The position numbers and the translations under genes were made by a program. Shown one piece after another: positions 1-14,404 of a DNA stretch of 14,404 bases. This stretch comes from Fibrobacterota bacterium. Its GTDB lineage: Bacteria; Fibrobacterota; Fibrobacteria; UBA11236. The notes under the pieces were generated by a model, which saw only the letters and a list, made by a program, of their open reading frames with translations, searched no databases and had not been told where the DNA came from. The DNA is taken from the NCBI GenBank assembly GCA_043753995.1, contig JAYUVP010000029.1:1-14404 (forward strand). Reading direction: 5' to 3'. How positions within the stretch are numbered: position 1 is the first letter of the stretch; each line of letters opens with the position of its first letter.

Positions 1-63
1 ACCGTGCTATTTTATTGCCTATGAAAAATACAGTGTTTCGGTTTTCTCCGGGCGGCCTTGAGA

Positions 64-69
64 TATAAT
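64..69 (+). promoter_or_regulatory. Putative sigma70-type -10 element (TATAAT) for the first acyltransferase gene
   Basis: Perfect TATAAT at 64-69 in an AT-rich non-coding stretch about 45 nt upstream of the start codon. No convincing -35 hexamer was seen. Confidence 0.4.
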
Positions 70-114
70 ATGCATTTTCCTGAATTTCCCCTCGTTTAAC
101 ACAGGGGATCCGAA

Positions 115-1158
115 TTGAACATGGCGCAAGATCGACGGCTATTGGAGCTGGATGCTTTACGTGGCCTCGCGGCAATGTTTGTTGTTTTATTCCATTTTAC
201 CATGGGTCGGCCTCAAGCGGGGCTTGGATTTAACCTGGGTCTAACTGGGGTGGACCTGTTTTTTATTATCAGTGGATTTGTGATTTTTATGACCATTTCG
301 AAGGTTTCCACAACACGAGAATTTCTAGTGGGTCGAGCGGCGCGACTTTACCCCGCCTATTGGTTTTGTGTAACATTTACATTTTTTCTAATTTGTTTTA
401 CAAAAAATATTTATCACAATGAGCCTGGAATCACAACGGATCTGTTGTGGCAATATTTGATCAATCTTACCATGATCCAACAATTGTTGGGTGTGGAACA
501 CTTGGATGGTCCGTATTGGACTTTAACAATTGAGCTATTGTTTTACGCTTTTGTTGCGATAATTTATCGCATGAAAGGTATTCCCCATTTTTTAGTTATT
601 GGTAGCCTATTTCTTCTACTCATCCTTTGCTACCAGGCTATTCTTAAATTTCAATGGCCCTGGGGTTACGGTGTTTTGCATGGCCGATTCCCTCTTGTGA
701 ATCATTTCCCGCTTTTTTTTGCAGGAACTATTTTTTACACCATTTACCTCAATCAAAAAATCCGGTTTCGAGCTGGATTGTATGCACTTCTTGGGTTATG
801 CCTCATTGTACAGGCGTCTTTGTTTGACAAGGCCGGAAGAGCTCAGCATATCACTCCTAGCCAATATTTCTGGATGCTTTTGCTTTTCTTTATTCTGTTT
901 TCATTATTTGTTCACCGAAAACTTGGTTTCATTGTTTGTAAGCCAACTGTATTTTTGGGGGCTATCTCCTACCCGCTTTACTTAGTTCATCAGTTTCTTG
1001 GGGTAAGCATTATTTTGCCGGGGCTAATAAAAGTTCTCGGCATCAGTTATTGGATTTCCGTTTCTATTGCTCTTGTCGTTGTGCTTTTGATTGCCACCTT
1101 CGTTACTTATACGATTGAGGCTCCGGGAAGGCGACTCATCAGAAAGGCTTTTGCGTGA
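115..1158 (+). CDS. Acyltransferase family 3 (OafA/YrhL-like) integral-membrane O-acyltransferase, no SGNH domain
   Basis: Family motifs LDALRGLAA..VVLFH, GVDLFFIISGFVI, RAARLYPAY, YWTLTIELLFY, LGAISYPLYLVH and IEAP, with many hydrophobic segments. Start is either TTG at 115 (6 nt after AGGGGA at 103-108) or ATG at 121. Confidence 0.92.
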   Translation: MNMAQDRRLLELDALRGLAAMFVVLFHFTMGRPQAGLGFNLGLTGVDLFFIISGFVIFMTISKVSTTREFLVGRAARLYPAYWFCVTFTFFLICFTKNIYHNEPGITTDLLWQYLINLTMIQQLLGVEHLDGPYWTLTIELLFYAFVAIIYRMKGIPHFLVIGSLFLLLILCYQAILKFQWPWGYGVLHGRFPLVNHFPLFFAGTIFYTIYLNQKIRFRAGLYALLGLCLIVQASLFDKAGRAQHITPSQYFWMLLLFFILFSLFVHRKLGFIVCKPTVFLGAISYPLYLVHQFLGVSIILPGLIKVLGISYWISVSIALVVVLLIATFVTYTIEAPGRRLIRKAFA

Positions 1159-1170
1159 GGGCGCATCCAA

Positions 1171-2343
1171 TCAAAAGGCTTTAGCAAAGCGAACCATCGG
1201 TTTTTCAACGAAACGCCACGAAATCTCTCCTGCGCATATCGATATTCCGAGCCCACACAAAGCCACCGAAAAAAGGCTAACCTGTTCTCCAAAGCCAAAT
1301 TTTAATATGACTTTGTTTACAACGATGAGTATCGGAAAGTGCCACAAATATATTCCGAACGAGATTCGGCCAATATACCGCAAGATTCGAATATTTAGTG
1401 CTGTCCCAAAAAAATTGGACACTGGGCAAAATGCAAGGAATACTGATATGAAAAAGGGAAACCATGGAAAATAATATGGGATCGAGTTCAGGAAAAACAT
1501 TTCGGCTAGGTTTAAATCAATTCCTCCACCAAATAAAAATTTCAAAGTATTTGGAAACAGGGAAAGCAATATCCCAAAAACGGAAGCTGCACAAATAAGA
1601 TCCGCTTTTATGGATTTGGCAGTTGATGCTTCCTGTGAGCCGCGAATCCATTCTAAATAGATGCCCCGAGCAATGACTCCCATTAGAAAAATCGGAATCA
1701 TCGCCGAAGCCCCTTTTTGGAAAAACCAAAGCGAGCTATTGCGTTCAAGTTTAGTCATACCGGTATCAAAGTCATACGTGGCGCTCATTTGCAATAAGAG
1801 CGATTGCAGAAGCACGAAGAGCATGCAAATGACCAGAATGGCTGTGATTGATTTCGGTATGGAGCGAAGGCGTTTTGCTAAAACCATTACCGGTAGAAGT
1901 ATGAGATAGCATACCCATTCCATGGGAACCGACCATAGCGGTTCATTGTTTTCCCATAGCATGAAATAAGGTGGGAATATCCAATTCATAAACGTTAAGC
2001 CTAAAACTTCTCGGATCAGCCATTCCTTGTGATTGGATGCGAAGGCCGCAGTCAAGACTAAGCATATCGCGAAACCTGGCCAGATGCGTGCCCATCTTCT
2101 GATGATATAGGTTTTCCAATTCGGCAATGGACTTGCAAATTTCACCGAGTTCCAGAAGGGTCCAGCCAATAAAAAACCACTTAGAAGCAAAAAAACGGCA
2201 ACACCCGCCGAACCCTTATAGGCGAAAAACCGAATGAGGTTTGAGTCCGAACCCATGTGGCTAAGACAGACATGGTGACCGAATACCCATAGGCAAGCCA
2301 GGGCTCTGATTCCATCTAATCCCCTGATGTCGTCGGTTTTCAT
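1171..2343 (-). CDS. Acyltransferase family 3 (OafA/YrhL-like) integral-membrane O-acyltransferase, no SGNH domain
   Basis: Motifs LDGIRALACLWVFGHH, GVAVFLLLSGFLL, RRWARIWP, LWSVPMEWVCY, IGRISFGIYLWH and VEKP; polytopic hydrophobic protein of 390 aa. Confidence 0.92.
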   Translation of the reverse strand: MKTDDIRGLDGIRALACLWVFGHHVCLSHMGSDSNLIRFFAYKGSAGVAVFLLLSGFLLAGPFWNSVKFASPLPNWKTYIIRRWARIWPGFAICLVLTAAFASNHKEWLIREVLGLTFMNWIFPPYFMLWENNEPLWSVPMEWVCYLILLPVMVLAKRLRSIPKSITAILVICMLFVLLQSLLLQMSATYDFDTGMTKLERNSSLWFFQKGASAMIPIFLMGVIARGIYLEWIRGSQEASTAKSIKADLICAASVFGILLSLFPNTLKFLFGGGIDLNLAEMFFLNSIPYYFPWFPFFISVFLAFCPVSNFFGTALNIRILRYIGRISFGIYLWHFPILIVVNKVILKFGFGEQVSLFSVALCGLGISICAGEISWRFVEKPMVRFAKAF

Positions 2344-2398
2344 CGCATCTTCGAATTTGTAATTGTCACCGGCTTTTAACCGATTTCAATCCAGGTGG

Positions 2399-4333
2399 CT
2401 AGACCAAGGCCCCGATGAAATGGTGATGCAATAATTGCATCGATACCATGGACACCACGGCCATGTCGTCGCGCTCGCTCATGCGCCCTTCACCCGCAGC
2501 TACCTTGGTGGCCTTGGCTAATAGTTTTTCCGCCGTGGTTGGCTCGAAATAACCGGCCTTGCGTATGGCTTCGGGGCTGAGCACCTGGGCTGCTACATGA
2601 TTGCGGCCCGATAAGAAACATTGGCTAATGGGCGCGCGATAAGGTTGCTTGGGCCGATTCACGATTTCGGGCGGGAGCATGTCTTGGTAGGCCCGCTTCA
2701 AAATGTTTTTCTCGTCGAGAATGCGGATCTTGTGTTTGGGCGGTATGGTGGCCGCGAATTCGATGAGGCGATGATCCAAGAAGGGCACGCGCCCTTCAAC
2801 CGAATTGCCCATCATCATGCGATCGCCTTGAGACGAAAGCAAATAGCCCGACATGAAGAGGGACATTTCCAAATATTGCGCGCGGCATAGCGGATGCCAG
2901 CTTTTCATTTCGGGGTCGAGATATTTTTCCAAGTCGCCATAAAGCGATTCTTCCGAGCCCATGCTGGCGCGGAAATCGGCGGTGAATAGCGACTTCAATT
3001 GCGCGGTATTGGCCCAACGAATGGAATGCGAGTAATAAGGATTGCCGGTGTCGCTCAAATCCTTTTTGAAAAAAGCCGTCCAAAAGGCCGAGGCCATGCC
3101 GCCGCGATGGGCTTCGGGATGCAAGGAGCCGAGCAAGAGCGGACGCCATTTTGATTCGGGCTGGCGTGCCCAGAAGCGTCGCACCTTGTCTTCGCGGAAA
3201 ATGCTGTAGCCGCCAAAAATCTCGTCGGAACCTTCGCCCGTGAGCACCACCTTGATGCCCGTTTCGCGCACGAGCTTGGCGAGGCTGAGCAGAGGCGCCG
3301 GGGCGGTGCGTATCATCGGCTTTTCCGAGAGGCGAATCACATCGCTGAAGGCTGCGCCGATATCATTGTAGTCGACCTCGATGCTGCGATGATCGGTACC
3401 CAAGAAGTCGACCATTTGCTGCTGATAACCGCGCTCGTCGAAATTCGGATCTTTGAAAGCGACCGAAAAAGTGATGAGGTCGTGATTGTGGAATTTCTTC
3501 ACCAAGGCAGAAATGATGGACGAGTCGAGACCGCCGCTCAAATAAGCCGCCACCGGTACGTCAGCGCGTAATTGCAAGGTGGTGGCATCGTGCATCAAAT
3601 CACGGACGTCGGAAGCCCAGGCCTCGGCAGGACGGTCGGCATATTCTCCCGCACGGGGAAAACGGTGTTTCCAATAGGGATATTCTTTGCGACCCTCCGG
3701 ACCCAAGACGAGCATGTGTCCGGGAGGCAATTCCTTGACGCCTTGAAATACGGTGTCGGGAGGCACATTGGCCCAGAAGGTGAATACCTGGCTAATGCCA
3801 TGGGGATCGATGGCAGCCTTCATTCCCGGATAGGGGAATAAAGCCTTCATTTCCGAGGCGAAGAGCAAGGCTCCGTCCGGTGCTTGGGCATGGAAAAGCG
3901 GGCGTATGCCCACGCGATCGCGGCCTAGAATCAAGCGTTTGGTTTTGTCATCCCAAATGGCGATGGCGAATTGGCCGTTCAGGTGGGTGAATACATCCAA
4001 ACCCCAAGCCGCATAGCCATGCAATATGGTTTCGGTATCGCTATGCGATGCGAAGCGATAGCCCAACCCTTCGAGCTCTTGCCGCAATTCGATGTAATTG
4101 AAGATTTCGCCATTGAAAATCGTCACCACCGACCGATCGGCATTGAACATGGGCTGGGTGCCGCCGCTCAAATCGATAATAGATAGTCGCCTATGGCCAA
4201 AGCCCAGGCCGCTTTGATGATGATAACCTTCGCCGTCAGGCCCGCGATAAGCGAGCGCCCGAGTCATGCTTTGCAAGACTTCGAGCGGCGCTGTTTTGCC
4301 CTGGGGATGAAAAAAACCTGCGATGCCGCACAT
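2399..4333 (-). CDS. asnB: Asparagine synthase (glutamine-hydrolysing) family amidotransferase, copy 1; probably a glycan- or carrier-modifying paralogue
   Basis: N-terminal MCGIAG (Ntn catalytic Cys2), GHRRLSIIDL, FNGEIFNY, SDTE, RDRVGIRPL, PP-loop LSGGLDSS, LTGEGSDEIFGGY, GDRMMMGNSVEGRVPFLD and RPKQPY. Confidence 0.93.
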   Translation of the reverse strand: MCGIAGFFHPQGKTAPLEVLQSMTRALAYRGPDGEGYHHQSGLGFGHRRLSIIDLSGGTQPMFNADRSVVTIFNGEIFNYIELRQELEGLGYRFASHSDTETILHGYAAWGLDVFTHLNGQFAIAIWDDKTKRLILGRDRVGIRPLFHAQAPDGALLFASEMKALFPYPGMKAAIDPHGISQVFTFWANVPPDTVFQGVKELPPGHMLVLGPEGRKEYPYWKHRFPRAGEYADRPAEAWASDVRDLMHDATTLQLRADVPVAAYLSGGLDSSIISALVKKFHNHDLITFSVAFKDPNFDERGYQQQMVDFLGTDHRSIEVDYNDIGAAFSDVIRLSEKPMIRTAPAPLLSLAKLVRETGIKVVLTGEGSDEIFGGYSIFREDKVRRFWARQPESKWRPLLLGSLHPEAHRGGMASAFWTAFFKKDLSDTGNPYYSHSIRWANTAQLKSLFTADFRASMGSEESLYGDLEKYLDPEMKSWHPLCRAQYLEMSLFMSGYLLSSQGDRMMMGNSVEGRVPFLDHRLIEFAATIPPKHKIRILDEKNILKRAYQDMLPPEIVNRPKQPYRAPISQCFLSGRNHVAAQVLSPEAIRKAGYFEPTTAEKLLAKATKVAAGEGRMSERDDMAVVSMVSMQLLHHHFIGALV

Positions 4334-4355
4334 GATCGGTTAGCAGGTCTGAGAC

Positions 4356-5345
4356 TTAGTGCAGGATTTCAGGTATGGCTTCGATCAACTGAGGTCCCAA
4401 GTGCAAGTAGCGTGTGGTGGCGCGCTTGGTGTCTATGTCCTTGAAGACGAGTTTAATGGGGTCTACCGGCACGCCAAGGGTTTGGGCCACGACTTCTGGC
4501 GCTATGCCATGATTCTTGGCATAAAGGCACAAATCCATTTTGTCATAAGGCAACGAGAAATAAAACTCGTCTTGGCCTTGAGGAAGGGAATAGGTGTCCG
4601 TAGTCGGAGGGCGGCGGCGAATTTTTTCAGGCACGCCGAGGAATTCGGCTAGTTGATAAACCTGGGTCTTGTACAAATGGGCAATGGGTTTCAAATCAGC
4701 CGCGCCATCGCCGAGCTTGACGAAAAAACCTTGATCGTATTCGAGGCGATTGGGCGTTCCCGTCACGGCAAAATTCAAGCGATCCGCGTGATAGTATTCC
4801 ATCATTTTGCGAATGCGCTGTTTGAAATTGGTGGCGGCCACAATGCCGAGATAAGCATCTAGAGGCAAGCGCTTTTTAATGGTTTCGCCGCTCGGGGTCT
4901 GCGCGATTATGGAATAAAAATTGATGCCCTTGGTTTCCAAGAAATTGGGGAGCACGATCTTCATTTTCCAGCCCGCGCCGTATTCAGGAATGGCCTTTCG
5001 CACGGAATCATCCAGGCGGCTATAGCAGCCGACGGCGTCAAGCATGGGTGTAAGGATTTCCGCCTTGGAATCGATGCCGAAGTGATTGGAAATGCTCTGG
5101 CTTAGCGAGAGGGTTTCCGACCCGGAATCTCGTTCGGGCATATGCAGGCCAAAGACTCGATCTTTACCGACGGCATGAACGGCCAGAGCGCAGGTCACGG
5201 AGCTATCAATACCGCCGGAAAGGGCGACGATATAGCCGCGACGCTTGAAGCGGATCAAATTTTCTTGCATGACAGCCGCGATTTTCGCGACTTCTTTAGC
5301 GCAATCGATATCAAGAACTTTGGCGGAGAAGGCATTGGTTGACAT
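4356..5345 (-). CDS. nadE: NH3-dependent NAD+ synthetase (NadE)-like ATP pyrophosphatase/amide synthetase; atypical paralogue with an internal insertion
   Basis: PP-loop LSGGIDSS, GLHMPE, NFKQRIRK, GTPNRLE..GFFVKLGDG, PIAHLYKTQVYQLA and PPTTD; no glutaminase (nitrilase) domain. RBS-like AGGA overlaps the ACP stop codon. The family is clear, but the NAD synthetase function is not. Confidence 0.85.
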   Translation of the reverse strand: MSTNAFSAKVLDIDCAKEVAKIAAVMQENLIRFKRRGYIVALSGGIDSSVTCALAVHAVGKDRVFGLHMPERDSGSETLSLSQSISNHFGIDSKAEILTPMLDAVGCYSRLDDSVRKAIPEYGAGWKMKIVLPNFLETKGINFYSIIAQTPSGETIKKRLPLDAYLGIVAATNFKQRIRKMMEYYHADRLNFAVTGTPNRLEYDQGFFVKLGDGAADLKPIAHLYKTQVYQLAEFLGVPEKIRRRPPTTDTYSLPQGQDEFYFSLPYDKMDLCLYAKNHGIAPEVVAQTLGVPVDPIKLVFKDIDTKRATTRYLHLGPQLIEAIPEILH

Positions 5346-5352
5346 GGTAATC

Positions 5353-5616
5353 CTAGCCGTTCAGTTTCTTGACCACAAAGGCGGTCAGGTTATCGACCGA
5401 GTCGAAGTTCGCGGGAAGCAATTCTTGATCTTCGACTTCGATATTCCAAGTCTCTTGCAAGAAGTTCACGAATTCGAGCACGCCGGTGGAGTCGACCATG
5501 CCGGAGTCGAGAAAGGAGTCGCTGTCCTTCACATTGGCGCCTGATCCGCCAAGGAGAAAATTTTGAACCAGGAATCCCCGGATTTTGCCTCTAACTTCCA
5601 CTTCATTTGCCGACAT
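5353..5616 (-). CDS. Acyl/aminoacyl carrier protein (phosphopantetheine attachment at Ser43)
   Basis: 87-aa acidic protein with FLDSGMVDSTGVLEFV (GxxDS motif) and a C-terminal ELLPANFDSVD. Good RBS (AGGGAG, 5628-5623) 6 nt upstream of ATG. Confidence 0.9.
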   Translation of the reverse strand: MSANEVEVRGKIRGFLVQNFLLGGSGANVKDSDSFLDSGMVDSTGVLEFVNFLQETWNIEVEDQELLPANFDSVDNLTAFVVKKLNG

Positions 5617-5743
5617 GACCTTCTCCCTTGATTACGAATTCCACGACTTGAGAATGCACCAAAATAGTTCCTTGCTGCGACATTTGGATTTTCAAACAAG
5701 GGTTATGGTAACTCCTGGCAGGGTTGAAATCCTGTAAACATCT

Positions 5744-6973
5744 TCAAAGGGAAGGCGAACTGGGCGTCCCTCTTTGCGCCAAGATTTCACGAAAGTGTCC
5801 TTCCAGACCTTCGGCGACCGCATCCCAGGTATGCTTGGCGGCATAGGCCACCAGGTCTTGGGCGACCCAAGGCGTGGCGAAAGCCTGCTGCATCCATCGG
5901 GAAAAGGTCGCTGCATTCCGCTCGTCAGCCATGAGGCCTAAGTCGGGTCGGCAAAGGATTTCAGGTACGCCCCAAGTGCGGGTGGCCAAGACGGGCGTGC
6001 CGCAGGCGAGGGCTTCAAGGACGACATTGGGCCAGCCTTCCTTTTCGCTGGCCAGGCAGAAGAGGTCGGCTGCAGAATAATATCGGTAGAGTTCCTGGTT
6101 GAGTACGGCCCCCACAAAGCGCACGGAATCGGTGATACCCAAGGAGGCCGCTTGGGCGCGCAATTGCGGCTCGACATTGCCTTCCTCGCCGCCTTTGCCG
6201 ACAATAACCAAGGTCGTGTCGCGATAGCCCTTTTGATGCAATTCGGCCAAGGCTTGGATGAGGATGTCCACCCCTTTGCGGGCCACTAAGTGGCTGACGG
6301 AAAGCAAAATCTTGCCGGTGGCAGGTAGCCCCAAGGCTTGCCGGGCTTCGGGTTTGGGCAGAGGGAAAAACCGGCTGGCGTCGACGCCATTGGCCGAACG
6401 AAAGCCGGTAGACGCGGGAGCCCCCAGTTTGACAGCGCCATCTACCAAGGCTTGAGCCACGCCGAAATAGCGGTCGGCGTTTTGCAGGGCATAAACGATT
6501 TGCCGCCTTCGGACAGGATACTGTGGCAAGTCATTGATGTCATGGCCTCGCAAAGTGACGCATAGCGGCAATCCCAGCCACCGCTTCAAGAGGGCACCGG
6601 AAAACCCTTCGGGAAAGGCGAGATGACAGTCGATCAAGTCGAAGGACTTCATTTTGTTTACGGCGCGTAGCCAGCGATAGACTCGGAATGCCAAGGTCCA
6701 TCCTTCCAACGGTTTGGCGACGAAGGGCATCGAAAAGAATTTTGGGAAGAAGGTGGGATAGGCATTGCTTTCCGTTGTGAGCGGAATCGCATGTCGATTG
6801 CGATATCGGCCAATGAAATTTTCGCCAGGAAACCAGGGCACGGGCGAGACCACGGTCAAGTCCACTCGCTTTGCAAGTGCGTCCAGCCTTTGCTTGACGA
6901 ATTGTGCATGCACCGGCATGCGAGGATTGGGGAACATGGTGGAGATGGAAAGAACGCGCAGCCGTGAGGTCAT
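5744..6973 (-). CDS. GT4 family (GT-B fold) glycosyltransferase, TuaC-like
   Basis: LRVLSISTMFPNP N-terminus, VSPVPWFP, TLRGHDIN, NGVD, RKGVDILI and the EX7E motif EGWPNVVLEALACGTPV. Start moved to ATG at 6973 (MTSRLRVL) because the longer ORF to 7111 overlaps the divergent gene. Confidence 0.9.
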   Translation of the reverse strand: MTSRLRVLSISTMFPNPRMPVHAQFVKQRLDALAKRVDLTVVSPVPWFPGENFIGRYRNRHAIPLTTESNAYPTFFPKFFSMPFVAKPLEGWTLAFRVYRWLRAVNKMKSFDLIDCHLAFPEGFSGALLKRWLGLPLCVTLRGHDINDLPQYPVRRRQIVYALQNADRYFGVAQALVDGAVKLGAPASTGFRSANGVDASRFFPLPKPEARQALGLPATGKILLSVSHLVARKGVDILIQALAELHQKGYRDTTLVIVGKGGEEGNVEPQLRAQAASLGITDSVRFVGAVLNQELYRYYSAADLFCLASEKEGWPNVVLEALACGTPVLATRTWGVPEILCRPDLGLMADERNAATFSRWMQQAFATPWVAQDLVAYAAKHTWDAVAEGLEGHFREILAQRGTPSSPSL

Positions 6974-7009
6974 GTTTAGGTCGGTCGCCGATGGGGATAA
7001 GGGTTCGGC

Positions 7010-7022
7010 GCTATATTTTAGC
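7010..7022. promoter_or_regulatory. Putative bidirectional promoter core with overlapping -10-like elements (TATATT on +, TAAAAT on -)
   Basis: GCTATATTTTAGC is the most AT-rich patch in the 51-bp gap between two divergent starts (6973 and 7025) and is an imperfect palindrome. Confidence 0.45.
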
Positions 7023-7024
7023 TT

Positions 7025-8254
7025 ATGCCTTCCCCTCATGCCGGGCTTGGTCAATGCCTGTTCATTGTTTTCTCGGATGATTGGGGCCGGCATCCATCTA
7101 GCTGTCAACATCTTTTCCGTCGTATTTGCCCCTATTCCGAAGTGGTTTGGGTGAATACCGTCGGTTTGAGAACGCCGAAGTTAAGCCTTTACGACATCAA
7201 GCGCGCTTGGGAAATCCTGGGCGGTTGGCTCGGTCTCGGCAAAAGAAAACCCGCAGCCGTGAAGGATGAGCCCGAAAAGACCAAGGCCGATCCCGAAGTA
7301 TTGCGGCCCTTCATGTTACCCTGGTATCAATTTTCCTGGGTGGAAAACCTCAATCATGCCCTCATCGCGCGCGCTGTGCGCCGACGTGTGATTCAATCAC
7401 CAGGGAAAAAGCCACTCCTGGTCAGTACCCTGCCCATTATCCCCGAACTTTTCCGCCAAGATTACTGGTATAAGCGAGTGTATTACTGCGTCGATGATTT
7501 CACCACTTGGCCCGGCGTCTCGGGGGAGGTCATGAAAAGGCTTGAGGCCCGGACCTTGGCGCATTGCGATGTTTTAATCGCCACGTCTTCGGCTCTGCAA
7601 GAAAGCCGCGGCAAGGCCGTGACTACGTCCAACCTTTTGACCCATGGTGTTGACATCAACCATTTCGCTAAAGCCCGGGAAGCCGTCCCCGCGCCTGAAA
7701 TCAAAGCCTTACCCAGTCCCGTGGTTGGGCTTTTCGGATCCTTTGATCCGCGAATCGACGGCGACTTACTCAAACGCGTGGCCCTGGCCGTGGCGCCTGG
7801 CAGTGTTGTTGTGCTCGGCCCGGTGGATCGCAGCCTGAACGAGTTTCAAGGCGTCGCCAACCTGCATTTCCTCGGCGCAAAGCCTTATGCCGATTTGCCG
7901 GCTTTCGTCGCTGGCATGGCGGCTTTGATTCTGCCTTATCGCATCGATGCCTCGACCCACAATATCAATCCGCTCAAACTCAAGGAATATCTCGCCACGG
8001 GTTTGCCGGTCATCGCGACTCCCCTGCCGGAAATTCTTCGCTTGGGAGGAGATACCGTGGTGGCCCAAAGCGAGGATTTCGTGAGCGCGGTATTGAAGGC
8101 CCTGGCGTCCCCGCGTCCCGATTGGGCGAAACGTCAGGCTTTCTTATCCCGTGAAACTTGGGACGCGAAGGCTGAAACTTTTTGCCATTTCCTGCTCGAC
8201 CACGCGGATAATACCGTGGTGCCGGCATCGCATCCCTTGCGCGGAGGAGTTTGA
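7025..8254 (+). CDS. GT-B fold glycosyltransferase, TuaH-like / GT4-related
   Basis: FSDDWGRHPSSCQHL, VVWVNTVGLR, YYCVDDF..WPG, HGVDINHF and PLKLKEYLATGLPVIAT are typical of TuaH-like polysaccharide glycosyltransferases. Confidence 0.85.
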   Translation: MPSPHAGLGQCLFIVFSDDWGRHPSSCQHLFRRICPYSEVVWVNTVGLRTPKLSLYDIKRAWEILGGWLGLGKRKPAAVKDEPEKTKADPEVLRPFMLPWYQFSWVENLNHALIARAVRRRVIQSPGKKPLLVSTLPIIPELFRQDYWYKRVYYCVDDFTTWPGVSGEVMKRLEARTLAHCDVLIATSSALQESRGKAVTTSNLLTHGVDINHFAKAREAVPAPEIKALPSPVVGLFGSFDPRIDGDLLKRVALAVAPGSVVVLGPVDRSLNEFQGVANLHFLGAKPYADLPAFVAGMAALILPYRIDASTHNINPLKLKEYLATGLPVIATPLPEILRLGGDTVVAQSEDFVSAVLKALASPRPDWAKRQAFLSRETWDAKAETFCHFLLDHADNTVVPASHPLRGGV

Positions 8255-8255
8255 A

Positions 8256-10175
8256 ATGTGCGGTTTAGCAGGCATTATCGCCGCGGGCGGTGGAATTTCC
8301 GAAAGCGATCGCAAGCTTTGCCGCGCCATGACGCGCGCCATTGCCCATCGCGGCCCGGACGCAGAAGGCTTTTTCGATGCGCCGGGCTTGGCTTTCGGGC
8401 ATAGGCGCCTCAGTATTATCGACTTGGCTTCGGGGCAACAACCCATGATCAGCGCGGACGGTCGCTATGCCGTGGTATTCAATGGCGAGATTTACAACTA
8501 CTTGGATTTACGGCGCGAGCTAGAATCCCGTGGCGCGCAATTCCGGACCAAAAGCGATACTGAAGTTTTGCTGCACGGCTATGCCGCCTGGGGCGAAGCC
8601 TTGCCTAATAAGCTGCGCGGCATGTTCGCTTTCGTCGTGCAAGACCTACAAACCCGACATTCCTTGTCGGCGCGGGATCCCATCGGCAAAAAGCCCTTTT
8701 ATTTTCGCCGAGTAGGCGATCGGTTGATTTTCGCCAGTGAATTCCAGGCCTTGCTCTGTGATGAAACTTTGGCCCGCGATATCGATGACGAGGCCTTGAA
8801 TCTTTATTTGGCCCTCGGCTATGTGCCAGCGCCTTTGACCTTATATCGCGGCATCTCCAAGCTGGAAGCCGGCGAAGCCCTGTCGCTCACGCCCGAAGGT
8901 TTTCGCCGCTGGAAATATTGGCAGCCTTTGGCGAATCGCAAGTCGGCGCCCCGCCCCGAAGCCTGGGTGGACACCTTGGAGCAGCACTTGCTCGGCGCGG
9001 TGTCGCGGCGCCTCATGAGCGAGGTTCCTCTCGGGGCCATGCTCTCCGGCGGCATAGACAGCAATTTGGTGGTGGCCGAAATGGCGCGCACTTCGAGCAG
9101 CCAGGTGCGAACCTTTACCGCCGGTTTTGATTCTCGTAGCGCCTTGCCTGGCATACAAGACGAGCGCGCCATCGCCGCTTCGGCTGCGGCGCATTATGGC
9201 ACCGATCACCGTGCCATCGATTTGCCCTCCACGGCCTTTGACGAGCTCAAGCAACTCGCCGGGAATCTCGGCGAGCCGCTGGCCGATCCCTCCATATTGC
9301 CGACCTATCTCATTTGCCGCGAGGCCAAGCGTCATGTCACCGTGGCCTTGACCGGCGACGGCGGAGACGAGCCCTTCGGCGGATATTCTTTCCGTTATTT
9401 ACCGCATCTGCGCGAGCAGAGCTTGCGCGGAAAAGCTCCCGAAAGTCTTTTGCGGGCTGTCGCCAGGCCCTTGTCCCACCTTTGGCCCACGGGGGAAGGC
9501 GTTCCGCGCTCGCTGCGCTTGCAAACCGTTTGGCGTAACCTGGCGGTTTCCCCGCTGCAAGCTTTTTTGCTTGATCAAATGCCGCGCTGGCCCGAAAATC
9601 AGTCCAATCCCCGCTTGCAAAGCGGCATGTTGGCGGCCCTTTCCCGCATGGAAATTCTCGCCGCCGAGGCCGCCGCCGGCGGCTTGGACGAAATGAATCA
9701 GAAGCTGTGGATAGACACTCGCCTCTACATGTGCGAAAACGTCCTGGTCAAGGCGGACCGCATGAGCATGGCCGCGGGCTTGGAATTGCGCGCCCCTTTG
9801 CTCGACCAAGACTTGGTGGAATTCGCTTTTTCCCTGCCCCTGGAAGCCAAAATCCGTGCAGGGGAATGCAAATGGCTGCTGCGCAAATTAGCGGCGAACC
9901 GGGTTTGGCCGGAATTATTCAAGCAGCCGAAAACCGGCTTTTCCATACCCATAGACACTTATTTGCGAGGCGCATGGCGCCAGGGGGCTGAAGCGGTTTT
10001 GCTGAAGCCTGAGCCCTTGGAGGCTTTAGGGTTCACCCTTTCGGCGGTACAAAAGCTTTGGAATGAATTTCAATCTGGAGTCACCCGCCATACCATGCCG
10101 CTTTGGACGCTTTTGCAATTCTCTTTATGGTGGCATGGCGTGCATTGCCGACCCTCCAAGGACTTTTCGGTTTGA
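8256..10175 (+). CDS. asnB: Asparagine synthase (glutamine-hydrolysing) family amidotransferase, copy 2; EPS-associated type
   Basis: True start is ATG at 8256 (MCGLAG, catalytic Cys2) with strong RBS GGAGGAG at 8243-8249. Motifs HRGPD, GHRRLSIIDL, FNGEIYNY, SDTEV, LSGGIDSN, LTGDGGDE and KADRMSMAAGLELRAPLLD. Confidence 0.93.
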   Translation: MCGLAGIIAAGGGISESDRKLCRAMTRAIAHRGPDAEGFFDAPGLAFGHRRLSIIDLASGQQPMISADGRYAVVFNGEIYNYLDLRRELESRGAQFRTKSDTEVLLHGYAAWGEALPNKLRGMFAFVVQDLQTRHSLSARDPIGKKPFYFRRVGDRLIFASEFQALLCDETLARDIDDEALNLYLALGYVPAPLTLYRGISKLEAGEALSLTPEGFRRWKYWQPLANRKSAPRPEAWVDTLEQHLLGAVSRRLMSEVPLGAMLSGGIDSNLVVAEMARTSSSQVRTFTAGFDSRSALPGIQDERAIAASAAAHYGTDHRAIDLPSTAFDELKQLAGNLGEPLADPSILPTYLICREAKRHVTVALTGDGGDEPFGGYSFRYLPHLREQSLRGKAPESLLRAVARPLSHLWPTGEGVPRSLRLQTVWRNLAVSPLQAFLLDQMPRWPENQSNPRLQSGMLAALSRMEILAAEAAAGGLDEMNQKLWIDTRLYMCENVLVKADRMSMAAGLELRAPLLDQDLVEFAFSLPLEAKIRAGECKWLLRKLAANRVWPELFKQPKTGFSIPIDTYLRGAWRQGAEAVLLKPEPLEALGFTLSAVQKLWNEFQSGVTRHTMPLWTLLQFSLWWHGVHCRPSKDFSV

Positions 10176-11380
10176 ACATTCTTTATTTGTCCCAACGGTT
10201 GCCCTATCCTCCCGATCGCGGCGACCGGATTCCAGTTTATCATCATATTCGACAGCTCGGTTTGCGGCATCGCGTGCATGTGGCCTCCCTGATTTCTGGC
10301 CCGGACGAAGCGGATTCGGTCAAGGCCCTGCAAGCCATGACGGCCTCAGTAACCGTGGCTACCCAAAGCCGCTTGTCCTCCCTCTTGGGCATGGTGGGCG
10401 CCTTGCTTCGCGGCCTTTCCCTGAGCATCGGATATTTTCGCAATGGCCGACTGGGAGGCGAAATCCATCGCATGATGCGATCGGGTGAAATCGATGCCGT
10501 GGTGATTTTCTCTTCGTCCATGGCGCCCTATGTCGATGGCTTTTCCGACCGCATTCGCATCATGAATTTTTGCGATGTCGATTCGCGTAAGTGGGCTGAT
10601 TTGGCGGCCACGGTTCCCTTTCCCCGCTCCTGGATTTATCGCCGCGAGGCCAAAACCTTAGCCCGCTATGAGCGATCGGTGGCCAAGCGCTTTTCGGCTT
10701 GCTGCTTTGTCACCGAAGGGGAAGCCGCCCTTTTTCGCACGGTCATGCCCGAGGCTCGCCCTGAAGTGGTTCCCAATGGCGTCGACCATGAGAAATTCGG
10801 GACCGTGAAGCGGGCGCCGGAAGGCCTTAAATTCGCGCTCGTGGGCGTCATGGACTATGAGCCCAATGTCGAGGCCGCGATTTTTTTCGCTCGCGAGGTT
10901 TTCCCTCGATTGCGCCAGCGATGGCCTGAAGCTGAATTCCAAGTGGTGGGTGCTCGTCCTTCGCCCGAAGTGAAAGCCCTGGCGGCCTTGCCCGGCGTGA
11001 CGGTGACTGGCTATGTGGACGATGTGCGTGATTATTTGGCCACGGCGACTCTGGTTGTCATTCCACTGGCCGTGGCGCGTGGCATACAGAATAAGGTGCT
11101 TGAAGCGCTGGCTGCCGCGGTGCCGGTCATCGTCTCCAAGCCCGTGGCGGAGAGCCTGGGCAGCCATTTGCGCGAATGCCTTTATGTTGCGGATCGCACG
11201 GCCCAGGGCTTTTATGCTGGCGTGGAAACCGCCCTCGCCGAGGCCGCCGAAACACGCCAGGCCAAGGCCGAAAAGGCCCAGGCCATTTTGCGCCAGGAAG
11301 CCACCTGGGAAGCCAGCGCCGCGAAGCTTGAAGCCATGATTTTAGGCGCGAAGCGTCGCGCTACACAAAAACAGGATTAA
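10172..11380 (+). CDS. TIGR03087-like sugar transferase (PEP-CTERM/exosortase A-associated GT4-type glycosyltransferase)
   Basis: NILYLSQRLPYPPDRGDRI, FCDVDSRKW, VPNGVD, GVMDYEPNVEAA and PLAVARGIQNKVLEALA. The TTG start at 10172 overlaps the asnB stop (TTGA), suggesting translational coupling, with AAGGA upstream. Confidence 0.85.
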   Translation: MNILYLSQRLPYPPDRGDRIPVYHHIRQLGLRHRVHVASLISGPDEADSVKALQAMTASVTVATQSRLSSLLGMVGALLRGLSLSIGYFRNGRLGGEIHRMMRSGEIDAVVIFSSSMAPYVDGFSDRIRIMNFCDVDSRKWADLAATVPFPRSWIYRREAKTLARYERSVAKRFSACCFVTEGEAALFRTVMPEARPEVVPNGVDHEKFGTVKRAPEGLKFALVGVMDYEPNVEAAIFFAREVFPRLRQRWPEAEFQVVGARPSPEVKALAALPGVTVTGYVDDVRDYLATATLVVIPLAVARGIQNKVLEALAAAVPVIVSKPVAESLGSHLRECLYVADRTAQGFYAGVETALAEAAETRQAKAEKAQAILRQEATWEASAAKLEAMILGAKRRATQKQD

Positions 11381-11393
11381 AGACCCCTGAGGC

Positions 11394-14009
11394 CTAAGCC
11401 CAAGGGTCGCGGCGTTCACGCCACGCCTGCCAGAGATAAAGCGGCAGCTTCAGTCCCGCACTCCGAATCGTCCCCTTGATGCGTGCCAGAACCACGGTTT
11501 TCTGCGGAGTCACGACAAGACGTGGGCGGTAGGGCCCTTGCGGCTCGCTGAGGCCGAGATTCCATTTGGGACCTTCGCCGGTCCAGGCTTGCAGCACGGC
11601 AAAGCAATGCAAGGTAATCGCCAGGTTACGGGTGCAAAAGCGATCTTTCGCCTTCAGCAAGTCTTGGCTGGCGGCGTCCAGGAAGCGCTTGGCGGCCTGG
11701 GAAAAGCCCGCCGCCTCGTCAGCTGGGGCAAAGCGCGCGGCGAGGGCGAAAACGGCGGCCTTGCGTAAATCCTGGGCGGCCCAGGTTGAGGTGGGAAATT
11801 CCAATTCTTCGGGCTTACTCAGGTAGGGATATTCGTTTTTCGCCATCCAGCGGGCATAGCGCAATAGCACGGCCCTGGCGCGCTCCCAAGCCGGGGTGAT
11901 GCGGCCACCTTGGTGCAGGACTTCGAGATAGCGACCCACCATTTGCAAATACACCACATAGGACCAGCGATTTTCCCGGTGAAGCAAGCCCATGTTTTCG
12001 ACATCGTCCTCGGGAGATGAAACGACTTCTTGCACGCGTTCGGCCTTGGCCAGCCAGGTCTCGTCGCCATCGGCCAAATAGGCATCGAGCAAGGTATTGA
12101 GGCTATAGCCGGAACCGCGTCCGGGGCCTTGCCAATCGAGATCGCGCGTGCCCGTGGCGAGGCCCGTGGGACCTCCTGCTAGCCATTTCAAAGGCGTGCG
12201 GCGCCCGTCTTGCATGGCCGTCACCCAGCGCGCCAATTGCAAAACGGCATCGCGAGAGGCCGTGTCGCCGGTCAGCCAATAATGCAGCAAAAGCCCCGAA
12301 GAATAATTGTGCTCATTCGCGGGACCGCCACCGAAGCCGGCCGGCAGGGGTTTGCCTTCGAAAGCCAGGCGCGAATAAGTGCGATGCGTCGCTAGGCCAG
12401 CATGGGCATAATGCGCGGTATGCCAGAAATAGCCGCCATTGTAGGCCGCTTTGTCTTGCTGAGTGTGATAAAGGTCATGATGACGCACATGTTCGGCCAA
12501 CCGCAGGCCCAATTCGTCGAGTCCGGCGTCTCCCCTGGACAAACCCCCAGCGAGCAGCCCATACATCATGTCGTATTGATTATTGTAATGGGAAACCATG
12601 GGCCATTGGCCCTGATAATGCTCGGCTTCGTGATCGGCGGCCACCTCGCCGAAATTGCGCCAACCGTATTCATCCCAGCTTTCGCGCCGCGCTTGCAAAG
12701 CGCTTTTGCCCTCCAGCACCGCTCCGCCCAAGGCGGGAGGCAAGGTTTCGGCAGCTTGCAAAGAGAAAAAAGGCAAGGCTCGGCTAGCGGCGACCGTGGG
12801 GCCATCGGGCAGGGCATAAACTCCCGCTCGCGCGCCGGAAAGCAATTCCGGCATTTTATCCCACTCCGCAACGGAGTCCTGGGCCGCTATCCAAAACACG
12901 GCGCGGGTGCGCTCACCGCCTTGCAATTCATAGCGTTGGGCATCTTGCAAAGGCCAGGGCTCATAACGGATTTCATTTTGCTGCACTTCGAGGGACGAAG
13001 GAAAACGCTCCCAAAAATCTTCCGGCTGTATTTCCCATTTCCCGCCGTCTTCCCAGCGCATCACGGGATTGGCCCTGCGACCATCCAGGGTGTTTTGCTT
13101 CATGCCTTTTTCCAGCTTATAACCCTCGAAACGCACCGTGCTGTTTGAGTCGGCCCCGCGATGGGCTAAAGCCGACAAGGGGAGCACGGATTCCAGCCCG
13201 GAGGAGCCCTGCAGCAAGGAGGCTTGCTCTCCCAATTTGTGCCAGTCATGGCCGGGTTCGGCTTGTAACCAAGCTTGTCCGTTGCGTGGCCAGCGAAAGC
13301 CCAGGGCATGAAGATGCAGGGATCCTGCATCGCCCAAATCCCAGAGGCCGCCAGGGTGTTTGGCCGCCGAGGGATTCCACAAATTCACTTCGATGCGTAG
13401 CAGCGGCGTTTCGGGAAAGGAGGTAGCCTGCACGGTACCCCGTAAGCGGGAATGGCCGCCTTGGGCATCGGCGGCGAAGCAACCTTCCCAAATCAAGTCG
13501 GCGCGCTGTGCATTCGCCTCTAAGCGCACGGCATGGGGAAGAAAGGCGCTTTCGACGCCTAGGTTGAAGCGAATGAAAAGCCAGGGTTGATTTTGCGCCT
13601 CGCCTTCCTTTTGCAGGCATAGGCCTCGACGCCAATCCCATGCGATTTTTTGCTGGCCAAAGGTTACGCCGCCTTTTTTTTCGGCTTGATTCAACCAAGC
13701 CGTAGCGGGCCTAGCTGTGACGCTTGGCTCCGCCGGATGCATTTGCACGGCGACTAGGGCTCGCCCCCATTCTGCTGCGGCGATGCCATCGATTTGCGCC
13801 CATTGCCAACTTTGATCGGGCCAAAGGCGCAAGGGCTTGGCCGCCACGACGCTTTCACTGCCGTCGGCAGCGCGGATTTTCCAAAGCGGCGATCCGAAAA
13901 CCTGGCCGCGCGGCAAGGGTAGGCCACAGCGAAAGGGATGCATGCCGCTCCAGGGCAAGGCACGCAGGGTTTGCAAGGAGAGGTGACCAACGGTTTGCCA
14001 AGGACTCAT
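11394..14009 (-). CDS. Uncharacterised 871-aa protein, probable carbohydrate-active enzyme resembling the PcRGLX/YetA-like (exo-rhamnogalacturonan lyase-like) architecture
   Basis: Long ORF, co-directional with and 21 bp downstream of the hexapeptide acyltransferase. N-terminal GLPLPRG and motif-like blocks HPGGLWDLGD, EYGWRNFGE, SHYNNQYD, FWHTAHY, EHNYSSGLLLHYWLTGD and TWAAQDLRK. The CDS is confident; the fold assignment is from recall and tentative. Confidence 0.8.
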   Translation of the reverse strand: MSPWQTVGHLSLQTLRALPWSGMHPFRCGLPLPRGQVFGSPLWKIRAADGSESVVAAKPLRLWPDQSWQWAQIDGIAAAEWGRALVAVQMHPAEPSVTARPATAWLNQAEKKGGVTFGQQKIAWDWRRGLCLQKEGEAQNQPWLFIRFNLGVESAFLPHAVRLEANAQRADLIWEGCFAADAQGGHSRLRGTVQATSFPETPLLRIEVNLWNPSAAKHPGGLWDLGDAGSLHLHALGFRWPRNGQAWLQAEPGHDWHKLGEQASLLQGSSGLESVLPLSALAHRGADSNSTVRFEGYKLEKGMKQNTLDGRRANPVMRWEDGGKWEIQPEDFWERFPSSLEVQQNEIRYEPWPLQDAQRYELQGGERTRAVFWIAAQDSVAEWDKMPELLSGARAGVYALPDGPTVAASRALPFFSLQAAETLPPALGGAVLEGKSALQARRESWDEYGWRNFGEVAADHEAEHYQGQWPMVSHYNNQYDMMYGLLAGGLSRGDAGLDELGLRLAEHVRHHDLYHTQQDKAAYNGGYFWHTAHYAHAGLATHRTYSRLAFEGKPLPAGFGGGPANEHNYSSGLLLHYWLTGDTASRDAVLQLARWVTAMQDGRRTPLKWLAGGPTGLATGTRDLDWQGPGRGSGYSLNTLLDAYLADGDETWLAKAERVQEVVSSPEDDVENMGLLHRENRWSYVVYLQMVGRYLEVLHQGGRITPAWERARAVLLRYARWMAKNEYPYLSKPEELEFPTSTWAAQDLRKAAVFALAARFAPADEAAGFSQAAKRFLDAASQDLLKAKDRFCTRNLAITLHCFAVLQAWTGEGPKWNLGLSEPQGPYRPRLVVTPQKTVVLARIKGTIRSAGLKLPLYLWQAWRERRDPWA

Positions 14010-14030
14010 GAGCGGCAGATTTTCTGTGTT

Positions 14031-14404
14031 TTAGGCGGAAGGATGACGGCGATCACGTAAGACGCGCGCAGGCTGTCCCACGGCGATGGCATAAGCGGGG
14101 ATTTCCTGCACGACGGTAGAGGCGGCGCCAATCACGCCATGATCGCCAATGTGGTTCCCGACAACGGCTTGATTGCCTATCCAGCAGTCGTCGCCGATGC
14201 GCACTTCGAGGTATTCTCCGCCCTGGTCGCGAATGGGAATGTCGAGGGAATCGAATCGATGTTGGTTGAAGCCCGAGAGGATATGCACCCCCGTACCGAT
14301 GAGGCAGTCTTTGCCGATAGAGCAAAGGCCGAGATTGACGAAAGGCCCGATATAGCTGCCTGCGCCGATCGAAATGCCGGGATTGGACAAGGTGACCATG
14401 AAAC
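14031..14404 (-). CDS. Hexapeptide-repeat (left-handed beta-helix) O-acetyl/acyltransferase, 5'-truncated by the window edge
   Basis: Repeats ISIGAGSYIG, CSIGKDCLIG, VRIGDDCWIG and HIGDHGVIGAASTV, ending in IPAYAIAVGQPARVLR. The frame stays open to the window edge, so ATG at 14399 is probably internal. Confidence 0.88.
   Translation of the reverse strand, partial: FMVTLSNPGISIGAGSYIGPFVNLGLCSIGKDCLIGTGVHILSGFNQHRFDSLDIPIRDQGGEYLEVRIGDDCWIGNQAVVGNHIGDHGVIGAASTVVQEIPAYAIAVGQPARVLRDRRHPSA

Follow-up and report, generated by a model that had tools for sequence, protein, structure and literature searches.

What do a small carrier protein, a NadE-like enzyme and an AsnB-type amidotransferase do together in a polysaccharide locus? 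The question is raised by a stretch of 14,404 nucleotides from a Fibrobacterota bacterium (contig JAYUVP010000029.1), hereafter called the window. Open reading frame calls, intergenic gaps and profile matches confirm the three-gene run between a GT4 glycosyltransferase gene and an AT3 acyltransferase gene that the first-pass annotation had described, with unchanged boundaries: the three genes lie co-directionally on the minus strand, with gaps of 7 bp between the ACP and NadE-like genes and 22 bp between the NadE-like and AsnB-type genes (Table 1).

Table 1. Coordinates of the cassette genes and of relevant neighbours in the window.
Feature	Position	Strand	Remarks
ACP, small carrier protein	5353..5616	-	87 aa; predicted 4'-phosphopantetheine site Ser43, motif DSTG
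NadE-like PP-loop ATP pyrophosphatase, PRK00876 type	4356..5345	-	329 aa; extra copy
AsnB-type glutamine-dependent amidotransferase	2399..4333	-	644 aa; Cys2 nucleophile, PP-loop SGGLDS
GT4 glycosyltransferase, upstream	5744..7111	-	Glycos_transf_1 123.8 bits; gap to ACP gene 127 bp
AT3 acyltransferase, downstream	1171..2343	-	Acyl_transf_3 117.3 bits; gap 55 bp; GC 43.5%
Second AT3 acyltransferase, convergent with the first	115..1158	+	Acyl_transf_3 98.5 bits; GC 41.3%
Second AsnB paralogue	8256-10175		TIGR03108 535.6 bits, below the cut-off of 816.9

The upstream GT4 gene probably belongs to the same transcription unit as the cassette, although we regard it as context outside the conserved module. 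Scans of positions 1-7400 gave no signal for promoters (6 promoter-like sites, where shuffled sequences gave 7.1 on average) or for terminators (14 terminator-like sites against 10.2 in shuffles). Besides GT4 genes, the window encodes a TIGR03087 stp1 glycosyltransferase (383.9 bits, cut-off 316.65), but the one exosortase of the genome is found on another contig (C224). An 871-aa open reading frame at 11394-14009 gave no Pfam or NCBIfam match. The AT3 genes have a GC content of 41-44%, compared with 53.9% genome-wide and 51-55% within the cassette; they look like compositionally foreign genes that resemble a later insertion. Moreover, the AT3 family is absent among the neighbour clusters that recur in at least three of 80 related loci. 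The earlier suggestion that the substituent might be installed via the adjacent AT3 protein is not supported as a property of the module; the downstream AT3 protein is a candidate transferase specific to the window.

The NadE-like protein is readily placed by family and fold. It matches the Pfam family NAD_synthase (PF02540) with 150.5 bits (cut-off 21) and carries the PP-loop SGGIDS at residues 43-48. When its AlphaFold2 model (pLDDT 90) was used as a query in Foldseek, the top matches were all NadE proteins, the best being the short NadEs 2e18, 1xng and 3fiu, with TMt values of 0.83-0.88 at about 20% sequence identity. The short, ammonia-dependent enzymes (2e18, 1xng, 3p52 and the NMN synthetase 3fiu) share the fold, the SGGxDS PP-loop and the downstream motifs with the NadE-like protein, and the two would presumably also share their chemistry, that is, adenylation of a carboxylate followed by attack of a nitrogen nucleophile. 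Across 46 members of the NadE-like family, the PP-loop, K175, R177, R179, T197, E202, K210, D213, D217 and K226 are invariant, and all of these are common to E. coli NadE as well. Because essentially all of the E. coli motif residues are kept, amidation of NaAD is compatible with the sequence. Unlike the short NadEs, however, the protein in the window has a conserved stretch of about 45 aa inserted near residues 121-166, is an accessory copy, and is linked to, and elsewhere fused with, carrier-protein genes.

One reading of this family assignment would be a genuine second ammonia-dependent NAD synthetase, kept with the cassette for regulation or for ammonia supply. The protein has the NadE fold and motif residues, and it exceeds the cut-off of the NCBIfam model NF002048/PRK00876, named ‘NAD(+) synthase’, with 501.4 bits against 313. 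The genomic distribution of the gene argues against this reading. The first-pass annotation had called for a check for a separate housekeeping nadE, and the genome indeed encodes a 672-aa protein with CN_hydrolase and NAD_synthase domains, a long glutamine-dependent NadE, on contig C44; the NadE-like protein is hence neither the housekeeping enzyme nor the only NAD synthetase of its genome. In the own genome and 30 relatives, PRK00876-type genes above the cut-off occur in 8 of 31 genomes, and this patchy accessory copy is present in 7 of the 18 same-family relatives and in none of the 12 from other families searched. A gene carried by only 7 of 30 relatives, in a genome that has a separate long NadE, does not fill the role of the NAD synthetase. 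Weak matches in long frames, similar in this to the long NadE of the own genome, were found at 670-840 aa in five of the seven relatives with the NadE-like gene (G002, G010, G012, G013 and G015), and at 576-811 aa in 9 of the 23 relatives without it. Given further the low identity to solved NadEs, an identity of only 27% to E. coli NadE, the conserved insertion and the carrier-protein linkage and fusions, we consider a second NAD synthetase very improbable. Since the enzyme is accessory, divergent and carrier-linked, its substrate is probably something other than NaAD.

The AsnB-type protein starts with MCGIAG and comprises GATase_7 (154.6 bits), GATase_6 and Asn_synthase (300.6 bits) domains. 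It scores 512.7 bits against TIGR01536 (cut-off 267.1) and 455.4 bits against the XrtA/PEP-CTERM amidotransferase model TIGR03108, below the cut-off of 816.9. Its orthologues in the cassettes of six same-family genomes are 60-69% identical.

The ACP has the weakest family call of the three. Its match to Pfam PP-binding (PF00550) reaches 17.6 bits, below the cut-off of 20.8, and every NCBIfam ACP model, including ACP_for_OlsHI (40.8 bits), likewise stays below its cut-off. We count the low Pfam score against the pathway proposed below. The Asp-Ser attachment motif, D42-S43 within DSTG, is invariant in 52 aligned homologues. A complex prediction with two NadE-like chains and one ACP chain gave a score of 0.50 (runs of 0.53, 0.50 and 0.38), compared with 0.00 for the best of three controls, with at least 88% contact agreement between runs and partner pLDDT values of at least 80. 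In the calibration, 116 of 157 solved complexes attained the mark, as did 2 of 215 mismatched pairs, but scores of 0.60 or less include only 18 of the 157 solved complexes together with both passing mismatches; the present job relied on custom alignments and on two chains plus one, and the calibration was set up otherwise. The prediction lends weak support to a NadE-like/ACP complex.

To what extent do these genes belong together elsewhere? A search for relatives of the NadE-like protein returned at least 8000 matches at E 1e-3, and 568 relatives were confirmed in a collection of species genomes. We surveyed 80 related loci and based the counts on the 43 in which at least 5 kb of sequence flanks the NadE-like gene on each side. 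In 37 of these an AsnB gene lies no more than 5 kb away; the same holds for the ACP gene in 35 and for an AMP-dependent ligase gene in 36, and the strand is mostly shared. The counts were made with phmmer over all open reading frames, since greedy frame picking mis-picks antisense frames in high-GC loci. The ligase count depends on the threshold: it was obtained with 80 bits and 300 aa, and a threshold of 250 bits against the own ligase undercounted it at 23 of 43. All three partners are present in 31 of the 43 loci. Among the exceptions, L049, L057 and L085 have the NadE-like and AsnB genes with neither ACP nor ligase within 8 kb, L033, L052, L065 and L074 lack AsnB, and L082 lacks AsnB, ACP and ligase. 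The adjacency of the NadE-like, AsnB and ACP genes exceeds chance, with co-occurrence in most of the 80 loci and in many phyla; judged by record titles, at least 11 phyla are covered. The neighbourhood survey that the first-pass annotation had asked for thus found the linkage to ACP, AsnB and AMP-dependent ligase to be conserved rather than absent. The ligase frequency and the 31 complete loci together indicate that the real unit consists of four genes.

The link to a carrier protein, as first put forward, is also upheld by domain fusions. A ligase is fused to a NadE-like domain in P0125 (849 aa, three members on three contigs), and P0142 and P0206 represent partial versions of this fusion. 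Other relatives combine the NadE-like domain with an ACPS phosphopantetheinyl transferase (P0123, one contig), with AMP-binding_C and a PP-binding (PCP) domain while keeping SGGIDS intact (P0130), or with GATase/AsnB (P0160, P0228 and P0257). What had to be revised is the number of genes. The orthologous ligase of the own genome is encoded outside the window on the minus strand of contig C266 (L090:2624-4186), so that AsnB, ACP and NadE-like genes are adjacent here and the fourth is elsewhere, unlike in the seven relatives carrying the NadE-like gene, all of which have the ligase inside the cassette. The C266 ligase scores 817 bits against the cassette ligase of L038 and shares 69-70% identity with its counterparts in the cassettes of three same-family genomes. 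Contig C266 and the cassette contig may or may not be neighbours; we count the unlinked ligase against our main explanation. The 431-aa open reading frame adjoining the C266 ligase gave no Pfam or NCBIfam match. In an alignment of 53 ligases, the stretch that we take to be the A4 motif reads VLPFxYxYGL, with no conserved Asp, and gives no confirmation of an amino-acid substrate.

Most of the 80 loci are of the exopolysaccharide type, with genes for PGT, Wza, a tyrosine kinase, exosortase, deacetylase, UDP-glucose dehydrogenase (UGDH), DegT and flippase. In five verrucomicrobial loci (L011, L013, L023, L032 and L037), the module is followed by genes for FdtA and a DegT aminotransferase, and a hexapeptide transferase gene lies upstream in L013, L023 and L037; the contigs of L011 and L032 end there. 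Such a gene set would fit the N-acylation of an amino sugar. A subset of cassettes has a neighbouring methyltransferase, which carries NPPY in five of six cases; a contig end truncates the sixth. The NPPY motif marks methylation of an amide or amino nitrogen. A cassette-type NPPY methyltransferase was not found in the own genome, where the best tblastn match, on C87, is 33% identical.

The polysaccharide context could also mean that no single pathway exists. WbpS/WbtH-type AsnB paralogues are thought to amidate the carboxyls of uronic acids, and in such an arrangement the AsnB-type enzyme would amidate uronic acids of the polymer, the ACP and ligase would independently provide an acyl substituent, and a third role would fall to the NadE-like enzyme. 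Genes for UDP-glucose dehydrogenase are found repeatedly around the module (11 loci), the window contains a second AsnB paralogue, and the loci with NadE-like and AsnB genes alone would be accommodated. However, the NadE-like domain is found fused to AsnB as well as to ligase, phosphopantetheinyl transferase and PCP domains, the four genes occur together in the 31 complete loci, and Sinorhizobium meliloti carries the same four without any exopolysaccharide genes. Three separate roles therefore appear distinctly unlikely.

The S. meliloti pSymB operon asnB-SMb20651-SMb20650-nadE, first noted in 2009 (Ramos-Vega et al., Microbiology 155:257), is homologous to the cassette, with identities to the window proteins of 58% for NadE, 46% for AsnB and 35% for the ACP (SMb20651 region, E 1e-17), and of 47% between its ligase and the C266 ligase. 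Both gene sets are co-directional and tightly packed, but the order differs: ACP-NadE-AsnB in the window, with the ligase elsewhere, and AsnB-ACP-ligase-NadE in S. meliloti. Whereas the window cassette lies within a GT4/PEP-CTERM-type polysaccharide locus, the neighbours of the pSymB operon include minCDE, ABC transporter and two-component genes, which implies that a glycan acceptor is not universal. In E. coli, SMb20651 reportedly carried C12:0 or C18:0 acyl groups, which is more in keeping with a plain fatty acid than with a polycarboxylic one.

These two observations favor a non-glycan product, in which the ligase would load a fatty or other acid onto the ACP to give an amide-bearing lipid or small molecule, the placement in exopolysaccharide loci being incidental or a matter of co-regulation. 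According to PMC7232532, smb20650 and the ACP gene are co-transcribed, and expression of smb20650 in E. coli making holo-SMb20651 yields acylated SMb20651; the operon is also cited in PMC5686131. PMC7232532 also states, however, that SMb20650 cannot replace FadD; it did not complement fadD for the use of oleate. A plain fatty acyl thioester would, moreover, offer no free carboxylate to two amidating enzymes, and most of the 80 loci are of the exopolysaccharide type. We regard a lipid or small-molecule product as unlikely. The first-pass annotation knew of no biochemical description of the module; this needs correction for the ACP and ligase of S. meliloti, which have been studied, and it stands for the product. 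Full-text literature searches for the module (NadE, ACP, AsnB or ligase with exopolysaccharide, PEP-CTERM or exosortase) returned no relevant description.

The explanation that we prefer, with about an even chance of being correct, is that the window cassette is this genome's share of a conserved four-gene module that makes an amide-bearing acyl group on the ACP, from which it is moved to an exopolysaccharide. The ligase, here that on C266, would adenylate a carboxylic acid and thioesterify it to holo-ACP, a step shown only for the S. meliloti homologues. The AsnB-type enzyme, with glutamine as nitrogen donor, and the NadE-like enzyme, probably with ammonia, would then each activate, by adenylation, a carboxylate or carbonyl left on the tethered or pre-loaded acid and turn it into an amide. 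Finally, a locus-specific acyltransferase may hand this amide-bearing group over from the ACP to a sugar of the exopolysaccharide for which the GT4 and PEP-CTERM-type genes around the cassette are responsible; candidates in the window are the AT3 proteins or a hexapeptide transferase. More speculatively, the NadE-like enzyme might be the first PP-loop amidoligase to act on a carrier-tethered substrate, so that together with the AsnB-type enzyme it would introduce two nitrogens into a polycarboxylic acid bound to the ACP, or take a carboxylate via an amide to an amidine or nitrile. QueC-type PP-loop enzymes carry out a carboxylate-to-amide-to-nitrile-type conversion. We consider this specific role possible but doubtful. 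If it is true, exopolysaccharides in more than 10 phyla would carry a previously undescribed amide-rich acyl substituent, which the NPPY methyltransferase would N-methylate in some lineages.

The window cassette itself is a further copy of a widespread kit known from S. meliloti and adds no new principle, but it shows that the kit can accommodate a ligase encoded elsewhere as well as different transferases. The kit is among the more widespread carrier-protein systems without a known product, and solving it would give a new modification of a surface polymer (or lipid) and add a new class to the substrates of PP-loop enzymes. PRK00876-type genes, which are very common and automatically named “NAD(+) synthase”, are probably mis-annotated; if so, metabolic reconstructions would be wrong to score them as NAD synthesis.

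Among other known systems, the exosortase A (XrtA) set, which we take from TIGRFAMs to consist of the ligase TIGR03098, an ACP, the PLP decarboxylase TIGR03099 and two hydrolases, resembles the four-gene module in combining a related ligase with a small ACP within PEP-CTERM exopolysaccharide loci. TIGR03098 is the nearest NCBIfam model of the ligases described here, although both the C266 ligase (414.7 bits) and that of L062 (497.8 bits) remain below its cut-off of 592.35. The partners differ, being AsnB and the NadE-like enzyme in the module and the decarboxylase and hydrolases in the XrtA set. OxyD, an AsnB homologue, performs an ACP-tethered amidation that provides the malonamyl starter of oxytetracycline, and DltA/DltC serve the D-alanylation of teichoic acids. 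Unlike the four-gene module, the OxyD and Dlt systems have no NadE-like enzyme; the likeness is one of logic, by which a ligase would load the carrier, an AsnB-type enzyme would amidate the thioester-bound diacid, and the product would be transferred to a polymer.

Family and ORF assignments (Pfam and NCBIfam) and intergenic gaps bear out the cassette of a carrier protein (ACP), a NadE-like enzyme and an AsnB-type enzyme, together with its neighbours, as described in the first-pass annotation. The 14,404-bp window is a full contig (C29) of a 5.2-Mb genome in 356 contigs, and the gaps along the run from GT4 through ACP, NadE-like and AsnB to AT3 are 127, 7, 22 and 55 bp. In NCBIfam, the NadE-like protein scores 501.4 bits against NF002048/PRK00876 (cut-off 313) and the AsnB-type protein 512.7 bits against TIGR01536 (cut-off 267.1), the latter having the N-terminus MCGIAG and its own PP-loop, SGGLDS. 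The ACP falls under its Pfam cut-off (17.6 versus 20.8 bits), and its D42-S43 pair is invariant among 52 homologues.

The remaining C29 genes encode polysaccharide machinery. The second AsnB paralogue, listed from a GTG, resembles TIGR03108, yet reaches 535.6 bits against a cut-off of 816.9; because its profile match and its MCGLAG nucleophile both begin at residue 36, its likely start is 8256, 2 bp past the stop of a GT gene at 8254. Read as longest ORFs, the divergent GT genes at 5744-7111 (minus) and 7025-8254 (plus) share 87 bp at their 5' ends (7025-7111); at least one of them must therefore truly start further in, and a short divergent promoter region would then lie between the two. For the 871-aa ORF we found no Pfam or NCBIfam match and, in a simple Kyte-Doolittle scan, no hydrophobic segment.

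Features of the window (C29) and of C266, the contig of the same genome that carries the ligase orthologue (locus L090)
Feature	Coordinates	Strand	Remarks
GT4 glycosyltransferase	5744-7111	minus	first in transcription order
Carrier protein (ACP), 87 aa	5353-5616	minus	second in transcription order
NadE-like protein, 329 aa	4356-5345	minus	third in transcription order
AsnB-type amidotransferase, 644 aa	2399-4333	minus	fourth in transcription order
AT3 acyltransferase	1171-2343	minus	last in transcription order
Second AT3 acyltransferase	AT3 pair within 115-2343		convergent with the first; Pfam/NCBIfam
Two further GT genes			one is TIGR03087 PEP-CTERM-type stp1, over its cut-off
Hexapeptide acetyltransferase	on C29		Pfam/NCBIfam
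Second AsnB paralogue	8151-10175 as listed		likely true start MCG at 8256
871-aa ORF without family	11394-14009	minus	inside the EPS locus
431-aa ORF	L090 4193-5488	minus	6 bp upstream of the C266 ligase

A separate housekeeping nadE, whose existence had been left to be checked, is present on contig C44 of the same genome as a 672-aa CN_hydrolase+NAD_synthase protein, so the NadE-like gene is not the genome's NAD synthetase. Among 30 related genomes searched, the PRK00876-type gene occurs in 7 of 18 from the same family and in none of 12 belonging to a different family of that order or class. Weak matches in long frames (576-840 aa), which look like the glutaminase-fused NadE type of our genome, were found in five of the seven carriers and in 9 of the 23 relatives without a PRK00876-type gene. 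Identity to the window protein is 60-70% within the family versus 55-68% in other phyla; since same-family copies are no closer than those of other phyla, the gene behaves as an accessory one, probably exchanged between lineages.

The AF2 model of the NadE-like protein is confident (pLDDT 90, pTM 0.89), and by fold it comes closest to the short, NH3-dependent NadEs and to NMN synthetase from Francisella (TMt 0.83-0.88, about 20% identity). Across 46 family members, the PP-loop, K175, R177, R179, T197, E202, K210, D213, D217, K226 and K307 are invariant, and in a direct alignment all are common to E. coli NadE; the roles of the individual motif residues we take to be those of the NadE literature. 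Some 45 residues (at roughly 121-166) are inserted relative to E. coli NadE, and this stretch is itself conserved: P151 and R159 never vary, and K129, G153 and Y165 hardly do. From these sequence features we conclude that the protein is probably catalytically competent as an adenylating PP-loop enzyme. Judged by sequence, NaAD may still be its substrate. A predicted complex of two NadE-like chains with ACP, computed from alignments of our own in a three-chain layout, a set-up that differs from that of the calibration, scored 0.50 (runs 0.53, 0.50 and 0.38), while the best of three controls scored 0.00; contacts agreed to at least 88% between runs, and partner pLDDT was at least 80. In the calibration, solved complexes reached the mark in 116 of 157 cases and mismatches in 2 of 215, and scores of 0.60 or less among those reaching it came from 18 of the 157 solved complexes and from both passing mismatches. 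The prediction thus lends weak support to an interaction.

To survey the gene neighbourhood, we confirmed 568 relatives in a species-genome collection and took 80 of their loci, which by record titles represent at least 11 phyla. All ORFs were searched using phmmer with the window proteins and the genome's own AMP-dependent ligase, and counts were limited to the 43 loci having at least 5 kb on either side of the NadE-like gene. Within 5 kb of that gene lay an AsnB-type gene in 37 loci, an ACP homologue in 35, a ligase in 36 and all three in 31; over the full ±8 kb locus, the trio is complete in 34 of 43. Linkage to ACP and asnB is thus conserved; the counts are descriptive and carry no test, because loci were picked by NadE-like similarity and related genomes are non-independent. 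Loci L049, L057 and L085 hold NadE-like and AsnB only, L033, L052, L065 and L074 are without AsnB inside 5 kb, and L082 has none of the three partners. L033 is an EPS locus of the culturable Desulfosarcina variabilis. Given the frequency of the ligase, whose nearest model is TIGR03098 (exosortase-A-associated acyl-CoA ligase, under its cut-off), the conserved unit comprises four genes and not the three first proposed. In Desulfobacterota the module lies within XrtA loci, which also encode a deacetylase of XrtA type and a FemAB-like GNAT; in Planctomycetota it adjoins a polysaccharide deacetylase and an uncharacterised 350-aa protein.

An exhaustive NadE-like search of protein representatives returned 7125 matches at E ≤1e-3, 367 of them at ≤1e-30; several long proteins came up, and their architectures were read by Pfam, BLAST and cluster look-up. 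A ligase+NadE-like fusion (P0125, 849 aa) has three members, each on a separate contig (14-38 kb), with P0142 and P0206 as fragments of the same type; NadE-like is joined to GATase/AsnB in P0160, P0228 and P0257, and to an ACPS phosphopantetheinyl transferase in P0123, from a single 2.5-kb contig. In the metagenome protein P0130 (510 aa, one 50-kb contig), a NadE-like domain with intact PP-loop precedes the C-terminal subdomain of an NRPS-type A-domain (AMP-binding_C) and a PCP (PP-binding) with the carrier motif LGGHSL; Lys is substituted at what we presume to be the A10 position. It looks like an NRPS-like module with a PP-loop enzyme in place of the adenylation core. Some of the fusions known from a single contig may be artefacts of read-through between neighbouring genes; as a set, the fusions are a more direct link from NadE-like to the chemistry of carrier proteins than gene neighbourhood is by itself. 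That the protein is a genuine NAD synthetase, as its conserved motifs might suggest, is very improbable, since distribution, linkage and fusions all speak against it. Independent roles for AsnB and the ACP arm are likewise unlikely in view of the fusions and of the stand-alone four-gene operon.

The window contains no ligase gene. The genome's one orthologue lies on C266 (8.3 kb), with a score of 414.7 bits on TIGR03098 and of 817 bits when compared with its cassette counterpart in L038, the closest locus; the cassette ligases in three genomes of the same family share 69-70% identity with it. Because all seven relatives carrying the NadE-like gene hold the ligase in the cassette, within about 2 kb of ACP and NadE-like, our genome is a rearranged variant, unless C29 and C266 prove to be neighbours. 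The C266 ligase is flanked by a GT4 gene and the 431-aa ORF on one side and a Wzm/Wzt-type ABC exporter on the other. This ORF has no Pfam or NCBIfam match, and tblastn found no homologue in 88 related loci; its nearest ESM Atlas entries are hypothetical-protein clusters, with Transglut_core present in 53-78% of the members (score 0.97), a lead that makes it a candidate transglutaminase-like partner of a carboxamide-making pathway.

The four families are co-inherited and sometimes fused, and both amidating enzymes, judging by sequence, keep their catalytic motifs. For S. meliloti, a secondary source (PMC7232532) states that the ligase can acylate ACP. We see an even chance that these proteins form a single, glycan-directed pathway. 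In it, the ligase would load an acid having more than one carboxylate; AsnB, with nitrogen from Gln, and NadE-like, with nitrogen from NH3, would each amidate one free carboxylate, or might act successively on one carbon; and a clade-specific transferase would deliver the group.

Three kinds of loci speak for an amide product and for two amidation steps that are equivalent to each other. Tandem NadE-like paralogues occur in two Desulfobacterales loci, L052 (6654-7619 and 8004-8984) and L059, both without AsnB inside 5 kb; the second paralogue, 40% identical to the window protein, occupies the usual AsnB place, which suggests that the two amidating steps are interchangeable. A methyltransferase accompanies the ligase in six loci, with an NPPY motif in five and the sixth truncated, and NPPY enzymes methylate amide or amino nitrogen. 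Finally, FdtA and DegT genes directly follow the module in five verrucomicrobial loci, with a hexapeptide transferase upstream in three (the other two contigs end there), an arrangement that fits N-acylation of a 3-amino-3,6-dideoxyhexose.

Candidate transferases in the window are limited to the hexapeptide transferase and the AT3 pair. Delivery via the adjacent AT3, as first suggested, is possible and unsupported, because AT3 is absent from the module's recurrent neighbour families and the pair has a low GC content (41.3% and 43.5%; cassette 51-55%, genome 53.9%). The pair is probably a later insertion at the operon end.

An operon asnB-smb20651-smb20650-nadE on S. meliloti pSymB was reportedly described by Ramos-Vega et al. 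2009. When plasmids were searched by tblastn with the NadE-like protein, 117 records matched at about 58% identity, most of them pSymB-type replicons of Sinorhizobium/Ensifer. A non-glycan product, to which the S. meliloti genomic context and the C12/C18 acylation that SMb20651 is said to carry would point, seems to us rather unlikely. PMC7232532 states that smb20650 and the ACP gene are transcribed together, that acylated SMb20651 results when smb20650 is expressed in E. coli making holo-SMb20651, and that SMb20650 is unable to replace FadD for oleate; PMC5686131 says that the function of SMb20651 still needs investigation. The statement that the module has no biochemical description is therefore not quite right, since the operon is on record and two of its proteins have been handled biochemically (PMC7232532); full-text searches by enzyme and module names returned nothing relevant on the module itself.

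The proposed ACP-dependent amidation system for polysaccharide decoration survives the computational refuting checks that were run. The cassette is a further instance of a widespread, already recorded kind; it is particular in that its ligase is unlinked, no methyltransferase accompanies it and an AT3 pair of low GC flanks it. The annotated order in the pSymB record CP140937.1 (L091) is acyl carrier protein, class I adenylate-forming enzyme, nadE; an AsnB-like frame upstream of ACP (5209-7073), missing from the gene table, matches in two overlapping frames (5215-5502 and 5490-7073) and may be frameshifted in this strain. Compared with the window proteins, those of pSymB are 46% (AsnB), 35% (ACP) and 58% (NadE) identical, and the pSymB ligase is 47% identical to that of C266.

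Follow-up and report, generated by a model that had tools for sequence, protein, structure and literature searches.

The question raised by this locus is what a large protein, encoded among genes for polysaccharide assembly, might do to a glycan, and on which side of the membrane it would do it. The window, that is, the whole stretch of 14,404 nucleotides of Fibrobacterota DNA that was analysed, contains the gene of this protein (P0001), for which an earlier note, made from the sequence alone, had proposed a polysaccharide lyase, epimerase or hydrolase acting in the cytoplasm on a uronic-acid-containing polymer or its precursors. The reading frame is intact, encodes 871 residues and can be divided as follows:

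11394..14009, minus strand: gene of P0001, an 871-aa protein of PcRGLX fold (ATG start, stop codon included)
13725..14009, minus strand: N-terminal RIFT-barrel-like beta domain, residues ~1-95 (model strands 10-78)
12810..13724, minus strand: central beta-sandwich domain, residues ~96-400 (from model and family alignment)
11562..12809, minus strand: (alpha/alpha)6 toroid, presumed catalytic domain, residues ~401-816, holding the His/Tyr/Asp/Asn/Arg/Trp motifs
11397..11561, minus strand: conserved C-terminal tail, residues 817-871, with 'PQK' followed by a basic stretch and a short hydrophobic patch
11372..11389, minus strand: weak terminator-like hairpin with a 5-pair stem, directly 3' of the P0001 stop and between convergent genes

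The hairpin is considered weak since 4.6 such sites were expected in the region and 3 are present; the promoter scan returned 0 sites.

Judged by its sequence, P0001 belongs to a large unnamed family which no curated NCBIfam model covers. Searching Pfam, NCBIfam and the PDB sequences with the single sequence gave nothing usable, no model of Pfam or NCBIfam passing its threshold, while the homologue search yielded 2687 homologues at E<=1e-3 among 8000 scored. The family comprises 1211 representative clusters at 50% identity, with members confirmed in 512 species-genome stretches, and spans at least nine phyla among the best 80 homologues. The AlphaFold model (pLDDT 88.6, pTM 0.94), in which strands end by residue 377 and helices start at 380, bears out the beta-rich N-terminal half and helical C-terminal half that had been read from the letters. 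In addition, all seven motifs quoted at that time, EYGWRNFGEVAADHE (residues 447-461), SHYNNQYD (473-480), HVRHHDLYHT (507-516), YNGGYFWHTAHY (523-534), THRTYS (541-546), GGGPANEHNY (560-569) and RWSY (681-684), are present and coincide with columns that are invariant or nearly so in a family alignment of 69 sequences, a conservation far above chance. This alignment has 45 invariant columns and a mean column identity of 37%, its invariant set including H460, H474, H507, H533, H542, Y514, Y684, D480, D512, D519, E447, E726, R451, R543, N476 and N477. Within the motifs, the residues identical in 69/69 sequences are E447, W450, R451, G454, H460, H474, N476, N477, Q478, D480, H507, D512, Y514, G526, W529, H533, H542, R543, G561, G562, W682 and Y684. 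The beta-sandwich contributes the invariant N212, H218, W223, G226, Q267, G271, E361, Q363, G365 and E366, together with an FWxxFP motif at 332-337, and the alignment of the toroid (A2) has 43 invariant columns in 56 sequences. A non-catalytic scaffold or glycan-binding module, organising a complex of glycosyltransferases and tailoring enzymes at the membrane, would agree with the membrane tail described below and with the fact that the family is always found among glycosyltransferases. It is nevertheless very unlikely, as the 45 invariant residues, mostly His, Asp, Glu, Tyr, Arg, Asn and Trp and kept over at least nine phyla at 30-45% identity, show a pattern that is typical of active sites and not of scaffolds.

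The nearest characterised protein is PcRGLX, the exo-rhamnogalacturonan lyase of Penicillium chrysogenum (CAZy PL26; PDB 5XQ3, 5XQG, 5XQJ and 5XQO), which cleaves Rha-(1,4)-GalA by beta-elimination at the reducing end. When the family profile A1 was compared with the PDB, the PcRGLX chains were the sole matches (E 1.1e-12), in three collinear pieces which include GxPxPxG...WxDGSxKW, FWxxFP and RHxxxxDxYH. Most of this signal comes from the N-terminal domain (profile positions 21-155 on PcRGLX 19-160, i-E 3.3e-8), a further piece aligning positions 310-351 to PcRGLX 352-394 in the sandwich region. With the P0001 model, the top 10 Foldseek hits were all PcRGLX (E 2.6e-17, TM 0.62), and VIA-align superposed residues 2-816 on 23-923 of the chain (Z 23.7, rmsd 3.8 A, 671 residues), covering all three domains of the model. 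PcRGLX, already named in the earlier note, is in fact the sole full-length structural match among 977 re-aligned and 48,161 representative chains; the expectation of a carbohydrate-active fold held when checked with AlphaFold and Foldseek. The two proteins share the three-domain architecture and a similar size (about 880-900 aa); they differ in that identity is 11-14%, and, as far as a common active site is concerned, the aligned RHxxxxDxYH motif is all that is seen to be shared.

The kinship to PL26 stands for the three-domain fold and the profile homology, but not for membership by catalytic-domain sequence. Phmmer found no PcRGLX match for P0001 in the PDB at E<=10, and the toroid-only profile A2 reached a best E of 1.1 there, with chance-level matches to Cas1 and a nanobody. 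Since the catalytic toroid, when searched without the other domains, matches no solved structure in sequence, P0001 is to be regarded as a relative of the PL26 fold and not as a PL26 member: it has the RIFT barrel, beta sandwich and alpha/alpha toroid of PL26, whereas the significant similarity across the catalytic module on which CAZy assigns sequences to PL26 is absent. The Pfam models give a similar picture. PF19501 (PcRGLX_1st) matches P0001 at residues 27-71 with 15.9 bits (E 0.012), under its gathering threshold of 22.1, although the homologues P0002, P0004, P0009, P0026, P0075 and P0104 pass it at 26.7-53 bits; PF21345 (PcRGLX_2nd) and PF21346 (PcRGLX_3rd) do not match P0001 at E<=10 (thresholds 23.5 and 23.8 bits), the former passing only in the more distant homologues P0026, P0075 and P0104 and the latter in no homologue (best 17.9 bits).

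Taken by itself, the toroid (residues 416-816 of the model) aligns with toroid enzymes at Z 19-20; over the range Z 17-20 it is about equally similar to a PL lyase, hydrolases of GH105 and GH88, AGE-type epimerases, GH76 and even terpene cyclases, so the fold alone does not fix the chemistry. The GH127/GH146 beta-L-arabinofuranosidases (HypBA1 type) also have an (alpha/alpha)6 toroid, and PF07944 (GH127), which has no match in P0001, gives homologues weak scores in the helices of the toroid, of which the best, 24.6 bits, stays below the cut-off of 24.9. Catalysis in GH127 relies on a Cys/Zn site. The family has no conserved Cys, each of the five in P0001 being common to at most 7/69 sequences, and GH127-type Cys/Zn and LanC-type Zn-Cys chemistry were therefore both rejected.

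The equal standing of the toroid folds bears directly on a tailoring enzyme which does not cleave at all, in which the toroid would abstract and return a proton, leaving the chain unbroken but altering the stereochemistry of a sugar, be it in the lipid-linked repeat unit or in a precursor, either by uronate C5-epimerisation or by AGE-type 2-epimerisation or isomerisation. The toroid matches AGE epimerases as well as any enzyme (cellobiose 2-epimerase, chain 9l8i_A, with 326 residues aligned at Z 19.9 and rmsd 3.7 A, tying with GH88, GH105 and PL chains), with N-acylglucosamine 2-epimerases at Z 16-18; AGE enzymes use His acid/base pairs and the family has five invariant histidines; and a cytoplasmic biosynthetic setting among tailoring enzymes suits a modifier better than a degrader. 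Nevertheless, such an epimerase is judged unlikely. The sole full-length relative is a lyase, no AGE-superfamily model of Pfam or NCBIfam was matched, in Pfam not even at E<=10, and AGE enzymes are single-domain, whereas P0001 has a RIFT barrel and a sandwich besides, with invariant polar residues of the sort usual in clefts for oligo- or polysaccharides.

The second part of the question, that of location, can be answered from both ends of the protein. No signal-peptide-like stretch is seen at the N-terminus and no TM-like segment in the chain, the top Kyte-Doolittle mean over 19 residues being 1.04. Moreover, the frame upstream of the ATG is open for just 7 more codons (878 aa), so that a missed signal peptide would have no space, and signal-peptide-like N-termini occur in 0/69 and 0/203 family members. 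At the other end, the tail of P0001 has a net charge of +8; across the family the tail carries at least +4 in 195/203 members and is TM-like in 48/203, with basic residues facing the globular-domain side. Where the tail is TM-like, the positive-inside rule and the adjoining basic stretch place the globular domain on the cytoplasmic side, and this, with the lack of export signals, puts the family at the cytoplasmic face of the membrane. The tail of P0001 itself is without a TM helix, the equivalent tail being one in part of the family, and its membrane association is thus something that we infer. Charge and hydrophobicity of the tail were informative, unlike the hydrophobic moment: the median maximum was 0.49 against 0.48 in control pieces from the toroid body, so the amphipathic-helix test said nothing. 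A PEP-CTERM sorting signal was also considered and rejected, as no NCBIfam match was found and the motif is absent from the C-terminus. The cytoplasmic reading of the earlier note, including its statement that no obvious signal peptide or TM segment is present, thus gains support, and the basic or TM tail makes it more precise.

These data weigh on the idea of a classical periplasmic or extracellular enzyme clearing finished polymer and exported via an unrecognised route. EPS operons commonly encode a polymer-clearing enzyme, AlgL, PslG, BcsZ and PelA being exported examples, and P0001 shares with these a polysaccharide-cleaving type of fold in a biosynthetic EPS locus. The family is unlike them in having no export signal, a tail on the cytoplasmic side and no sequence relation. 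In fact, no member among 203 begins like an exported protein, the TM helix, where present, stands at the extreme C-terminus with a basic stretch keeping the globular domain cytoplasmic, and several loci already carry a separate beta-helix protein fit for the clearing role, all of which makes such an exported enzyme highly improbable.

As regards the surroundings of the gene, the window contains the following neighbours:

14031..14404, minus strand: hexapeptide-repeat acetyltransferase, cut by the contig end, upstream of P0001 and co-oriented, with a 21 nt gap
10103..11380, plus strand: TIGR03087 (stp1) PEP-CTERM/XrtA-system glycosyltransferase, convergent with P0001 (383.9 bits, above the cut-off of 316.65)
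8256..10175, plus strand: AsnB-type amidotransferase, start set at the MCG... methionine; best model TIGR03108 (XrtA/PEP-CTERM amidotransferase), 535.6 bits, below the cut-off of 816.9
7025-8254, plus strand: GT4-type glycosyltransferase, weakly TuaH-like, divergent pair with 5744-7111
5744-7111, minus strand: GT4-type glycosyltransferase, weakly TuaC-like, divergent pair with 7025-8254
4356-5345, minus strand: NadE-like amidating enzyme
2399-4333, minus strand: second AsnB-type amidotransferase

The same company is kept elsewhere. Within 3 genes of a homologue, in 78 loci, GT4 was found in 31, AsnB in 22-23, stp1 in 21 and the hexapeptide acetyltransferase in 15, against chance expectations, from frequency in genome G000, of 2.0, 0.6, 0.1 and 0.1, respectively. 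Polysaccharide genes adjoin the homologue in 41/49 loci; of seven EPS marker families, at least one is present in 34/38 full-flank loci and at least three in 22/38, none being present in 4/38. Gene order is conserved, homologues typically standing between stp1 and stp2-like glycosyltransferase genes, genomes of the same family are syntenic with the window, and neighbouring tailoring enzymes at related loci comprise deacetylase, FemAB-like, acetyltransferase and amidotransferase genes. The neighbourhood conservation that the earlier note had suggested checking, with a TuaH-like glycosyltransferase, hexapeptide acyltransferase and asnB, was found as a strong enrichment of the homologues in polysaccharide loci, next to TuaH-like or stp-type glycosyltransferases, hexapeptide acetyltransferase and asnB.

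More precisely, the family occurs in XrtA/PEP-CTERM-type EPS loci far above chance expectation, and the P0001 gene is an accessory component of such loci. Its relatives are embedded among the genes of the XrtA/PEP-CTERM EPS set (TIGR03006, TIGR03019, TIGR03087, TIGR03088, TIGR03108, TIGR03109), although, unlike these curated genes, P0001 is covered by no model of the set. The window has TIGR03087, the flanks of L065, L028 and L018 hold TIGR03006, TIGR03019 and TIGR03087 above cut-off, and L026 holds XrtA itself (245.3 bits, above 208). The one exosortase of G000 lies on another contig (C224), scoring above cut-off on PF09721 (185 bits) and below it on the XrtA-specific TIGR03109 (148.9 bits against 208). 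In the host's taxonomic family, the full-length gene was present in 4/15 exosortase-positive and 1/16 exosortase-negative genomes, which are related and not independent; the negative carrier, G166, is 82% complete, and a broken copy occurs in G152. No described link of this protein family to exosortase loci was found in the literature searched, and passages of Haft 2006 and of the epsSMASH preprint do not mention a lyase, hydrolase or amidotransferase in this sense.

The neighbourhood also bears on a cytoplasmic catabolic or recycling enzyme which would break down imported oligosaccharides of either self-made EPS or plant pectin, the role suggested for YetA-like proteins encoded in rhamnogalacturonan utilisation clusters. 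YetA belongs to such a cluster in Bacillus subtilis, and YetA-like or PcRGLX-like bacterial proteins (PF19501 with PF21345 and PF21346 or PF07944) share the N-terminal RIFT barrel and sandwich with the P0001 family. Many homologues carry PF19501/PF21345, some sources naming them 'YetA-like protein', and the nearest ESM-Atlas clusters carry PcRGLX-like domains and include YetA/GH127-like proteins of Bacillota. The homology to an exo-acting pectin lyase, the cytoplasmic location and the fact that the closest named records are from Fibrobacteria, a group known for plant-polysaccharide degradation, point the same way. Even so, the family is set apart by full-length profile matches above 900 bits, against at most 103 bits, over the first ~220 positions only, in same-phylum PcRGLX-like paralogues; the paralogues of genome G004 give partial-length matches of 257-470 bits. 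Its context is biosynthetic and not catabolic, unlike that of YetA-like proteins: among 236 ORFs neighbouring homologues, 52 are glycosyltransferases, whereas catalogued genes for transport or catabolism are few (SBP_bac_5, ABC_tran and EamA, one each), and in several phyla the gene lies inside the biosynthetic core, between two glycosyltransferase genes. Nor would a membrane tail be expected of a soluble catabolic enzyme, and the catabolic role is accordingly quite unlikely.

Considering all this, the preferred reading, with a probability of roughly 45%, is that P0001 is a cytoplasmic, membrane-held enzyme of PcRGLX architecture, accessory to the EPS locus, which cleaves a glycosidic bond of a lipid-linked unit or nascent glycan. 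The protein would stay in the cytoplasm, held at the inner membrane by its basic C-terminal tail, which in part of the family would be a true tail anchor. At the cytoplasmic face it would act, beside other cytoplasmic tailoring enzymes, on a nascent glycan or a lipid-linked repeat unit, in which it may cleave a glycosidic bond. Lyase-type chemistry is favoured over hydrolysis; in such a step a His/Tyr pair would abstract the proton next to a sugar carboxylate, beta-elimination following. PcRGLX is a secreted fungal pectin degrader, from which the family differs in being bacterial, cytoplasmic, membrane-tailed and located in biosynthetic loci. The amidating enzymes of the window (two AsnB-type and one NadE-like) hint at a carboxylate, but the premise of a uronic-acid-containing polymer gained little support: the TuaC and TuaH matches, at 133 and 59 bits, stay below cut-offs of 550, and a UDP-sugar dehydrogenase gene is found in only 2/78 related loci and nowhere in the window, so that a uronate is no more than a possible substrate.

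Polymer synthesis in Wzx/Wzy-type pathways takes place in the periplasm, and a cytoplasmic cleaving enzyme would therefore have no obvious polymer to cut. A more specific proposal, rather doubtful at present, is that of a so far unrecognised cytoplasmic-face step in XrtA-linked (Wzx/Wzy-type) assembly, in which the membrane-tethered PL26-fold enzyme would cleave or C5-epimerise a carboxylated sugar of the undecaprenyl-diphosphate-linked unit before flipping. If true, this step would represent building-block editing and not the clearing of finished polymer, and P0001 would found a new CAZy-level family in at least nine phyla. Since there is a cultured carrier, Desulfogranum marinum DSM 2058 (locus L065), the question is testable.

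In many environmental bacteria, among them Acidobacteriota, Planctomycetota, sulfate reducers and activated-sludge Proteobacteria, the formation of flocs and of the biofilm matrix is driven by XrtA/PEP-CTERM loci, the chemistry of whose polysaccharides is for the most part little known. In this context, it is unusual to find a glycan-cleaving fold at the cytoplasmic side of a biosynthetic pathway; the textbook glycanases of EPS operons are periplasmic. Should P0001 prove to be an ordinary epimerase for tailoring, or a recycling enzyme, thousands of genes now called 'hypothetical' would gain an annotation of their function. If, on the other hand, it edits lipid-linked intermediates, it would add an extra step to the Wzx/Wzy scheme, found a new family of lyases or hydrolases remote from PL26, and provide a handle on the structure of the matrix.

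The window comprises all of contig C29, which belongs to a draft genome of 5.2 Mb, and the gene studied here, whose product is termed P0001, is placed as follows:

11394-14009, minus strand: intact ORF of 871 residues, the P0001 gene

Upstream of the start the frame stays open for only 7 more codons, and a hexapeptide acetyltransferase gene on the same strand ends 21 nt before the start. The earlier note had described a protein that looks beta-rich in its N-terminal half and helical in its C-terminal half, with no obvious signal peptide or transmembrane segment, and had quoted seven motifs from it; this observation has been confirmed. All seven motifs are found in P0001 and are conserved in homologues, falling on invariant or near-invariant columns of a 69-sequence family alignment, in which 45 columns are invariant. 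P0001 contains no hydrophobic segment, the Kyte-Doolittle mean over 19 residues nowhere exceeding 1.04, and its N-terminus is unlike a signal peptide. An AlphaFold model based on 69 sequences (mean pLDDT 88.6, pTM 0.94) has strands up to residue 377 and helices from residue 380.

When the profile of this alignment was compared with PDB sequences, the only matches were chains of PcRGLX (5xq3, 5xqg, 5xqj and the substrate complex 5xqo; E 1.1e-12), the exo-rhamnogalacturonan lyase of Penicillium chrysogenum assigned to PL26, which is composed of a RIFT barrel, a beta sandwich and an (alpha/alpha)6 toroid. The match consists of three collinear pieces, of which one covers the N-terminal domain (positions 21-155, i-E 3.3e-8), one an FWxxFP motif belonging to the sandwich and one an RHxxxxDxYH motif belonging to the toroid. 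Moreover, the ten best Foldseek matches of the P0001 model were PcRGLX chains (best E 2.6e-17, TM 0.62), and VIA-align placed 671 residues, between model positions 2 and 816, on PcRGLX with a Z of 23.7 and an rmsd of 3.8 A. PcRGLX was the sole full-length match among 977 re-aligned Foldseek candidates, as well as among 48,161 representative chains in a comparison independent of Foldseek. In contrast, a toroid-only profile of 56 sequences found nothing significant in the PDB (best E 1.1). Therefore, the homology of P0001 to PcRGLX is genuine, if distant, and both have the PL26-type architecture; by the sequence of its catalytic domain P0001 would fall outside PL26. When only the toroid was compared (residues ~416-816), there was a tie at Z 17-20 among GH105/YteR, GH88, a PL lyase (5no8), AGE-type epimerases, GH76 and GH8, which also takes in some non-glycan toroids. 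The AGE-type epimerases in this tie speak for a non-cleaving epimerase or isomerase, an alternative that we consider rather unlikely, hydrolases and the lyase standing level with them.

The family is large, widespread and unnamed. At E<=0.01 no Pfam-A or NCBIfam model matched P0001, the only Pfam match at E<=10 being PcRGLX_1st (15.9 bits, cut-off 22.1), so that no curated family in either collection covers it. A word-indexed search, with 8000 candidates scored, gave 2687 relatives at E<=1e-3, and when one protein from each 50% cluster was compared exhaustively, there were 1211 at E<=1e-3, 923 at E<=1e-10 and 590 at E<=1e-30; the closest relative is only 43-45% identical. Among 600 pattern matches listed from species-representative genomes, at least 512 relatives were confirmed, and the best 80 of these, tallied by hand from their record titles, belong to Acidobacteriota (29), Planctomycetota (24), 'delta-proteobacterial' or Desulfobacterota-type bacteria (9), Gamma- or Betaproteobacteria (5), Nitrospirota (3), Moduliflexus/UASB bacteria (3), Fibrobacteria (2), Omnitrophota (1) and Bradymonadia (1), with 3 lacking an assignment. 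The top-ranking relatives that bear a name are Fibrobacteria, a group to which the host also seems to belong. Many relatives carry PF19501 and PF21345, a few match PF07944 (GH127) or PF21346 weakly, and some sources label them 'YetA-like' or 'exo-rhamnogalacturonan lyase-like'. Mean column identity in the 69-sequence alignment is 37%, and no cysteine is conserved in it. Profile scores set the family sharply apart within the host's phylum: orthologues exceed 900 bits over the full profile, other PcRGLX-like paralogues align to its first ~220 positions only (<=103 bits), and those of genome G004 give partial-length matches of 257-470 bits. The genome of the window holds a second, shorter PcRGLX_1st protein (L094:5970-8105 on contig C245; 711 aa, 23.5 bits) in a different context, adjoining a beta-helix protein and a Kelch-repeat protein. 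At locus L052 (9881-10597) the homologue is apparently split, a 238-aa ORF just upstream carrying PcRGLX_1st (47.9 bits), which reflects either a frameshift or an assembly error.

As regards cellular location, a signal-peptide-like hydrophobic stretch within the first 40-45 residues was found in 0/69 aligned members and in 0/203 family proteins, the latter set comprising proteins of 780-1000 aa with the tail motif (42 without the motif were left out). An exported clearing enzyme is thus a very improbable reading. In all 69 aligned members the toroid is followed by a tail, at least 25 residues long and opening with a conserved 'PQK', and its net charge is +4 or more in 195 of the 203 proteins (median +8). 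In 48 of the 203 a TM-like helix stands at the extreme C-terminus, directly preceded by a basic stretch. According to the positive-inside rule, a basic stretch marks the cytoplasmic side, and the globular part is therefore cytoplasmic; the family is thus cytoplasmic and membrane-proximal. The tail of P0001 itself, basic at a net charge of +8, has a short patch of hydrophobic residues and lacks a TM helix, and for this reason P0001 would be bound peripherally to the membrane. By hydrophobic moment, tails and control helices could not be told apart.

The P0001 gene closes a minus-strand unit which starts beyond the contig end, includes the hexapeptide acetyltransferase and converges on a plus-strand unit. 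The latter encodes a weakly TuaH-like glycosyltransferase (GT), an AsnB-type amidotransferase (closest to TIGR03108, though under that model's cut-off) and an stp1 GT of the PEP-CTERM/XrtA system (TIGR03087, above cut-off). Farther along lie a GT4, a NadE-like enzyme of the PRK00876 subfamily (501 bits, cut-off 313), a second AsnB and two acyltransferase genes:

115-1158, plus strand: Acyl_transf_3 acyltransferase
1171-2343, minus strand: Acyl_transf_3 acyltransferase

Both acyltransferase genes lie in a segment (1-2400) of low GC, 0.41 against 0.55-0.60 elsewhere in the window, which may have been acquired separately as an O-acylation cassette; no relatives of these two genes or of the NadE-like gene occur in 78 related loci. 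Three ATP-dependent carboxylate-amidating enzymes, two AsnB-type and the NadE-like one, are thus encoded within 14 kb (2399-5345, 8256-10175). Two starts deserve comment. One AsnB ORF, as called mechanically, begins at GTG 8151, and family models align from residue 36, reading MCG..., whose Cys is the N-terminal nucleophile; translation probably begins at ATG 8256. The divergent GT genes 5744-7111 (minus) and 7025-8254 (plus) overlap at their 5' ends by 87 nt as called (7025-7111), and at least one of the starts has probably been over-called, since the GT4 model aligns from residue 52.

The neighbourhood was compared across 78 related loci with an identified homologue ORF, 2 of 80 having been dropped as they lacked a called ORF. 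Relatives (E<=1e-10) of the window neighbours were counted within three genes of the homologue, and chance expectation was taken from their frequency among the 3872 ORFs of the window's own genome, a single-genome baseline. Relatives of the GT4 were found in 31 loci (2.0 expected), of AsnB in 22-23 (0.6), of stp1 in 21 (0.1) and of the hexapeptide acetyltransferase in 15 (0.1). At least three called ORFs on both sides were present in 51 loci, of which 49 were annotated with Pfam (L081 and L082 were left out). In a first batch of 20 loci, with three neighbours per side, GTs accounted for 31/120 ORFs and 19 loci had at least one polysaccharide gene; in a second batch of 29, with two neighbours per side, the figures were 21/116 and 22. 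No polysaccharide gene was found at L052, L055, L057, L059, L060, L070 and L071 of the second batch, nor at L008 (a Nitrospirae MAG) of the first, where 0/6 surrounding ORFs match Pfam at E<=1e-5, which may reflect mis-called ORFs in high-GC DNA or a truly different context. Where both flanks reach at least 8 kb, one or more of seven marker families are present in 34/38 loci and three or more in 22/38, and an exosortase lies inside ~20 kb in 5/38.

A recurrent order was observed, consisting of a DUF3473 deacetylase, a FemAB-like protein, stp1, the homologue, an stp2-like GT4, optionally a hexapeptide acetyltransferase, and AsnB. The stp2-like GT4 is directly downstream on the same strand in 17/76 loci and stp1 directly upstream in 8/70. 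Genes flanking the homologue in L065 (from the cultured Desulfogranum marinum DSM 2058), L028 and L018 score above cut-off with TIGR03006, TIGR03019 and TIGR03087, the stp2 and amidotransferase models being best matches below their cut-offs, and L026 holds XrtA itself (245.3 bits, cut-off 208). In four genomes of the host's taxonomic family the orthologue is 39-42% identical, and AsnB (49-53%), stp1 (45-51%), the hexapeptide acetyltransferase (53-55%) and GT4 are kept beside it. The P0001 family thus has a dedicated tie to genes for XrtA-type EPS biosynthesis, and the products of almost all these genes are themselves GTs or tailoring enzymes of the cytoplasm; the Pfam-annotated neighbours also include Wzy_C, flippase and Bac_transf genes. 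In this biosynthetic company, a recycling or catabolic enzyme is a distinctly unlikely reading. In three Planctomycetota loci (L044, L045, L063) a UbiA prenyltransferase flanks the homologue, with a PMT_2 (GT-C) gene as well in L044 and L063, and L046 has PMT_2 and no UbiA, which hints at a polyprenyl-phosphate-sugar route other than the XrtA core. Right-handed beta-helix proteins (465-484 aa) lie directly downstream of the orthologue in two same-family genomes (L089:12161-13558, L090:11846-13300) and occur also in L022 and L034; these separate proteins could be the usual periplasmic polymer-modifying enzymes of the loci.

The gene is accessory, not core. In the host's family 15 of 31 genomes have an exosortase (a count including the unpublished G160), a comparison that is descriptive, the genomes being kin. 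The full-length gene occurs in five, of which the window's own genome, G044, G112 and G142 are exosortase-positive and G166 (82% complete) has no exosortase. In G152, 100% complete and without exosortase, the copy is broken (L093:8448-10649 on contig C3): profile matches fall in separate pieces with an internal TAG, and only 313 residues of the 733-aa called ORF can be aligned.

A densely conserved polar and aromatic site spans the sandwich and the toroid, and a scaffold function is accordingly given a very low probability. Our preferred reading, held at a rough probability of 0.45, is that P0001 is a putative bond-cleaving enzyme, with lyase-type chemistry favoured, since the one homologue that matches it over the full length is a lyase. 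The set of invariant His, Tyr, Arg and Asn residues, which corresponds to that used by metal-independent toroid lyases, argues for the same reading, as do the recurrent AsnB neighbours and the three amidating enzymes of the window, which point to carboxylated sugars. Nevertheless, hydrolases and epimerases score equally among the fold neighbours of the toroid, UDP-sugar dehydrogenases are rare (2/78 loci), and the Wzx/Wzy pathway gives no cytoplasmic polymer to cut. As substrate, the putative cleaving enzyme would use either the lipid-linked repeat unit or a glycan still being synthesised, on the inner side of the membrane.

In the literature covered (main texts, chiefly open-access) no paper was found that describes this family from exosortase loci, nor is it mentioned in passages of Haft 2006 or the epsSMASH preprint. 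The finding is classed as a family of enzymes with the PL26 fold that has shifted to the cytoplasmic side of a biosynthetic route.
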